64,000 bases of DNA, taken from Desulfobacterales bacterium. Lineage in GTDB: Bacteria > Desulfobacterota > Desulfobacteria > Desulfobacterales > UBA5852. The notes below the pieces were generated by a model that saw only the letters and a list, made by a program, of their open reading frames with translations, was not told the origin of the DNA and made no database searches. Shown in pieces: positions 1 through 64,000 of the stretch. How positions within the stretch are numbered: position 1 is the first letter of the stretch; every line of letters begins with the position of its first letter. The position numbers and the translations under genes were made by a program. The stretch is from positions 640,001-704,000 of the forward strand of contig CAXXVS010000003.1 in NCBI GenBank assembly GCA_963674755.2, written 5' to 3'.

Positions 1-1068
1 GGGCTCCCGGTCAAAGAGCTTCTTGACCCGTTCCTGCACAGCCGGCATGCGTGTCATGCCGCCCACCAGGATGACTTCGTCGATGTCACCGTTGGAAAGG
101 CCCGCATCTTTCATGGCCCGGCGGCAGGGGCCTTCCAGTCTGTCCAGAAGATCGGACACCAGCGCTTCCAGTTTGGCCCGGGTGAGCTTGATGTTCATGT
201 GCTTCGGGCCGCTGGCATCGGCGGTGATAAAAGGCAGATTGACCTCGGTCTCCACGGAGGAGGACAATTCCATTTTGGCTTTTTCGGCCGCCTCTTTGAG
301 GCGCTGGAGGGCCATCTTGTCCTTGCGGACATCGATGCCCTGGTCCTTGCGGAATTCATCGGCCAGGTAATCGATCAGGCGCAGGTCGAAATCCTCGCCG
401 CCCAGATGGGTGTCGCCGTTGGTGGCCTTGACTTCGAACACCCCTTCCCCGATTTCGAGTACCGAGATGTCGAAGGTGCCGCCGCCCAGGTCGAAAACGG
501 CGATTTTTTCTTCCGCCTTTTTGTCCAGACCATAGGCCAGGGAGGCCGCGGTGGGTTCGTTGATGATGCGCTGCACGTTCAGGCCGGCGATCTTGCCGGC
601 ATCCTTGGTGGCCTGGCGCTGGCTGTCGTTAAAATAGGCCGGTACGGTAATGACGGCATCGGTAACCGGTTCCCCCAGGTAATCCTCGGCCGTCTTCTTG
701 ATATTGGCCAGAATAAAGGAGGAGACCTCCGCCGGACTGTAACGTTTGTCCTTGAGCGCAATTCGCACATCACCGTTGCCGGCTTTTTCCATTTTGTAAG
801 GCAGGATCTTGATATCATCCTGGACTTCCTTGGAGTCGAATTTACGGCCGATCAGACGCTTGACGCCAAAAACCGTATGTTCGGGGTTGGTGACCGCCTG
901 GCGCTTGGCAATCTGTCCCACAAGGCGCTCGCCGCTGTCGTTGACGGCAACGATCGAAGGGGTGGTGCGCCCGCCTTCGGCATTGGTGATGACTTTGGCA
1001 TCCCCGCCCTCCATGACCGCCACACAGGAGTTGGTGGTGCCGAGATCAATTCCGATAATTTTGCCCAT
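1..1068 (-). CDS. dnaK: Chaperone DnaK (Hsp70), 5' part; runs off the window edge
   Basis: Not in the ORF track. Reverse strand from ATG at 1068 reads [22 protein letters not shown]...[10 protein letters not shown]...[19 protein letters not shown] upstream; follows grpE. Confidence 0.97.
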
Positions 1069-1150
1069 GTTGATGATCCTCCTTGAAGGTCGAATAATAT
1101 TTTATCTAAATCGATGATCAGGTATGTGTGCCTATTGAGCTTGATGGAAG

Positions 1151-1786
1151 CTAAGCGCTCTCGGTGGAAACCACAACCATGGCCGGGCGCAATAGGCGGT
1201 CGCGCAGCAGATACCCTTTCTGCAGTTCCTGGATAACGGTATTGGCCGGAAAGGCGTCGCTGGGTTGTTGCATGACGGCTTCGTGGTGGTTGGGGTCGAA
1301 CGGCTGTTCGAGGGCCTCGATGGGGGTTACCCCAAACTGATTGAAGATTTTGAGCAGCTCCCTCAGGGTCATTTCGACGCCTTCCATGAGGGCTTCGGGG
1401 TGGCCGCTCTCCCGGGCCGAAACCAGAGCTCGTTCCAGGTTGTCCACCACCCCCAGCAACTCCCGCAAAAGGGCCTGATTGGCGTATTTGCGCAAGTCGC
1501 TGATTTCCCGTTCCTTGCGTTTGCGAAAATTGTCCAGTTCGGCGGCGGCCCGCAGGAAGCGCTCGTGACTTTCCTGAACCTGCTGTTCGGCGGCCAACAG
1601 CTTTTCTTCAAGCGTCGCCGCCGTCACCGTATTGTCATCGGCTGGGTCTGATGAAGCGTCCACGGGTTTATCCTTGGGAGGTATTGATTGGGATTTTGTT
1701 TCCTGGGGGTCCGAAGAGGGGGTCGGCGTGTCCGCGGAAGAGGATTCGGTTTCGGCCACGTTAGCCATCATCTCTTTTTCGGTCAT
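1151..1786 (-). CDS. grpE: Nucleotide exchange factor GrpE
   Basis: RAAAELDNFRKR, FDPNHHEAV and QKGYLLRDRLLRPAMVVVS motifs; start moved to ATG 1786 (GGAG upstream). Confidence 0.95.
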   Translation of the reverse strand: MTEKEMMANVAETESSSADTPTPSSDPQETKSQSIPPKDKPVDASSDPADDNTVTAATLEEKLLAAEQQVQESHERFLRAAAELDNFRKRKEREISDLRKYANQALLRELLGVVDNLERALVSARESGHPEALMEGVEMTLRELLKIFNQFGVTPIEALEQPFDPNHHEAVMQQPSDAFPANTVIQELQKGYLLRDRLLRPAMVVVSTESA

Positions 1787-1932
1787 AACTCCGCTGCATC
1801 TCCTTGCTCTATTCTCCCGATGGTTGCTTTCGGGGGGGTGGCGCGGGCTTTCCGGTCTTGCAGCCCTAAACAAGCACCGCTTCCGGAACCCGGAAGCGGC
1901 AATCTTTTAGACCGGATGCGATCAACGCTTAA

Positions 1933-1960
1933 ATATTAAGACGCGATGATGCGATGTCAA
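1933..1960 (-). promoter_or_regulatory. Putative sigma-70 promoter for grpE-dnaK
   Basis: Reverse strand TTGACA-16 nt-TAATAT. Confidence 0.55.
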
Positions 1961-2069
1961 GACGATAAGCCTGCGAGTAACGGGGGTTTAGGCGGGATGG
2001 AGGGGGTGCGGCGGAGTTCGTCGGAGTGGGCCCGGTGAGGGGTCTTCAGGTGGTATGGCGCACCGGGAA

Positions 2070-2163
2070 GGCCGGAAATCCCGCGACACAGCCAGCCTTA
2101 CTTATCGCTGCTTCCTTCCGGATCTGACGAGGTTCGTAAGCGTCTGTTGCGCGGGGTCCGGCC
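2070..2163 (-). ncRNA. ffs: Signal recognition particle RNA (4.5S)
   Basis: Reverse strand holds the conserved domain IV core GTCAGATCCGGAAGGAAGCAGC inside a long hairpin closed by GGCCGGA...TCCGGCC. Confidence 0.95.
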
Positions 2164-2229
2164 ACAAGATGACGGTGCCCGGCAGGAAGCGATCCAAGCG
2201 GGCCGCTTTCCAAGTGATAAACCGATGAC

Positions 2230-2258
2230 AGTATCAACAACTCAGGAGCAGATTGCAA
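2230..2258 (-). promoter_or_regulatory. Putative sigma-70 promoter of ffs
   Basis: Reverse strand TTGCAA-17 nt-GATACT. Confidence 0.6.
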
Positions 2259-2380
2259 GGAAAAAGTAGACCCACGGCGGTCAATTGGAGTTGACTTATC
2301 GTCTTGCACGCCCCTATCAGAGCCAAGGGGCGTATGGGGGCCATAAGGCGACGACCCATTGCAAAGGATTTACAGGGACA

Positions 2381-3877
2381 ATGAAAACGCCAAACGACCC
2401 AGGCAACGATCCACTGGTCCAGACGGTTGAGCAGACCCTGGTGGGATGCCGTATGGTGCAACCGGGCGACCGGGTTCTGGTGGGGTTTTCCGGCGGTCCG
2501 GATTCGACGGCCACCCTGTTGTGCTTGTATCATTTGGCGACCAAGTACGCCCTTACGCTGGGCGCCGCCCACCTGAACCACGCCCTGCGGGGCGATCGTG
2601 CCGTAGCGGATGCGCGGCACGCGGCCGAGGCCGCCACCGCCCTGGGCATCCCCTGTGTCGTGGAAACCCATTCGGTGGAAGCTTTCCGCAAGGCCCACCG
2701 TATGAGCATCGAGGAGGCGGCGCGGGAGGTGCGTTACCGTTTTCTAGCGCGCACCGCCCTGGCAGGGGGATACACCCGGATCGCCCTGGGCCATCACCGG
2801 GACGACGAGGCTGAATCCATGCTGATGCGCCTGCTGCGCGGCAGTGGTCCGCTGGGGCTGGCCGGCATTGCGCCGCTGCGCCAGGTGCCGGGCAGCCCCC
2901 TCACGGTGATCCGGCCCCTGATTCGCGTGTCCCGGTCCGCGATCATGGCCTTTTTACGACGCCGTCAGGTGGCCTTTGTGCAGGATGAGAGCAATACCGA
3001 CGTGCGCCTGCTGCGCAACCGCATTCGCCATGAGCTGCTACCGTTGCTGACCCGCGATTATAATCCGGCCCTGGCGGAAGGATTGAGCCGTCTGGCCCGG
3101 CTGCTGCGGGACGAGGAGGATTGGCTGGGGGAGATCGCCCGGGAGACCCTCGCGTCTCTGACCCTTGCCGACCATGGCACCCTGCTGGTGCTGGACCGCC
3201 GACGCCTGACAGCCTGCCCGCCCGCATTGCAGCGCCGCGTGCTGCGTGCCGCCGTGGCCCGGTGCAAGGGCAGCCTCCGGCGTGTGGGCTTCGCTCCGTT
3301 GGAGGCCGCCCGTAAATTGGCGGTCCAGGGTCCCCGCCAGGGGGCCTGCGACCTGCCGGACGGCCTGGTGGTGAGGGGCCGCGGCCGGCGGCTCGAAGTG
3401 CAGCGCCGGTCTTATCGGAGGGGTGTGGGGCGCCGGTCGGACCCCGCGGCCCCGCCAACCGAATTTGCGTATCAGGTATCCGCCATGGGATCGTATGCCA
3501 TTCACCCCTCAGGGCTGACCATGACCTTCTCCCTGCCGGCGTCCGGGCCGGATAGGCCCGTGCACCAAACTGGACAGAAAACCGCCTTCTTTGATATGGA
3601 TCAGTTGCGCCTTCCCTTGCTGGTTCGCAATTTCCGACCGGGCGACCGTATGGCCCCCCTGGGACTGAAAGGTACCCAGAAGGTCAAGAAAATATTGATC
3701 GACCGCAAAATTCCGCGCGAAGACCGACCGCGCTATCCGCTGCTTCTGTGCGGCGATCAGATCCTCTGGATCGTCGGTCTGCGACAAAGTGAAATCGCCA
3801 AAATCGGATCGCACACCCGGCGCTGGCTTAAAGTCGACGTGACGGGTTGCCTGGGCCGAGATGATGGTTATTTTTAG
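2381..3877 (+). CDS. tilS: tRNA(Ile)-lysidine synthetase
   Basis: SGGPDS PP-loop, HLNHALRG, AREVRY, GHHRDD, RNRIRH and TilS C-terminal domain; upstream of ftsH. Confidence 0.95.
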   Translation: MKTPNDPGNDPLVQTVEQTLVGCRMVQPGDRVLVGFSGGPDSTATLLCLYHLATKYALTLGAAHLNHALRGDRAVADARHAAEAATALGIPCVVETHSVEAFRKAHRMSIEEAAREVRYRFLARTALAGGYTRIALGHHRDDEAESMLMRLLRGSGPLGLAGIAPLRQVPGSPLTVIRPLIRVSRSAIMAFLRRRQVAFVQDESNTDVRLLRNRIRHELLPLLTRDYNPALAEGLSRLARLLRDEEDWLGEIARETLASLTLADHGTLLVLDRRRLTACPPALQRRVLRAAVARCKGSLRRVGFAPLEAARKLAVQGPRQGACDLPDGLVVRGRGRRLEVQRRSYRRGVGRRSDPAAPPTEFAYQVSAMGSYAIHPSGLTMTFSLPASGPDRPVHQTGQKTAFFDMDQLRLPLLVRNFRPGDRMAPLGLKGTQKVKKILIDRKIPREDRPRYPLLLCGDQILWIVGLRQSEIAKIGSHTRRWLKVDVTGCLGRDDGYF

Positions 3878-3922
3878 TCGATTTAAAGCCTTAGACACTC
3901 TAATCGCAGGAGGAAACAGCAT

Positions 3923-5875
3923 TTGAATCCATTTTATAAAAATCTGTCACTCTGGATCGTCATTACATTGATGTTCGTAATGCTCTACCAGATATTCAGC
4001 GAGCAGCGGCATGCCGAAACGCCGGTCAGTTATTCCGAATTCCTGGCGATGGTGGCCGACGAACGGGTGGATGAAGTGACCATCCAAGGTCAGGAATTGA
4101 CGGTCAAAGACACCAAGGGTGACCGATTCAAGGTTTATGCCCCGGAGGATCCGGACCTGATCAAAACCCTGCGGGCCAAAAACGTCCATATCACCGCCAA
4201 ACCGCCGGCCGAGTCCCCCTGGTACATGTCGGTCCTGGTCTCCTGGTTTCCCATGCTCATCCTGATCGGCGTGTGGATCTTTTTCATGCGACAGATGCAG
4301 TCCGGCGGCGGCAAGGCCATGAGTTTCGGTAAAAGCCGGGCACGGCTGCTTTCCGACCAGTCCGCCAAGGTGACCTTCGATGATGTGGCCGGTATCGACG
4401 AGGCCAAGGAGGAGCTCGGCGAGATCGTGGAATTCCTGCGTGATCCCAAAAAATTCACGCGCCTGGGGGGGCGCATTCCCAAAGGCGTGCTCCTGATGGG
4501 GCCTCCCGGAACCGGCAAGACCTTGCTGGCGCGCGCCATCGCCGGTGAGGCCGGTGTGCCCTTTTTTTCCATCAGCGGCTCGGACTTCGTTGAAATGTTT
4601 GTGGGCGTGGGGGCCAGCCGGGTGCGTGATCTGTTTGTCCAGGGGAAGAAGAACGCCCCCTGCATCATTTTCATCGATGAAATCGATGCGGTCGGACGCC
4701 ACCGGGGGGCCGGTCTGGGCGGCGGCCACGACGAGCGGGAACAGACCTTGAACCAACTGCTTGTGGAGATGGACGGGTTCGAATCCAACGAAGGGGTGAT
4801 TCTGATTTCGGCCACCAACCGTCCCGATGTGCTCGACCCGGCCCTGCTGCGGCCCGGACGGTTCGACCGCCAGGTGGTGGTCTCCCTGCCGGACATCAAG
4901 GGACGCGAAAAAATCCTGCGGGTTCATATGAAGAAAACGCCCATCGATACCGATGTCAATCCGCTGGTCCTGGCCAAGGGCACGCCGGGTTTTTCCGGGG
5001 CCGATCTGGAAAACCTGGTCAACGAAGCCGCCCTGCTGGCCGCCAAGCAGGATAAGGAGCGGGTGGCCATGGCGGATTTCGAAGAAGCCAAAGACAAGGT
5101 CTATATGGGGCTGGAGCGCAAATCCAAGGTGATCTCGGAGGAGGACAAGAAAACCACGGCCTATCACGAAGGCGGACATGCCCTGGTGGCCCGTTTCCTG
5201 CCCTATACCGACGCGGTCAATAAGGTAACCATCATCCCGCGCGGCCGGGCGGCCGGTGTCACCTGGTTCCTGCCCGAAGAGCGCGATTTCAAATACAAGG
5301 ACCAGCTGCAGAGCGAACTCTCAGTGGCTTACGGCGGCCGGGTCGCCGAAGAATTGATCTTCGACCGCATCAGCACCGGCGCCGCCGGTGACATCAAGCA
5401 GGCCACGGACCTGGCGGAGCGCATGGTGCGCTCCTGGGGCATGAGCGATCTTGGCCCCCTGTCCTACGCCAAGGGTGAAGAACAGATCTTCCTGGGCCGC
5501 GAAATCGCCCAGCACCGGGATTTTTCCGAAGCCACGGCCCGGCGCATCGATGACGAGATTGCCAAGTTCATCAACGGGGCCTATGAGCGGGCCAAATCCG
5601 TGCTTAAGGAAAATATCGATATCCTTCACCGTTTGGCCGCCCTCCTGCTGGAAAAGGAGACGGTCATGGGGGATGAGCTGGATCGCCTGGTCCTGGAGAT
5701 GCGGCCCGGTTTTGATTTTCCCTCCAAACACGATCACGCCGCTCCCCAGGAGCCTGAACAACAGGAAGAAGAGGCGGATGAACCGGCGGCAACCGCCGAC
5801 ACCCCGGAGACAGCGGCGCCTGATGATGCCGCAACAGACACCCCTGACGACGCTCCGAAGGCTAAAGAGGAATGA
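3923..5875 (+). CDS. ftsH: ATP-dependent zinc metalloprotease FtsH
   Basis: Two TM helices, [21 protein letters not shown] zinc motif; AGGAGG RBS with TTG start. Confidence 0.98.
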
Positions 5876-6774
5876 AACGCTATGATCTGACGTGGGGTGA
5901 TCATCGGTTGGTCCTGGGGTCGCGCACCCTGGTGATGGGGATCGTGAACGTGACTCCGGATTCTTTTTCCGACGGCGGACGGTTTCTGGGGCGTGAAGCG
6001 GCCATTGACCACGGAAACCGTTTGCTGGACGAAGGCGCCGACATTCTTGACATCGGCGGCGAGTCCACGCGGCCGGGTTCCGATCCGGTGCCGGTGGAAG
6101 AAGAGCTCCGACGGGTTTTACCTGTGATCGAAGCCCTGGCGCGCCGCACCACGGTTCCGATTTCCATCGATACCACCAAAGCCGAGGTGGCCCGTCAGGC
6201 CCTGGAAGCCGGAGCGTGCATTATCAACGACATCGGCGCCCTGCGGGTGGATCCGGCCCTGGCGCCGCTGGCGGCACGCTACGATGTGCCCGTCATCCTG
6301 ATGCACATGCTGGGTACACCCAAAACCATGCAGAAGGATCCGCACTACGATGATGTGGTCGTCGAGGTCTGCGCTTTTCTGCGGGAGGCGGCCGCACATG
6401 CCCTTCAGGCCGGCATCCATGCGCACCGCATCATCGTCGACCCAGGCATCGGCTTCGGCAAAACCTTAGATCACAACCTGCAGCTGTTGCAGCGCCTGGA
6501 GGCGCTCAGCGAATTGGGCTTTCCTGTTCTGGTGGGCGCTTCCCGCAAGGCTTTTATCCGCCACCTCCTGAAGCCCGCCGGCAAGGCCGATATCCCGGCC
6601 GATTTACCGCTGGTGGCGGCCGGTACCCAAGCCACCGTGGCCGCCAGTGCTCTGAACGGCGCCCATATCGTTCGGGTGCACGATGTCGCCGATACCCGCG
6701 TCACGTTGAAAATCATCGATGCCATCCGCAACGCGGGCGCCGGGAGCGCCCACGTTGCCAAAGGAGCGTCTTGA
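5872..6774 (+). CDS. folP: Dihydropteroate synthase
   Basis: [38 protein letters not shown]. Confidence 0.97.
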
Positions 6775-6778
6775 CACC

Positions 6779-7549
6779 ATGATCTTCGTTATCGATGTGG
6801 GCAACACCAATACGGTGCTGGGCATCTATGAAGGGGAGACCCTGGTCCGTGACTGGCGGGTTCGCACCGAACAGAATGTCACGGAAGACGAATTCAATGT
6901 GTTGGTGACCAATCTGTTGAATTTGAACCGGATTGATCCCGGGGCCATCGCTAAAACCGTGATATCCTGCGTCGTGCCGCCTATGGTGACGATCCTGGAA
7001 TCTTTTTGCCGCAAGTACCTGGGGCATGCCCCCCAGTGGGTGGATCCCCGCACTTGCGGCCACATGCCGATCCTTTATCACAATCCCGCGGAAGTGGGGG
7101 CCGATCGTATTGTGAATGCGGTGGGTGCCTACCACCGTTATCGGACCGCGCTGGTGATTATCGATTTTGGTACGGCGACCACCTTTGACGCCATTTCCGA
7201 AAAAGGCGAGTATCTGGGCGGGGCCATCAGTCCCGGCATCCACATCGCCTCCGAGGCCCTTTTTCAGAAGGCCTCCAAACTGCCCCGGGTGGACCTCTTC
7301 CGGCCGCCACCGGTGGTGATCGGCAAAGACACGGCCACCTCGATCCAGGCGGGCATCATTTTCGGCTATGCCGGGTTGGTGGACGGCGTGGTGCGGCGCA
7401 TGGCCCGTGAAATGGGCGGCCAGCCGAAGGTGATAGCCACCGGCGGTCTGGCGCCGTTGATGCAGCATGTGGCCGAAACCATCGAAGAGGTCGATACAAC
7501 CCTGACGCTGGAGGGACTGCGCATTATCAGCGCTTCCACGGATGGCTGA
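6779..7549 (+). CDS. coaX: Type III pantothenate kinase
   Basis: IDVGNTN, GADR, DFGTATT, ATGG motifs; start at ATG 6779. Confidence 0.95.
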   Translation: MIFVIDVGNTNTVLGIYEGETLVRDWRVRTEQNVTEDEFNVLVTNLLNLNRIDPGAIAKTVISCVVPPMVTILESFCRKYLGHAPQWVDPRTCGHMPILYHNPAEVGADRIVNAVGAYHRYRTALVIIDFGTATTFDAISEKGEYLGGAISPGIHIASEALFQKASKLPRVDLFRPPPVVIGKDTATSIQAGIIFGYAGLVDGVVRRMAREMGGQPKVIATGGLAPLMQHVAETIEEVDTTLTLEGLRIISASTDG

Positions 7550-7699
7550 CCACCGGAGTCGACGGTCCTTAGACTGAGCGCCCTCTGCCTGCAGCGGCCA
7601 ACAACCTGAGAGATACGACCCCCCGGAGGGGCGCTCGATCCTTCCTGTGGCAGAACACCATGATCAAGGGAAAGTACTGTGGCTGAGGAGAGGGCCAGC

Positions 7700-8263
7700 A
7701 TGCCGACACGATGCGCCTGGGTGACCCGGGATCCTGACTATATCGCCTACCATGACGAAGAATGGGGCGTTCCGGTGCATGATGACCGCCGCCTGTTTGA
7801 ATTTCTTGTTCTAGAAGGCGCCCAGGCCGGCTTGAGCTGGCTGACCATCCTGAAAAAAAGGCCTCATTACCGGCGGGCCATGGATGCCTTCGACCCGGTC
7901 CTTGTCGCCCGTTATGATGACCGCCGCCTTGCCAGCCTGATGCAGGATCCGGGGCTGGTGCGCAACCGGCGCAAACTCGAAGCCGTCGTTACCAACGCCC
8001 GCTCTTTTTTGGCGGTGCAGGTGCAATACGGCAGTTTTGATCGCTATTTATGGCAGTTTGTCGATGGCCGGCCGCGGCAGAACCGTTGGCGCTCCGTGGC
8101 GGACATTCCGGCGGCGACGCCGGAATCCGAGGCCCTGAGCCGTGATCTGAAACAGAAAGGCTTCAAATTCGTGGGGCCGGTCATTTGCTATTCGTTGATG
8201 CAGGCCGTAGGAATGGTGAACGACCATACCGTGGATTGTTTCCGCTACAGGGAAGTCGGATAA
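7700..8263 (+). CDS. tag: DNA-3-methyladenine glycosylase I
   Basis: YHDEEWG, LEGAQAGLSW, NDHTVDC; start may instead be GTG 7679. Confidence 0.93.
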   Translation: MPTRCAWVTRDPDYIAYHDEEWGVPVHDDRRLFEFLVLEGAQAGLSWLTILKKRPHYRRAMDAFDPVLVARYDDRRLASLMQDPGLVRNRRKLEAVVTNARSFLAVQVQYGSFDRYLWQFVDGRPRQNRWRSVADIPAATPESEALSRDLKQKGFKFVGPVICYSLMQAVGMVNDHTVDCFRYREVG

Positions 8264-8296
8264 TCCGGCGGAGGACAAAGGGCGCCGGCGTTACGA

Positions 8297-9256
8297 TCAG
8301 TAGTGCTCCGTTTCCTGCAAATACCCGATAAACCCCTGGATACTGTTGCGCAAGAACCCCTCTTCCCGGCGCTGTTCAGAAACAGGCAGGGCCCGATAAC
8401 CTCCCAGGCGGACATCTTCCCCCAAGAGACGCTCCAGGCAAGCCTTGCATGGATCATGCAATTCCCCTTCAGACAGGACCCCGCCAATGATGGACTGCCA
8501 TAGTAGCAGTTGTTCAGCATGGGATTCCAACCGCTTTTTCGCACCCGTATAAACGCCGAAATGACTGTAGGCAATTTTGCGAGGAGCCACGGCCCGCAAT
8601 CGGTCAATGCTGTTCAGCGTGGTGTCGAGGAAAAAGCGTGGGGGCGTGGCTGGCCGCAGATACAATTGGCTGTTAACGGTCGGAAGGCACACGCCTCCGG
8701 CCTCGCCCGCAAACAGAATATCGCCCACGCGATAGCTGATATGGTGAGGCGCGTGGCCGGGCGTGGGGATCGGCTGGATCAGGGGATCATCCAGTGCCGC
8801 GGCATCCATGATGCGGTCCGGCGGCACGGCCTGGATTTCTCCATACCCCTGCGCGGTGGCGCCCAGTGTCTGCAAAGCCCCTTTCCAAAGCCGTTCCGGC
8901 TGCACTAGGTGCAGCAACCCTTTGGGATGCCCTACAATCCGGGCCTTCGGGAAGGCTTCGGTTATCTGCCCCGCGCCGCCGGCGTGATCGATATGGACAT
9001 GGGTCATCAGTAGATATTCAAGATGACGAACCCCGATATTCTCCAGAGCCTGTAATAGCGCAGCACTGGTGGATGATGGACCTGCATCGACCAGAAAAGC
9101 CGGTGGACCGGTATACAACCAGACGCCGAGAAAGCGGTCAAATCCGGGCAGGGGTGGCGTCAGAGCGATCAGGTAAAGCTTGTCATCGATAGCGGTTACG
9201 GTTGCGGAGGGTGCTGGCATAAGATCAATCGGCGGGTGCGGTGCGGGATGGTTCAA
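8297..9256 (-). CDS. MBL-fold metallo-hydrolase
   Basis: THVHIDHAGG and TPGHAPHH motifs. Confidence 0.88.
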   Translation of the reverse strand: MNHPAPHPPIDLMPAPSATVTAIDDKLYLIALTPPLPGFDRFLGVWLYTGPPAFLVDAGPSSTSAALLQALENIGVRHLEYLLMTHVHIDHAGGAGQITEAFPKARIVGHPKGLLHLVQPERLWKGALQTLGATAQGYGEIQAVPPDRIMDAAALDDPLIQPIPTPGHAPHHISYRVGDILFAGEAGGVCLPTVNSQLYLRPATPPRFFLDTTLNSIDRLRAVAPRKIAYSHFGVYTGAKKRLESHAEQLLLWQSIIGGVLSEGELHDPCKACLERLLGEDVRLGGYRALPVSEQRREEGFLRNSIQGFIGYLQETEHY

Positions 9257-9408
9257 CCATAAAAATCGTCTTCCAGGGCCTTCAGCTCTTCTTCCAGGCG
9301 CCGGCGTTCGTCTTCGGCCAGATCCTCGTTTCTGAGCCGCGCCTGCAGACCGGCCAACAGCATTTCGATGCGGTAGTCACTGCATCCGTAGCGGGATGGG
9401 GTCGGCAT
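9253..9408 (-). CDS. Small 51-aa hypothetical protein (below the ORF-track cutoff)
   Basis: MPTPSRYGCSDYRIEMLLAGLQARLRNEDLAEDERRRLEEELKALEDDFYG; start overlaps the upstream stop (TGATG) and stop overlaps the downstream TTG start (TTGA). Confidence 0.75.
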   Translation of the reverse strand: MPTPSRYGCSDYRIEMLLAGLQARLRNEDLAEDERRRLEEELKALEDDFYG

Positions 9409-10052
9409 CAAAACCCCCTTAAAAGCTTGGCGGATTCTCGGTAGATCCGGTAAAAGATATCGTTGTCGGTGATAGCGGAGCTGAGAATTTTGCCGAACTC
9501 GTTGATATTTTTCATGTTGATGATCATGTTGACGCTCTTGTTGAGGGCCAGCATGTGGTCCATGGTCCGGTAGCGGTTGCTGATCAGGCAGACGAAGATG
9601 GTGCGCCGGGTACTCATGGGCAGACGTTCTATGAAGAGCAACACACCATTGGTATCGGGATTGGTGGTGTCGAAAGATTCGTTGACCACAATAACGTTGT
9701 AGTTGTGATAGCGCATTTTTTTAAGGGCTTCACGGGTGTTGCTGACGGTGGTGATATGGTACTCCATCAACTCCAACACCGATGAAATTTTCTCCCTCAC
9801 GGCCGGGTCCGGTTCGCATATCAAAGCTGTCAGGGCATCTTCTTCAATGAAATCAAATGGTTTTTCGGATGCGTCATAGCGCTCGGCACCGGCTTTGTCT
9901 TCATCCGACGCAGGCGCTCCGGCCTTCTCCTGGGCCGCGATGGTGATCTTGCTTTTGCACTTGGGGCAGGCGGCCCGGATGCTTTTTCCGGCAGGAATTT
10001 TGTCGTCGGGAACATTGAAGCGGGCCTGGCAGGATTCGCAAACAACCTCCAT
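9408..10052 (-). CDS. Zinc-ribbon (MJ0042-type) plus receiver-like domain protein
   Basis: N-terminal CESC...CPKC finger followed by a CheY-like fold; GAGGAG RBS upstream of ATG 10052. Confidence 0.75.
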   Translation of the reverse strand: MEVVCESCQARFNVPDDKIPAGKSIRAACPKCKSKITIAAQEKAGAPASDEDKAGAERYDASEKPFDFIEEDALTALICEPDPAVREKISSVLELMEYHITTVSNTREALKKMRYHNYNVIVVNESFDTTNPDTNGVLLFIERLPMSTRRTIFVCLISNRYRTMDHMLALNKSVNMIINMKNINEFGKILSSAITDNDIFYRIYRESAKLLRGF

Positions 10053-10126
10053 CTTCCCTATCTCCTCTTTTTCATGCGTACGCCAAGCTGATCGCCTTGC
10101 GATGCCATGCACCGCACGAAGACCCC

Positions 10127-11299
10127 TTAGCGCCGGGGATTTTTGCGGTATTGGTGATCGATTTCAAGGCGATCGATATCGGTCGTGGATTCACCCCGGG
10201 CCGCCTTGACCATATCGATGCCGCGGCCGGCGATTCCCTTGCGCGACGCATAGGCCATGGCCGTTTCCTGGGTGACCAATCCCTGCTCATAGAGATGGAT
10301 GATAAACTCGTCAAAGGTGGACATGCCGAAGGCCGCCCCCTGCTGGATAATCTCATAGAAGGTTTTGCCTTCGCTTTCACCATTGAGGATGCTGTCCTTG
10401 ACGCGGATATTGCCGCGCAGCACCTCGAAGGCGGCCACCCGTCCCCCGCCGACCTTGGGCAACAGACGCTGCCCCACGATCCAGCGGATCGTATCCGCCA
10501 TGCGGATGCGGATCTGGTTTTCCTCTTCCGTCGAGAACATGCCCAGGATGCGGTTGATGGTTTGACCGGCGTCGACCGTATGCAGGGTAGAGAAGACCAG
10601 ATGCCCCGTTTCGGCCGCGCTCAACCCGATTTCCACCGTCTCCCGGTCACGCATTTCACCCACCAGAATCACTTTGGGGGCTTGGCGCAGGGCGGCCCGC
10701 AGGCCGCTGGCATAGCTGTCGAAATCCAGACCCAGTTCGCGTTGATTAAAGGTGCTTTTCTTGTGGGGATGGAGATATTCCACGGGATCTTCCAGAGTCA
10801 CCACATGCACCGATAGGTCTTCATTGATTTTGTCGAGAATCGCCGCCAGGGAGGTGGTTTTACCGGATCCGGTGGCGCCGGTGAAGAGCACGATGCCGTT
10901 TTTTTCCTTGGCGATGTCATAGAAGGATTCCGGCAGGTTCATGCTTTTGATGGTCGGCACTTTGGATTCCAATTTGCGGAGCACGATGGAATAATTGCCG
11001 GTCTGGGAAAAGATATTCACGCGGAAGCGCGCCTTGCCGGGCAGGCTGTGGGAAAGGTCGCAGGACCCCCTTTCCAGCAGATCCCGGGTAAGCCGGCGAT
11101 CTCCGTTGATAAGGTTCAAGGCCATGACTTCGGTCTGAAAAGGCGTCAGCTCTTTTAAGGGCGGACGCATTTCCACCGGCAGCAAAACGCCGGCACTTTC
11201 AACCTGGGGTGGTTTGCCAACCGTCAGATTGAGGTCGGAGACATTTTTATGGGAGTCGAGCATGCGTGTAAGGATGTGGTCGATCTCATTCTTGCGCAT
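10127..11299 (-). CDS. PilT/PilU-family type IV pilus ATPase
   Basis: GATGSGKTT, TLEDPVE, ALRQAPKVILVGEMRD, TGHLVFSTLHT. Confidence 0.93.
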   Translation of the reverse strand: MRKNEIDHILTRMLDSHKNVSDLNLTVGKPPQVESAGVLLPVEMRPPLKELTPFQTEVMALNLINGDRRLTRDLLERGSCDLSHSLPGKARFRVNIFSQTGNYSIVLRKLESKVPTIKSMNLPESFYDIAKEKNGIVLFTGATGSGKTTSLAAILDKINEDLSVHVVTLEDPVEYLHPHKKSTFNQRELGLDFDSYASGLRAALRQAPKVILVGEMRDRETVEIGLSAAETGHLVFSTLHTVDAGQTINRILGMFSTEEENQIRIRMADTIRWIVGQRLLPKVGGGRVAAFEVLRGNIRVKDSILNGESEGKTFYEIIQQGAAFGMSTFDEFIIHLYEQGLVTQETAMAYASRKGIAGRGIDMVKAARGESTTDIDRLEIDHQYRKNPRR

Positions 11300-11378
11300 C
11301 GGATGATCCTTTCCTCATCCTGTGATGGTAAGGCCGTCTTCCGGGTATGATGGGCGGCATGCTGCGGCCGTCGGCCGG

Positions 11379-12461
11379 CTATGCTTCGGTGAAATCGGCC
11401 GGCGGGCTTTGCAGCAGCGGCCGGAAGCGCCCTTTATCATTGGCTTTCATGTAGGCCTCATCGGCGCTGATCATTCCCTTGTTCAAAAGATCCATGATGG
11501 CATCGTCCAGGAGCATCATGCCGTAGCGTTTCCCGGTTTGGATCATCGAAGGGATCTGATGCGTTTTGCCCTCGCGGATGAGATTACGCACCGCCGCGGT
11601 GGCAATCAGAATTTCCAGGGCGACACAGCGGCCTTTGATGTCGATCCGTTTAAACAGCACTTGGGCCACGATAGCCCGCAGGCCATCCGACAGGGTCGAG
11701 CGGATCTGGGCCTGCTGGTCATGCGGAAAGACTTCGATGATGCGGTCGACGGTCTTGGGCGCACTGGGCGTATGCAGGGTGGCAAAGACCAGATGCCCGG
11801 TGGAGGCGGCCTCGATGGCCAGGGACATGGTTTCAAGGTCGCGCATTTCCCCCACCAGAATAATATCGGGGTCTTCACGCAAGGCCCCCCGCAAGGCTGC
11901 CGAAAAGGTTTTGGTATGCAGGCCGACTTCGCGATGGTTGACGATGCAGGACTGGCTTTGGTGCACGAATTCGATGGGGTCTTCGATGGTGATGATGTGG
12001 TCCTTGCGTGTACGGTTGGCCTCATCCACAATAGCGGCCAGGGTTGTGGACTTACCGGAACCGGTGGGGCCGGTGACGAGCACCAGTCCCCGGGGCAGCG
12101 ATGCCAGTTTAGAGAGAACGGGGGGCAGGCCCAGCTGCTCGCAGGTCATGATGGTGTCCGGAATTTCGCGGAAGACGGCCGAGACGCCATTTTTCTGCAT
12201 GAAAAAATTACAACGGTAGCGGGCCAACCCAGGTATCTCGTAGCCAAAATCGATATCACCGGTTTCTTCGAAGACCTTGATTTTGTCTTCCGGGGTTATT
12301 TCATACAGCATGCCCCGTAAATCATCGCTGTTGAGACGTTTGTATTTGATGCGCTCGATCTCGCCGCGAATTCGCAGGGCCGGCTGTTGACCGGCAGCCA
12401 GATGGAGGTCGGAAGCGCCCTGTTCATTGAGGAGCTTAAAAAAGGCATCGATTTTGGCCAT
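11379..12461 (-). CDS. pilT: Type IV pilus retraction ATPase PilT
   Basis: GPTGSGKST, TIEDPIE, ALREDPDIILVGEMRD, AVRNLIRE motif. Confidence 0.93.
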   Translation of the reverse strand: MAKIDAFFKLLNEQGASDLHLAAGQQPALRIRGEIERIKYKRLNSDDLRGMLYEITPEDKIKVFEETGDIDFGYEIPGLARYRCNFFMQKNGVSAVFREIPDTIMTCEQLGLPPVLSKLASLPRGLVLVTGPTGSGKSTTLAAIVDEANRTRKDHIITIEDPIEFVHQSQSCIVNHREVGLHTKTFSAALRGALREDPDIILVGEMRDLETMSLAIEAASTGHLVFATLHTPSAPKTVDRIIEVFPHDQQAQIRSTLSDGLRAIVAQVLFKRIDIKGRCVALEILIATAAVRNLIREGKTHQIPSMIQTGKRYGMMLLDDAIMDLLNKGMISADEAYMKANDKGRFRPLLQSPPADFTEA

Positions 12462-12571
12462 GCATATCTCCTGATGGGGGTGTGCGGGGATTCAACCAGG
12501 GGGCCGGATCGTGTTCAACAGTCTGATTTCTGCCTATCTTTAATCAGCAATGGAAAGATGGACATCGATGG

Positions 12572-13078
12572 TCAGGTGCTGCTGTTGCTGAGAATGGCCA
12601 CCTTGGCATCTTGGTCATCGGCGACTTGCATGCTTTCCCGGCTGATTTTTAGCAGTTTCGCGTGCGCTTCGATGATGGCATTGATTTCGACCTCGATCTG
12701 CACGCGCTGCCGTCTGAGTTCCGTGATATCGCCCTGGAGTTGATTTAACCGGTTCTGCGCACGGTGGACAATCTTATCGCCTTTGATCTCGGCTTCCGCG
12801 ACAATCAATTCGGCCTGCTTTTCGGCATTTTCCCTCATGTTGTCCAAGACTTTTTGGGAATGAATCATGGCCCGCTTGAAAGTTTCTTCCCGCTTTTTCA
12901 AGCCCTGGCTCTCCCGTCGCAGGCGCAGAATTTCTTCTTTGAGGGTTTCGTTTTCACGATGCAGTTGTTCGAACGTATTGGCCATCTGTTCGAGAAACAA
13001 ATCGACTTCCCGCACATCGAAGCCACGAAACCGCATACTAAACTGCTGCTGCTGGATATCGAGAGGAGTAAGTTTCAT
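12572..13078 (-). CDS. DivIVA domain protein
   Basis: LTPLDIQQQQFSMRFRGFDVREVDLFL followed by a coiled coil. Confidence 0.92.
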   Translation of the reverse strand: MKLTPLDIQQQQFSMRFRGFDVREVDLFLEQMANTFEQLHRENETLKEEILRLRRESQGLKKREETFKRAMIHSQKVLDNMRENAEKQAELIVAEAEIKGDKIVHRAQNRLNQLQGDITELRRQRVQIEVEINAIIEAHAKLLKISRESMQVADDQDAKVAILSNSST

Positions 13079-13098
13079 AACCGCCTCCTATAAGGGCG

Positions 13099-13404
13099 TC
13101 ATCGCAACGGCAAACTCTGCGACAGATGGAGCAGATAATTCACCACAAAGTTTTGTAAAAAAATGATGATGAGAAAAACAATAACCGGAGAAAAATCGAT
13201 ACCACTGAAACTGACCGGCAGGCGGCGGCGTATCTGGGAGAGAACCGGTTCGGTGATGTTGTATATGACGCGCACGATAGGATTATAAGGATCCGGGCTT
13301 ACCCACGATAGAACAGCACGGGCGATAATGATCCACATGTAAAGGGTCAGCACAATGTTCAGTACGGTGGCCAAGGCCCCTAAAAAATAGCTGAGCAACG
13401 TCAT
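13099..13404 (-). CDS. yggT: YggT family membrane protein
   Basis: LSWVSPDPYNPIV...ITEP...IDFSP motif. Confidence 0.92.
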   Translation of the reverse strand: MTLLSYFLGALATVLNIVLTLYMWIIIARAVLSWVSPDPYNPIVRVIYNITEPVLSQIRRRLPVSFSGIDFSPVIVFLIIIFLQNFVVNYLLHLSQSLPLR

Positions 13405-13880
13405 GATCTCCTGATTTTTGTGGCCTATCCCGCGCGATCGCGCGCCGGTGGGCCGGATTTACAGAGCAGTAAATTAACTTCATCAATCTTGACGATAATC
13501 GTCAATAAGTCAAGGGTTTTCCGTGGTATGGGCCTGCCCGCCCAGCTTTGGCAAGAGTCTGCAGCGGGCTAGTCTGACGTGCTTTTGCGGTTGCCCGGGA
13601 TGCCGCCCGGCGGGAAGCCCCTCGCCCATCTGAAAGGCCGCTATGGAAGCCGATTCGGATGGAACGATCCCTGGACCAACAAACCCCATTAGCGAAGATC
13701 CTCACTGAAGGCCATAGGGTCATGCGGGGCGCCTATCGGCCCATCTTGATCGCGGGTTCGTCAAATCCATGACGTGGTTTGTCACATTGCTTGACAAAAT
13801 TTGTCAAACGGTCCAAACAGAAAAGAAGGTCGTTTGCTATTACTACTTGATATTCAAGTCAATACAGGCATCCTTGCGCT

Positions 13881-13896
13881 CGGCATGTATCTTGCT
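13881..13896 (+). promoter_or_regulatory. Putative sigma-54 (-24/-12) promoter for ccdA-thioredoxin
   Basis: CGGCATGTATCTTGCT with exact GG-N10-GC spacing; palindromic candidate activator sites about 90-110 bp upstream. Confidence 0.65.
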
Positions 13897-13999
13897 CTGA
13901 CTATCAATCCGAAGATATGTGTTTTCGGTTGAGCGGCCGGAGCAATCCCCCGAGACGTATCAAACACCGACGGATGCCGTTACTACCGAAAGTAGCCTT

Positions 14000-14719
14000 A
14001 TGTTGGACGTAACCATTACCTATCCGGCAGCCTTTTTCGCCGGGCTATTGTCCTTTTTTTCGCCATGTATACTGCCCCTCATACCGGCCTACTTTACTTT
14101 CATAACCGGCTTGTCGCTGGACGAGTTGACCAGTGCCAAGGCGGGGCGTATTCGCCGGCGGGTCATCATGGCAACCATGGCCTTCGGTCTGGGGTTTTCG
14201 CTGATTTTCATCCTTCTGGGCGCTTCGGCATCCTTCCTGGGCGGGTTGGCGGCACGTTACGATCAAGTATTCCGGGTGACCGGCGGGCTTCTGATCATTG
14301 TTTTCGGTTTGCACCTGACGGGGCTTTGCCGGCTGCCGTTTCTCGAGGTGGAGAAAAGGGTTCAGATCCGGGAAAAGCCGGCCCATGTTCTCGGAACCGT
14401 CCTGGTGGGGATGGCGTTCGGGGCCGGCTGGAGCCCTTGTATCGGTCCCATGCTGGGCTCTATTCTGATTGTGGCGGGCAGCGAGGAATCGGTTCTGCAG
14501 GGTGTCGGTCTGCTGACCGTCTATTCCGCCGGGTTATGGATACCATTTCTGGTGATGTCGGTGTTCATCAATATGATGCTGGGATTTCTCCAAAGGACCC
14601 GGCGAATTTTAAAATTTATCAACGTGGCGGCCGGTACGCTGCTGATCGCACTGGGGATCGCGCTGGTCCTTGATCGTTTCAGCATGCTCTGGTCGTTGAT
14701 TGCGCCGGCGGCCGGCTGA
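14000..14719 (+). CDS. ccdA: CcdA/DsbD-family thiol-disulfide membrane transporter
   Basis: SFFSPCILPLIP and GWSPCIGPML motifs, about six TM helices; start at ATG 14000. Confidence 0.92.
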   Translation: MLDVTITYPAAFFAGLLSFFSPCILPLIPAYFTFITGLSLDELTSAKAGRIRRRVIMATMAFGLGFSLIFILLGASASFLGGLAARYDQVFRVTGGLLIIVFGLHLTGLCRLPFLEVEKRVQIREKPAHVLGTVLVGMAFGAGWSPCIGPMLGSILIVAGSEESVLQGVGLLTVYSAGLWIPFLVMSVFINMMLGFLQRTRRILKFINVAAGTLLIALGIALVLDRFSMLWSLIAPAAG

Positions 14720-14770
14720 CACCCGCTTCCGCTTGTAGAGCGGAGAAATTTCATGTCAGAGGTGTTACTC

Positions 14771-15202
14771 ATGAAGAAATCATTCTTATTGATCCCTGTT
14801 CTGATCATCATGTTGTGCCTGTCCGGAAGCGTGGTCTTGGCAGGTAAGAAGGGCCAGGCCGACCACATCAATTGGTATAACTACAAGCAGGGCATGTCGC
14901 TGGCGAAAAAGCAGCACAAACGGGTCTACCTCCATTTTTACACCGATTGGTGCAACTATTGTAAAGAGATGAAGCAGACCACCTTTCGCAACCCTTCCGT
15001 CATCAAGCTGCTCAATAATGAGTTTATTGCTATCCGTGTGAATACCAACGAGGAAACGAAGGTCGCCGGCCAGTATCATATCCGACCGGTACCGGATAAT
15101 TGGTTTTTATCGGAAGACGGCACGAAGTTGCGTAATTTCCTAGGCTACTATGAAGCCGAACAGTTCGTAACCGTCCTGCGCTATGTAAACGAACAATTGT
15201 AG
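14771..15202 (+). CDS. Exported thioredoxin-family protein
   Basis: Signal peptide, WCNYC motif, cis-Pro loop (RPVP); follows ccdA. Confidence 0.88.
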   Translation: MKKSFLLIPVLIIMLCLSGSVVLAGKKGQADHINWYNYKQGMSLAKKQHKRVYLHFYTDWCNYCKEMKQTTFRNPSVIKLLNNEFIAIRVNTNEETKVAGQYHIRPVPDNWFLSEDGTKLRNFLGYYEAEQFVTVLRYVNEQL

Positions 15203-15309
15203 ACGAGGGGATGGCGGGGCTTTAACGCCAATGATCATGAATAGGCTGTGGGGGGCCGGTCGCCACAGCCGGCCGGGCCCCTGCCGTGCCGGGAGCACAA
15301 AGCAGCACG

Positions 15310-15567
15310 CTATCGTGACAAGCGGTCCAAATAGCGGCGAAGCATCCGAATCATAATCGATCCGATGACGCCCAGTCCCAGCATGACCAGCAACAGCGGG
15401 ACCCACACATAGGCGGCAAAAGACGGGGTTTGCAAGGCCACATTAACGCCGGCGCCGCCGAATAGAACCACGGCCAACAGGAAGCCGATTAGAATCCAGC
15501 AGGTCCGCGTGGAATCGTACCATGGGATGATGGCTTTCCTGAAAACGGGGTTTTTATCCTGATGCAT
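15310..15567 (-). CDS. Small two-TM hypothetical membrane protein
   Basis: MHQDKNPVFRKAIIPWYDS followed by two hydrophobic helices. Confidence 0.7.
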   Translation of the reverse strand: MHQDKNPVFRKAIIPWYDSTRTCWILIGFLLAVVLFGGAGVNVALQTPSFAAYVWVPLLLVMLGLGVIGSIMIRMLRRYLDRLSR

Positions 15568-15675
15568 CGCTGAAGCGTTCACCTTGACGTGCGGTTGAGT
15601 TGGCATTATGGGTTTAGGCAGTTATTGCAACTGGCATAAAACCCATCAAAATGCAAGCTACGGAGTGTCTTGCCA

Positions 15676-16569
15676 ATGAAACCAACCGCGCGAAGCGCCG
15701 GCGCCCTTCTGTCTGTTCTAACCTTTTTCCTGCTTATCTGCTGTACAACGATGCCGAAGCAATTAACCATCAAAAACACCGGCGCCACCTTTCCGGCGGG
15801 GACGATCATTGCCGCCCGCACCGGCCAGCCGATCACCTTTGAAGCGCTGCTGGAAGCGTTGGGCGGCGTCCGCGTGATCTATGTTGGCGAAACCCATACC
15901 AATCGCGAACACCATCTCATACAGACCCGCCTGATCGAAGCCTTGCATGACGCGCGGCCGGATCTTTCCGTTGGTATGGAGATGTTCGATCATCGTTATG
16001 ACCCGGTGCTGGCACTATGGAGCGCCGGTGAGCTTGACCGCGAGGCCTTTATCGAAAAAACCCATTGGTATGCACGCTGTGCCGGGTGGGGATTTCCGTT
16101 CGATCTTTATGCCCCCATTTTTGATGCCATCAAGGCCGATGGCATACGACTCGTGGGGTTGAATGTTCCCTTCTGGATTCCGTCCGAAATCAAAGCCGGC
16201 GGACTGGCCAGCCTGCTGCCCGACGAACGGCGGATGGTGGCCGCGGAGGTCGATACCGGCAATACGGCGCACCGCGCCTACCTAGAATCGGTCTTCCAGG
16301 AAAGTGCCCATCACCATATGCAGTCATCCTTCGCTTTTTTTTATGAAGCGCAGTGTGCCTGGGAGGATACCATGGCGCAATCGATTGCCCGCAAGCTTGG
16401 CAACGGCGCCATGGTGGTCGTGATTGGCAACGGCCATATCCAATACAAATACGGCGTTCCCGAGCGTGCTTACAAACGCAACCCCGTGCCGTTTCGCACC
16501 ATCTACCTGGCGGCCACCGGGTCGGAAGTTGATCTCGATCTGGCGGACTATATTTGGGTGACGCCCTGA
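15676..16569 (+). CDS. ChaN-family lipoprotein
   Basis: Signal peptide ending in Cys, YVGETH, VGMEMF, AQCAWEDTMA, GNGH. Confidence 0.85.
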   Translation: MKPTARSAGALLSVLTFFLLICCTTMPKQLTIKNTGATFPAGTIIAARTGQPITFEALLEALGGVRVIYVGETHTNREHHLIQTRLIEALHDARPDLSVGMEMFDHRYDPVLALWSAGELDREAFIEKTHWYARCAGWGFPFDLYAPIFDAIKADGIRLVGLNVPFWIPSEIKAGGLASLLPDERRMVAAEVDTGNTAHRAYLESVFQESAHHHMQSSFAFFYEAQCAWEDTMAQSIARKLGNGAMVVVIGNGHIQYKYGVPERAYKRNPVPFRTIYLAATGSEVDLDLADYIWVTP

Positions 16570-16618
16570 TCGATTCTGACCGGCAATCCCTATTGCTTGA
16601 AGAGTATCATGTCAAAAT

Positions 16619-16663
16619 AACAATATAGAGTTATTTTATGTTGACATGCCACAATATATTGTG
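16619..16663 (+). promoter_or_regulatory. Tandem NrdR boxes overlapping the nrdD promoter
   Basis: AACAATATAGAGTT (16619) and perfect palindrome CACAATATATTGTG (16650), 31 bp apart, flanking TTGACA at 16641. Confidence 0.85.
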
Positions 16664-16883
16664 TACTACCCACCACGATTGATTGCTTACTAAGTTTTTT
16701 CCTTTTATTCGCACCCTCCCATGCCGGCTATTGTTTGCTGAACATCGCCATCGGATACGGCCTTTTAATGGCATTAACCGTATCCTGAAAGTCTTCCCAT
16801 GAAGCAAGCTTGCGCTAAACGTCGGTATCCTTTTTCCAGGAGGGACATCGTACGATTATTCCATACCAGCGGAGTTTCATCCC

Positions 16884-19058
16884 ATGTTTGAAACAATTCG
16901 GAAGCGGGACGGGCGTATTCTGGAATTCGATTCCTCCCAGATTACCCGGGCGATCACCAAGGCGGGGGAGGCTACGGAGGAGTTTGGCGCCCGGGAGGCG
17001 CGCAAGCTGACCTTGCGGGTGCTGACCCTGGCCCATGAGTTGCGACTGGGGCCCCAACCCACGGTGGAAGCGATTCAGGATATCGTCGAGCGGGTCTTGC
17101 TGGATTCCCCGTTTTACCGTTCCGCCAAAGCCTACATATTATATCGCGAGCAGCATGCCCAGATCAGGCAAATGGCCACCAAGGCCAATGTCGACCTCGT
17201 GGAGCACTATATCCGCAAGTTGGACTGGAAGGTGAAGGAAAACAGCAATATGTCCTATTCCCTCCAGGGTCTCAACAACTATATTTCATCGGATGTTACC
17301 ACCGAATACTGGCTCAACCGCATCTATCCGCCCGAGATACGCCAGGCGCATCGCGAGGGCGACATGCATATCCATGACCTCAGTCTGCTGTCCGTCTACT
17401 GTGTGGGATGGGATTTGAAGGATCTGCTGGTGCAGGGGTTTCAGGGCGTGGCAGGCAAGGTGGAAAGTGCCCCGCCTAAGCACCTGCGATCGGCACTAGG
17501 CCAGATCGTCAATTTTTTCTATACCCTGCAAGGCGAGGCGGCCGGTGCGCAGGCGCTGTCCAATTTTGACACCCTTCTGGCCCCCTTCGTGCGGTATGAC
17601 GGTTTGGACTACGGGGAGGTCAAGCAGGCGCTCCAGGAATTCGTTTTCAATATCAATATTCCGACACGGGTCGGCTTTCAGACACCGTTTACCAACATTA
17701 CGATGGATCTGGTGGTGCCGTCCATCCTGAAAGATCACCCGGTGATTGTGGGAGGGATACCCCGCCCCGAGACGTATGCCGATTTTCAGGCGGAAATGAA
17801 TCTGATCAACCGGGCCTTTGCGGACGTGATGATGGCGGGTGATGCCCGCGGGCGCGTCTTCACTTTTCCCATCCCGACCTATAACATCACGGAAGCGTTT
17901 GACTGGGACAACCGGGAACTGGATCCCATCTGGAAAATGACCGGGAAATACGGCATTCCTTATTTTTCCAATTTTGTGAATTCGGACATGTCGCCGGACG
18001 ACGCCCGTTCCATGTGCTGCCGGCTGCGGCTGGACAACCGGGAGCTCTGGAAACGGGGCGGCGGCCTTTTTGGCGCCAATCCCCTGACCGGCTCCATCGG
18101 TGTGGTAACGATCAACCTGCCCCGCATTGGCTATTTGGCCGAGAGTGAAACGGATTTTTTTGACCGGCTCGATCATCAGGTCGGCCTGGCCCGGGACAGC
18201 CTGACCATCAAGCGTAAAGTGCTGGAGCAGTTTACCCGGCAAAACCTTTATCCCTACGCCAAGTTTTACCTGCGAGATGTCAAGGCCGGGGCCGGGCTCT
18301 ACTGGAAGAACCATTTTGCCACCATCGGCCTGGTCGGCATGAATGAGGCCTGCCTTAATTTCCTGGGCGAAGCGATCGGCAACCCTGCCGGGAGATCTTT
18401 CGCCTTGCAGGTAATGGACCACCTGCGTGGATTGATGGCCGACATTCAGGAAGAGACCGGCGATCTGTTCAACCTGGAAGCCACCCCGGCTGAAGGCACT
18501 TCCTATCGTTTGTGCCGGCTCGATAAGAAGAAATATCCGGATATCCGTTGCGCCAATGAAGACGACTACCGCCAGGGGGCGGCACCTTACTACACCAATT
18601 CGACCCAGCTTCCGGTCAACTACACCGATGATCTTTTCGAGACGCTGATCCACCAGGACGATCTCCAGGCCAAATACACCGGCGGTACGGTCCAGCATCT
18701 TTTCCTGGGGGAAATGGTGGAAGATATCGATACCGTCAAGAACCTGGTGCGCAAAGTCACCGGTCGGTTCCGACTGCCCTACTTTACCCTGACGCCCACC
18801 TTCAGCGTGTGCCCCTCCCACGGCTATTTGAAGGGGGAGCAGCCGGAATGCCCCCATTGCCGAGAGGCCACCGAAGTCTATTCCCGGGTTGTGGGCTATC
18901 TCCGACCGGTCAAACAATGGAATGACGGCAAGCAGGCTGAATATGCCAACCGACGGCCGTTTGACTGGCAGCCCTCTACGGAAGCCAGCGAAAGCTCCGG
19001 CGACCTGCCATCACCCAATCCGCCTGTCCCGCAACGGGTGAAGGCGGTTGCTTCCTAA
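16884..19058 (+). CDS. nrdD: Anaerobic (class III) ribonucleoside-triphosphate reductase
   Basis: ATP cone, SMCCRL, ATPAEG, C-terminal CxxH/CxxC and RVVGYL glycyl-radical motif. Confidence 0.96.
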   Translation: MFETIRKRDGRILEFDSSQITRAITKAGEATEEFGAREARKLTLRVLTLAHELRLGPQPTVEAIQDIVERVLLDSPFYRSAKAYILYREQHAQIRQMATKANVDLVEHYIRKLDWKVKENSNMSYSLQGLNNYISSDVTTEYWLNRIYPPEIRQAHREGDMHIHDLSLLSVYCVGWDLKDLLVQGFQGVAGKVESAPPKHLRSALGQIVNFFYTLQGEAAGAQALSNFDTLLAPFVRYDGLDYGEVKQALQEFVFNINIPTRVGFQTPFTNITMDLVVPSILKDHPVIVGGIPRPETYADFQAEMNLINRAFADVMMAGDARGRVFTFPIPTYNITEAFDWDNRELDPIWKMTGKYGIPYFSNFVNSDMSPDDARSMCCRLRLDNRELWKRGGGLFGANPLTGSIGVVTINLPRIGYLAESETDFFDRLDHQVGLARDSLTIKRKVLEQFTRQNLYPYAKFYLRDVKAGAGLYWKNHFATIGLVGMNEACLNFLGEAIGNPAGRSFALQVMDHLRGLMADIQEETGDLFNLEATPAEGTSYRLCRLDKKKYPDIRCANEDDYRQGAAPYYTNSTQLPVNYTDDLFETLIHQDDLQAKYTGGTVQHLFLGEMVEDIDTVKNLVRKVTGRFRLPYFTLTPTFSVCPSHGYLKGEQPECPHCREATEVYSRVVGYLRPVKQWNDGKQAEYANRRPFDWQPSTEASESSGDLPSPNPPVPQRVKAVAS

Positions 19059-19073
19059 GGGAGGCCGGAGATC

Positions 19074-19769
19074 ATGATGCATATCGGTGGTCTGCAAAAG
19101 GTATCGATGATCGACTATCCGGGCAAGTTGAGTGCCGTCCTGTTCCTGAGCGGCTGCAATTTTCATTGTCCCTATTGCCATAACCCCGATCTGGCCGCCG
19201 GTACAGCCGGAGCGCGGATTGCCGAGGGAGACGTTATGGCCTACCTCGATGCCCGCCGGAACCTACTGGAGGGCGTCGTTATTTCCGGTGGAGAACCCAC
19301 CCTGCAGCCGGAATTGCCGGATTTGTGTCGCGCCCTCAAGGCCCGCGGATACGCCGTCAAGCTGGATACCAACGGCAGCTTGCCTGAGATGTTACAGACC
19401 CTCATCCAGGATCGGCTCATCGATTGCATCGCCATGGATGTGAAAACCGATCCGGATCGCTACGCCCCGGTATTATGCGCGCCGGATCCGGCGCCGGCCA
19501 TCAAGGCGAGCATCGAGTTGATCATGCGCTCCGGACTGCCATACGAGTTTCGGACCACCTGTTTTAGGCCGCTGATAAGCGCCATGACCATGGGGCGGAT
19601 CGCCTCTTTCATTAAAGGCGCAAAGGCCTATGCAATCCAGAAGTTTTATGCTAAGAAAACCCTTGATCCCGATGCGGGATCGACAAGGGACCATTTTTTT
19701 GACGACAACGAATTGTGGCACCTGAAAGCGATTGCTGAACCGATGGTTGAGTACTGCTTCGTGCGATGA
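19074..19769 (+). CDS. nrdG: Class III RNR activating radical SAM protein
   Basis: GCNFHCPYCHNP, SGGEP, KLDTNG, YEFRTT. Confidence 0.94.
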   Translation: MMHIGGLQKVSMIDYPGKLSAVLFLSGCNFHCPYCHNPDLAAGTAGARIAEGDVMAYLDARRNLLEGVVISGGEPTLQPELPDLCRALKARGYAVKLDTNGSLPEMLQTLIQDRLIDCIAMDVKTDPDRYAPVLCAPDPAPAIKASIELIMRSGLPYEFRTTCFRPLISAMTMGRIASFIKGAKAYAIQKFYAKKTLDPDAGSTRDHFFDDNELWHLKAIAEPMVEYCFVR

Positions 19770-19843
19770 CGTTGCTCCTGCGAATCCTGACCTGATACCG
19801 ACATTTCCAGCGCTTCTCCTGCGATCCGTTTTCGTCAAAGACA

Positions 19844-19879
19844 GACGGCCCGGGTATCCCCCCCGGGCCGTCCCTTTTT
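19844..19879 (+). terminator. Rho-independent terminator after nrdG
   Basis: GACGGCCCGGG-7 nt-CCCGGGCCGTC followed by a T tract. Confidence 0.75.
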
Positions 19880-20020
19880 GAGGGGCGCCGGACGTCATCT
19901 GAGACGCGCGGACCGGTGTTGCCGGCGGTGACGAAATGCTCACGTACCGGGGTACGCTCCCCTTCCGCCACCCCCCGGCGCCTTGGCCGCACCCCTCAGC
20001 CAACGCCCTGCGACCCTCAA
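19878..20020 (+). repeat. Long imperfect palindromic repeat, family 1 copy 1
   Basis: TTGAGGGGCGC...GCGACCCTCAA termini; internal GTGTTGCCG / GCTCACGTAC-loop-GTACGCT / CGGCGCCTTG. Confidence 0.75.
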
Positions 20021-20111
20021 ATTTGTCAGAGCAGACCTGCCCTAACACCCCTGATGCCTTGCCCAGGCCCATAACCTGATCCCTTGCCAGCCGGAAAACC
20101 GTTTTTATAAT

Positions 20112-20155
20112 AAAAAACCGGCCCGTGCATCAAATGATGCGCGGGCCGGTTTTTT
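20112..20155. terminator. Bidirectional terminator between convergent nrdG and nrdJ
   Basis: AAAAAA-CCGGCCCGTGCATCA-loop-TGATGCGCGGGCCGG-TTTTTT. Confidence 0.85.
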
Positions 20156-20177
20156 GATTTGTCCGACAAATTGCCCC

Positions 20178-20319
20178 AAAACGGGTTTGGGGATTCAGAT
20201 CATGTTCCAGGACAAGGCGTGGAGTGGCTTTGAAAGCGCAGCGTACTTCTGTACGTGAGCATTCAAAGCCGCTTCACAACGCCGGCATGGGGCATGAGAT
20301 GGATTCACAAACCCGTTTT
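20178..20319 (-). repeat. Long imperfect palindromic repeat, family 1 copy 2
   Basis: AAAACGGGTTTG...CAAACCCGTTTT termini; reverse strand has GCGTTG / GCTCACGTAC-AGAA-GTACGCTGCGC / CGCCTTG; abuts the nrdJ stop. Confidence 0.8.
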
Positions 20320-22808
20320 TAGCCGCATTTGGTGAAACCGCAGAAATGACAGGTCATGCAGCCTTCTTCGAAGCTGATGGTCTGGCTGCATTCAGGACAT
20401 TTTTCACCCAGCAGGCTGGCGCCACGGGGATGGGCGTTGGCCCCGTTGGCATTTTTCAAGTAGCGTTTTTCCAAAATGCGGGCGATGGCATCCGGAATGG
20501 AGAGCACCAGTCCGCCCGACTGGAACACCGGATATTCGCCGCCGATGCCCTTGAGCTGCTTGACGATGTCGCCGACCTTGACGCCTGAGCGCAGGGCCAG
20601 GGATACCAGGCGGCCCACGGCTTCCGCCTTGGCGGCGGTCGAACGGCCGGATTTGCCGATGGTGGCGAAGACCTCGAAGGGGCGGCCTTCGTATTCCGTC
20701 ACGGTGACATAAAGATGGCCCATGCCGGTTTTCATCCGGGTGGTGAATCCCTCCAGGGTCTCGGGCCGTTCCTTGACCGCTCTCAGGAAACGGGTGCTGG
20801 AATCCTCTTTCTGGCTGAAGGCCAGCACCTGGTTTTCCTTGCTGCCGTCGCGGTAGATGGTGACGCCCTTGCATCGCAGGTCGTAGGCCAGGTCATAGAT
20901 TTTCTGCACATCGCCCACGGTGGCGTCGCGGGGCAGGTTGACCGTCTTGGATACGGCATTGTCCGTATATTTCTGGAAGGCGGCCTGCATGCGGATGTGC
21001 CATTCCGGGGAGACATCATGGGCGGTGACGAAAATCCGGCGCACCTCCGGCGGGATCTCCTCGAAATCCTGAATCGAGCCTTTTTGGGCCACTCTGCTCA
21101 TCAATTCCTCGGAGTAGAAGCCATGGGCTTTGGCCACCGCTTCGAAGACCGGGTTGACTTCCATCAGGCGGTCATTGTCCATGACCGTGCGCACAAAACT
21201 GAGGGCAAACAGCGGTTCGATGCCGCTGGAGCAGCCGGCGATGATGCTCAAGGTGCCGGTGGGGGCGATGGTGGTCGTCGTGGCGTTGCGCAGTTGATCC
21301 TTTTCGCTGTCCTTATAGATGCTCTTATCGATATTGGGGAAAGGACCGCGCCTTTCGGCCAGGCGCCGCGAGGCGTCCCGGGCCGACTCCTGGACCGTGC
21401 GCATGACCTCCTCGGCCATTTTCAGCGCGTCTTCGGAATTGTAGGGGATTCCCAGCTGGTAGAGCATATCGGCAAATCCCATAACGCCCAGGCCAACTTT
21501 GCGGTTGCCCTTGACCATGGCATCAATTTCAGGCAGCGGGTAGCGTGAGCGATCGATTGTATTGTCCAGAAAACGGACGGAGAGGTTGACGGTTTCCTTC
21601 AACTCGTCAAAATCCACCACGGCGGCTTCGCCTTCTTTAATGACGAATTTGGCCAGGTTGATGGAGCCCAGGTTGCAGGCTTCCATGGGCAGCAGCGGTT
21701 GTTCGCCGCAGGGGTTGGTGCTTTCGATGGCGCCCAGAGCCGGCGTGGGGTTGTCCCGATTCAGGCGATCCAAAAAAATGACGCCAGGATCGCCGTTCTC
21801 CCAAGCTTGCTTGACGAGAGCCCCATAGACTTCCCGGGCGTTGAGCCGGCCCGTCACGCTGTTGTCCCGGGGATCGATGAGGTCATAGTCCTCATCGGCC
21901 TGTACGGCCTTCATGAAGGTTTCCGTGACGCCTACCGAGATATTGAAATTGTTGAGGGAGTCCTGCTCCTTTTTACAGTAGATGAACTCCATGACGTCCG
22001 GATGGTCCACCCGCAGAATCGCCATATTGGCCCCGCGCCGGGTGCCGCCCTGCTTCACCTGTTCGGTAGCAGTATTGAAAATTTTCATAAACGAGACCGG
22101 GCCGGAGGCTACGCCTCCAGTGGTGCCCACCCGGCTGTCCTTGGGACGCAGGCGCGAGAAGGAGAATCCTGTGCCCCCGCCCGACTTGTGGATCATGGCG
22201 GCATGATGCAGGGAGGTGAAGATCTGCTCCATGCTGTCTTCCACCGGCAGTACAAAACACGCGGCCAACTGGCCAAGCCGCCGTCCGGCGTTCATCAGCG
22301 TGGGTGAGTTGGGAAGAAATCGAAATTCGGTCATCAGATCATAAAAGGCCTCTTCCATCTCTGCGGCTTTTTCTTCACCCTCGAAGGCCAATTCTGCCCT
22401 GGCGATATGGCGGGCCACCCGGCGGAGCATTTTTTCCGGCGTTTCGATCGCTTTGCCATTAGGATCTTTTTTGAGATAGCGGCGTTCCAGAACAGTTTTG
22501 GCGTTACCGCTGAGCTTGGGCCCCTTTTTCCGGAAAACACTGCCATCAAGTTTGACCGGATTGGCGGCATCCAGGCCGAATTCTTTCAGCTTGTCATCGA
22601 TAATTTTTTCGATATCTGCCATGGTAATGGTCTGATCCTGAATCTTGTCGATCTCTTTGCGCAGATGCCGGCTGATGCTCATGGCCGTATCCGTGGTGGC
22701 CGTCCCGGTGCGGGTCATCAGGTCCGTAAAGCGGTGGTCATCCCATCGATAGGCGGACAGGTCAAGGCGTCCGTCCTCGGTTAATACAAAGCGACATCTT
22801 TCGGCCAT
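20319..22808 (-). CDS. nrdJ: Adenosylcobalamin-dependent (class II) ribonucleotide reductase
   Basis: PNSPTLMNAG, ACFV, TNPCGEQPL, CNLGS, TIAPTGT, KGVTIYRDGS, C-terminal TSCPD-like domain and zinc ribbon. Confidence 0.95.
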   Translation of the reverse strand: MAERCRFVLTEDGRLDLSAYRWDDHRFTDLMTRTGTATTDTAMSISRHLRKEIDKIQDQTITMADIEKIIDDKLKEFGLDAANPVKLDGSVFRKKGPKLSGNAKTVLERRYLKKDPNGKAIETPEKMLRRVARHIARAELAFEGEEKAAEMEEAFYDLMTEFRFLPNSPTLMNAGRRLGQLAACFVLPVEDSMEQIFTSLHHAAMIHKSGGGTGFSFSRLRPKDSRVGTTGGVASGPVSFMKIFNTATEQVKQGGTRRGANMAILRVDHPDVMEFIYCKKEQDSLNNFNISVGVTETFMKAVQADEDYDLIDPRDNSVTGRLNAREVYGALVKQAWENGDPGVIFLDRLNRDNPTPALGAIESTNPCGEQPLLPMEACNLGSINLAKFVIKEGEAAVVDFDELKETVNLSVRFLDNTIDRSRYPLPEIDAMVKGNRKVGLGVMGFADMLYQLGIPYNSEDALKMAEEVMRTVQESARDASRRLAERRGPFPNIDKSIYKDSEKDQLRNATTTTIAPTGTLSIIAGCSSGIEPLFALSFVRTVMDNDRLMEVNPVFEAVAKAHGFYSEELMSRVAQKGSIQDFEEIPPEVRRIFVTAHDVSPEWHIRMQAAFQKYTDNAVSKTVNLPRDATVGDVQKIYDLAYDLRCKGVTIYRDGSKENQVLAFSQKEDSSTRFLRAVKERPETLEGFTTRMKTGMGHLYVTVTEYEGRPFEVFATIGKSGRSTAAKAEAVGRLVSLALRSGVKVGDIVKQLKGIGGEYPVFQSGGLVLSIPDAIARILEKRYLKNANGANAHPRGASLLGEKCPECSQTISFEEGCMTCHFCGFTKCG

Positions 22809-23048
22809 GAAAACCTCCGGGGGTAAACTTTGGGGCCCATCCAAACCAACGGACCGTTAATGCATTCTATGGTAATCATCTAAATGTAATCAGGAAGAAG
22901 CAAAAAGCATGGTTCGCCGATGCTTTTCAACACCCTGCGCCGGGGGCAGGGAGAGGCCTCACGATGCACGCGATCTCCGGCACGAAAATCGATTAGATGG
23001 AGGGGGTTGATCTGCTGCCGGGTGATTCGCAACGAACCGAGATCTCTC

Positions 23049-23069
23049 ATACAACATATTGTGTGTCAA
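23049..23069 (-). promoter_or_regulatory. NrdR box next to the putative -35 of nrdJ
   Basis: Reverse strand TTGACA followed directly by CACAATATGTTGTAT; a weaker second box may lie near 23081. Confidence 0.7.
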
Positions 23070-23281
23070 GATTTATTTAACCCTACATTTACCATATCGG
23101 CGGCACTGAAATCGCTAAGGGCGAAAAATATTTGATTCTCCGGCAGTTGCCGCTCTCCTTACGAAGAGGTCTTGGCAGGACGCCCATTCTATGCTATCCA
23201 CAGCCTCATACGCACAACTGGACAGCGTTCGGAAAAGGTGCTGCACCAACCGGCCGACAATGCGAAAGGAGAACATGATCG

Positions 23282-23767
23282 ATGGATAGGTTCCGCAATT
23301 TGATTCCCCTGGTGTTGGTGGTTCTGCTGGGTGTCTTGGTACAGGTCGCGCTCATGGCGATGCAGACCAAAGAAACACCGGCGGAGGCGGCGGTGGAATT
23401 TACCAAAGCGTTTTACCAAATGTCCCCCCGTGTGACCGATCGCATGTGCGGCGACCTGCTCGAAGACAAGACCCAGATCAACGACCAGTTTTACAACGCC
23501 GTTGCTGAGGCCCGCGAATGTGGCTTCGGCGCATCCTATCCGAAGATGCAGCTTTTCAATATTCATGCGGTTGTGCTGGCCCAGGATGGCACCTCGGCCC
23601 AAGTGCAGCTGCATTGTTCCATGAAGCGCGCGATTCATCCCGCGTTTGCCTATTTTCTCAGGATGTGGAATATGGGCGAAACCTATCATCTGGACGAAGT
23701 GGTCGATTTGGTGAAGGAAGACGGGCGCTGGAAAGTCTGCGAATACGACTACGCGCTGATGGGCTGA
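23282..23767 (+). CDS. Hypothetical membrane-anchored protein
   Basis: N-terminal TM/signal segment, AAGGAG RBS, C-terminal LVKEDGRWKV reminiscent of NTF2-like folds. Confidence 0.7.
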   Translation: MDRFRNLIPLVLVVLLGVLVQVALMAMQTKETPAEAAVEFTKAFYQMSPRVTDRMCGDLLEDKTQINDQFYNAVAEARECGFGASYPKMQLFNIHAVVLAQDGTSAQVQLHCSMKRAIHPAFAYFLRMWNMGETYHLDEVVDLVKEDGRWKVCEYDYALMG

Positions 23768-23834
23768 TGGGATTAGTAGCGGTTTAACGATCCAAGCCCG
23801 GCCGTTTCCGTCGGGAAGACGGTTCGATCATCCG

Positions 23835-23875
23835 AGGGAGATGCATGGCGCTTCACGCATCTCCCTTTTTTTATT
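23835..23875 (+). terminator. Rho-independent terminator
   Basis: GGGAGATGC...GCATCTCCC followed by a T run. Confidence 0.75.
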
Positions 23876-23974
23876 GCTTATCGGCCTAACGTTCTTTTGG
23901 GCTCCTGTGTGATAAGGCCGTGGAGCCATTCCTCCCTAGATGTTGCCGCTATCCAGGGGACGCGCGTGACCAAG

Positions 23975-24775
23975 ATGCATACGCCACCACTTTTTCCAGA
24001 AGAAACCGCAGCGGTCTATGCGATCCTGAAGCAGCAGGCCCGGGCCATTGCCGTGCGTCAGCCCATACCGGATTTCTATCGGATCTACGAAAACGATTGG
24101 ACGCGTGCCCGGCGCCGGCTGGATCACGATCCGCTGCTTTTGGACTTGCACGCTTTCGTCCAGGAACGGCTGGACGACGATTTCGGCCACGGTATCGGCC
24201 ACGCTGTCAAGGTCGCCACGGACGCCGGGACGCTGTCCTTGATCGAAGGTCGCCGGGCGGGTTATGCCCCCCAGCGCATCCAGCGCATCAGCCTGGTCTG
24301 CCAGGCGGCCGGCCTCCTTCACGATATCCATCGCAAGCGTGCCGGTCATGCCCTCGAGGGGGCGCGATTCGCCCGCCAGGCCCTGGCGGCGTTTGCGTTC
24401 ACCCCTCCTGAAATCGAGGACATCAGTTATGCCATCGGCAGCCACGAGGCCTTTCAACAGATCGAGGCCCCGCCCACGGAAGCCGCCGGTTTTTTGTCCG
24501 ACTGCCTTTATGATGCCGACAAATTCCGGTGGGGGCCGGACAACTTTACCGATACCCTCTGGGACATGGTGGCGTTCTACAACCCTTCCCTGGCGGATTT
24601 CGTGGCGCGCTACCCGGGCGGCATGCAACGGCTGGAGGAAATCAAGGGAACCTTCCGCAGCCGTACAGGGAAAAAATACGGCCCCCAGATGATCGATTAC
24701 GGTATCGCGATCGGCCAGGAGTTGATGGCGTTTATCCTTACGGAGTTTACGCATATGCTGGGTCAGAACCCTTGA
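23975..24775 (+). CDS. HD-domain protein
   Basis: GHGIGHA, LLHDI, HALEG, LYDADKF motifs. Confidence 0.82.
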   Translation: MHTPPLFPEETAAVYAILKQQARAIAVRQPIPDFYRIYENDWTRARRRLDHDPLLLDLHAFVQERLDDDFGHGIGHAVKVATDAGTLSLIEGRRAGYAPQRIQRISLVCQAAGLLHDIHRKRAGHALEGARFARQALAAFAFTPPEIEDISYAIGSHEAFQQIEAPPTEAAGFLSDCLYDADKFRWGPDNFTDTLWDMVAFYNPSLADFVARYPGGMQRLEEIKGTFRSRTGKKYGPQMIDYGIAIGQELMAFILTEFTHMLGQNP

Positions 24776-24818
24776 TGGTAGCTTCAGGGCGATCGAGCAC
24801 GCAGGAGACAACAAGCCC

Positions 24819-25481
24819 ATGCGGGAAAAAACAAAATGCGTCAAGGTCTTGATGGTGTTGGGGCTAGCTGTGTTTTTCATCAGCGGATGCCGCAGCACCT
24901 ATTACGCCATGTGGGAAAGTCTGGGCAAGGAAAAGCGTCATTTGCTGCGGGATGAGGTTGAGCAGGCCCGCGAAGATCAGGCCGAAGCCTCCGAGGACTT
25001 CAAGGATGCCCTGACCCGCGTCAAGGAGCTGACCGATTTCCAGGGCGGCGAACTGGAAAACGTCTACCTGCAATTGAAAGATGACTACGACGACTGCGAG
25101 CAGCGGGCGGCGATTATCGACGAGCGTATCGCCAACGTGGAGCAGATCGCAGCCGATCTGTTTGCCGAGTGGGAAACGGAAATCGGCCAGATGTCCAACG
25201 CCACGTTTCGCGCCAGCAGCCGCCGGTCGCTGGCCCGGACCCGCGAGCGTTACCGCCAGTTGCAGCGGGCCATGGTGCGGGCCCGCGAGCGCATGGATCC
25301 GGTCCTGATCCGCCTGAAGGATTACGTTCTCTACCTCAAACACAACCTCAACGCCCAGGCGGTGGGGGCCCTGGGTGCGGAAATGGGCCATATCGAAGCG
25401 GATGTGGACGTATTGATTCGGGATATCGAACGTTCCATCCAGGCGGCGGATACCTTTCTGAAAGACTTTGACGCCGGATGA
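24819..25481 (+). CDS. DUF2959-family lipoprotein
   Basis: Lipobox ISGC, YYAMWESLGKEKR, LYLKHNLNAQA. Confidence 0.85.
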   Translation: MREKTKCVKVLMVLGLAVFFISGCRSTYYAMWESLGKEKRHLLRDEVEQAREDQAEASEDFKDALTRVKELTDFQGGELENVYLQLKDDYDDCEQRAAIIDERIANVEQIAADLFAEWETEIGQMSNATFRASSRRSLARTRERYRQLQRAMVRARERMDPVLIRLKDYVLYLKHNLNAQAVGALGAEMGHIEADVDVLIRDIERSIQAADTFLKDFDAG

Positions 25482-25819
25482 TGAAAACTTCCAACCCGGC
25501 GAACCCCGCTCTATCTCCAGCTATTTTCGGTAGCATCCCGCCCATGGGCAATCCATTGCGCCAGACGCGGTTTCCTCGACCGGCAGTTGCCGCGATCTTC
25601 GCGGCCCTGTCGGTCTCATGCGGCCGCCATCGATTGCCGAATGACATCGTATTTGTGAACCAGACCCTTTAGCCGGAAACCTTCCGGCGGCCTGTTGATT
25701 GCAAGGTGCTCAGGTCTACCGGACGGATCGTTCAGCAGCCTCAGGTCGTTCTAATCGAAGCCTTTGGCAAACTGAACCCAATTTATTTCTTGACGACCGC
25801 CAACAAACTCGATAGATAT

Positions 25820-25837
25820 TTCCATCAACTGATGGAA
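25820..25837. promoter_or_regulatory. Candidate TetR operator just after a sigma-70-like promoter
   Basis: Perfect inverted repeat TTCCATCA-AC-TGATGGAA directly downstream of TTGACG-17 nt-TAGATA (25790-25818). Confidence 0.7.
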
Positions 25838-25891
25838 TCATGTGCTGGATAGTGGCTTCGATGGGCTTCAAACCGAAGGAAAGGGGCGTCT

Positions 25892-26515
25892 ATGGCCTCC
25901 CGCCTCGAAAAAGCGCTGCAAAACCCGGACTCCATGAAGGCGCGCATCCTGACCGCCGCCCGGCGGCTTTTCGGGGCCAATGGTTACAGCGATACCACCA
26001 CCCGCATGATCGCGGCCGAGGTGGGTATCGACGTGTCCACCCTGCACTACCACTGGGGTGAGAAGCAGGACCTGTACGCCGGGGTCTTGGCCGCCATCAA
26101 CGAGGAGATTCTTGCCAAATTCAAGGAGGTGGAACGCCGCTGCCGCGGGGTCAATCTGCGCCGGCGTCTGGAAATCGCCATCGACCTCATGTGCGACTAT
26201 CTCTTTTCCCACCCGGAAGTCGCCAACCTGATTCTCTTCGGCTATTTTCGCAAGGCGGACCGCGACGTGGTCCTGGACGTCAATATCGCCCACTACATCT
26301 CCAACATCGCCATTGCCATGGGGTTGGCAACGGACGCCGGGCAGGTTTCGGTGCAGGCCAAGGCCCGTATCCTGGCGGTGTGGAATTCCGTCCTGAATTT
26401 TATTTCGGGCGAGAGTTTTTTTCGGCCCATGATGGATATCGACCCGTCATCCTACCAGGACGTGGTCAAGGAAACGCTGAAGTTCATCCTGGTACCGGCC
26501 TTTACGACAGATTGA
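25892..26515 (+). CDS. TetR/AcrR family regulator
   Basis: ILTAARRLF...TTTRMIAAEVGIDVSTLHYHWGEKQDLY helix-turn-helix. Confidence 0.93.
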   Translation: MASRLEKALQNPDSMKARILTAARRLFGANGYSDTTTRMIAAEVGIDVSTLHYHWGEKQDLYAGVLAAINEEILAKFKEVERRCRGVNLRRRLEIAIDLMCDYLFSHPEVANLILFGYFRKADRDVVLDVNIAHYISNIAIAMGLATDAGQVSVQAKARILAVWNSVLNFISGESFFRPMMDIDPSSYQDVVKETLKFILVPAFTTD

Positions 26516-26549
26516 TGAACGCTATCACCCCCAAAAAAGGAGGGAAATC

Positions 26550-28670
26550 ATGGCGCTGAATCCGGATGCCATCGGAAAGCCCCTGGGTCCTGTTACCAAA
26601 GACTACACCTGGAAGGACGTCGTGCTCTACGCCCTGGGGGTTGGCGCAGGATTCGAGGAGATCGACTACTGCTACGAAAAGAATCTGAAGGTGCTGCCCA
26701 GCTTTTCCATTGCAGCGGTCTTCGATTTCCTCTCGCTCTATGCGGCCGAATCCAACCTCAACCTGGCCGGCATTCTGCACGGCGAGCAAAAGCTGGAATT
26801 TCACGCCCCGATTCCCACCGAAGGCACCCTGACCACCACCGGCAAACTGACCCACTACTACGACAAGGGCAAAGAAAAGGGAGCCCTGGTGGTGGGGGAG
26901 AGTGTCACCCGGCATTCCAACGGCCAGAAGCTGTTTACAAGCACCCTGACGATATTCTCCCGGCGGGACGGCGGCTTTGGTGGCGAGAACGCCCCCAAGC
27001 AGGAAGTGGTCATGCCGGATCGGGCACCGGATTTCGAAATCGAAGACGCCCCCACACAGGATCAGCCCTTGCTCTACCGATTGTCCGGCGATGTGTTCCA
27101 CCTCCATGTGGACCAAGCCTTTGCCGAAATGGCCGGGTTCGAAAAACCCATTATGCACGGCCTGTGCACCCATGGGTTCGCCTGCCGGGCCCTGGTGCAA
27201 TGTCTCGTGCCGGGGGAGACGGAGAAGGTGCGCCGCATGGACTGCCGCTTTTCCAAACCGCTTTATCCCGGCGATCCGATCCGCACCCTGATCTGGAAGG
27301 ACGGCGAGGGCCGGGCCTTGTGGCGGGTGGTCAATGCCAGGACCGGCGACACGGTGATCGATTATGGTGTGTTTACCTACGGATCGGTGCCGGAACAGCA
27401 AATCCGCTTTGACAACCGGGTGGCCATCGTAACCGGAGCCGGTGCCGGCCTGGGTCGGGCCTACGCTTTGGAGCTGGCCCGCCGGGGGGCCAAGGTGGTG
27501 GTCAACGATCTGGGCGGGTCCCGGGACGGCTCCGGGGAGGGATCGAGCACGCCGGCGGCCAAGGTGGTGGCGGAGATCGAAGCCATCGGCGGCCAGGCCG
27601 TGGCCAACGATGACAACGTGGCCACCCCGGAAGGGGGGGAGGCCATCGTCCAGAGCGCGCTGGCGGCCTTCGGCACGGTGGACATCGTGATCAACAACGC
27701 GGGCATCCTGCGGGACAAGAGTTTTCTTAAAATGGAACCGGAGAACTGGCAGGCGGTGCTGGGTGTCCATTTGAATGGGGCCTACCATGTGACGCGTCCG
27801 GCCTTTGCGGTGATGAAGGCGAAGGGCTACGGGCGCATCGTGATGACGACATCGGCCGCCGGATTATACGGTAACTTCGGCCAGACCAACTATTCGGCGG
27901 CCAAGATGGGCCTGGTGGGCCTGATGAACACGCTCAAGCTGGAGGGGGCCAAGTACGGGGTCAAGGTGAACACGGTGGCGCCCCTGGCGGCCTCACGCTT
28001 GACCGAGGACGTCATGCCGCCGGAAATTTTCGAAAAGGCCAGACCGGAGTTCGTGGTCCCCATGACGCTTTTTCTGTGCTCCGAGGAATGTCCGGTGAGC
28101 GGCAACATTTACAACGCCGGCATGGGGTTTTTCAACCGGGCGGCCGTGGTGACCGGCCCGGGCGCGGTGGTGGCAGACGGGGACAAGGTGCCCACGGTGG
28201 AAGCGGTGGCCGCGGCCCTCGACAAGATTGCCGACCTCAAGGGCGGCAAGGAGTACGACCAGCTCAACGCCCAGTTTGCCGATGTGATGAACGCCTTCGG
28301 CAGCTCCGGGGAAACAGCCGGCATAGGACCGGATCAGGGCGCTTCGGGCGGATTGACCGTACCCGCCGTGTTTGCGGCCATGCCGGAGGCTTTCGTGCCC
28401 GAGGCGGCGGAAGGCGTGGACGTGGTCTTCCAATACCGGATCACCGGCGAGGACGGCGGCGACTGGGTTTGTGCCGTTAAGGACCAGGCCTGCGATATCC
28501 GACAGGGGGTTCACGAGAAGCCCACCTGCACCCTGATCATGGCGGCACCGGACTTTTTGGCCATGATGAGCGGCAGCCTGCCGCCCATGCAGGCTTTCAA
28601 CGCGGGCAAACTCAAGATCGAAGGGGACATCATGAAGAGCCAGCTGATCGAGCGGCTTTTCCGGCGGTAG
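26550..28670 (+). CDS. Multifunctional MaoC-type enoyl-CoA hydratase 2 / SDR 3-hydroxyacyl-CoA dehydrogenase / SCP2 fusion
   Basis: LYRLSGDVFHLHVD...IMHGLC hydratase-2 motif, TGAGAGLG/NNAGILRD/YSAAK SDR, C-terminal SCP2 (MQAFNAGKLKIEGD). Confidence 0.9.
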   Translation: MALNPDAIGKPLGPVTKDYTWKDVVLYALGVGAGFEEIDYCYEKNLKVLPSFSIAAVFDFLSLYAAESNLNLAGILHGEQKLEFHAPIPTEGTLTTTGKLTHYYDKGKEKGALVVGESVTRHSNGQKLFTSTLTIFSRRDGGFGGENAPKQEVVMPDRAPDFEIEDAPTQDQPLLYRLSGDVFHLHVDQAFAEMAGFEKPIMHGLCTHGFACRALVQCLVPGETEKVRRMDCRFSKPLYPGDPIRTLIWKDGEGRALWRVVNARTGDTVIDYGVFTYGSVPEQQIRFDNRVAIVTGAGAGLGRAYALELARRGAKVVVNDLGGSRDGSGEGSSTPAAKVVAEIEAIGGQAVANDDNVATPEGGEAIVQSALAAFGTVDIVINNAGILRDKSFLKMEPENWQAVLGVHLNGAYHVTRPAFAVMKAKGYGRIVMTTSAAGLYGNFGQTNYSAAKMGLVGLMNTLKLEGAKYGVKVNTVAPLAASRLTEDVMPPEIFEKARPEFVVPMTLFLCSEECPVSGNIYNAGMGFFNRAAVVTGPGAVVADGDKVPTVEAVAAALDKIADLKGGKEYDQLNAQFADVMNAFGSSGETAGIGPDQGASGGLTVPAVFAAMPEAFVPEAAEGVDVVFQYRITGEDGGDWVCAVKDQACDIRQGVHEKPTCTLIMAAPDFLAMMSGSLPPMQAFNAGKLKIEGDIMKSQLIERLFRR
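27470..28026 (+). repeat. Near-identical direct repeat (SDR coding block), copy 1
   Basis: Matches 30266-30822 at offset 2796 with roughly twenty substitutions by eye. Confidence 0.92.
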
Positions 28671-28727
28671 CCGTCGCGGTAGAAAATCCCCATATCGAAC
28701 CTTTCCTTCCATAAAGGAGAACAACCG

Positions 28728-31454
28728 ATGATCGGCATCACCTCTTACGGCGCTTATACCCCCCGCCTGCGGCTGAGTCGGGCGGCCATCGTGCAGAGCA
28801 TGGGCTGGTTCGCCCCGGCCATCATGGCGGTGGCCCAGGGCGAGCGCGCCATGTGCAACTGGGATGAAGACACCCTCACCATGGCAGTGGCGGCTTCTCG
28901 TGACTGTTTGAAAGGCGTGGATAAAAAAGAACTGGACGGACTTTACCTGGCCTCCACCACCCTGCCTTTTGCCGACCGGCAGAACGCGGGCATCGTAGCG
29001 GCCGCCCTGAATCTGAATCGCCAGCTGGTAACGGCCGATTTTACGGCGTCCCTCAAGGCCGGCACCACGGCCCTCATGACCGCCCTGGAAACGGTCAAGA
29101 GCGGCGAGCGCCGCAACGTGCTGGTCACCGCCGGCGACAGCCGCCAGACCAAGACGGCCTACTTTTACGAAATGTGGTTCGGGGATGGCGCCGCCGCCTT
29201 CTGCGTGGGCGCTGAAAACGTGATTGCCGCCTACAAAGGGGGCTATACCGTATCCTGCGATTTCGTGGACCACTACCGCGGCGCGGACCGGCGTTTCGAC
29301 TACATGTGGGAAGAACGCTGGGTGCGGGATGCGGGCTATTCCAAGCTGATTCCCGAGGCGGTCCAAGGTCTCCTGCAAAAGACCGGGATGACGATGACGG
29401 ATGTGGATCGCCTGGTTTTCCCCTGCTTCTTCAAGGCGGAGCACCGCAAGATCGCCAAACAGTTGGGCGCGGCCCCGGAGAAGGTCGTGGACAACCTGCA
29501 TGAGGTCTGCGGCGAAACCGGGGCGGCCCATCCCTTCCTCATGATGACCCGGGCCCTGGAAGAGGCCCGGCCCGGGGAGCGCATCGTCGTGGTGGGCTTC
29601 GGCCAGGGTGCCCAGGCCCTGTGCTTCGAGGTGACCGAGCAGATCGACGAGCTGGCGCCCCGCAACGGGTTGAAGGGCACCCTGGAAAACCGCAAAGCCA
29701 CCGACAACTATCCCAAGTTTCTCAAATTCCGTGATCTCATCCAAACCGAAATGGGCATTCGGGCCGAGGCCCCCACCCAGACGGCGACGACCGTGCTTTA
29801 CCGCAAAAACAAGATGATCCTGGGCCTGGTGGGAGGCCGCTGCCGGGAGTGCGGCACGCCCCAGTTTCCCAAGGCGGATATCTGTGTCAATCCGGCCTGC
29901 GGCGCCTATCACAGCCAGGACGATTACGAATTTGCCGACGTGCCGGCCTCGGTCAAGACCTTCACCGGCGACATGCTCTCCGTGTCCGTGGATCCCCCGG
30001 CCATCTATGGCATGGTGCAGTTCGAAGGCGGGGGACGCTTTATGGCGGATTTTACGGACTGCGAGTTGGGCGAGCTGAAGGTGGGCTTGCCCGTGCGGAT
30101 GGCATTCAAGCGCAAGGGCGTGGACCGGGAGCGGGGCTTCAGCAATTACTTCTGGAAGGCGGTGCCCGTGCCCGGTGCGGCCGAGGCCATGAACCGCATC
30201 GACTTCGAAGGCCGGGTGGCTATCGTGACAGGGGCCGGCGGCGGCCTGGGCCGGGCCTATGCCCTGGAGCTGGCCCGCCGGGGGGCCAAGGTGGTGGTGA
30301 ACGATCTGGGCGGGTCCCGGGACGGCTCCGGTGAGGGCTCCAGTACGCCGGCGGCCAAGGTGGTGGCGGAGATCGAAGCCATCGGCGGCCAGGCCGTGGC
30401 CAACGATGACAACGTGGCCACCCCGGAGGGGGGCGAGGCCATCGTCCAGAGCGCGCTGGCGGCCTTCGGCACGGTGGACATCGTGATCAACAACGCGGGC
30501 ATCCTGCGGGACAAGAGTTTCCTTAAGATGGAACCGGCGAACTGGCAGGCGGTGTTAGGCGTTCATCTGAACGGGGCCTACCATGTGACGCGGCCGGCCT
30601 ATGCGGTGATGAAGGCGAAGGGCTACGGGCGCATCGTGATGACCACTTCGGCCGCCGGATTATACGGTAACTTCGGCCAGACCAACTATTCGGCGGCCAA
30701 GATGGGCCTGGTGGGCCTGATGAACACGCTCAAGCTGGAGGGGGCCAAATACGGGGTCAAGGTGAACACGGTGGCGCCCCTGGCGGCCTCACGCTTGACC
30801 GAGGACGTCATGCCGCCGGAGATCTTCGCCAAGATGAAGCCGGAGTTCGTGGTGCCCATGGTGGTATACCTCTGCAGCGAACAATGCGAGGGCACGGGCC
30901 AGATCTTCAACGCCGGCATGGGGTATTTCAACCGGGCGGCCGTGGCCACCGGGCCGGGCGCCCAGTTGGGCACGCCGGAAAAGCCCCCCACTCTGGAAGA
31001 CATCGAGGCCCACTGGGCGACCATCAACGATCTTAAAGCCGGCAAGGAGATCAACGATGCCACCGCAGCGCTTATGGATCTCCTGGCGCCGCCGGCTCCG
31101 GCCGCTGAGGACACCGCCCCCAAAACGGATGCCCCTGATGTGGCGGAAATCTTCAGTCGCATGCCGGAGGCCTTCCAGGCGGACAAAGCCGCCGAGGTGG
31201 AAGCGGTCTTTCAATACTGCATCACCGGCCCCGGGGGCGGGGACTGGCAGGTCACGATCACGGACGCGCAATGCCGGGTAACGGCCGGCAAAGCGGACAA
31301 ACCCACCTGCACCCTGATCATCGGGGCCGGCGATTTCGCCGACATGATCGGCGGCCGCCTGGATCCCATGCAGGCCTTTACCTCGGGCAAGCTCAGGATC
31401 GAAGGCGACGTCATGAAGTCGCAGCTCATCGGCCAGCTTTTCAAGATTGCTTAA
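28728..31454 (+). CDS. HMG-CoA-synthase-like / DUF35 zinc-ribbon-OB-fold / SDR / SCP2 fusion
   Basis: IGITSYGAYTP...DEDTLTMAV thiolase fold, CRECG...CVNPAC ribbon with OB fold, SDR motifs, C-terminal SCP2. Confidence 0.88.
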   Translation: MIGITSYGAYTPRLRLSRAAIVQSMGWFAPAIMAVAQGERAMCNWDEDTLTMAVAASRDCLKGVDKKELDGLYLASTTLPFADRQNAGIVAAALNLNRQLVTADFTASLKAGTTALMTALETVKSGERRNVLVTAGDSRQTKTAYFYEMWFGDGAAAFCVGAENVIAAYKGGYTVSCDFVDHYRGADRRFDYMWEERWVRDAGYSKLIPEAVQGLLQKTGMTMTDVDRLVFPCFFKAEHRKIAKQLGAAPEKVVDNLHEVCGETGAAHPFLMMTRALEEARPGERIVVVGFGQGAQALCFEVTEQIDELAPRNGLKGTLENRKATDNYPKFLKFRDLIQTEMGIRAEAPTQTATTVLYRKNKMILGLVGGRCRECGTPQFPKADICVNPACGAYHSQDDYEFADVPASVKTFTGDMLSVSVDPPAIYGMVQFEGGGRFMADFTDCELGELKVGLPVRMAFKRKGVDRERGFSNYFWKAVPVPGAAEAMNRIDFEGRVAIVTGAGGGLGRAYALELARRGAKVVVNDLGGSRDGSGEGSSTPAAKVVAEIEAIGGQAVANDDNVATPEGGEAIVQSALAAFGTVDIVINNAGILRDKSFLKMEPANWQAVLGVHLNGAYHVTRPAYAVMKAKGYGRIVMTTSAAGLYGNFGQTNYSAAKMGLVGLMNTLKLEGAKYGVKVNTVAPLAASRLTEDVMPPEIFAKMKPEFVVPMVVYLCSEQCEGTGQIFNAGMGYFNRAAVATGPGAQLGTPEKPPTLEDIEAHWATINDLKAGKEINDATAALMDLLAPPAPAAEDTAPKTDAPDVAEIFSRMPEAFQADKAAEVEAVFQYCITGPGGGDWQVTITDAQCRVTAGKADKPTCTLIIGAGDFADMIGGRLDPMQAFTSGKLRIEGDVMKSQLIGQLFKIA
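30266..30822 (+). repeat. Near-identical direct repeat (SDR coding block), copy 2
   Basis: Matches 27470-28026. Confidence 0.92.
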
Positions 31455-31467
31455 AGGGAGGTATCAC

Positions 31468-32679
31468 ATGGCTACCGGCATCAAAGATAAAGTCGCCATC
31501 ATCGGCATGGGCTGCACCCAATTCGGCGAACGCTGGGAGGTGGGCGCCGAGGAGCTCATGGTGGAAGCCTTCGAGGAGTGCCTTGCCGATGCGGGCATTG
31601 CCAAAAACGATATCGAAGCGGCCTGGATGGGCACCTGTTTCGACGAGATCAGCGTGGGCAAGAGCGCTCTGCCCCTTGCCATCAGCCTGCGGCTGCCCTT
31701 CATCCCGGTGACCCGGGTGGAGAATTTTTGCGCCACCGGCACCGAGGCCTTCCGGGGCGCGGTCTACGCCGTGGCCTCGGGCGCCTACGACATCTGTCTG
31801 GCCATGGGCGTGGAAAAGCTGAAAGACACGGGCTATGGCGGGCTGCCCAGCTTCGTGGGCTCCAATGCGGGCAGTCTCAACTGGCAGTGGTTTCCCAACC
31901 TGACAGCTCCCGGAACCTTTGCCCAGCTGGCTTCGGCCTATGCCGCCAAATACCGCATCAAGGATCAGGACCTCAAGCGGGCCATGGCCCACGTGTCTGC
32001 CAAAAGCCATGCCAACGGGGTGCTCAACCCCAAGGCCCACCTGCGCAAGGCCGTCAGCGAGGAGCAGGTCATGGCCGCCCCCATCATTGCCCACCCTCTG
32101 GGCCTGTTCGACTGCTGCGGGGTGAGTGACGGGGCGGCCTGCGCCATCGTGACGACTCCCGAGATCGCCGCCAAACTGGGCAAGAAGAATATCGTCTCCG
32201 TAAAGTCCCTGCAACTGGCCTTAAGCAATGGGGAGGAGATGGGGTACAACGACTGGGACGGGGAGCATTTCGTCACCACCAGCAAGGCCAGCACGAAGGC
32301 CTACCAGGAAGCCGGCATCGCCAATCCCCGGGAGGAGATCAGCATGATGGAAGTGCACGACTGCTTTTCCATCACCGAGCTGGTGACCATGGAGGACCTG
32401 CATATCTCCGAGCGGGGCCGGGCCGTATTCGACATCATGGACGGGTTCTACGACCGGGACGGGCAGGTGCCCTGCCAGGTGGACGGGGGACTCAAATGCT
32501 TCGGCCACCCCATCGGCGCCTCCGGCCTGCGTATGCTCTATGAGATGTACCTCCAGTTCCACGGCCGGGCCGGGGAGCGCCAGCTGGAAGATCCCAAATT
32601 CGGATTGACCCACAACCTGGGTGGCTTCCCCCAGATGAACGTCTGCTCGATTGCCATCCTGGGGCGCTATGGGGCTTAG
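31468..32679 (+). CDS. SCP2-type thiolase (acetyl-CoA C-acyltransferase family)
   Basis: VENFCATG, SDGAAC, EVHDCF, GHPIGASG, HNLGG. Confidence 0.92.
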   Translation: MATGIKDKVAIIGMGCTQFGERWEVGAEELMVEAFEECLADAGIAKNDIEAAWMGTCFDEISVGKSALPLAISLRLPFIPVTRVENFCATGTEAFRGAVYAVASGAYDICLAMGVEKLKDTGYGGLPSFVGSNAGSLNWQWFPNLTAPGTFAQLASAYAAKYRIKDQDLKRAMAHVSAKSHANGVLNPKAHLRKAVSEEQVMAAPIIAHPLGLFDCCGVSDGAACAIVTTPEIAAKLGKKNIVSVKSLQLALSNGEEMGYNDWDGEHFVTTSKASTKAYQEAGIANPREEISMMEVHDCFSITELVTMEDLHISERGRAVFDIMDGFYDRDGQVPCQVDGGLKCFGHPIGASGLRMLYEMYLQFHGRAGERQLEDPKFGLTHNLGGFPQMNVCSIAILGRYGA

Positions 32680-32682
32680 ACC

Positions 32683-32847
32683 GTTCATCCAGAAACGGCA
32701 TCTTGTGGCCCAGGTTTGCGTTCTCGCGTTTTTGAAATCCTTGACGTAGCCCTAACTACGCGACGCTGACGCTCATACGGCTACGCCGTCGGTTTCAAAA
32801 GTGCTGCGGCCTTGGCCTGAACCAAAATCTACCCTTTCTGGATGAAC
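32683..32847 (+). repeat. Long imperfect palindromic repeat, family 1 copy 3
   Basis: GTTCATCCAGAAA...TTTCTGGATGAAC termini; TGGCCC/GAACCA, GCGTT/GCCTTG, ACGTAGC/GCTACG core. Confidence 0.8.
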
Positions 32848-32999
32848 TTCAATTCTATGCGTGTCACCATGAGTGTTGTAATCGTCAATCATTGTGCAAT
32901 CGGTTCGAGATGAAGAGGTGAGCATTTTCACAGTGATGTCATGATGAATTCGAGGCAGTATCGTATTACTTTACAGCTGATTCACCGGGAATCTTGAAA

Positions 33000-33329
33000 A
33001 TGCTGGAAATGACCGTCATACCCGATTCCGCCGTGGCGGACATCTTTGCTTCCAAATGCTGCGGGGGCGGACTGCCGGATCAGAATTTGGAGATCCGGAT
33101 CGCCAACCGGGGCGAGGCGGCCGTTGCTCTCCAGAGCCGCTTCCGGTTGGAGGGGACGGGCGGCCGCCGGATTGCTCCGGGCGAGGTGGCTGCGCTCTAT
33201 GCGGACATGGACCCGGCGCTTTTAGCCAGATTCCAGGTGATCGTTCTATTTGATGATGGTGGCAAGACGCATCGTTTCCCCCTCGCCGGCGGCGCGGAAA
33301 TCCCGGCTGTCCCGGAGAAAGGCGCCTGA
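33000..33329 (+). CDS. Hypothetical protein
   Basis: About 109-aa ORF ending 2 nt before the next gene; no family recognised. Confidence 0.5.
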   Translation: MLEMTVIPDSAVADIFASKCCGGGLPDQNLEIRIANRGEAAVALQSRFRLEGTGGRRIAPGEVAALYADMDPALLARFQVIVLFDDGGKTHRFPLAGGAEIPAVPEKGA

Positions 33330-33331
33330 CC

Positions 33332-33781
33332 ATGCTGCTGACCCCCGAAGAAGCCCAAGCGTTTATGGAGAAACCTTTTGCCTTCGTAGAACGCGCCGGT
33401 GTGAAGGCCGTCGTCATGGAACCCCGGCGGATCAAGCTATGGCTTCCGCTGGAAGGCAATACCAACCACATCGGCTCCATCTATGCCGGCGCCCTTTTCA
33501 CGGTGGCTGAGCTCCCGGGGGGCGCGTTGTTCCTGACCACCTTTGACGTCACACGCTTTTATCCGGTGCTTAAAGCCATGAATATCCGTTACCGGCGGCC
33601 GGCGTTTACGGATGTGACCGTAGACGTTTCCCTGACGGAAGAGGAAGCCCAACGCATCGCCGAGGAAGCCGAACGTCTGGGAAAGTCCGAATTCACGCTG
33701 AACGTGGAAGTCTTGGACGCGGACGACCGCGTGGTGGCGGAAACCGAAGGCATCTATCAGTTGCGCAAGACAGAGGCGTAA
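33332..33781 (+). CDS. Hotdog-fold thioesterase (PaaI/YiiD C-terminal-like)
   Basis: GNTNHIGSIYAGALFTVAE, IRYRRPA. Confidence 0.85.
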   Translation: MLLTPEEAQAFMEKPFAFVERAGVKAVVMEPRRIKLWLPLEGNTNHIGSIYAGALFTVAELPGGALFLTTFDVTRFYPVLKAMNIRYRRPAFTDVTVDVSLTEEEAQRIAEEAERLGKSEFTLNVEVLDADDRVVAETEGIYQLRKTEA

Positions 33782-33817
33782 CCCGATCACGAACCACCCA
33801 CCATTTTAGAGGTCTCT

Positions 33818-34960
33818 ATGAACATTCTGCAATATACGGCCGAACACGACGCCTTTCGCAACCAGCTGCGCGAATTTCTGGCCAGGGAAGCGATACCCTA
33901 TGCCGACCAGTGGGAAATGGATCGCATCGTTCCCCGGGAGCTTTGGCGCAAGATGGGTCAGGCCGGTTATTTATGCATGGACGTGCCTCCGGAATACGGG
34001 GGGGCGGGGCGCGATTTTCTCTATTCCGTCATCGTGACCGAAGAACTTTCCCGCACGGGCATTACCGGTATTGCCGCCGCCCTGCACAGCGATATCGTGG
34101 TGCCCTATATTTCCGCTTTCGGAACGGAGGCGCAAAAACAGCGTTATCTTCCGGGCTGCATCAACGGTGAGATCGTCACGGCCATCGCCATGACCGAACC
34201 GGATGCGGGCAGCGATCTGGCGAGTGTCCGTACCCTGGCGGAGGAAGACGGCGACATGGTGGTGCTCAACGGCGCCAAGACGTTTATCTCCAATGCCCTG
34301 CTCTGCGATCTGGTGATCGTGGCGGCCCGGGATGCGGATCTCGACAACCCCCACCTGGGGCTTTCCCTCTACCTGGTGGAGGACGGCAGCGAGGGCTTCA
34401 AGCGGGGCCGTCATCTGAAGAAAATGGGATGGCACAGCCAGGACACGGCCGAGCTGTTTTTTACCAACTGCCGGATACCGGCGGCCAACCGTCTGGGGGC
34501 CAAGGGCTACGGATTCATCATGATGATGGAAAAACTTCAGCAGGAACGCATCATCGCGTCGCTGGGGGCGGTGGCGGCGGCCGAGCGGATCATGGAGTGG
34601 GTGCGGGCCTTCTGCGCCGCCCACAAGGAAGGCGACCGCCCCCTGATCAAGCGCCAGGCCGTGCAGTTTGCCATCGTGGAAATGACCACCGAAGTCAAGC
34701 TCGGGCGCACCTTTATCGACAAGCTGGTGGCCGACCACATGGAGGGGCAGAACGTGGTGGTGGAGACCTCCATGGCCAAGTACTGGACCACCGAGATGGT
34801 CAAACGGGTGGCGGACCGCGCGATGGACCTGCTGGGCCCCCACGGCATACGCGACGACCACCCCATCGTCCGGGCCTTCCGGGATGTGCGGGTGATGTCG
34901 ATCTTTGCCGGGACCAATGAGATCATGAAGGGCATTGCGGCCAAATTCATGCGATTATAG
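33818..34960 (+). CDS. Acyl-CoA dehydrogenase (LCAD-like)
   Basis: AMTEPDAGSD, GAKTFISN, IFAGTNEIMK. Confidence 0.94.
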   Translation: MNILQYTAEHDAFRNQLREFLAREAIPYADQWEMDRIVPRELWRKMGQAGYLCMDVPPEYGGAGRDFLYSVIVTEELSRTGITGIAAALHSDIVVPYISAFGTEAQKQRYLPGCINGEIVTAIAMTEPDAGSDLASVRTLAEEDGDMVVLNGAKTFISNALLCDLVIVAARDADLDNPHLGLSLYLVEDGSEGFKRGRHLKKMGWHSQDTAELFFTNCRIPAANRLGAKGYGFIMMMEKLQQERIIASLGAVAAAERIMEWVRAFCAAHKEGDRPLIKRQAVQFAIVEMTTEVKLGRTFIDKLVADHMEGQNVVVETSMAKYWTTEMVKRVADRAMDLLGPHGIRDDHPIVRAFRDVRVMSIFAGTNEIMKGIAAKFMRL

Positions 34961-35103
34961 CATCCACTCCAGGAATGGTCTTTTTGGCCCTGATCTTCGT
35001 TCTCCTCGGGTTTAGCGGCTGCGGCGTACTGGCGTACGCCTCACCGCAAACCCTCGTCGGGCCTCGATCAGAACCAAAAATCCTCATTCCTGAAGAGGAT
35101 GCT
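34959..35103 (+). repeat. Long imperfect palindromic repeat, family 1 copy 4
   Basis: AGCATCC..CAGGAATG...CATTCCTG..GGATGCT termini; TGGCCC/GAACCA, CGTT/GCCTCG, GGCGTAC/GTACGCC core; overlaps the upstream stop codon. Confidence 0.8.
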
Positions 35104-35217
35104 GGCGGAGCGCGGCGATAATAAGATAATGGTTCGCCTTGCCTGACAGGCAAAGTCAGGTTTGGATAGATTCTTCTCTGACCATGCAACTTTATTGAAG
35201 ATTTGGAGGCGGGAAAA

Positions 35218-37071
35218 ATGGCCCAAGTCATTGCCGATCGCCGGGATGTGGATTTTGTGCTTTACGAGCAGCTGGAGGCCGAAACCCTTTGCGGTCATGC
35301 GGCCTACCGCGAATTCAACCGCAAGACCTTCGACCTGATCATCGATGAGGCCCGCCAGCTGGCTGTCAAGGAGATCCTGCCGACTTTAGCCGAGGGGGAC
35401 CGGGAGGGGTTGCTATTTGAAAATGGGCAAGTGCGGGTGCCGGACTGTTTCCGGCGGCCCTACAAGCTGTTTATCGAGGGGGAATGGACGGCCCTCACGG
35501 CTGATCCCGACCTTGGGGGGCAGGGGCTGCCGTATCTCGTGGCCCAGGCGGTGACGGACTATCAACTGGGGGCCAACTACGCCTTTACTCTCTTCGGTTT
35601 CGGCTGCGTGGGGGCCGGTGAGATGATCGAGATCTTCGGCACGGAGGAGCAGAAGAAGCTTTTCCTGAAGAAGATGTATACCGGACAGTGGGCCGGCACC
35701 ATGGTGCTGACCGAGCCCGAAGCCGGCTCGGATGTGGGGGCCCTGACCACCTCGGCCCGTAAGCAACCCGACGGGACCTATCTGATTGCGGGCAACAAAA
35801 TCTTCATCAGCGGTGGCGAGCACGACCTGACCGAAAACATCATCCATCCGGTCCTGGCGCGCATTGAGGGGGCCCCGGCCGGCATCAAGGGCATCTCCCT
35901 GTTCATCGTTCCCAAGATTTGGGTCAACCCGGACGGTTCTTTGGGGGCACCCAACGACGTGGTCTGCACCGGCATCGAGGAGAAGATGGGCATCCATGCC
36001 AGCCCCACCTGCTCGCTATCCTTCGGCAGCAAAGGGCAGTGCCGGGGCCTGCTGCTGGGGGAGGAGCACCGGGGCATGAAGGTCATGTTTCACATGATGA
36101 ATGCGGCCCGGCTGCTGGTGGGGGCCATCGGTTTCACCAGCGCCTCGGCGGCCTACCTGTACGCCCTCAACTACGCCCGGGAGCGACGCCAGGGGCGGGA
36201 TCTGGAAAAGACCTTCGAGCCGGACGCCCCCCAGGTGCCGATCATCCGCCACCCGGATGTGCGCCGCATGCTCATGTGGATGAAGGTTCACGTGGAAGGC
36301 ATGCGCAGCCTCCTTTACTACGGGGCCCTGCTGATCGACAAGATCAAGTGCGCCGCCGACGATGCGGAACGCGCCTATCACCAGGGCCTGCTGGATTTGC
36401 TGACGCCGGTGATCAAGGCCTACTGCACCGACCGGGGCTTTGAGGTCTGCTCCGAGGCCGTCCAGGTCTACGGCGGCTACGGCTACACCCGGGAATACCC
36501 GGTGGAGCAGCTCCTGCGGGATGTGCGCATCGCTTCCATCTATGAGGGCACCAACGGGATCCAGGCCATGGACCTGCTGGGCCGTAAGATCGGCATGCAA
36601 AAGGGACAGGTCTTCATGAACTTCATGGGCGAAGTCAACCGGATCGTGGCCCGCGCCCGGGAAATAGACGCCCTGGCCGATTTGGCGGACAAGGTGGAAA
36701 AGGCCCTCAACCGGCTGGGCGAAACGGCCATGCACCTGGGGCAGACCGCCATGAGCGCACAGTTCCGCACAGCCTTCGCCCATGCCACGCCGTTCCAGGA
36801 AACCATGGGGGACGTGGTCATGGCCTGGATGCTGCTCTGGCGGGCCGTCGTTGCCGCGCCGCAGTTGGAAACGCTGCTGGCGGATCTGGATGAAGATGCC
36901 CGGCAGGAAAAAATCGCCAGCCATAGGAACGCCGCTTTCTACCACGGTCAAATTCTCTCGGCGCGCTACTTTATCAACAGCCTGCTGCCCGTAACCCACG
37001 GCAAGATGGACGCCATCCTGGCGACCGAAACCGCGGTGGTGGCTATGCCGGAGGCCGGTTTTGGCGGCTGA
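35218..37071 (+). CDS. Long acyl-CoA dehydrogenase
   Basis: LTEPEAGSD, KIFISGGEHD, EEKMGIH, GGYGY, IYEGTNGIQAMDL. Confidence 0.94.
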   Translation: MAQVIADRRDVDFVLYEQLEAETLCGHAAYREFNRKTFDLIIDEARQLAVKEILPTLAEGDREGLLFENGQVRVPDCFRRPYKLFIEGEWTALTADPDLGGQGLPYLVAQAVTDYQLGANYAFTLFGFGCVGAGEMIEIFGTEEQKKLFLKKMYTGQWAGTMVLTEPEAGSDVGALTTSARKQPDGTYLIAGNKIFISGGEHDLTENIIHPVLARIEGAPAGIKGISLFIVPKIWVNPDGSLGAPNDVVCTGIEEKMGIHASPTCSLSFGSKGQCRGLLLGEEHRGMKVMFHMMNAARLLVGAIGFTSASAAYLYALNYARERRQGRDLEKTFEPDAPQVPIIRHPDVRRMLMWMKVHVEGMRSLLYYGALLIDKIKCAADDAERAYHQGLLDLLTPVIKAYCTDRGFEVCSEAVQVYGGYGYTREYPVEQLLRDVRIASIYEGTNGIQAMDLLGRKIGMQKGQVFMNFMGEVNRIVARAREIDALADLADKVEKALNRLGETAMHLGQTAMSAQFRTAFAHATPFQETMGDVVMAWMLLWRAVVAAPQLETLLADLDEDARQEKIASHRNAAFYHGQILSARYFINSLLPVTHGKMDAILATETAVVAMPEAGFGG

Positions 37072-37384
37072 TTCCCTGTACCGGCGGCCTTGAGTTTCCG
37101 ATTGGGGAACGGGCCCTTTGATCCGCATTGCTCGGACGTGCTCCACCGCAACCCTGACCAACGTCGTTCGACACCTTTTGCTGCATGTCCCTGGTGAGGG
37201 GGCTCTTTCAGGCGTGGCGCTCCGGCTGACGATGCCGGAAAGGGCCTTCTTCCCACCCCGTTCACGGGTGACAGACGCCCCAACGTTGTAACCCCATCCG
37301 CCCCGGGACGTCCTGTTTTTAATCCCCTGCGGTCTTCTTCCATACTAAATTCTGTAATTTTCATGCCTTAGCCGGACTTCGGAT

Positions 37385-37411
37385 TAAAGCCGTCCGCAAA
37401 ATGACCGATAA
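37385..37411 (+). promoter_or_regulatory. Putative sigma-28 (FliA) promoter
   Basis: TAAA-15 nt-ACCGATAA, one mismatch to TAAA-N15-GCCGATAA. Confidence 0.65.
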
Positions 37412-37526
37412 GGGAAGCAGATGCCGACCCCTGGATGGACCGTCGCGGCCCGGATCGCGCGGGTGATTTACGATTCCCGGAAAGCGGCTCAACGTGTCAG
37501 GCAACCCCATATGATGTGAGACCTAG

Positions 37527-38912
37527 ATGCCTTTCGTGCACTTGATATTGGATGCGGAGGATTCCCCCGACGGTGGCGGGATGGATGAGGTGCTGTATCC
37601 TTCCCTGGAGGCGTTTCGTTCCGCCGGCATTACGGCCACCGGTTTTATGGTGGACACACGCGATGTGCAACGCGCCGAAGCGGTTGTACGAGCGTTGCGC
37701 ACGGACCCGGCCACCTACCTTTTGCCGATTTTTCTATCGCGGGATTTAGGTCCCCGCCTGGCCGCGCTGTGCGACGGCATACCTTCCGGTCAACAGGCGC
37801 GTGACGACCGCATGCAGCGCCTGCGGCATCGGATGCAGAAGCTTGCGCCCGAGGTGGAGCGGCAGGACCAGGATTTTCGTCTGCTGGCCTATTTATACTG
37901 TCGTCCCGAAACGGTCCTGGCCCCGATCGAGGATTGGCAGCAACGCGCCATCTACACCTATCCCCTCGCCGAAGTGCTGGCCGACGAAGGCAACCAGGCC
38001 GGCCCCTGGCTGCGACAGCTCGTCGAACGTCGCTATCTGGAACCCGCCCGTCTCGTAGGCCGGGTACGGCATTGCCCCACGTGTGAAGGCTGCCATCATA
38101 ATTACGTCGACATTTGTCCCCATTGCACCAGTATTGCCATTGCGGCCAAGCCGTTCCTGCACTGTTTTACCTGCGGCCATGTGGCCCCGGAGGAGACCTT
38201 TATCAAGGAAGGGCGTCTGGTGTGTCCCCATTGCCGGGCCAAGCTGCGTCATATCGGGGCCGACTATGATCGTCCGATGGACAACTACGCCTGCCAGGAT
38301 TGCGGCCAGAGTTTCGTGGAGCCCAATGTCGTCGCCCAGTGCCTGGGCTGCGGGGCGCGCAACGATCCTGACAAACTCATCCCGGAAGATATCCATACCT
38401 TCCAGCTGAGCGAGCGCGGCCGATCGGCCGCACGTACCGGGAGCCTGGAAGATATCTACGCCCTGTTGGACGATCTCAATTACGTGCGAACGCCTTACTT
38501 CGAATCCCTGGTGGACTGGCTGCATGCGCTTTGCCGGCGCTATGATGAAGAGGTCTTCAGCCTGCTGGGAATCCGTCTGAAGAATATCGAAACGCTTACC
38601 GATCGGCTGGGGCGTCATCGGACGGCCCAATTGATCGACGCCTTCGCGGTGCGCCTACGGGAGTCCATCCGTCTCACCGATTTGACCACCCGCGCCAGCA
38701 AGCGCAATCTCTGGATCCTGCTGCCCAAAACCGGGGCCGCCGGCCGCGATATCCTGAAGTCGCGGATTGTCGAGCTCAAAAAACAGACCCGCCAGGAGGA
38801 AGACGTGGCGCTCGAATTCGACGTGGTGGCCTACACCGCACCGGATGACATGCTGCCGGACGAGCCGTCCCGTCTGACCATGGCGCGCATCATGGGAGGG
38901 GAGGCCGCATGA
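37527..38912 (+). CDS. Cys-rich zinc-ribbon (TackOD1-like) protein with a degenerate GGDEF domain
   Basis: Six CxxC motifs and LRHIGADYDRP; C-terminal GGDEF fold with RLTD I-site and ASKRN in place of GGDEF. Confidence 0.78.
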   Translation: MPFVHLILDAEDSPDGGGMDEVLYPSLEAFRSAGITATGFMVDTRDVQRAEAVVRALRTDPATYLLPIFLSRDLGPRLAALCDGIPSGQQARDDRMQRLRHRMQKLAPEVERQDQDFRLLAYLYCRPETVLAPIEDWQQRAIYTYPLAEVLADEGNQAGPWLRQLVERRYLEPARLVGRVRHCPTCEGCHHNYVDICPHCTSIAIAAKPFLHCFTCGHVAPEETFIKEGRLVCPHCRAKLRHIGADYDRPMDNYACQDCGQSFVEPNVVAQCLGCGARNDPDKLIPEDIHTFQLSERGRSAARTGSLEDIYALLDDLNYVRTPYFESLVDWLHALCRRYDEEVFSLLGIRLKNIETLTDRLGRHRTAQLIDAFAVRLRESIRLTDLTTRASKRNLWILLPKTGAAGRDILKSRIVELKKQTRQEEDVALEFDVVAYTAPDDMLPDEPSRLTMARIMGGEAA

Positions 38913-40246
38913 CGGAAATATTGCGCCAGGCGGCTGAAATGCTCCTCCAACTGCTGCTCAGCCCCTTCAACCAGGGCTTTTGGGAGTTCATCCTCAAGTT
39001 TATCCCCTATGTGGTGTTTTTCGAGCTGCCCATCTACCTGTTGATTTTTGCCGGCATCGTGCGCTACGTGCTGCGCCGCTACTGGCGTGTACCCATACGG
39101 CGGCCCTACCGGCCCATGGTCAGCTGCCTGATCACCTGCTATGCGGAGGGCCGCGAGGTGGCATGTACGATCCGGTCCCTCTCGGAGCAGCTCTATGAGG
39201 GGGCCATCGAAATCATCGCCGTGGTGGATGGGGCCGCCCGGAACACGGCCACCCTGGAAGCGGCCCTGGATCTGACCGACATGGTGAATGCACGGCACGA
39301 CCGTCGCCTGACGGTCCTGCCCAAATGGCAGCGCGGCGGTCGGGTGTCCGCCCTGAATGCCGGCCTGAATATCGCCAAGGGATCGGTGGTCATGGCCCTG
39401 GACGGCGACACCTCTTTTGACAACACCATGGTGGCGTGCGCCGTACGGCATTTTGTGGACCCCAATGTGATCGGGGTAGCCGGCTGTCTGCGGGTGCGCA
39501 ACGCCGGGCGCAGCATTGTCACGCGCCTGCAGGCCATCGAATACATGCTCTCCATCCATGCCAGTAAGGTGGGGCTGAGCGAATTCAACATCGTCAACAA
39601 TATCTCGGGCGCCTTCGGGGTGTTCCGGGCGTCTTTCCTGCGGGCCATCGGGGGCTGGGACAGCGGCACGGCCGAAGACCTCGACATCACCCTGCGCATG
39701 AAGAATTATTTCGGCCGCCATCCGAATCTGCGGATCCGCTTCGAGCCGGAAGCCGTAGGGCACACCGACGCCCCGGAGACCTTGCGGGATTTTCTCAAGC
39801 AGCGTCTGCGCTGGGACGGGGATCTTTTCTACCTTTACGTGCGCAAGCATTCCATGAGTTTCACCCCCAATCTTCTGGGCTGGCGCAATCTCATCATGCA
39901 GCTATGGACCGGTATGTTTTTCCAGCTTGTGATGCCTTTCGTGATTCTGGCCTACACCCTTTACGTCATGGTGTTCTACCCACCGGCCTGGGTGCTGGCC
40001 GTGTGGGCTCTGGTCTATCTCTTCTACCTGGCGGTAACGCTGGTGTTTTTCATTATGTACATTGTTTTTCTGTCCGAACGGCCGGGACCGGATCTCAAGC
40101 TGGCGGTCTGGCTGCCGCTAGTGCCGATATTTACGTTCATCACGCGCATCTGGTGCGGTGTGTCGACCCTCAATGAAGGGCTTTTACGATCCCATCTGGA
40201 CTCCACCATGGCGCCCTGGTGGGTTTTGCGAAAGACCAAGTACTGA
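38909..40246 (+). CDS. Processive GT2 glycosyltransferase (polysaccharide synthase-like)
   Basis: VDG, DGD, SGAFG, TAEDLD and QRLRW motifs with N- and C-terminal TM helices. Confidence 0.9.
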   Translation: MTEILRQAAEMLLQLLLSPFNQGFWEFILKFIPYVVFFELPIYLLIFAGIVRYVLRRYWRVPIRRPYRPMVSCLITCYAEGREVACTIRSLSEQLYEGAIEIIAVVDGAARNTATLEAALDLTDMVNARHDRRLTVLPKWQRGGRVSALNAGLNIAKGSVVMALDGDTSFDNTMVACAVRHFVDPNVIGVAGCLRVRNAGRSIVTRLQAIEYMLSIHASKVGLSEFNIVNNISGAFGVFRASFLRAIGGWDSGTAEDLDITLRMKNYFGRHPNLRIRFEPEAVGHTDAPETLRDFLKQRLRWDGDLFYLYVRKHSMSFTPNLLGWRNLIMQLWTGMFFQLVMPFVILAYTLYVMVFYPPAWVLAVWALVYLFYLAVTLVFFIMYIVFLSERPGPDLKLAVWLPLVPIFTFITRIWCGVSTLNEGLLRSHLDSTMAPWWVLRKTKY

Positions 40247-42450
40247 TGGATTCAGGTTATCGTCATAGGGTGGCTCTTGTTTGCGGGCATATGGGGTTTT
40301 TCTTCGCCTTTTTTCTGGTCCTGTGTGTGCCGACGGCCGCCTTGGCCATGGAGACCCTTTCCTTGACGGAAATGGAGGCCGCCATCGCGGATGCCCCTCC
40401 CGTTTTGGTGGCGGCGGCCGCCCTGGAAGAAAGCCTTGCCCGTCTCGAAAGGGAGCAGGCCGCCAGCGGTTTGCAGATCCTGGGAAGCGGCGGCACGGGA
40501 TACTACAGGGAACCCACCGACGAAAACCAGGTGCGGGACTACAATCAGGCTTTTGGCCGGCTGTCACTGCGCTACCCCCTCCTGGGCACGCGGGATCAGG
40601 AGCGGTTGGACATCCTGGCCGCGGAAGCCGGGACCTGGGAGCGGCGCCAAAAGATGGCGGCGGCGCGTTTGACCGGTCTCAAGGTCCTGCGGGAAGCGTA
40701 TGTCCGCTACTGGGGCGGGGCCCGCCGTCTGGCCCTCGGCAGGGCCTTCCTGGAGGATCGGGCCTTGGTCGTCCAGGCCCTGGAAAAACGCCGGCGGGAA
40801 GGCTTTCTGCTGGATGCCGATCTGCAGGAGGTCTTGTCCGCCTTTGATCTGGCCGAGCGGCAGATGGCCAACGACCGTGCCGACCGCAAACGGGCGTTGG
40901 CCATCATCAATCTCCTGATGCGCACCCATTATTCCGCCTTCCACTGCCTGCCGCCGGTGCTGCCCCCCTCCTGCCGGGACGAGGATCGTCTGGTGGCCGC
41001 CATCTTGGATGCCCACCCTGAGATCATGCGGCTGCGCGGACGGGTTGACGAAGAGATGGGGGTCCTCAAGCTGAATCCCCTGAGCGACCTGGAGGCCCAC
41101 GCCGATTTGACGGGGTACGCCTCCCAGGATTTCCCGGTCGGGGAATCCGGCTATGGGGTGGCCCTGACCTTCCATTTTCAGATGCCGGCCGATATCGGCC
41201 AGGCGGTTTCGGCCCGCCGCCGCATGGCCCGGGCGGCCTTGCGGCAACGGCAGTTGGAACTGGAACAGCGCAGCGGCGAGCTGTTGGCCGAGGCCCGCGA
41301 GGCCTTGGCGCGTGTCGAGGCGGCCCGCGGCAACGTGGCCTTTGCCCGTCAACGAACCCGAACGGCATTGGAGCGCCTGCGGGAGAATACGCTGCGCAGA
41401 GGATTTCTGTCCGGCGATACGATCGAAACGCTGCAGCAGAGCCGATTTCGCTATTACCAGGCGGCCCTGGATCTGGTGGAAGCCGAGGTTCTCCAATTGG
41501 AGGCCCAGTCCAATCTGCTGCAATTCGGTGCCGGCGACTGCGGCGCGCTGGAGACCGCCCTGGCCGACTGGTCAGCGGATTCCGTCATCCCCAACGATCC
41601 TGCCTCTCCCGAATGGCTGGCCTGGCCCAAAGCCGCGCCCGATGACGGAGAAAAGACACCTCCGGTGGCGTATGCGGCATCCTCGGACGACATCGGGGTC
41701 TACCTCTGGCAGAGCAATGCCCTTTTGGCGTCGGAGGCCGGTCGTCCGGATTTTTGGCGCAGGCTGCGGGAAGCCGGGATCAACCGCCTGCTGATATCCC
41801 TCGACAGGGAACAGATCCGCAGGGCGGCCACCCCTGCCGGCGCCGGGCGGGTGCGTCGCTTCATTGCCGACGCCCATCGGCAAGGCGTCGCGGCGGACCT
41901 ACTGCTTGGAGAACCGAGCTGGATTTTGCCGGGGAAGCGGCGCGACCTTTTGGCCATCGTGCAGTCGCTGGAAGCCCTGCCGTTTGACGGGTTGCACCTG
42001 GATCTCGAACCGAACCAGCTGGACCCGGCGCTTTTTTCCGAAGAATACCTGTTGGCTCAGCTGGTGCGAACCATCGCCGCGGTGCAGCGGGTGAGTCCTT
42101 GGCCCGTGGGGCTCAGCGTGCATCCGCGCTATCTGGAAAAGAGCAACTTCAACTTTTGTCTGGGCTGTGCCCTGAGCAATCTCGACCTGGCCGAGGTGGT
42201 TCTCATGATCTATGTGGCGACACCGGAGCAGGCCGCCGACCGGGCGGCGCCGCTTATTGAGGCTTATCCGCAGATCCCCTTTTCCATTGCGGTCAGTGTG
42301 GAACCCTTTGTGGAGGGCGGCGCCAGCTGGGCGTCCATGGGACGGCGCAAGGTGCGTGAAGCGGGGCGCCATCTCTCCGCGGCCCTGGGTCACCATCTGA
42401 AACAACTCATCGTCCAGTCCTGGAGCGACTGGGAGCGGATGGTCCCATGA
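40246..42450 (+). CDS. TolC/OEP-like outer membrane protein fused to a TIM-barrel glycoside-hydrolase-like domain
   Basis: Signal peptide, OEP-type helical/beta pattern, Pro/Asp linker, then GVYLW...LLLGEPSW...FDGLHLDLEP. Confidence 0.7.
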   Translation: MDSGYRHRVALVCGHMGFFFAFFLVLCVPTAALAMETLSLTEMEAAIADAPPVLVAAAALEESLARLEREQAASGLQILGSGGTGYYREPTDENQVRDYNQAFGRLSLRYPLLGTRDQERLDILAAEAGTWERRQKMAAARLTGLKVLREAYVRYWGGARRLALGRAFLEDRALVVQALEKRRREGFLLDADLQEVLSAFDLAERQMANDRADRKRALAIINLLMRTHYSAFHCLPPVLPPSCRDEDRLVAAILDAHPEIMRLRGRVDEEMGVLKLNPLSDLEAHADLTGYASQDFPVGESGYGVALTFHFQMPADIGQAVSARRRMARAALRQRQLELEQRSGELLAEAREALARVEAARGNVAFARQRTRTALERLRENTLRRGFLSGDTIETLQQSRFRYYQAALDLVEAEVLQLEAQSNLLQFGAGDCGALETALADWSADSVIPNDPASPEWLAWPKAAPDDGEKTPPVAYAASSDDIGVYLWQSNALLASEAGRPDFWRRLREAGINRLLISLDREQIRRAATPAGAGRVRRFIADAHRQGVAADLLLGEPSWILPGKRRDLLAIVQSLEALPFDGLHLDLEPNQLDPALFSEEYLLAQLVRTIAAVQRVSPWPVGLSVHPRYLEKSNFNFCLGCALSNLDLAEVVLMIYVATPEQAADRAAPLIEAYPQIPFSIAVSVEPFVEGGASWASMGRRKVREAGRHLSAALGHHLKQLIVQSWSDWERMVP

Positions 42451-43553
42451 AAGTACGGTTTCGATCCCCCAAACAGCAGGCACCGGAGCGCGAGCAGGGG
42501 ATGCGCGTTTCCTATGCGCCCGCCAAACGTGTGATGGCACGCTGGCGCTGGTACCTCATTTTGATTTTGGTCTCCCTGCCGCTGATCTACCTCGTCGGTC
42601 AGATTTTGTACGGCTGGCTGATCGTTTCGGCACCCGGCTATGTGACATTGCGCAAGACCCCGGTCAACAGCCAGATCGCGGGCGTCCTGCTGGATATTGA
42701 GGTGCGGACCGGCGAAACCGTGTCGGCGGGGGCGGTGCTGGCCCGGTTGCAGAACGCGGCCATGGACAGCCGCGAGGCCGTATTGACGGCGGAGCGCGAG
42801 GCCCGGGAGAAGGCTCTTGCCGCAGCGCCGAAACTTTCTTTCGACCCCGACCGGATGCAGCGTCGGTTGTCGCTGGCGGCTGAAATGGTCGCCTACCGGC
42901 GGCGCAACCGGGACGATGTGCAATTTCTTTTCGAACAGGGGGCCGCCACCCGCGCCGAACTGCAGGCGGCCGAAAACCAGTTGCACGAAGCCCTGCTCAA
43001 TTACGAAAACGTGGAAGCCGATTTGGGCCGAATGCAGGCTCAAATCGTGCGCGCCTCGGCCACAGGCGAGGATGAGCTCGTCCAGCTGCAGGTGGTGCGG
43101 GCCGAACTGGCGGCTTTGCACCAGGCCCGCGAGGCGCTCATCCTGCACAGCCCATCCGCCGGCCGGGTGTTGGAGCTCCTGGCCGAAGCGGGCCAGAGTC
43201 TCGCGCCGGGTGATCCGATTCTCTTGCTGGGCGATACCTCCCAACCGGAGATCATGGCCTACCTGGACGCCCGATACGCGGCTTACGCCAACAAGGGCCA
43301 GCCGGTGACGGTGCAGTTTCAAAACGGACATAAAGCGCCCGGTGTCGTGATTCGTGCCCCTGAAATAACACGACGTCTGCCGGCCGCCGTCAGTTCCCCC
43401 ATGGGCTCCCGGGAGAATCGCCTGCTGGTGCCGATCCAACTGTTGCCCGGCGGGACGCCGGAACCCCTTGTGGAAGGTCTTCCGGTAACGGTTCGCTTTC
43501 CTTTTCGTTTCTTCCCGGATGCCGGCAACGGCGGCCTTGCCATTTCCCCCTAG
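42447..43553 (+). CDS. HlyD-family membrane fusion protein
   Basis: One TM helix, lipoyl half-motifs (IAGVLLDIEVRTGETV; SPSAGRV) around a coiled coil. Confidence 0.85.
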   Translation: MKVRFRSPKQQAPEREQGMRVSYAPAKRVMARWRWYLILILVSLPLIYLVGQILYGWLIVSAPGYVTLRKTPVNSQIAGVLLDIEVRTGETVSAGAVLARLQNAAMDSREAVLTAEREAREKALAAAPKLSFDPDRMQRRLSLAAEMVAYRRRNRDDVQFLFEQGAATRAELQAAENQLHEALLNYENVEADLGRMQAQIVRASATGEDELVQLQVVRAELAALHQAREALILHSPSAGRVLELLAEAGQSLAPGDPILLLGDTSQPEIMAYLDARYAAYANKGQPVTVQFQNGHKAPGVVIRAPEITRRLPAAVSSPMGSRENRLLVPIQLLPGGTPEPLVEGLPVTVRFPFRFFPDAGNGGLAISP

Positions 43554-43635
43554 TTCCCTTAGAGCTAAACAAACCTTCGTTTCCAGCGGTTCCCATCGCA
43601 CGAACCCTTTTTTCTTGCCAAGAGGATTGCTGCCC

Positions 43636-44553
43636 ATGAATGCCGCCACGCCCATGTTCGAAGACGCCGTGCCCCTGCCCGACTGGCTCACCCATGAATT
43701 CCCCTTCCGGCGGCGTCTGTTCCGCGGGGGCCGATGGGCCATGCACTTCGTGGACGAAGGCGAGGGGCCGGTGGTGCTGATGCAGCACGGCAACCCCATC
43801 TGGTCCTTCTTGTGGCGCAAGGTCATCCGGCTGTTGGCGGACGAGAGGGTCCGCGTGATCGCTCCGGATATGATCGGACTGGGACTGAGCGACAAGCCCC
43901 GTGAAGCGGGCCTGCACTCCCTGCGGTTCCATGCCCTGAACGTAAGCCGGCTCGTCCAGGCCCTCGATTTGCGGGATGTGGTCATCGTGGGCCAGGACTG
44001 GGGCGGCCCCATTCTGGGGCTGATGGCCGCCTGGCACCCGGAGCGTGTGGCCGGTGCGGTGTTTGCCAATACCGGCCTTTCCGCGCCGCGGAAAAAGCGG
44101 CCCTTGTCGTTTTTTCATCTATTGTCCCACCTTCCCCTGGCCAGCACGCTGCTGTTCAAGGGGGCCAACTTCCCGCTGCGTATGTTGCACCGGGTTCAAG
44201 GCGACCCCGCCAGCATCGGACCTCTCGAACGGCAAGCCTATCGCTGGCCGTTAAAAGCCTGGCGGGACCGCACCGCGCCACTGGCCCTGGCCCGCCTGGT
44301 GCCCACCGGCCCCGACCACCCCACCGCCCACGACCTGCGCAAGATCCGCGTTTGGGCCGAGGCTTTTACCGGACCGGTGCGTCTTGTCTGGGGTATGGAG
44401 GATCCTATTCTGGGCCGCGCCCTGAAAAATATGCGGGGTGTTTTCCCCACGGCCCCGGTCACCGAGACCCGGGCCGGACATTTTCTGCAGGAAGAAGTCC
44501 CCGATGTTTTGGCGGAAGCGATTCGGGCCGTCCTGAAGGCGCGGAGACGATGA
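43636..44553 (+). CDS. Alpha/beta hydrolase, haloalkane-dehalogenase/OleB-like
   Basis: HGNP, PDMIGLGLSDKP, QDWGG nucleophile elbow, GHFLQEE. Confidence 0.88.
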   Translation: MNAATPMFEDAVPLPDWLTHEFPFRRRLFRGGRWAMHFVDEGEGPVVLMQHGNPIWSFLWRKVIRLLADERVRVIAPDMIGLGLSDKPREAGLHSLRFHALNVSRLVQALDLRDVVIVGQDWGGPILGLMAAWHPERVAGAVFANTGLSAPRKKRPLSFFHLLSHLPLASTLLFKGANFPLRMLHRVQGDPASIGPLERQAYRWPLKAWRDRTAPLALARLVPTGPDHPTAHDLRKIRVWAEAFTGPVRLVWGMEDPILGRALKNMRGVFPTAPVTETRAGHFLQEEVPDVLAEAIRAVLKARRR

Positions 44554-44817
44554 TCGCCTTGTGACCCCAAGACAATTGATTTATGGGGACTGCCGGTAAA
44601 ATTTTGACGCAGCCGATAGGGATTTGACCGATCCGGCAAAATCTTCCCCCGCGGCCTCATGGTTCACCCACCCCCCCTCAAATGCTGACAGATGGGCCGG
44701 TTTTCATGGCCTATGCCGGAAAACGGCAGTCATAAAAGGCAATCGCGCGCGTTCTGGGTTGCGGTCGATTGGCCGTCAAGCATTCGTCCCCCATCGCTTG
44801 TCGATCACGTATTGGTG

Positions 44818-44835
44818 TTGGCAAATTTATTGCAT
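44818..44835 (+). promoter_or_regulatory. Putative sigma-54 promoter for the diguanylate cyclase
   Basis: TTGGCAAATTTATTGCAT with exact GG-N10-GC spacing. Confidence 0.7.
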
Positions 44836-44900
44836 AACGGCATAGTGGAAGGCGATTCAAGGCCGCTGCCACCTTAATCTCTAATTCGATTGTTGCTGCC

Positions 44901-47108
44901 ATGAGCCGAAAAGCGCTGAACATCACCATGACGAGAAACACCGCGTTTGCGCGGCACCGCCATCTTGTCGCGGCCGCCGGATTAGCGTTTGCCATTGCCG
45001 TTGTTACGGTCCACTCGGCCTGGCGCGGCGCCGACAAACCGGCGGGAACCTTTTTTGCCTTGGCAGCCCTTGCGGCGTTGCTGATCATTGTCGGCCTGGT
45101 GATATTCCGACTGTGGGCCGCCAACCGAACCTTGTCTACTGCGTTGGACCAGCAAACAACGGACCTGTTGCAAGCCAACGCCAACCTGCGGGCTGAAATC
45201 GACGAACGGCGCCAGGCGGAGCTGGCCCTGATGCGTTACAAGTCGCATCTCGAAATCCAGATCAAGGCCGGCACCTGCAACCTCCAGAAAGAGGTCATGG
45301 ACCACCGCCAGGCCCGGGAGATGCTCAGCGAATACCATCTGGCGCTGGAAGCCTCCGATGAGATGGTCACGGTCCTGGACCGCCGTTACATCTTCCGTAT
45401 GGTCAACGACGCCTACCTCAAGCGGCGCAGGACGGCCCGCGAGAAAATCATCGGCACCTCCATTGTCGATGCCATCGGCGAGGACGCCTTCCATGCCATC
45501 AAGCCCCATCTCGAGGCCTGCTTCCAGGGGGAAGTGGTGGAATATGAAATGGTGCGGGAAAACCATACCATGGGGAAGCGCCACCTGCTCGTGCGCTACT
45601 ACCCGGTCCGTTCCGCCTCCGGCCGCGTCAACCGCGTGGTGAGCGTGATCAAGGACATCACCGCCGTCAAACGGGCCGAGGAGGACCGTGAACGATTGTT
45701 CAGCCTGTCCATCGATCCCATTTGCGTGGCGGACTTCAACGGGTATTTCAAGGATCTCAATTCGGCCTGGACCCGGGTTCTCGGTTGGTCCAAGGAGGAG
45801 CTGCTCAGCATTCCCTGGTTTTCCTTCGTGCATCCCGACGATGCCGCCGCCACCGAAGCTGTTGGACGCAAACTCACCGCGGGCGAATCCGTCCGGGATT
45901 TCCGCAACCGGTATGTGGGCAAGGACGGCCGTATCTGTTGGCTCGAGTGGAATGTGACCCCCGACGTCCAGGAAGGGCTCATTTACGCCGTAGCAAGGGA
46001 TGTGACCGATCAGATCAAATCCCAGGAGAAGATCAAACTCAACGAAGAACGGCTGCAATCCCTGCTGAAGCTGAGCCAGATGAGTAGTGTGAGCGATGAA
46101 AAAATTCGCGCTTACGCCCTCGAAGAGATTGTACGCCTGACCCGCAGCAAGGCGGGCTACCTGCATTTTGTAAACGAGGAAACCCAATCGCTTGAGCTGG
46201 TGGCATGGTCCAAGGACGTCCGGCAGGCCTGTCGGGCGGACAAGACCCGTCATTATGCCCTGGACAAAGCCGGTGTGTGGGCCGACAGTGTCCGCCTGCG
46301 CCGCCCCATCATTCACAACGATTTCCAAAATGTTCCCGACAAGAAGGGCATGCCCGCAGGGCATTTCCCCATCCATCGCCATATGAGCGTTCCGGTGATG
46401 GACAACGGCCGCATCGTGGCCGTGGCCGGAGTGGGCAACAAGGAAACGGATTACAACGAATCGGACGTCAACCAATTGACATTGTTCATGACCAGCATGT
46501 GGTCCATCATCAAACAGAAGCGGGCCCAGCAGATCCTGAAGAAATACTCCATGGAGGACGGCCTGACCGCTCTGGCCAATCGCCGTCGTTTCGATGCCGC
46601 TCTGGAGAGCGAGTGGCAGCGCGCCATGCGGGAGCAAAAGCCCCTGGCCCTGATCATGATGGATATCGACTATTTCAAAGGCTTTAACGATATCTACGGC
46701 CACCAGGCCGGTGACGATTGCCTGAAGAAGGTGGCGGCCTGTCTGCGGAAGAATGTCCGCCGGGCCGGCGATCTGGTGGCGCGCTACGGCGGCGAAGAAT
46801 TCGTTGTGGTATTGCCCAACACCGATCTGGCGGGCGGGCGCGAGGTGGCCGAAACCATGCATCGCACGGTACGGGACATGAAGCTCCGTCATAAGGGCGC
46901 CCGCGGGCGGGATTATTTGACCATCAGCGCCGGCGTGGCCTCCGGCATCCCCAGGCAGGGGCGGGGGGCGGCTGAACTGCTGGAAAAGGCGGACCGGGCC
47001 CTATACCGGGCCAAAGGGGCCGGACGCGACTGTGTCAAGTCTGATGCGGGATCTACTGAGTCGCCTGGCGGACAGCCGGAGCGGATGCCGGCGGCCAACT
47101 TCGGGTAA
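44901..47108 (+). CDS. Membrane-anchored PAS-PAS-GAF diguanylate cyclase
   Basis: Two TM helices, two PAS/PAC domains, GAF, DGLTALANRR, DIDYFK, RAGD I-site, intact GGEEF. Confidence 0.93.
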   Translation: MSRKALNITMTRNTAFARHRHLVAAAGLAFAIAVVTVHSAWRGADKPAGTFFALAALAALLIIVGLVIFRLWAANRTLSTALDQQTTDLLQANANLRAEIDERRQAELALMRYKSHLEIQIKAGTCNLQKEVMDHRQAREMLSEYHLALEASDEMVTVLDRRYIFRMVNDAYLKRRRTAREKIIGTSIVDAIGEDAFHAIKPHLEACFQGEVVEYEMVRENHTMGKRHLLVRYYPVRSASGRVNRVVSVIKDITAVKRAEEDRERLFSLSIDPICVADFNGYFKDLNSAWTRVLGWSKEELLSIPWFSFVHPDDAAATEAVGRKLTAGESVRDFRNRYVGKDGRICWLEWNVTPDVQEGLIYAVARDVTDQIKSQEKIKLNEERLQSLLKLSQMSSVSDEKIRAYALEEIVRLTRSKAGYLHFVNEETQSLELVAWSKDVRQACRADKTRHYALDKAGVWADSVRLRRPIIHNDFQNVPDKKGMPAGHFPIHRHMSVPVMDNGRIVAVAGVGNKETDYNESDVNQLTLFMTSMWSIIKQKRAQQILKKYSMEDGLTALANRRRFDAALESEWQRAMREQKPLALIMMDIDYFKGFNDIYGHQAGDDCLKKVAACLRKNVRRAGDLVARYGGEEFVVVLPNTDLAGGREVAETMHRTVRDMKLRHKGARGRDYLTISAGVASGIPRQGRGAAELLEKADRALYRAKGAGRDCVKSDAGSTESPGGQPERMPAANFG

Positions 47109-47258
47109 AAGCCGCGCCGCCTGCCGACAAGGAGCCCCTGCGGTAGCTCTGACCAAATCAGGATTATCCTTAACAGGAGATTTGCCGGGATCCCGGATAG
47201 CGCTTTAAGGGGCTCGGCCAAATAGGATTGTCCACGGACGTTTGAAGTCCGTTTGGAC

Positions 47259-47462
47259 ATGGAGGCCATCATGATGTTGACGGATATGGAACTGATGCAC
47301 CAATATGCTAAAGACGACAGCCCCCAAAAGCGGCTGGGTCGACAGCGCCTGCTGGAATCCTGGATCGCGGCCGGTTGCCTGACACCGGAAGAGACGCACG
47401 AAGCCGGCCGGGTGCTCAAATTATTGCGCGAACGGGGGTGCAGGACAAAACGCGCTGCCTGA
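47259..47462 (+). CDS. Small hypothetical protein
   Basis: Short ORF; a GGAGG at 47261 suggests the true start may be a slightly later ATG; no family recognised. Confidence 0.45.
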   Translation: MEAIMMLTDMELMHQYAKDDSPQKRLGRQRLLESWIAAGCLTPEETHEAGRVLKLLRERGCRTKRAA

Positions 47463-47602
47463 CACACGGATCGAACAGCTCCGGTCGGCCGGCGTCCGGG
47501 CGATCGGCAGCCTTCCCACCTATCTCTGATTAACGCTCTCCCTTACCCAAAGGATTGCCCCTCTGTCGATGAAGACCCGACGCAGACGCTCTCTTCGCAA
47601 TC

Positions 47603-48457
47603 TTAGTTGAGGGCCTTGACGGACACGATCCAGGGCTCGAACCGGCGGCCATAGGCCAGCGCGATGTCGTAGCGCGGGGGGGCGTCGGCCTCCCTCCGGG
47701 AGCGATCCTTCGCTATAAGGGCATCCAGCAGCTTGCGCTGCGCCAGGGGTACATGGATATCTTCCACACTGAGCCGCTGGATATAGCCCTGCACCCGCCG
47801 GCGATGCTTTCCGTAATCGTAAGTCAGCTTGACCAATCCCCGGGCGATGATAAAGCGTGCCCGGTCGGCAAAGGTTTCCCGCAAGCGGGCCGGATCGCGG
47901 CCGGCATCCACGGCAAAGAGGCGGGAGGCGCTGATGCGTTCCCTTTCAAGGCGTTTAGCGGCCTTGTCAACCGTTTCCTGCCGCTGTTGGTCGGTGCGGT
48001 CGGCACGGAGCCGGTCTTTCGCACGGGCGAGCGCCTGTTCCGCCCGCCGGAGCGCTTCCCGATAGGCCGGGCCGTTGTTTTCCAGGACGATGAAAACCGC
48101 TTTGGGAAGCGGCGTCCTGGTTCGGTTGCCGTCCGTTTCAAGACCGGGATCGGCGTTGATTTGAAAGCCCAGGGCGGCCAGCTTGTCGGCGGTGAGCCAG
48201 GCCGGATAGCCCCAGGAACGGTAGGGCGCATCGTCTTCTTCCGCGCCCAGGACCCGCCAATCCACATGGAGGGCCAGGCCGCTGTCTTCCTCATTGCGGT
48301 AATACGGCAGCGGCAGCTCCCTTTCACTGAGGGTGATCAGGGTTTCAGGCGTTCCGGACCGATTGTAGGCCACCCCGGCCAGGACCGCGATGTTGGTAGC
48401 GACCAGCACGGAAAAGCCCAAGGCAAACAGACCCCGCGGCGACCATAGCCATTTCAT
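47603..48457 (-). CDS. DUF4824-like membrane-anchored protein
   Basis: ATNIAVLAGVAYNRSG...LSERELPLP...SRLFAVDAG...YGRRFEPWI; start overlaps the upstream stop (ATGA). Confidence 0.75.
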   Translation of the reverse strand: MKWLWSPRGLFALGFSVLVATNIAVLAGVAYNRSGTPETLITLSERELPLPYYRNEEDSGLALHVDWRVLGAEEDDAPYRSWGYPAWLTADKLAALGFQINADPGLETDGNRTRTPLPKAVFIVLENNGPAYREALRRAEQALARAKDRLRADRTDQQRQETVDKAAKRLERERISASRLFAVDAGRDPARLRETFADRARFIIARGLVKLTYDYGKHRRRVQGYIQRLSVEDIHVPLAQRKLLDALIAKDRSRREADAPPRYDIALAYGRRFEPWIVSVKALN

Positions 48458-49530
48458 GCGGGCACCTCCTGACGTGACCGGCTGACGGCACGGCGCAGCC
48501 GCTTGAAGATCAACAGCATCAAAATGGCGGTCAGACCGATCACCAGAAAGAAAAGATATTTGGGCATCCAGTCCCACCACCAGTCGTAGAATTTGGTGTA
48601 GAGGAAAATCGTGAAAAAGACATTGCCCGTGTTCACCACGTCGGGCCACCCGCGTTTAATGCCGACCCAGATGGCGGCCCCACTGACAAGAAAACCCACG
48701 ACCTGGTAGATGGCCTCGACAGCATCCCTGTCAAGATTCAGATAACTGACGGCCCCCCAGTTGGCCAGGATCAGGACCGGAATGAAAAACAGCAGTATGG
48801 CAAAGACGCGGTAGATCGCGGCGAACCCGGAAAAGCGGTGGTGGGGTATCAGGGGCGCCAGGAACAGCAGAACGGCAACCGGGAAGAAGTTTTCCGGACG
48901 TTCGCCGAAATAGATCCAGTAGCACCCGCTCCAGGTGCCGGTCTTGGCGGACAGGAAGCCGGCCAGACTGATGATGCCGAAGGCCAGCAGCAGACGCGCA
49001 TCGGCGGCGTAGGCCAACAGGAAGGCCAGGACGGCCCATACCAGGAAGGCGTTTTCCGAAGGGGTCATGTTGAAGATCTGCCCGAACATGGAAAGATTCA
49101 GGACGAAGCAGGCCAGACTCACCAGGCCCAGCAGTTTGGCAAAATAGCCGGTCTTTTCCCGTTGTGAAACGCTCATGGTGACGGCCAGCGCAAGCAAGGG
49201 GGCGGCCATGAGAATCAGCACCTGGGTGCGGGTGCCGAAGCGTCCCCAGAATTGGTAGAAAAGGAAGAACACGCTGGCGGCCAGCCCCAGGGCGCCCAGG
49301 AAGGAGGCGATTTTCATCCCCAGGCTGAGCTGCTTTTCGCGGCGGTCGGTATCGATGTCGTAGGCGGACGACAGCCCGGCCAACAGGTTCGTGTGGTAGT
49401 CGGCAAGGGCGGTCCGCTGGCTGTCGCTGAGGGTGAGCACCTGTTCGCCCTCGACGATGGCCAGTTCAGACCGGAAAGATGCAATCTGGTCGGCCCTTTG
49501 CTGGGCTTCGCTTTTGGAACGGATCGACAT
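48454..49530 (-). CDS. DUF2157-like integral membrane protein
   Basis: Multi-TM protein with FGQIFN and KFYDWWWDWMPKY. Confidence 0.78.
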   Translation of the reverse strand: MSIRSKSEAQQRADQIASFRSELAIVEGEQVLTLSDSQRTALADYHTNLLAGLSSAYDIDTDRREKQLSLGMKIASFLGALGLAASVFFLFYQFWGRFGTRTQVLILMAAPLLALAVTMSVSQREKTGYFAKLLGLVSLACFVLNLSMFGQIFNMTPSENAFLVWAVLAFLLAYAADARLLLAFGIISLAGFLSAKTGTWSGCYWIYFGERPENFFPVAVLLFLAPLIPHHRFSGFAAIYRVFAILLFFIPVLILANWGAVSYLNLDRDAVEAIYQVVGFLVSGAAIWVGIKRGWPDVVNTGNVFFTIFLYTKFYDWWWDWMPKYLFFLVIGLTAILMLLIFKRLRRAVSRSRQEVPA

Positions 49531-49702
49531 GGACGGGTCCTTGTGAATTCGATAGTGGTATGCCGGATCGATACGCGCTGGAGAAGCGTATCCTCCTCAT
49601 TGATTTGATGAAAACCCGATCCCTTGCGTTATGGGCTTCCATGATCGGCACAAAGTCGACAACGTCGGCGGTCATTTCGATTTCTCGGCGGCTCGGAATC
49701 CG

Positions 49703-50143
49703 TCAGGATCCCAACAGGCACTTCCCGTGGGGCGTTTCCCGGTCATAATAGCGTGCCTCGATGAGGGTGCCCTCCGGGTCGCGAAAATAGATCGAAGTCC
49801 CCGTCCCATGGGCTCCCCATCGGGGAGCCGGGCCGTCTTCGAGGGGAATGTTATTGGATTGCAGGCGTTCCAACAATGCTTCCCAGTCCTGCTGCTTCAA
49901 GACCATGCAGAAGTGATTGAGATGCCCCCTGCCGTGGAAGCCCGCGCCATCCGGCGACCACATCCGCTTCGGAAACAGGTCGATGATGGTATCCGCATTC
50001 ATACGGACTGAAGGAAAAGGCACCTGGCCGGCCCGGTATTCTTCCAGCCTTTCCGTTGCCAGCCCAAGAAGACCGGAATAGAAAGCAACCATCGCTTCGT
50101 CATCTTCAACGTTTAAAACAATGTGATCCATCGTGCATTCCAT
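49703..50143 (-). CDS. VOC/glyoxalase family protein
   Basis: MDHIVLNV...FY...HFC...SIYFRDPEGTLIE. Confidence 0.9.
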   Translation of the reverse strand: MECTMDHIVLNVEDDEAMVAFYSGLLGLATERLEEYRAGQVPFPSVRMNADTIIDLFPKRMWSPDGAGFHGRGHLNHFCMVLKQQDWEALLERLQSNNIPLEDGPAPRWGAHGTGTSIYFRDPEGTLIEARYYDRETPHGKCLLGS

Positions 50144-50283
50144 ATGCTTCTCCCCCAAAAGATGATTTCAGGATCCCCAATCGCAACTATGCGGGTGGCC
50201 GTGTGATGGTTTATCCCCTTCACGGGGCGGCGTATGCGCGGCCGGCGTTCTCCCTGAAGGCCGCCTTGCCAGGCAGAATTTCC

Positions 50284-50721
50284 CTACGTGCCGAGGTGCT
50301 CCTCGATCTGATCGAGATGCATCTTGCGATGGCGGCAGCGATAAACGCGCCACTGGTCGTCGGTGTGTTCGATTTGGGCGATCATGTCATCGTCGGTGTC
50401 TTCCAGTTCCCGGTCGACGGCTTCGGCGCAGGCCACGGCCAGTTCGGCGGCCGCGCGCGGCGCCAGCGTTCGCCACAAGGGCAGCAGGGCTTCATTGGTA
50501 ATGTCGATATCGATAGGTGAGGGTTCCACAACGCCGGTCTGCTTCCATTTGCGGATCAGGGTGAGGGAGCGCTGGTCCCAAAAGGCCAGATGGGCCAGGG
50601 CGATGGCCACCGTCCAGTCCTCGCCCAGGGGGATATTCAGTTGTTCTTCGGTCAGTCTTGCGGCAAGGGAACGCAGCCGTTCGCGCTCCCGGCGGTTTTC
50701 TTCGATGAAAGGTCGGTCCAC
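50284..50721 (-). CDS. DinB/MDMPI-like protein
   Basis: WTVAIALAHLAFWD...HRKMHLDQI; AAGGAGGAG RBS with GTG start. Confidence 0.8.
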   Translation of the reverse strand: MDRPFIEENRRERERLRSLAARLTEEQLNIPLGEDWTVAIALAHLAFWDQRSLTLIRKWKQTGVVEPSPIDIDITNEALLPLWRTLAPRAAAELAVACAEAVDRELEDTDDDMIAQIEHTDDQWRVYRCRHRKMHLDQIEEHLGT

Positions 50722-50794
50722 GGTATCTCCTCCTTCTCTGGTGGCGGCCCCGGTGCGGTTCGACCGATCCGGGATGCTGTTCGCTAAATGGTCT

Positions 50795-51049
50795 CTTCCT
50801 TTTCTTTCACGGGAAAGAAAAGGAAGCTAAAAGAAACCGCCCGCGTCCCGCTTAATCCTGCGCGTCGTCGCGGCGACCGGAGGGTGCGGAAATTCGCTTC
50901 GCTCAAACAGTCCGCACCCTTTAATCCGCCCGCCCCGCCGATGCTCGGCGCGGGACAAAGGGAAATACGAAAACCAAAGGCTAAAAGCCTTTTTTATGCC
51001 CCCTTCGGGGTGGGCTTTTAAGCTCCCCTGCTATACGGGGGAGACACGC
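50795..51049 (+). repeat. Structured ~260 bp repeat, family 2 copy 1
   Basis: TTTTCTTTCACGGGAAAGAAAA hairpin, GTCCCGCTTAA.CCTGCGCGTC, GATGCTCGGCGCGGGACAAAGGG, shared with 53821-54085 and 55466-55552. Confidence 0.88.
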
Positions 51050-51059
51050 TCCATCAATA

Positions 51060-51455
51060 TTAACCGACGTCCACCATATCGGCGCCCTTTTCAAGGAGAA
51101 GTGCCTTGAGTACCGAACGGTGGCAGCGAGCCTCGTCCTTGCAGTAGCACCCCACCGAGAAGTTGGTCTGATGGGACAGGGCGGCCAGCAGATCCAGGGT
51201 GCGGGAGTTTTCGGGCGTCGCCATCTCGGCCCGATACTTCCTTTTGAACGCCAGCCACTCCTTGTCGGTCTTGGCGCCTTGCCCCAACTTCATGGTTTCC
51301 GGGCTGGGAGACAGATTGGGAAACCAAACGTCGTACCAGTTCTGCGAACTGAATTCGGTCTTGGGCACTCCCCGGGGCGGGCGCCGGACCGTGCCGATGC
51401 GCAGGCCCTCCCCCTCGACCCGGTCGCTACCCAGTCTCAAGACGCGTACCGCCAT
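51060..51455 (-). CDS. DUF488 family protein
   Basis: RIGTVRRPPRGV, LSPS, CYCKDEARCHRSVL. Confidence 0.88.
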   Translation of the reverse strand: MAVRVLRLGSDRVEGEGLRIGTVRRPPRGVPKTEFSSQNWYDVWFPNLSPSPETMKLGQGAKTDKEWLAFKRKYRAEMATPENSRTLDLLAALSHQTNFSVGCYCKDEARCHRSVLKALLLEKGADMVDVG

Positions 51456-51499
51456 GGTTGCCTCCTTCTGATGGATTCGAAGTCGATATCGAAAAACCC

Positions 51500-51535
51500 T
51501 GCAGATTTTTCGATAAATATCTCATGTTCTGTCAT
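51500..51535 (-). pseudogene. N-terminal remnant of a RelE/ParE-type toxin
   Basis: MTEHEIFIEKSA begins overlapping the antitoxin end; resemblance to the family stops there. Confidence 0.45.
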
Positions 51536-51755
51536 CTTTTTTTAGTCTTTTGATCATTTCAGAAAAACTGATGAGAGGTTCGTCCCCCCTTTCCTAAATC
51601 GCTGAAATATTCTCTGCATCTTCCGCAAGGGCCTCTTTGACGGCTGTATTCACTATCTCGGAAATGGATCTATATGGTGCTATGGCTTTTAACTTCAAAG
51701 CGTTATGTAATTTTGGGTCGAAATACACGGTTGCACGCCTTGTGGGTGTTGCCAT
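51522..51755 (-). pseudogene. CopG/ribbon-helix-helix antitoxin with an internal stop
   Basis: MATPTRRATVYFDPKLHNALKLKA...ALAEDAENISAI*ERGDEPLISFSEMIKRLKKDDRT; TAG at 51594-51596; not in the ORF track. Confidence 0.78.
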
Positions 51756-51757
51756 AA

Positions 51758-51899
51758 CAGGCCGTGGCTAAACGGCGCCTCAGGCCGAAATGCGGTGTTG
51801 CCGCCCTCGCGAAACTGCTCACAACCCTGATGGTTGCTGCGCATTTCGCATCGGACGGCGCCTTGCCTTTCGACCTGATGCTTGTTTATCAACAGCCTG
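51758..51899 (+). repeat. Long imperfect palindromic repeat, family 1 copy 5
   Basis: CAGGC..TAAAC...GTTTATCAACAGCCTG termini; GTGTTGCCG / GCTCACAACC-CTGAT-GGTTGCTGCGC / CGGCGCCTTG. Confidence 0.82.
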
Positions 51900-52383
51900 A
51901 TAATCTGCCGTCACCGATGGCATGGATGGTCCGTTTCTCTTTGCGTGAGCGGTCGCAATACGCCGCGACGCCTTCGAGGACAAGGATATGGTGCTTGTTA
52001 ACAATGTCGATGACCTTGCATTCGAGATTGGCCAGACATTCCTTGATCAGGGGTGAGCGAACATGTTTGCCCTTCACCGGCGTCAGACGAAATTTTTCAA
52101 ATTTGTCCGTATCGGCGCCCGAACACGTTCCGATGCCGACCACCTGATCGATCAAGTCAAGCGTGGGAATGGCAATGACGCATTCCCTGGATTTGCGAAG
52201 TGCCGTATAGGAGTAGTTCCAGGGCCCGGTGGTTATGGCAAAGCGCGGCGTAAAGTCCACCACCATGGTCCAGGAGATGGTCATGATGTTGTGCTTCTCA
52301 CCATCGTGTGTCGTCACCAGGACCACCGGTCCTGATTCGATCAGCGTGAAGGCTTTGTTGGTTAGCATTTTTCTCATAGCCAT
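51889..52383 (-). CDS. Flavin reductase family protein, probably C-terminally truncated
   Basis: GPVVLVTT...NIMTISW...IGTCSG.DTDKF...ECLANLEC; the last codons and the stop lie inside the repeat arm. Confidence 0.8.
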   Translation of the reverse strand: MAMRKMLTNKAFTLIESGPVVLVTTHDGEKHNIMTISWTMVVDFTPRFAITTGPWNYSYTALRKSRECVIAIPTLDLIDQVVGIGTCSGADTDKFEKFRLTPVKGKHVRSPLIKECLANLECKVIDIVNKHHILVLEGVAAYCDRSRKEKRTIHAIGDGRLSGC

Positions 52384-52551
52384 GGGCGCTTTCAGGAGCT
52401 TTTCCAAACGGACATGCTATGCGGTGTAAACGAAGCATAGGGTAGTTTGGATCCGAGCGAGTTTCTTGATTACAGGACGGAAGATAGATTCAATTACTTT
52501 TCCGATCTACAGGAGAAGTTTTTCCCTTGACAACCGAAGGCCATATAGATG

Positions 52552-53046
52552 TTATGCGTTTCGTTCCTCAACTTGAATATTAAACCCTTCACTTTGTTCC
52601 GGCTCTTGAAAATACTTGGTTACTTCATTGAACATTGACTCAGTGTCATAGATAGCCCTTTCTGGTAACTCTAATCGCCTTTTTTCAATTTGTTTTAGAC
52701 AAATATCATCGCTCACATTGAGGTAGATAAGTTCGTTTGGGGCATTAGCTTCAGAAATAAGTTCTTTAAACCATTTTCGTTGATTTACAGTATTTGCTGG
52801 AAAATCCATTACAACATCTGTACCCGTTTTCAGTATATTCACAACATGCGCCTTAATTAGCGGTTTCAATAAAGATGAATAATGGAGATAATCTGCAAAT
52901 GAAGTGATTTGACTGGGGTAAAGTGCCGACAACCATTCGTCCTCAGAGATCAGTACAGCATTGCGATCCTGAGATACTTGCTTTGATTTTGTTGATTTTC
53001 CAGCTCCCATCTTTCCAGAGAACAATATCAATGTTCCTATTTTCAT
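52552..53046 (-). CDS. AAA_33-like P-loop ATPase/kinase, AT-rich
   Basis: SGKMGAGKST Walker A, SEDEW, VVMDFPANT; clearly lower GC than its flanks. Confidence 0.88.
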   Translation of the reverse strand: MKIGTLILFSGKMGAGKSTKSKQVSQDRNAVLISEDEWLSALYPSQITSFADYLHYSSLLKPLIKAHVVNILKTGTDVVMDFPANTVNQRKWFKELISEANAPNELIYLNVSDDICLKQIEKRRLELPERAIYDTESMFNEVTKYFQEPEQSEGFNIQVEERNA

Positions 53047-53343
53047 TTTTTGTCCTTATTATGCATGTTGCATGATAATAACATCGTAAAATTATCTTGA
53101 GACAGTTGCGGCATACTTCGCAAAAGAAACAGGCCCGTTTCGGGCTCATATTTTATGTCAGTGGGCCAAAACAGAAGGCGCCCGAAAAGGGGAGATTTTT
53201 GCCGGCTTGGATGGTGCGGAAAAGTCGACTGCACGCTACCACGGCGGGTATGGCTTGTAAAGGGGAGTGGTTGGCGCAGCAGCGCTTCAGGGGAAGGTTA
53301 TGGCAGCGGGCCTTTGAGCAGAAGCGCACCGCCAAGAAGCGTT

Positions 53344-53470
53344 GATGAATCCGTAAGAAACCACCGAAAGAGCGGTTTTGTCATCCCTGCGGAGGCAGGG
53401 AGCCAGACTTTTTTGCTCTGGACTCCCGGCTTCGCGGGAGTGACGATAGGAGTCTTTTTACGGCACCATC
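53344..53470. repeat. Nested REP-like palindrome
   Basis: Inner GTCATCCCTGCGGAGGCAGGGAGCCAG...CTGGACTCCCGGCTTCGCGGGAGTGAC inside outer GATGAATCCGTAAGAAA...TTTTTACGGCACCATC arms. Confidence 0.8.
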
Positions 53471-53491
53471 TGGCGTTCACAAAAGACGACC

Positions 53492-53782
53492 TCATTGCAC
53501 CGTTCCGGCATAGGTGCCGGCTGCCTTGAGGGATGCCACCATCGCTTCCGGTGTTATTACGTCAGGGTCGTAGGTCACGGTGTTGATCTCACGCCCCCGG
53601 CGCCATCCGCGGGTGACCTCTTTCACGCCGTCCAGCCCGTCCAGGGCTGCCTTGCCCACGTCGTATCAGTGGACGTAGAAGGTGATCTCGGACAGGGGCG
53701 CATCGGCCCGGGCCGGGGCCGCCGCCCACGCGACGATCCCGGCCAGAAGCAGCAGCGTTGTCAGTATGCGTATTCTTTTCAT
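53492..53782 (-). CDS. Candidate exported selenoprotein, HMA/mini-MsrA-like (96 aa, TGA at codon 39)
   Basis: AAGGAGG RBS; signal peptide ending ARA; TFYVH-TGA-YDVGKAALDGLDGVKEVTRG...TVTYDPDVITPEAMVASLK continues in frame; SECIS-like hairpin 3' of the TGA. Confidence 0.8.
53633..53668 (-). promoter_or_regulatory. Candidate bacterial SECIS element
   Basis: TGA (53668-53666), 16 nt, then CAGCCC-TGGAC-GGGCTG with G at loop position 2; loop begins 22 nt after the TGA. Confidence 0.7.
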
Positions 53783-53820
53783 AAGCCATTTCCTCCTTTA
53801 TAGGCCGCGCGTGATCCCGG

Positions 53821-54085
53821 GTGAGTCTCCTCCCGCATAGCGGGGGGCCTCAGGAAACCCCCTCGAAGAGGGTTTGAAAACAGTTTTTGAGGTTTTGGTT
53901 TTGGATTTCCCTTTGTCCCGCGCCGAGCATCCCGTCTGCGGGCGGAAAAGACGCGGCGACCTGCTTGTCCGCCGAAGGCTTGCCGCAGGCGGGACGCGCA
54001 GGGTTAAGCGGGACACGGGCGTTTGAAGCCTGTCACGCCGAGGCGTGATTGCTTCCGTTTTCTTTCACGGGAAAGAAAATGAAGG
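53821..54085 (-). repeat. Structured ~260 bp repeat, family 2 copy 2 (inverted)
   Basis: Reverse complement shares the terminal hairpin, GTCCCGCTTAACCCTGCGCGTC, GATGCTCGGCGCGGGACAAAGGGAAAT and CCCC.GCTAT.CGGG blocks with copy 1. Confidence 0.88.
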
Positions 54086-54164
54086 ATCCAATTGATGTAA
54101 AGGCACCCTGGATCGGTAGAACCTCTCCGCGTCCTCCACCACAGGTGGAGGGCTTAGATCGAAA

Positions 54165-55310
54165 CTAGTTGAACAGCTTCGCAAATTGCCCATAGCCGTC
54201 CTTTGCCAGATCGGCCTGGGGGACGAAGCGCAAGGCCGCCGAGTTGATGCAGTAGCGCAGACCGGTGGGCTGGGGCCCGTCGTTGAAGACGTGACCGAGG
54301 TGGGAATCGGCGTGCTTGCTGCGGACTTCGGTGCGCACCATGAAGAGGCTGCGGTCCTTCTTTTCGACGACGTTCTCCGGCACCAGGGGCCGGGTGAAGC
54401 TGGGCCAGCCCGTGCCGGACTCGAATTTGTCCGTGGAACTGAACAACGGCTCGCCGGAAACGATGTCCACGTAAATCCCGGGCGCATGGTTGTCCCAGTA
54501 GGCGTTGTTGAAGGGCGGTTCGGTGCCTTCCTTCCGGGTGACCTTGTACTGCATGGGGGTCAGCTGTTCACGCAGCTGGGCGTCGTCAGGAATGGTATAC
54601 ATGGTCTTGTCCGCAGCGGCGGTCATCTTGTCGGGTTTCATTTCCTGCATATCGGATGTCATGGTCATATCGGGCACCTCTTTGCTCCAGGTTTCTTCTA
54701 AAAATTGGTCCCGTCCGGATCGCGAACGATACCATTTATAGCGGATCGGGTTTTTCTTGTAGTAGTTCTGGTGATACTCCTCGGCCGGGTAGAACGGTCC
54801 CGCGGGTTCGATCAGGGTCACGATGGGCTTGTCAAAGCGGCCGGAGGCGGCCAGCTTTTCCTTGGTGGCTTCCGCCAGCCGGTGTTCTTCTTCATTGCCA
54901 TAGAAGATGGCGCTTTTGTACTGGGGGCCCCGGTCCACGAACTGTCCGCCGTCGTCGGTGGGATCCACATGCCGCCAGAAGACATCCAACAGCTGGGCAT
55001 AACTCACCTTCGTCGGATCGTAGATCACTTGGACGGCCTCCACATGACCGGTGCGGCCGGAAGACACCTGCTCATAGGTGGGATTGACCTCTTTGCCGCC
55101 GGTATAGCCCGAGATGGCGTCAATGACGCCGTCCACCTTTTCGAAGTCCGACTCCGTGCACCAGAAGCATCCCCCGGCGAAGATGGCCGTGCGGGTCATG
55201 GCCGGGCCGGGCTTCATAGCCGGGTTGTCGCTTGTATCCATGCTGCGCACCTGGTGGTAGCCCACCAGGATCGCAGCGATTGCCAATGTGGTTATGATCA
55301 GGTTTCGCAT
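54165..55310 (-). CDS. msrAB: Exported bifunctional peptide-methionine sulfoxide reductase MsrA/MsrB
   Basis: N-terminal signal/anchor, [37 protein letters not shown]. Confidence 0.95.
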
Positions 55311-55414
55311 CAGACACCTCCCTAAACGATGGTGTTTATTCAGATGGTCGGCAAGTCCTGTCTCAGGCGCCGCTTTTTCATGGTGATAGAGTAAGGCTTG
55401 AAAATGTAGGTGTC

Positions 55415-55442
55415 TTAAAGGGAATGTAAAGATCGCGTAAAG
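55415..55442 (-). promoter_or_regulatory. Three direct repeats with 11-bp period upstream of msrAB
   Basis: Reverse strand CTTTAC-N5-CTTTAC-N5-CTTTAA, the arrangement typical of OmpR-family sites. Confidence 0.6.
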
Positions 55443-55465
55443 ACTGGCGCATGTGCAGCCGGCCG

Positions 55466-55552
55466 CATCGCCGATGCTCGGCGCGGGACAAAGGGCAATC
55501 AAAAACCAAAAACACAAAAACCGAATTCAAGCCTGCTTGAAGGGGGTTATCC
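55466..55552 (+). repeat. Family 2 repeat, partial copy 3
   Basis: CGCCGATGCTCGGCGCGGGACAAAGGG..AAAACCAAA identical to part of copy 1. Confidence 0.85.
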
Positions 55553-56631
55553 TATGTCTCCGGCGGTGTGACAGGCAGGGTCAGGTGGATCTGGAAGCGC
55601 CCCTCCTCCAGGGTGGCGGAAACCTTTCCGCCGTGGGCTTCCACCAGTTCCTTGACAATGGCCAGTCCGATGCCGGCCCCGCCGTGTTGCCGCGAGCGGG
55701 ATTTCTCGCCGCGGTAGAAGCGCTCGAACAGATAGGGCAGGTCGTCGGCCACGAGCCGGTCGGCGCGGTTGCCGTAGTCGATGCGCACCTGATGGTCATC
55801 CCCTGTCAGGCGGATCTCGATGCGCCCCCCGGCCGGCGAATAGCGGACCGCGTTGTCGGTCAGGTTGCGCATGACCCGGGCCAGGCGGCGCCGGTCCCCG
55901 GCCACGATCAGCGGGCTTTCCGGGAGGTCCACGTTAACGGTGACGGACTTCTCCTCCATGGTGCGGGCAAAGGGCGCCAGGGCGGTCCGGATGATGTCTG
56001 TCAGGTCCGTGGGCGCCAGATCGAGCCGGCCGTGGGCCGCATCGGCCCGGGCCAGCTGCAGAACGTCTTCCACCAGCTCGGCCAGTCGCAGGGTTTCCGT
56101 CTGCAGCAGGGTGAAGGTTTCCTTGGAAAAGGGCAGCACGCGGTCGTCCAGGGCTTCCAGGTAGCCGCGGATATTGGTAAGGGGGGTGCGCAGCTCGTGG
56201 GCCACGTCGATCATCAGGGTGCGGCGCAGGCGTTCGATGGCCTCCAGGCTGGCGGCCATCTGGTTGAAGGCCTGGGCCAGCTGGCCCACCTCGTCCCGGG
56301 AACCGACCGGCACCCGGGTGCCGAAATTCCCTTCGGCGATTTCGCGCGAGATGACGGTCATGCGGGAGAGGGGCGCCAGGACGCGCCGCATCATGAGAAA
56401 GCTCAGCAGCACGGCCAGGGCTACGGCCCCGGCAAACGCCCACAACAGATAGCGGTGGATGGCGCTTACGAACATGGCGTGGGCCGGCCTGGGCGAGATG
56501 TTGTACTTCTCCATGAGGGTCACGAAATAGCCCGCCGCCAGGGTGTCGATGGAAAACCAGACGATGACCATGGCAAAGCAGATGACGATCAGGTGGATGG
56601 CCAGCAGCTTGAGGATCAGGTAGCGCTTCAA
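55552..56631 (-). CDS. Sensor histidine kinase (HAMP-HisKA-HATPase)
   Basis: Two TM helices, HAMP, VAHELRTPL, NAVRYS, FERFYR, GAGIGLAIV; start at TTG 56631. Confidence 0.93.
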   Translation of the reverse strand: MKRYLILKLLAIHLIVICFAMVIVWFSIDTLAAGYFVTLMEKYNISPRPAHAMFVSAIHRYLLWAFAGAVALAVLLSFLMMRRVLAPLSRMTVISREIAEGNFGTRVPVGSRDEVGQLAQAFNQMAASLEAIERLRRTLMIDVAHELRTPLTNIRGYLEALDDRVLPFSKETFTLLQTETLRLAELVEDVLQLARADAAHGRLDLAPTDLTDIIRTALAPFARTMEEKSVTVNVDLPESPLIVAGDRRRLARVMRNLTDNAVRYSPAGGRIEIRLTGDDHQVRIDYGNRADRLVADDLPYLFERFYRGEKSRSRQHGGAGIGLAIVKELVEAHGGKVSATLEEGRFQIHLTLPVTPPET

Positions 56632-56645
56632 GGCGTGTTCCCCCC

Positions 56646-57338
56646 CTATTCCTCGGAATCGGCAAAGCGGTAGCCGATGCCCCGGGCGGTGAGGATGTAG
56701 CGCGGCCGGGACGGGCGGGGCTCGATTTTCTGGCGCAGCTTGTTGATATGCACGTCCACCACGCGCTCGATCACCACGGCCTCGCCCCGGGGATAGAGCC
56801 GGTCCAGGAGCTCGTCCCGGGTGAAGATCCGGCCGGGGGCGCCCATGAGGGCTTCCAGCAGGGCGTATTCGTGGGGCGTCAGGCTGACCGTCTCGCCCTT
56901 GACCTGCAGCCGTCGCTTCTCCAGATCGAGCCGGATATCCCCGTGGGCACGCTGTTTCCCTGGGCGGTCCGCGGAGGGCGCCGTCCGGCGCAGGATGGCC
57001 TTGACCCGGGCCATCAGCTCCCGGGGGCTGAAGGGTTTGACCACGTAGTCGTCGGCCCCCAGGGTGAGGCCGGCCACCCGGTCGATTTCCTCCCCCCGGG
57101 CGGTGAGCATGATGATGGGGACCTCGGAGGCCTTGCGCAGCTGCCGGCAGACCTCCCAGCCGTCCATATCCGGCAGCATGAGGTCCAGGATGACCAGGCT
57201 GGGGGCCTGGCGGCGGGCCTGGGCCAGGCCCGCGGGCCCATCCCCGGCGGTCAGGGCGCGGAACCCCTCCCGTTCCAGATAAAGGGCTACCAGAGCGGCG
57301 GTATTGTGATCGTCTTCGATGACCAGTACGGTTTGCAT
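56646..57338 (-). CDS. OmpR-family response regulator
   Basis: VIEDD, ILDLMLP, GADDYVVKPF, winged HTH ending RGIGY. Confidence 0.95.
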   Translation of the reverse strand: MQTVLVIEDDHNTAALVALYLEREGFRALTAGDGPAGLAQARRQAPSLVILDLMLPDMDGWEVCRQLRKASEVPIIMLTARGEEIDRVAGLTLGADDYVVKPFSPRELMARVKAILRRTAPSADRPGKQRAHGDIRLDLEKRRLQVKGETVSLTPHEYALLEALMGAPGRIFTRDELLDRLYPRGEAVVIERVVDVHINKLRQKIEPRPSRPRYILTARGIGYRFADSEE

Positions 57339-57349
57339 GGTCGCCCTCG

Positions 57350-57393
57350 CAGGCCGCGCATAAACGGCGCCTCAAGCCGAAATGCGGCTGCCG
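57350..57393 (+). repeat. Family 1 repeat, left-arm remnant
   Basis: CAGGCCG...TAAACGGCGCCTCAAGCCGAAATGCGG closely matches 51758-51795. Confidence 0.75.
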
Positions 57394-57467
57394 TTGGAAT
57401 CTTGTGATGTATTCTCGGTACCTCCCCACCATAAAGATGGTTGGGATGGAATGCAAACGGGCCGCAG

Positions 57468-57881
57468 CTAAGGCAGCATTTTCAGAAGATCGGAAAGGCT
57501 GATCACAAACTGGCCCACCCCATCGTGGAGATAGATGCCGATCTGGGCGATCAGGCGATAGGCCAGGGCGAACTGGGCCAGGGCCCATCCGGCGATGGTG
57601 AACTGGCTGACACTGACCAGGCCTATGCCGAACTGCGACAGGGTAACCCCCCCGCAGGCAAACTGCCCGATGGCGATGACACCCCGGGCCACCACCGGTA
57701 CCCGGTTGGGGCGGTATTTGAAGGAGACATGCACCAGGGGCCATCCCAAAAAGGTGGCCTGGGTCTTGTATTCGAAGCCGTAGCCGTCCCATTGCGGCTT
57801 GGCCGGATAAGGGGCTCCGCAGTTGGGGCAGGCCATAGCGTCAGACGCGACCGGATGCCGGCAGGATCGGCAGGGGGTCAT
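57468..57881 (-). CDS. Hypothetical zinc-ribbon protein with Gly-rich repeats
   Basis: CRSC...CPNCG, EYKTQ...GWPLVHV...ARGVIAIGQFA, periodic xQF repeats. Confidence 0.72.
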   Translation of the reverse strand: MTPCRSCRHPVASDAMACPNCGAPYPAKPQWDGYGFEYKTQATFLGWPLVHVSFKYRPNRVPVVARGVIAIGQFACGGVTLSQFGIGLVSVSQFTIAGWALAQFALAYRLIAQIGIYLHDGVGQFVISLSDLLKMLP

Positions 57882-57899
57882 TATTCCCGATGCTCCTCA

Positions 57900-59039
57900 C
57901 TAATATAGTTCATATTTAACCAGCCGGCCGTCCAGGCCGCCCGTGGCCAGAGGCTTCTTCCAGGAGGGCTTCAGGCCCATGTTTTTGATATAGGCGCGTT
58001 CGCCGAAGTAGATAAAGGCCGTGGACCGGCGGCAGCGTTGTTTGAGAAAATCCCCCAACCGGCGGTAGAAGGCGGGCAGATCTTCCCCCTGGCTTAACCG
58101 GATGCCATAGGGCGGGTTGCAGACGATGACCTTGTCTTCGATAGCCGGGATGTCGAACGCGTCCCGCCGCTCGATGGTGATGTGGTGGTTGCGGGTGATG
58201 GCGTCCGCATTGGTACGCGCGGCCCGGACTGCGGCCGGGTCCAGATCGCTGCCGCTGATGAGGCCCGGCGGCGTCAGGACACGCTGGTTGAGCCCTTCCC
58301 GCTTGACCTGCTGCCACAGGGTATCTTTGAAGCCGGGAAGATGTTGGAAGCCGAAATGCTCCCGCAGAATCCCGGCCGGGGTGCCGGAGGCCGCCATATA
58401 GGCCTCGCACAGGAGGGTGCCGGATCCGCAGAAGGGATCCACCAGGGGGCGGCGGCCATCCCATTCCGTCAGGCGAATGACCGCTGCGGCCAACGTTTCC
58501 ACCATGGGCGCGGCGACCGTCGCGCGGCGGTAGCCCCGGCGGTGCAGGGAGCCGCCCGAGGTATCCAGGCTGATGGTGGCCTGGTTTTTTTCGATATGCA
58601 GATTGAACCAGATGTCCGGGCTACGGGTGTCGATGGAGGGGCGCCGGCCGGTGCGCTGGCGGAAGTAATCCACTACCGCATCTTTAAGGCGCAATCCGGC
58701 GAACTGGGAATGGGTGATGGCGCTGTTGGCGACCGAGGCGAAGACGGCGAAGGTGCGGTCGGGATCGAGAAAGTCCTCCCATCGGATGCCGGCCGCCCGC
58801 CGGTAGAGCGCGTCATCGGACGGACAGGGGAAGGTAACCAGCGGCGCCAGCACGCGGCTGATCAACCGGGATTGGTGGTTGATCCGGTAGAGGACCTCGG
58901 GGGCCGCGTTGAAATGAAGGCCCCGGTAGGCGCTGCTGACCGCCGATGCGCCCAGGGCATCCAGCTCTGCCGCGGCCAGGTCTTTGATATCGTTGGCCAC
59001 CTGGGCGAAATAGCGATTTGTCTTTTGATAGAGATACAT
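57900..59039 (-). CDS. THUMP-domain class I SAM-dependent RNA methyltransferase (RlmL-like)
   Basis: SLHRRGYR, DPFCGSGT, NPPYG. Confidence 0.92.
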   Translation of the reverse strand: MYLYQKTNRYFAQVANDIKDLAAAELDALGASAVSSAYRGLHFNAAPEVLYRINHQSRLISRVLAPLVTFPCPSDDALYRRAAGIRWEDFLDPDRTFAVFASVANSAITHSQFAGLRLKDAVVDYFRQRTGRRPSIDTRSPDIWFNLHIEKNQATISLDTSGGSLHRRGYRRATVAAPMVETLAAAVIRLTEWDGRRPLVDPFCGSGTLLCEAYMAASGTPAGILREHFGFQHLPGFKDTLWQQVKREGLNQRVLTPPGLISGSDLDPAAVRAARTNADAITRNHHITIERRDAFDIPAIEDKVIVCNPPYGIRLSQGEDLPAFYRRLGDFLKQRCRRSTAFIYFGERAYIKNMGLKPSWKKPLATGGLDGRLVKYELY

Positions 59040-59192
59040 GCGCCCCCGGGTTGTTCGAACTAGTTGAATGCAGCGTGCGACCGGCTGCGGTAATTCTTGT
59101 CAGTTGTATAAGTATATCAGACGACAGGGAGGCATGCCAAGGCAGGCGTGTCTGGATCGACCACTGATCTCAGCGGAACGGGTCCGGACGGT

Positions 59193-59381
59193 CTACTGCT
59201 CGTAGAAGATCCGGTAAGGGTGGCGATACTGGTAGACATAGGCCACACCGTCCGTGGTGTCGATGAGGAAATAATCGTAGTCGATACCCCTGGCTTCAAG
59301 CAGGGTTTTTACCACGTCGTAGCTCATGTGGTTCAGGTCGGTGACCCGGTACACCAGTCTGTAGGGGTGTTCCCGTTTCAT
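59193..59381 (-). CDS. Small Tyr-rich hypothetical protein (62 aa)
   Basis: GAAGGTGA RBS, GC-biased third codon positions, HPYR near both ends. Confidence 0.55.
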   Translation of the reverse strand: MKREHPYRLVYRVTDLNHMSYDVVKTLLEARGIDYDYFLIDTTDGVAYVYQYRHPYRIFYEQ

Positions 59382-59726
59382 GCGATCACCTTCTTTCACT
59401 TATAATATAGGCATTGCATGGGTCGGATGCACACAACGGCAACGCCCGGATGGGGCGGTGCCTGACATTTGATCCAAATCCGCCGCTTTGGGCGGAGGGC
59501 CCCCCCTGTGGGCCTCATAGCGCCGGGTATCGCCGGAAACCGGAGTCCCAAAGGAAAATTGACCCGCGAAGCCGCATCTGCTATCGGGGTGATCATCTGC
59601 CGACCCGATACCGCCCGGGCCGCATGACGGACCCATTTTCAACCTCGAGACCGGACCACGTGCCGAACGCCGCCCCCGCCCGCCACCCTTGGGCGATATT
59701 GCCGGAAGGGGCCGAAAGGGTTTCCC

Positions 59727-60398
59727 ATGAGCGATGACTACCGCCGCATCGCCCCCTGGTACGATGTGTTGCTCGGTCCTTTTATCAGATCGCTGCGCCC
59801 CACGGGCTTCCGCCTTTTCCGGCCCGGACGGCATACGAACGTGCTGGAGGTGGGCTGCGGCACGGGCATGCAGCTGGCCCTTTTCAGGGCCCAGGGCTGC
59901 CGCGTAACGGGTATCGACCTGTCCACGGCCATGCTGCGGGTGGCCCGCGCGCGTCTGGACCGGGGCACACTCGTATGCCGGGGCGATGCCGCCCGCCTGC
60001 CCTACCCGGCGGAAACCTTCGATCTTGTCATGGCGACCCTGGTCCTGCACGAGATGGATCCGGCCGTGCGGTCAGCCGTGGTGGAAGACATGCTGCGGGT
60101 TATAGGGCACCATGGCCGGCTCGGCATCATCGACTACCACCCGCAGCCCCGCCCCTCGTTGAAGGGAGCCGTGGCAAGCGGCATCATCCGCGGCATCGAG
60201 CGGGCCGCCGGGCGGCGGCACTATACCAACTTCCGTCATTTCCGCGCGGCTGGAGGCATCCCCGGACTGGCCGCCCGCCACGGATTGCATATCGAGGGCT
60301 GCCAACAGGTCAGCGGCGGCAATATCGGCATCTACCGTTTGCGCCGAATGCCGCCGGGAGAAGGACCTGAAATGCAAAAGGCCCAAGGCGAGCAATGA
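59727..60398 (+). CDS. Class I SAM-dependent methyltransferase
   Basis: VLEVGCGTG, GIDLS, GDAARLPY...FD. Confidence 0.9.
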   Translation: MSDDYRRIAPWYDVLLGPFIRSLRPTGFRLFRPGRHTNVLEVGCGTGMQLALFRAQGCRVTGIDLSTAMLRVARARLDRGTLVCRGDAARLPYPAETFDLVMATLVLHEMDPAVRSAVVEDMLRVIGHHGRLGIIDYHPQPRPSLKGAVASGIIRGIERAAGRRHYTNFRHFRAAGGIPGLAARHGLHIEGCQQVSGGNIGIYRLRRMPPGEGPEMQKAQGEQ

Positions 60399-60462
60399 TG
60401 ACTTCCACTCATCCGTAGCCGGATGTTAACCCTCAGGGAAAATGGTTCAAACAGGAGACACC

Positions 60463-61566
60463 ATGACGTCCAAAGTCTATTTCTGGAATCTGCGCACGTC
60501 CATGAAAATGCCCTATGACAAGCGGATCAAGAAGCTGATCAAGCGGGCGGGCATCTTTGCGGCCATCACGTCCAGGGAACTGGTGGCGGTCAAACTCCAT
60601 TTCGGCGAGGCCGGCACCACCGCTTTCATCTCACCCCTGCAGGTGGCCCCCATCGTGGCCCTCATCAAAAAAACCGGCGCCAAGCCGTTTCTGGCCGACA
60701 CCAATACCCTCTATCAGGGCCAGCGTTTCGAAGGGGTCTCCCATGCCCTGGTGGCGGCCCGGCACGGCTTCGATCCCAACATTATCGGGGCCCCGGTGGT
60801 GATCGCCGACGGCCTGTGCAGCGGCAACGCCCGGGAGATTCCTTGCAAAGGCCGGCATTTCGAGACCTGCAGTATCGCCGGCGACATTGCGGACGCCGAT
60901 GCCCTGGTGACCCTCAACCATTTCAAGGGGCATCTCCTGGCGGGCTTTGGCGGTGCCCTGAAGAACCTGGCCATGGGGTGCGCCACGGTCCAGGGCAAAA
61001 TGCAGCAGCACTGCGGCCTGGGGCCGAACCTGATGTCGAAGAAGTGCACCGGCTGCGGATCCTGCGTGGCGGCCTGCCTCTACGGAGCGCTTGCCCTGAA
61101 AAAGAAGAAGGCGGCCATCGACCGGGAGCGTTGCGTGGGCTGCGGCGCCTGCATGCACGCCTGCGAATTCGGGGCCCTCATGATCGACTGGAAGGCGGAC
61201 ACGCCGGTATTCCTCGAACGGCTGGTGGAATATGCAGCGGCGGCCTTGGCCCCCCATCCCAAGACCGCCCACATCACATTTGTGACGCATGTCAGTCCCG
61301 GTTGCGACTGCGAGGGGCATTCGGACGCGCCCATCTGCCCGGACATCGGGGTGCTGGCCTCCAACGATCCCGTGGCCGTGGACCAGGCTGCCCTGGACAT
61401 GGTGAACCAGGCCCCCCCGTCCTACCCGAGCGCGCTGCCCAAAGATCTGGCCGCCGGCGCCGACAAGTTCAAGGCCCTCCATGCGGACGTCGACGGGACC
61501 TACGCCCTGGACTATGCCGAAAAACTGGGCCTGGGAAGCCGGACCTACGAACTGGTTCAATCCTGA
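60463..61566 (+). CDS. DUF362 domain Fe-S protein
   Basis: VKLHFGE, HFKGH...GGALKNLAMGC, two CxxCxxCxxxC motifs, CDC, DPVAVD. Confidence 0.9.
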   Translation: MTSKVYFWNLRTSMKMPYDKRIKKLIKRAGIFAAITSRELVAVKLHFGEAGTTAFISPLQVAPIVALIKKTGAKPFLADTNTLYQGQRFEGVSHALVAARHGFDPNIIGAPVVIADGLCSGNAREIPCKGRHFETCSIAGDIADADALVTLNHFKGHLLAGFGGALKNLAMGCATVQGKMQQHCGLGPNLMSKKCTGCGSCVAACLYGALALKKKKAAIDRERCVGCGACMHACEFGALMIDWKADTPVFLERLVEYAAAALAPHPKTAHITFVTHVSPGCDCEGHSDAPICPDIGVLASNDPVAVDQAALDMVNQAPPSYPSALPKDLAAGADKFKALHADVDGTYALDYAEKLGLGSRTYELVQS

Positions 61567-61709
61567 CATTTCAACCCCCGGCCGACCCCGGTCCTGACGG
61601 CGGGCGTCGGCCAGGGGGTTGTCGATGGCGAAAACAATGCCCATTTCTATTCAGGCAGACCGCTGGGGATTTTGCCGCCGGACATGAACCCGCAATCAGG
61701 GAGGCGATC

Positions 61710-62243
61710 ATGGTGGAATCGAATCCGTTGTCAGGTTTTGCGATTGTAGCCGGAATGCCATCGGAAGCGCTGGCCGAGATGGGGCGGCGGACGACCGTCA
61801 AGACCTTCGGGGCCGGAGACGTCCTTTTTGAGGAGGGCGTCCTGGCGACCGAGCTCTACGGCCTCCTGGAAGGCGAGGTCACCCTGAGCCTGGTTTTCCA
61901 GGACCGGGTGCTCAAGGCGGATGTCCGCCACGAGGAATACGTGCACAAACGGGTGGAAGTGATCGAGCAGGAAATGGTTTTCGAGACCATCGAGCCCGGT
62001 GAGATTTTTGCCTGGTCGGCCCTGATTCCCCCCCACCAGCTGACCGCCACCGCCCGCTGTACCGTACCCACGCGGGTGGTGGCCTTGCCGGCCGAGGACC
62101 TGGAGGACATTTTAGCGCGCCATCCCGAGGCCGGCGGACTGTTCATGAAGCATCTGGCCGAAGTGATCGCCCGGCGGCTGCGGCAGCGCACCGACAAGCT
62201 CATCGCAAGCTGGTATCAGGCCTTCGGGGAGGAGCGCCTGTGA
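61710..62243 (+). CDS. Cyclic nucleotide-binding domain protein
   Basis: LFEEG...LYGLLEGEV...GEIFAWSAL...TATARC; GGAGG RBS before ATG 61710. Confidence 0.85.
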   Translation: MVESNPLSGFAIVAGMPSEALAEMGRRTTVKTFGAGDVLFEEGVLATELYGLLEGEVTLSLVFQDRVLKADVRHEEYVHKRVEVIEQEMVFETIEPGEIFAWSALIPPHQLTATARCTVPTRVVALPAEDLEDILARHPEAGGLFMKHLAEVIARRLRQRTDKLIASWYQAFGEERL

Positions 62244-62267
62244 GGGCGATCCGGCAGGGAGCCGGCT

Positions 62268-63104
62268 TTGAACGGAACTGAAACGGACGCCTGGGCCCCC
62301 CAGGATTTCGCCGATCTGCAGACGGCCGTCGGGCTGCTGGAACGAACGCCCTTCATCGCCCGCCTGACGCATTTCGCCGGGCAGCCCATCGAAAAGATGA
62401 TGACCACCCTGCCGCAGCCGGTCGCCGCGGGTGTTCACGGCGCGGTCCGGGCCACCGTGACCCGCTTGCTGGGTCTGGCCCTGAAGACCATGGACGGAAG
62501 CGCCCACCCGAAGCCCTCCCGACGGCTCCATAAAATGGCCGGCGGCCTGAGCGGCGCCGTGGGCGGGGCCTTCGGCCTGTCCGCGCTGGCCGTCGAGTTG
62601 CCCCTTTCCACCGCCATCATGCTGCGCGCCATTGCCGCTATCGCCCGCAGCGAGGGGGAGGATCTGGCAACGGTGGAAAGCCGCCTGGCCTGCCTGGAGG
62701 TTTTCGCCCTGGGGGGACGGGGTTCAGCGGACGATGCGGCCGATACCGGTTATTATGCCGTGCGGGCTTCCCTGGCCAAGACCTTGAGCGAGGCCGCCCA
62801 GTATATCGCCCGCAAGGGGCTGACGGATAAGGGCGCCCCGGTGCTGGTGCGCCTGATGACCCAGATCGCTTCCCGGTTAGGCGTCCTGGTTTCGGAAAAA
62901 GCGGCCGTCCAGGCGGTGCCTGTTATCGGGGCGGCCGGCGGGGCGGCCATCAATCTGCTGTTCATCGATCATTTCCAGGACACCGCCCGGGGGCATTTCA
63001 TCGTGCGCCGTCTGGAACGGACGTATGGGAAAGAAGCGGTGCAGCACGCTTACCATGAACTGCGCCGGTTCGGCGCAGCATCATCCACCGAATCCCCGGA
63101 ATGA
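62268..63104 (+). CDS. EcsC family protein
   Basis: VELPLSTAIMLRAIA.IARSEGED, QAVPVIGAAGG, ARGHFIVRRLER. Confidence 0.85.
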   Translation: MNGTETDAWAPQDFADLQTAVGLLERTPFIARLTHFAGQPIEKMMTTLPQPVAAGVHGAVRATVTRLLGLALKTMDGSAHPKPSRRLHKMAGGLSGAVGGAFGLSALAVELPLSTAIMLRAIAAIARSEGEDLATVESRLACLEVFALGGRGSADDAADTGYYAVRASLAKTLSEAAQYIARKGLTDKGAPVLVRLMTQIASRLGVLVSEKAAVQAVPVIGAAGGAAINLLFIDHFQDTARGHFIVRRLERTYGKEAVQHAYHELRRFGAASSTESPE

Positions 63105-63122
63105 GGATCGAAAGGAATCCCC

Positions 63123-63668
63123 GTGCGCGTGGCATTGTGTATCATCATGCTGGTTTTGGGCGGATGTGTCGCCGTTCCGGATGGTGTCGAACCGGTGCGG
63201 GAATTCGAACTGGTCCGCTATCTGGGGCGCTGGTATGAGATCGCACGCCTGGACCATTCTTTCGAAAGGGGGCTCACCCGGGTGACGGCCGACTACAGCC
63301 TGCGGGAGGACGGGCGTGTGCGCGTCCTCAACCGCGGCTACCGTCCGAAGGAGGACCGCTGGGAGACCGCCGAGGGGGTGGCCGATTTCGTGGGCCCTTC
63401 GGATGTGGGGCGCCTCAAGGTGTCCTTTTTCGGACCTTTCTACGGTGCCTACAACATCATCGCCCTGGATAAAGCCCACTACGGCTATGCATTGGTGTGC
63501 GGCCCGGATCGATCCTATTTGTGGATTCTATCCCGGGAGCCCCGTCTGGACCCGGCCGTGTTTGAAGATCTTGCGGGTCGTGCCCAAGACCTGGGGTTCG
63601 CTGTTGAGGCGCTGATCCGGGTGAATCAGGAACCGGTTGACCGCACCCGGGCTGGCGATCAATTTTAG
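63123..63668 (+). CDS. blc: Bacterial lipocalin
   Basis: Lipobox LGGC, RYLGRWYEIAR, LKVSFFGPFYG, YLWILSR. Confidence 0.93.
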   Translation: MRVALCIIMLVLGGCVAVPDGVEPVREFELVRYLGRWYEIARLDHSFERGLTRVTADYSLREDGRVRVLNRGYRPKEDRWETAEGVADFVGPSDVGRLKVSFFGPFYGAYNIIALDKAHYGYALVCGPDRSYLWILSREPRLDPAVFEDLAGRAQDLGFAVEALIRVNQEPVDRTRAGDQF

Positions 63669-63718
63669 TTCATGGATCCCTTTTGGACACTGCCCGGGGA
63701 CGGCAGGTAAGGCGCTCT

Positions 63719-64000
63719 CTATGGGCGGCCCGTCGTATTCTCCGCCAGGCTGGTCATGGCGGTCTGAATATAGGCGTTAAGCTCTTTTGACATTTCCCGG
63801 GTCCGCTGTTCATCATGGACGGCTTCCGCCCGGGGTGCGGGGTAAAGCTGATAGGTGCTGAGGACGAAGCGATCGTCCTGGGTCCGGGTCAGCACATAAT
63901 CGCCTTTGATGAGCGCCGTGGTCTGATCGCTTCCGGACGGCTTGATGACGCCGAACCCGGGATCGTCAGCCGGCAGCGCCAGCAAGTCGCGCCCCCAGCA
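63719..64000 (-). CDS. 3' end of a gene entering from beyond the window, possibly LTA synthase/sulfatase family
   Basis: Frame is open to the window edge: ...WGRDLLALPADDPGFGVIKPSGS...AYIQTA. Confidence 0.55.
   Translation of the reverse strand, partial: CWGRDLLALPADDPGFGVIKPSGSDQTTALIKGDYVLTRTQDDRFVLSTYQLYPAPRAEAVHDEQRTREMSKELNAYIQTAMTSLAENTTGRP

Follow-up and report, generated by a model that had tools for sequence, protein, structure and literature searches.

A conserved four-gene cassette encoding a GT2 synthase, an HlyD-type adaptor and its own TolC-barrel protein, and a possible pump-free route for polysaccharide export

The Shewanella mxdABCD operon encodes a degenerate-GGDEF c-di-GMP receptor, a GT2 and an efflux-type protein (PMC3691769, PMC7666153, PMC13713693). 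MxdA binds c-di-GMP, and mxd mutants give flat biofilms (PMC7666153), with aggregation and three-dimensional biofilm formation impaired (PMC3691769, PMC7666153). The operon is required for three-dimensional biofilm; the Mxd polymer itself is putative. In Sinorhizobium meliloti, the BgsAB-TolC system for mixed-linkage beta-glucan combines a GT2, an HlyD adaptor and TolC under c-di-GMP control; loss of tolC abolishes glucan production, and the authors leave an indirect role of TolC possible (PMC13438883). For cyanobacterial cellulose, a synthase, an HlyD-like protein, a glycoside hydrolase and a TolC-like protein have been proposed to form a tripartite route, XcsA-XcsB-XcsC/TolC (PMC8892547, PMC12430437), a model described as unvalidated. 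Whether TolC conducts polysaccharide directly is described as an open question in the BgsAB paper (PMC13438883) and likewise in a cyanobacterial review, partly because loss of a shared TolC has many effects. The concept of synthase-HlyD-TolC export is already published. A first-pass annotation of the locus described here could not match its architecture to the alginate, cellulose, PNAG and Pel systems; the view that no known system matches is not supported, with XcsAB-TolC and BgsAB-TolC in print and mxdABCD as a like core.

Organization of the locus

The window that we analyzed, 64,000 nucleotides of DNA from a Desulfobacterales bacterium, contains four adjoining genes on the plus strand. Gene 1 (37527..38912; 461 aa) encodes an MxdA-like soluble regulator that is likely a c-di-GMP receptor, gene 2 (38909..40246; 445 aa) a processive, MxdB-like membrane GT2 synthase, gene 3 (40246..42450; 734 aa from ATG) a TolC-fold channel fused to a glycoside-hydrolase-type TIM barrel, and gene 4 (42447..43553; 368 aa) an MxdC-like, HlyD-type membrane fusion protein (MFP). 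The start of gene 3 was taken as the ATG at 40246; the open reading frame (ORF) list has a GTG start at 40219. Pfam assigned TackOD1 (E 4.8e-65) and a weak GGDEF (E 4e-7) to gene 1, GT2 (E 2e-19) to gene 2, OEP (E 5.6e-9) to gene 3 and HlyD_3 (E 1e-12) to gene 4. Successive genes overlap as ATGA (38909-38912), TGATG (40244-40248) and ATGA (42447-42450). The ORF coordinates and junction letters confirm the gene overlaps described in the first-pass annotation, and the Pfam matches agree with its reading of the four products as a Cys-rich degenerate-GGDEF protein, a processive GT2, a TolC-like fusion protein and an HlyD protein. It was also correct, for the four ORFs themselves, in listing no ABC or RND pump, Wzx/Wzy or TPR-porin gene. 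Contigs from two further studies span all four ORFs with approximately 1% substitutions and no indel listed inside, showing that the gene 3 fusion is not an assembly artifact.

A 622-aa ORF located 455 bp upstream of the cassette has a sequence that suggests an acyl-CoA dehydrogenase. Downstream, the adaptor gene is followed by an alpha/beta hydrolase gene (Pfam), in contrast to the hypothetical mxdD of the Mxd operon. We considered the diguanylate cyclase encoded at 44901-47108 as a possible cognate partner but rejected it, since the flanks vary from locus to locus. The sole Rfam match, an SRP RNA, lies far from the cassette, and promoter and terminator scans performed no better than chance.

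Folds and conserved sites of the encoded proteins

The structure model of gene 1 (pLDDT 92.7) starts with a pseudo-receiver (residues 1-106; receiver Z 10.5), followed by a TackOD1 zinc-ribbon module with six CxxC motifs (residues 112-294; Pfam) and a catalytically dead GGDEF domain with an intact RxxD site, R382-D385 (residues 311-461; Pfam, model Z 15.6). This RxxD site is conserved, with R382 in 97% and D385 in 100% of a 115-row alignment, and across the regulator family RxxDxxxR/H was found in 227 of 232 members and GG[DE]E[FY] in none. The GGDEF position, by contrast, is hypervariable: gene 1 carries RASKRNL, 79 of the 232 regulators have xx[DE]E[FYI] after a conserved Arg (NADEY at locus L117), and NVDEF, the motif that Mxd has in place of GGDEF, did not occur in the homologues examined. 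The RxxD-only GGDEF is similar to that of PelD from the Pel system (Z 9.7). On these sequence features gene 1 is likely to be a c-di-GMP receptor, the role described for the degenerate-GGDEF protein encoded by the first gene of the Mxd operon. TackOD1 had no matches in 14 control genomes, and three of ten regulator homologues in a phylum sample had no glycosyltransferase (GT) nearby.

Gene 2 bears the D,D,D,QxxRW signature noted previously, in the form of D107, D165xD167, T254AED257 and Q298RLRW302, and these motifs are conserved across a 44-row alignment. Its hydrophobic segments span residues 27-55 and 328-418. The protein is approximately the size of PgaC and ends shortly after the last hydrophobic segment, without an appended PilZ or other C-terminal domain; PilZ and CelA models (Pfam, NCBIfam) gave no match to the cassette. 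The best NCBIfam model was PgaC_IcaA, although its 144.9 bits are far under the cut-off of 422.3, and the second best was NodC. Identity to PgaC is 28%.

The model of gene 3 (pLDDT 91.5) corroborates the proposed fusion: an N-terminal hydrophobic segment and a TolC-fold outer-membrane channel (residues ~36-430) precede an eight-stranded glycoside-hydrolase-type TIM barrel (residues ~477-734). The channel part aligns with the TolC family at Z 25.6 (rmsd 3.9, 390 aligned) and the barrel with Cwp19 at Z 18.9 (rmsd 3.5, 246 aligned). Cwp19, GH18 and GH1 folds lie within ~2 Z units of each other for the barrel, with GH1 tying with GH18, and the barrel also resembles the hydrolase domain of PgaB from the PNAG system (Z 16.4). 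Neither Pfam nor NCBIfam has a family that fits the barrel, and a sequence search of solved structures found nothing. Clustering at 50% identity gives at least 379 clusters for the TolC-barrel fusion, a large family that lacks a Pfam or NCBIfam model. The lack of a fitting family would also suit a barrel that is not a hydrolase but binds sugar as a guide, without catalysis, or acts as a surface anchor, as would the retention of TolC without the barrel at one locus and the His found in 91 of 101 barrel rows at the second acidic position of the GH18 signature, DxxDxDxE. Against this, D586, E588 and E686 are invariant in all 101 rows, and M654 and Y656 nearly so, and we consider a non-catalytic barrel very unlikely.

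For the polymer, we tentatively favor a beta-linked chain containing N-acetylglucosamine, because PgaC_IcaA and NodC are the best models for the GT2 and because strand 4 of the barrel is followed by a DxE and Cwp19 and GH18 rank among the nearest folds. However, sugar-epimerase or UDP-glucose pyrophosphorylase genes adjoin four cassette loci, and these neighbors favor glucose or galactose over HexNAc. The rank of NodC, together with the tethering of the barrel at the exit and the absence from the cassette of any deacetylase or TPR scaffold, would also be consistent with a NodC-like or capsule-like product, either a short oligosaccharide or a glycan of the cell surface or periplasm, that the barrel sizes or releases. 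We regard such a product as improbable: the design and the c-di-GMP site fit biofilm polymer systems, and so, if orthology holds, do the defects of mxd mutants in aggregation and in three-dimensional biofilm.

Gene 4 has a single N-terminal membrane segment by hydropathy and belongs to the HlyD family by both Pfam and NCBIfam. Its N-terminal motif is strongly conserved, with F5, Y23 and W35 in 44 of 44 rows and G18 in 42 of 44.

Distribution of the cassette and its neighboring genes

A family and synteny survey of the four-gene set in metagenomes listed 80 loci of 387 matches, and all five parts were present in 52 of these. Among the remaining 28, 25 reach contig ends, one is ambiguous, one is without the barrel and one is without the adaptor. 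In 14 metagenome loci the order is permuted to TolC-MFP-regulator-GT, and the existence of two gene orders overall indicates that the set is kept together, not merely its order. The same four genes occur on an Aeromonas caviae plasmid (29-kb record), the listed genes of which include no pump, and an adaptor search of plasmids matched six records, all of them cassette loci. Named rows among the matches listed for the Aeromonas protein were mostly pseudomonads, and the cassette is found in the genetically tractable genera Stutzerimonas and Pseudomonas. A single-protein search of genome contigs returned one locus.

Three-gene homologues in mxdABC order were found in Plesiomonas, Photobacterium and Alisedimentitalea. 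No TolC-barrel gene lies beside them, and this gene is therefore not obligatory. In the GT tree these forms nest within the four-gene clade. Two MAG entries labelled Shewanella sp. fell inside Plesiomonas clusters; the labels are doubtful, and the entries were set aside.

Flanking genes are not conserved between cassette loci. We scanned 78 flanking ORFs, 74 of 98 listed and four of five long ones, and found no ABC, RND or MFS family, with 31 of the 78 giving no Pfam hit at E 1e-8. Outside the cassette, the host genome contains 5 TolC-like and 16 MFP-like ORFs, so that unlinked transporters are likely present, and at one Methylocystis locus a divergent MFS-HlyD-OMF pump adjoins the cassette. 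The same polymer could thus be made while the adaptor and TolC-barrel protein serve an unlinked ABC, RND or MFS transporter, for example to secrete an accessory protein or to pass the polymer through a conventional pump, and the indirect TolC role left possible for BgsAB would fit this. Nevertheless, adaptor and TolC genes accompany the GT gene in different phyla as well as on a plasmid record without a listed pump, no pump family appeared in the flanking scan, and the adaptor motif is conserved within the cassette family, which together make dependence on an unlinked transporter unlikely.

Proposed export route and comparison with known systems

We think it reasonably probable that the four genes constitute one conserved cassette that makes a biofilm exopolysaccharide at raised c-di-GMP and exports it through its own adaptor-TolC duct without a separate pump, given the recurrence of all parts in metagenomes and on the plasmid and the absence of a pump among the scanned flanks. 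In this scheme, c-di-GMP would bind gene 1 at its RxxD site, in line with the binding reported for MxdA, and the regulator would then switch the GT2 on. The GT2 would polymerize a UDP-sugar and push the growing chain across the inner membrane, so that polymerization would replace the pump. The HlyD protein would use its membrane helix and conserved N-terminus to dock on the synthase and would bridge to the TolC trimer, while three barrels in the periplasm beside the duct would clear or trim stray polymer. BcsZ, AlgL, PslG and PgaB have such roles. The earlier suggestion that the synthase is the inner-membrane partner of an MFP-TolC conduit gains support from the co-inheritance of the genes, the lack of a linked pump and the existence of precedents; we infer the direct contact between synthase and adaptor.

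PNAG synthesis resembles the cassette in its GT, PgaC being the nearest NCBIfam model for the cassette GT2, but the PNAG partners PgaA, the PgaB deacetylase, PgaD and the TPR-porin are absent here. The sfz/sfb stalk cluster was rejected as a match, since its BcsB-like Sfz1 and EpsE-domain GT Sfz2 (PMC8250860) have no counterpart in the cassette. Bcs and Xcs use a cellulose synthase that bears a PilZ or PCR domain; the cassette gave no PilZ or CelA match. In Xcs, the synthase bears PilZ, the endoglucanase is separate and the genes are scattered in T. vulcanus, whereas the cassette pairs a GT of PgaC size with a receptor encoded separately, and its barrel is part of the TolC protein that it co-encodes.

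In BgsAB-TolC, c-di-GMP is bound by BgsA's own C-terminal domain, which the cassette GT2 lacks. We take an HlyD and CelA-like pair on pSymB to be bgsBA, from its position in an unannotated record. The GT of this pair, presumably BgsA, is 22% identical to the cassette GT2 (E 0.007) and scores 408 bits on CelA, a model that the cassette GT2 does not match. BgsAB apparently uses a general-purpose tolC (PMC13438883), while the cassette co-encodes its own and would therefore permit a clean test of direct polysaccharide conduction. In the literature we found no description of an all-in-one four-gene version with its own TolC-barrel, or of a dedicated TolC, encoded at the same locus, that bears a hydrolase-like barrel.

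The closest likeness is to mxdABCD of Shewanella oneidensis MR-1 (SO4180 is mxdA), compared by published descriptions only. No MxdA-named protein was among the homologues listed, and a scan of metagenome contigs with a partial mxd promoter primer from the literature gave no matches. The regulator-GT2-adaptor core is alike: the second Mxd gene is a membrane GT2, and the operon also contains an efflux/MFP-like gene (PMC3691769), which the cassette matches. However, mxdABC is followed by the hypothetical mxdD and no TolC is described, whereas the cassette has the TolC-barrel gene between GT and adaptor. The cassette would give the Mxd polymer a way out of the cell and a candidate enzyme for its degradation. 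It may, though we hold this with less than even confidence, represent the ancestral and complete version of a distinct synthase-dependent secretion system for an undescribed polymer, in which the GT2 replaces the pump of an MFP-TolC duct and the dedicated TolC carries an unnamed periplasmic glycoside hydrolase family; Mxd-type three-gene operons would then have descended from it by reduction and would rely on a housekeeping TolC.

Anatomy of the four-gene cassette

Re-reading the sequence returned the same four open reading frames (ORFs), coordinates and ATGA, TGATG and ATGA overlaps that the first-pass annotation had described, all on the forward strand: a regulator (gene 1, 37527-38912), a GT2 glycosyltransferase (GT; gene 2, 38909-40246), a TolC-barrel fusion (gene 3, 40246-42450) and an HlyD-type adaptor (gene 4, 42447-43553). 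The G+C and third-position G+C of the cassette are close to those of neighboring genes, and each gene occurs once in the host genome. A public contig identical to the stretch over its full length may be where it comes from, and the names given to near homologues make a deltaproteobacterial host likely. Contigs from two other studies differ from the stretch by about 1% substitutions, and the only indel listed against them lies outside the four ORFs. Upstream, a gene run at 28728-37071 (+) resembles acyl-CoA and lipid degradation, with thiolase-like, thioesterase-like and two acyl-CoA dehydrogenase-like ORFs and a 908-aa multidomain fusion (labels assigned by reading the sequences); a bacterial small SRP RNA is located at 2067-2163 (-).

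Pfam assigns TackOD1 (residues 112-294) and a weak GGDEF domain (residues 333-423) to gene 1, and in its structure model (pLDDT 92.7) residues 1-106 take a receiver-like fold (Z 10.5, rmsd 2.7, 104 aligned) and residues 311-461 a GGDEF fold (Z 15.6, rmsd 2.9, 143 aligned). The Asp ending strand 3 of the receiver fold is retained in just 20 of 103 alignment rows, and we therefore regard this domain as a pseudo-receiver. Among 232 homologues of at least 400 aa, RxxDxxxR/H is present in 227 and GG[DE]E[FY] in none. Retention of RxxD with loss of the GGDEF motif is a c-di-GMP receptor pattern established for PelD, and by its motifs gene 1 is predicted to be of this receptor type and not a cyclase. 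The sole paper found to name TackOD1 terms its function obscure. A PAS-PAS-GAF-GGDEF protein whose GGEEF motif is intact, encoded at 44901-47108 (+), 1.35 kb downstream of the cassette, is a possible local c-di-GMP source; its gene was found near the cassette in the nearest relatives only. On a Palleronia plasmid (L012:6244-10318), a regulator annotated as a response regulator with TackOD1 adjoins Hpt, receiver and kinase genes, followed by the GT and adaptor, and phosphorelay input may there replace, or be added to, c-di-GMP control.

Gene 2 is a GT2 with D107, D165xD167, TAED257 and QRLRW, and hydrophobic segments at its N- and C-terminal ends. Its top NCBIfam model is PgaC_IcaA (144.9 bits against a cutoff of 422.3), followed by NodC, and it shares 28% identity with an annotated PgaC. 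By NCBIfam models and sequence comparison it is neither a BgsA- nor an XcsA-type synthase. Gene 2 carries no appended c-di-GMP domain, consistent with a separate receptor protein. Gene 4 is an HlyD-type adaptor with one membrane segment (Pfam, NCBIfam), in which F5, Y23 and W35 are invariant in a 44-row alignment; it matches six records in a plasmid collection, all six of which also contain the regulator and GT.

The gene 3 model (pLDDT 91.5, pTM 0.69, 101-row alignment) joins a TolC-family channel fold at residues 36-430 (Z 25.6, rmsd 3.9, 390 aligned) to an eight-strand TIM barrel at residues 477-734, which TolC topology would place in the periplasm. The barrel has no matching model in Pfam or NCBIfam. 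Its fold matches are spread over Cwp19 (Z 18.8-18.9), GH1 (17.4-17.5), GH18 (16.8-17.3) and the PgaB hydrolase domain (16.4), so that no single family is picked out; among named Atlas clusters, those closest to it belong to GH18, at 0.90. Barrel residues D586, E588 and E686 are invariant in the 101-row alignment. A barrel search yielded at least 379 clusters at 50% identity; among the best 150, 108 are at least 600 aa long and all 108 carry a TolC part, a count to be read knowing that most of the input to the profile came from these proteins themselves. Stand-alone barrels with a hydrophobic N-terminus also exist, and TolC and barrel are separate ORFs in three metagenome loci. They are likewise separate genes, downstream of the GT, on a Methylocystis plasmid (L011:6643-13035), where a divergently transcribed MFS-HlyD-OMF pump lies beside the cassette. 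In a genome of the same genus as the window's host (G004, L050:5450-7727), the TolC-barrel gene is frameshifted into 568-aa and 199-aa ORFs, either a real break or a sequencing error.

Conservation, possible transfer and proposed gene loss

Searching metagenomes with the GT alignment gave 387 confirmed stretches. Among the best 80, all five parts (regulator, GT, TolC, barrel and adaptor) are complete in 52; the 28 other loci comprise 25 at a contig edge, one ambiguous (L080), one without the barrel (L065) and one without the adaptor (L071). The permuted order TolC-adaptor-regulator-GT occurs in 14 of these 80. Flanks of 42 dereplicated complete loci are different and unrelated. When 74 of their 98 listed flanking ORFs and four of five long ones were scanned at E 1e-8, none of the 78 matched ABC, RND or MFS families, and 31 had no match at all.

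The cassette is patchily distributed, its regulator being found in one of 60 relatives and 10 of 400 genomes of a phylum sample. Seven of these 10 adjoin a GT and TolC-barrel gene, with HlyD confirmed in six; the other three, from one genus (L044, L045 and L048 in G295, G147 and G239), are TackOD1-GGDEF genes with no GT nearby. The gene at L045 is broken by a 453-aa ORF of transposase-like appearance. A 29-kb mobilizable Aeromonas caviae plasmid carries the full cassette (L008:4563-10385), and the 90% cluster of its regulator includes Stutzerimonas stutzeri proteins and Raoultella entries. The plasmid location and the cluster shared with S. stutzeri suggest recent transfer.

Plesiomonas, Photobacterium (twice) and Alisedimentitalea have three-gene forms that lack TolC, with regulator, GT and adaptor in mxdABC order. 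In a midpoint-rooted GT tree of 30 rows (every third of a 44-row alignment plus 15 added), their GTs group with the Aeromonas four-gene GT (96/95) within a 100/99 clade containing the window. Given this nested position and the TolC-barrel genes on deeper branches, the three-gene forms would have arisen by TolC loss. An archaeal run of overlapping genes on a Halorussus halophilus plasmid (L013:6149-9110) encodes a stand-alone TackOD1, a DUF2334 protein and a related GT2, with neither adaptor nor TolC in the run.

Proposed export route and known systems

The most probable reading, held with moderate confidence, is that gene 1 would bind c-di-GMP and then activate the GT, that the chain would be pushed through the adaptor and TolC, and that the barrel would clear stray polymer or trim it. 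The demonstrated part comprises the gene parts and their co-inheritance only. Alternatively, the adaptor and TolC may be served by an unlinked pump, which remains a candidate because the host genome encodes, beyond the cassette, five TolC-like and 16 MFP-like ORFs. Elsewhere, galE or a related epimerase gene lies in or next to the cassette at three loci, and UDP-glucose pyrophosphorylase lies upstream at one (L009, L047, L049 and L058), a hint as to polymer precursors.

Literature searches, mostly without subscription papers, found neither the four-gene cassette nor a TolC-hydrolase fusion described. The export architecture had initially been thought unmatched, a view that gives way to the synthase-adaptor-TolC idea already in print for BgsAB-TolC and XcsAB-TolC. 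BgsAB glucan needs TolC, with a tripartite complex proposed and an indirect TolC role left open (PMC13438883), and XcsAB-TolC is proposed for cyanobacterial cellulose in a model termed unvalidated (PMC8892547, PMC12430437). The window GT differs from both synthases in type.

In the Shewanella literature, MxdA is described as a c-di-GMP receptor bearing NVDEF, MxdB as a membrane GT2, MxdC as homologous to efflux pumps and MxdD as hypothetical (PMC3691769, PMC7666153, PMC13713693); mxdABCD is required for aggregation and three-dimensional biofilm (PMC3691769, PMC7666153). Compared by published description only, Mxd and the three-gene form are alike in gene order and domain type. The original mxd paper reportedly named Vibrio parahaemolyticus VPA0392-0394 as homologues. 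One published table gives VPA0393 as a glycosyltransferase and labels VPA0394 EmrA-like. On described gene order and domain type, the cassette family would likely belong with Mxd.

Follow-up and report, generated by a model that had tools for sequence, protein, structure and literature searches.

A TGA-containing gene beside msrAB in a Desulfobacterales genome very likely encodes a small selenoprotein with a predicted leader

A gene interrupted by an in-frame TGA lies downstream of msrAB in a 64,000-nucleotide stretch of DNA from a Desulfobacterales bacterium (the whole stretch analysed is called the window), and we are highly confident that it is a selenoprotein gene. It combines an in-frame UGA with coding sequence kept on both sides and with homologs that have Cys instead, and because the TGA and the hairpin that follows it are kept in related genes, it very likely encodes a selenoprotein. 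The explanation that we consider best, and toward which we lean somewhat, is that the gene is read through with selenocysteine (Sec) to give a small, predicted exported, single-selenol oxidoreductase belonging to the adjoining periplasmic methionine-sulfoxide repair module. The features concerned are collected in Table 1.

Table 1. Features of the read-through gene and its surroundings (window coordinates)
Feature	Position	Strand	Basis or remark
Read-through gene, 96 codons plus stop	53492..53782	-	predicted single-Sec exported protein
Ribosome-binding site AAGGAGG	53792..53798	-	9 nt 5' of the ATG; sequence
Predicted N-terminal signal peptide, residues 1-26, ending ARA	53705..53782	-	sequence
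In-frame TGA, codon 39, predicted selenocysteine	53666..53668	-	aligned to the MsrA catalytic Cys
SECIS-type upper stem-loop CAGCCC-TGGAC-GGGCTG	53633..53649	-	fold and conservation; lengthened to 53655-53627 by a weaker lower stem of 2 bp
Mature 70-aa ferredoxin-like domain	53495..53704	-	predicted model, profile alignment
Upstream msrAB, MsrA-MsrB fusion, 381 aa, hydrophobic leader	54165..55310	-	conserved neighbour
OmpR-type response regulator	57338-56646	-	conserved neighbour
HAMP sensor kinase	about 56649-55552	-	conserved neighbour
Dispersed intergenic repeat between msrAB and the gene	53829..54090	.	blastn; not part of the system

The reading frame runs from the ATG at 53782 to a final TGA at 53494-53492, and its translation is an exact match to the protein quoted in the preliminary description of this DNA. 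That description had also pointed to a ribosome-binding site, to the absence of Cys and to a gene overlooked by the open-reading-frame list. All three were found as described: the site precedes the start, the 96 codons include no Cys codon, and the list holds only a 55-aa C-terminal piece with a GTG start at 53659. The same piece is present in a protein database (P0004), and public protein sets also hold separate N-terminal halves that stop exactly at the TGA. The distance from a start preceded by a ribosome-binding site to the Sec codon is 33-45 codons in 31 of 32 homolog loci, the remaining locus being cut by a contig end. By a hydrophobicity heuristic, the window protein has a basic N-terminus and an AxA-type leader end; a hydrophobic 12-mer with a mean Kyte-Doolittle value of at least 2.0 occurs in 41 of 43 homologs checked. 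The mature domain is without a second Cys in 43/43 members checked. A contig of the public DNA run X2 matches positions 53300-53934 with 0 differences; as X2 is possibly the window's own source, the match speaks only against an assembly slip. The RNA run X1 (share 0.08) has no coverage of the gene and is uninformative on transcription, and a promoter and terminator scan gave nothing assignable to it. A REP-like nested palindrome on the minus strand at 53380-53445, just 3' of the gene, could be a transcript end or a stabiliser; it has only 2 blastn matches in the genome at E 1e-8.

Homolog searches were run so that they read through stops, and removal of duplicates left 92 distinct genes read from DNA, the window's included. 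Excluded before counting were L025-L027 and L072 (chance, MsrA and CopA matches), L055-L061 and L063-L070 (partial, MsrA or HMA matches), duplicates, and matches without a locus sequence. At the Sec position 78 genes have TGA, 14 have a Cys codon (TGT or TGC) and none has TGG. Conservation on both sides of the TGA spans three phylum-level groups. Since related genomes are not independent samples, counts are given here instead of a P value. Outside the 92 genes stands one diverged or degenerate homolog with Ser at the Sec position (L054/L095), and one TGA copy, L062, looks degenerate. The gene is present in 13/17 genomes of the window's family, 28/251 of its order and, at E < 1e-14, 15/401 of its phylum, as well as in 18/201 genomes of the phylum of a Nitrospiraceae record; further matches, by record title, come from Desulfobacteraceae, Desulfobulbales, Geopsychrobacteraceae, SAR324 and the Olavius Delta 3 symbiont. 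The family is thus spread over Desulfobacterota-type, Nitrospirota and SAR324 genomes. Several Cys forms (L107, L114-L116, L118-L121) have Glu or Asp where the TGA forms keep Val42, as if the codon had been freed by loss of the SECIS or the chemistry had changed.

The TGA might instead be a true stop or a Trp codon, in which case the gene would be a pseudogene or encode two small peptides, and the hairpin would be incidental. Database proteins lend this some color, as 29 of 75 full-length entries in alignment A3 have Trp at the Sec site and many databases call the 55-aa piece from the GTG. The Trp forms, however, look like miscalls of TGA as Trp. Six of the 29 run past the normal end via another Trp, compared with 0/44 Cys forms, and P0002 equals the stop-ended N-terminal half P0122, a Trp, the C-terminal half P0009 and a further Trp. 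The eight Trp forms that were looked up are each a singleton from one contig of at most 1.2 kb. A few genuine Trp forms may be present among the database proteins. A metagenome scan with a pattern for Cys or Trp codons, which cannot match TGA, returned 6 stretches, one of them a true member (TGC) and another a chance match; these are too few to exclude real Trp forms on their own. Set against a stop or Trp codon are also the conservation of both flanks over three phylum-level groups, the Cys codon in 14 genes and the lack of TGG among the 92.

The hairpin bears on the same question. It had been claimed to follow the TGA with its loop 22 nt away and G at loop position 2, and both features are seen in the minimum-energy fold. 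Taken alone it is modest: its z-score is -1.9, a point in favor of an incidental structure, and 11/200 shuffles fold equally well. As given in the available text of PMC13188914, the bSECIS model allows a loop of 3-9 nt, a stem of at least 4 bp, an energy of at most -7.5, G in the first two loop positions and a distance of 16-37 nt from the UGA. In our own implementation of this published model the window hairpin passes, as do 68/78 TGA genes versus 4/14 Cys genes; of random TGA triplets from contig C3, 245/1500 pass. A stricter hairpin core was found in 71/78 TGA genes and only 1/14 Cys genes, so that the hairpin is kept with the TGA and is lost once Cys replaces it.

Codon usage in the stem points the same way. 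Among 42 TGA genes, Ala46 is GCC in 41, and Leu47 (CTG) and Gly49 (GGG) are invariant in all 42, compared with the control codons Gly43, Gly52, Gly59 and Val56, each of which uses all four codons. The upper stem is 93% paired in 31 aligned sequences, falling to 23-47% when the whole structure is slid out of register. Covariation is weak evidence, with two-sided changes (A-U/U-A/G-U) in only one stem pair and three pairs invariant. The hairpin is under synonymous constraint, and its conservation is what places it far above chance. A true stop or a Trp codon is, on this evidence, very improbable.

The genome has the full machinery that had been called for. It carries selA, two selB and two selD, all above curated cut-offs, together with two selC genes for tRNA-Sec (in G000, tRNA-Sec at C1:791274-791365 and C2:1226048-1226145, selB at C1:790172 and C2:1902839, and selD at C1:776949 and C3:2083622). 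Both selD genes have an internal TGA, one of them with a similar hairpin and a GGA loop, and a gene of the MvhD/FlpD family contains TGA as well. The tRNA-Sec on C1 directly adjoins a selB. A separate MsrA of the GUFW type (L081, G000:C2:2284056-2284469) has TGA at its catalytic position. Co-occurrence with selA was considered as support and dropped, the background being 379/401 genomes of the phylum; for this reason, selA in carriers indicates capacity only. Carriers without a selA match numbered 2/27 in one test and 1/17 in another, all counted in draft assemblies whose completeness is not given.

The gene order in the window is response regulator, sensor kinase, msrAB with leader, dispersed repeat and read-through gene. 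In several relatives the gene starts only about 25 nt past the end of msrB, where the window has the repeat. This repeat of about 260 bp has 81 blastn matches in the genome, 49 of them of at least 100 nt, and further copies lie at about 50786-51005 and 55459-55575 of the window. We examined 46 loci (43 TGA, 3 non-TGA) to 4 kb or the contig end. In 27 of the 43 TGA loci msrA and/or msrB lies within 4 kb, and 4 more, one of them the query's own locus, have a molybdo-oxidoreductase of the sulfite-oxidase family; three such enzymes scanned were below the cut-offs for SorA, SorT and MsrP. Neither Msr nor a molybdo-enzyme occurs within 4 kb in the remaining 12, several of which are cut by contig ends. 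The 3 non-TGA loci have no msr, molybdo-enzyme or related two-component system. At least four gene orders are represented: either msrAB or msrB-msrA precedes the gene, msr genes follow it, or msrAB lies past the regulator pair on the other strand. At a distance of up to about 1.6 kb, msr genes accompany 40/78 TGA and 11/14 Cys genes, and a molybdo-enzyme flanks 11 more of the 78. In G205 a single frame joins a leader, the Sec domain and a Sec-MsrA, and a separate hairpin goes with each TGA. A role in Msr-linked redox defence appears likely; the narrower role of an Msr-recycling partner is put forward tentatively.

Several loci have further companions. The G205 fusion (L097, G205:C4, about 181200-184400) sits within a cluster of four TGA-plus-hairpin sites, flanked by a peroxiredoxin-like UxxC gene and by a radical-SAM-like one whose TGA is C-terminal. 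A 20-kb region (L151, G521:C1:217500-237400) has four copies of the gene, of which two TGA copies and one Cys copy are full and one is partial. It also contains msrAB, regulators, a molybdo-oxidoreductase, a gene for a Met-rich exported protein and one that by eye resembles cytochrome c peroxidase. Small Met/Lys-rich proteins with leaders are encoded directly upstream of the gene at L020:3492-3794, L021:2854-3180 and L023:3454-3858; scanned against Pfam and NCBIfam they gave no match, and they are possible MrpX-like scavengers. In the Olavius Delta 3 locus (L011:3069-3743), an exported spondin-domain protein (NF038123) is encoded in the interval that separates the two-component system from the gene.

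An OmpR-type regulator or kinase with at least 40% identity to that of the window occurs within 4 kb in 24/46 loci, all of them TGA loci and including L011 and L088, which have no msr in range. This would suit a periplasmic oxidant sensor or modulator, a selenoprotein whose Sec oxidation switches the neighbouring kinase that controls msrAB, as would the strong conservation of the surface-type residues Tyr40, Asp41, Asn67, Thr90 and Tyr91. The co-occurrence may, however, merely mirror one regulon. The gene is also found with msr or a molybdo-enzyme and no regulator in range, it is fused to Sec-MsrA in G205, and its kept catalytic Glu suggests chemistry. We regard a sensor as rather unlikely.

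In an AlphaFold2 model built from a 98-row alignment with Cys substituted for Sec, the mature protein is a ferredoxin-like domain (pLDDT 96.5) with the Sec position just before helix 1. The preliminary description had aligned the protein by eye both with MsrA and with HMA domains; both alignments are real, with about equal scores (hhalign 97.8 for HMA and 97.7 for MsrA, a near tie). Structurally, HMA domains are the top matches (6a71, Z 9.7, rmsd 1.9 Å, 66 aligned residues); MsrA cores give Z 7.1-8.3 and the lowest rmsd of all (1.4 Å over 66-67 residues for 4lwj, 5fa9 and 3bqe). HMA ranks above MsrA by Z-score (9.7 vs 8.3) and by Foldseek E-value. In profile comparison the best match is to the MsrA-like domain at the C-terminus of VPGUxxT type 2 proteins (hhalign probability 99.5, E 2.5e-22), a domain that itself matches MsrA at 99.1 and HMA at 95.1. 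ESM Atlas matches were all below 0.9 and serve as leads only: two unnamed clusters, then one with 13% PMSR.

The TGA had been said to fall at the MsrA catalytic Cys or HMA metal-loop position, and the profile alignment agrees. The alignment to MsrA runs without gaps from beta1, past the catalytic Cys, as far as the SGY glycine; Sec39 takes the place of the catalytic Cys, Tyr40 that of Phe, and Asp41 (Asp in 88/98 aligned members) that of Trp. Glu65 corresponds to the Glu of the MsrA HxE motif and is kept in 95/98 members, and some HMA domains also have Glu at this position. By profile alignment, then, the protein has the Cys or Sec at the start of helix 1 and the HxE Glu of MsrA, and it is without the Trp of G[C/U]FW, the PTY tyrosine, which goes with a deleted 17-residue loop, and the C-terminal half with its His/Tyr pocket residues, the domain ending at residue 96. 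The MsrA models PF01625 and TIGR00401 gave no PMSR match for the window protein, and PF01625 is matched by only 7/98 members at E <= 0.01. The earlier description as mini-MsrA-like is thus apt for the fold and the Sec-Glu pair; because the substrate-pocket residues are absent, a functional mini-MsrA in the strict sense is probably not what the protein is. On the HMA side, the model has the ferredoxin-like fold and the size of about 70 aa of PF00403, again with Cys for Sec, and the C-terminal helix and AGTY end look HMA-like; there is a single Sec or Cys and no GMxCxxC, and the PF00403 score is 12.5 bits against 24.8. We read the modelled protein as a putative MsrA-derived half-domain.

That description had also left a choice between a single-Sec redox protein and a metal-binding one. 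As the latter, the selenoprotein would be a MerP/CopZ-like periplasmic binder of a soft metal (Cu(I), Ag(I), Hg(II)), with one selenolate and O/N ligands. The HMA folds are the best matches (6a71 at the Z-score above, MerP 1osd at a Foldseek E of 4.8e-4), the best PDB sequence-profile match is MerP (E 3.2e-4), and MerP is an exported protein. Furthermore, 62/98 members match NF041115, a UxxU metal-binding selenoprotein, with nine members scored individually far below the cut-off; the window protein reaches 28.3 bits against at least 95 and has one Sec and no UxxU. Against metal binding stand the one Sec or Cys, the absent GMTCxx loop, and His38, found in only 26/98 members. A true HMA-domain neighbour occurs at 1/92 loci, compared with strong Msr linkage; two of three apparent HMA neighbours were discarded as paralogs of the read-through gene itself. 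Because the neighbours are Msr and not metal transporters, His38 is unconserved and the beta1-helix1 loop is in the MsrA register, the redox reading is favoured and metal binding is improbable.

For an oxidoreductase of the Msr module, the following steps are proposed: 1) SelB would read the hairpin and Sec would be inserted at codon 39; 2) the protein would be exported like the neighbouring MsrAB; 3) a selenolate at the start of helix 1, in the place of the MsrA catalytic Cys, would lie beside the retained catalytic Glu; 4) the reactive selenolate would attack an oxidised sulfur or oxygen species, with Glu65 protonating the leaving oxygen; and 5) the likeliest substrate would be the oxidised catalytic Cys of the neighbouring MsrA or MsrB, for which the protein would supply the resolving selenol in trans. 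The last choice follows from the absent methionine pocket and the open site, from the lack of a conserved thioredoxin or CcdA neighbour and from MsrA being the fusion partner. No thioredoxin or CcdA family was found among the neighbour clusters common to two or more loci. We grade the in-trans reduction of MsrA/MsrB as a weak step, with direct scavenging of small oxidants as a close alternative. Loss of the resolving Cys in linked MsrAB was rejected as support for recycling: the neighbouring MsrAB lacks the usual resolving Cys, and so do 4/4 MsrAB fusions from genomes without a detected family gene.

Scavenging could also be the whole of its function. The protein would then be an autonomous minimal reductase or sacrificial scavenger of peroxide, hypohalous acids or small sulfoxides, co-regulated with Msr and never touching it. 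A Sec-Glu pair kept without a methionine pocket is consistent with this, as are the molybdo-oxidoreductase at 11/78 TGA loci, which would not need thiol recycling, and the small Met-rich exported proteins in three loci plus one in G521; the arrangement recalls the MrpX/YedY hypochlorite module, as far as the available text of PMC4436054 describes it. Turnover would require a reductant, however, and no conserved gene for one was found among the neighbours, while the Sec-MsrA fusion suggests close coupling. We judge an autonomous scavenger unlikely, and continue to prefer an oxidoreductase of the Msr module. Its boldest form, that a free, exported, bare MsrA catalytic half is the missing selenium-based reductant for periplasmic MsrA and MsrB, is possible though doubtful; it takes together an uncatalogued family, anaerobes with msr loci that have no thioredoxin/CcdA module, and a living link between MsrA and HMA.

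The family is apparently undescribed. Of nine proteins scored one by one, none reaches an NCBIfam cut-off, and all 98 aligned members give weak matches only in NCBIfam and Pfam. The family motif is absent from the 119 families of Table 1 in the available text of PMC13188914 and was not found in the accessible parts of the deep-Sep paper (PMC12013277), where the supplement was included in the search. Compared by name, without alignment figures, the new families of the accessible portion of PMC1976440 give no match, and the portion of bioRxiv 2022.07.06.499078 at hand makes no mention of MsrA or HMA. The NF accessions that a review, in its available text, credits to Haft and Tolstoy 2025 are not among our NCBIfam matches. 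Listings and abstracts, with subscription journals mostly outside their coverage, gave no description of the family.

What the finding offers is a family that annotation pipelines split into 'hypothetical' pieces of 38 and 55 aa or miscall with Trp, and that would link selenium with the repair of proteins outside the cytoplasm in sulfate-reducing bacteria and related groups, in which the electron source for the exported MsrAB is not apparent from the locus. New families of bacterial selenoproteins appear in the literature with some regularity, so the finding is moderately surprising until its function is demonstrated. The natural Sec/Cys pairs, among which the hairpin is gained and lost, make a ready test set for SECIS rules, and a minimal scaffold of 70 residues allows one to ask what the MsrA Cys/Sec-Glu pair does without its substrate pocket. 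The family also bears on how MsrA relates to HMA domains; if the doubtful reductant reading is true, it would stand as a living link from the MsrA core to the HMA metal-chaperone fold.

Compared with known systems, the protein would be like an MsrA catalytic half on an HMA-sized scaffold, in neither family by defining motifs. With MsrA, including the one-Sec enzyme of C. oremlandii (4lwj), the model shares the core fold (66 residues, rmsd 1.4 Å, Z 8.3), Sec at the catalytic Cys position, the neighbouring aromatic residue and the catalytic Glu. In the available text of PMC4479559, the equivalent Glu55 of the C. oremlandii enzyme is essential and protonates the sulfoxide oxygen, and that enzyme likewise has a single Sec and no resolving Cys; its active-site residues Trp18, Tyr47, His137 and Tyr140 have no equivalents in the window protein. 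Unlike MsrA, the protein has 70 aa rather than about 150-210, the C-terminal half being gone and the remaining active-site His and Tyr with it, the Trp of GCFW is Asp, and the domain stands alone behind a predicted leader peptide.

Likeness to VPGUxxT type 2 proteins (NF041383) is found at their positions of about 140-205, matched by 95/98 members, with the same shortened loop. Those proteins differ in having 160-370 aa and a thioredoxin domain with a VPGU/C motif, and their MsrA-like domain keeps C-[FY]-W and runs on for about 100 more residues; the window protein scores 37.7 bits against a cut-off of 275, over profile positions 142-204 only. Their C-terminal domain is a short-loop MsrA-like domain (P0126, P0136, P0148, P0162, P0172, P0175), which P0136 and P0175 show behind a leader, the thioredoxin domain being absent from these two. 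HMA proteins (MerP, CopZ, NF041115) resemble the protein in fold and size (Z up to 9.7), in the alignment of Sec to the second Cys of CxxC, and in a similar C-terminal helix and Tyr-bearing loop. In contrast to them, it has no CxxC or UxxU, no GMxCxx loop and a shorter beta1-helix1 loop, in the MsrA register.

As a system, the locus resembles MrpX/YedY(MsrP), the periplasmic hypochlorite-defence module of Azospira suillum as described in the available text of PMC4436054: a small protein, exported there and predicted to be so here, stands beside a periplasmic methionine sulfoxide reductase and a regulator, with Met-rich small genes in some loci. MrpX differs in being a Met-rich sacrificial peptide under sigma/anti-sigma control, according to the same text, whereas the window system combines a folded Sec domain with a thiol-dependent MsrAB and an OmpR-type two-component system.
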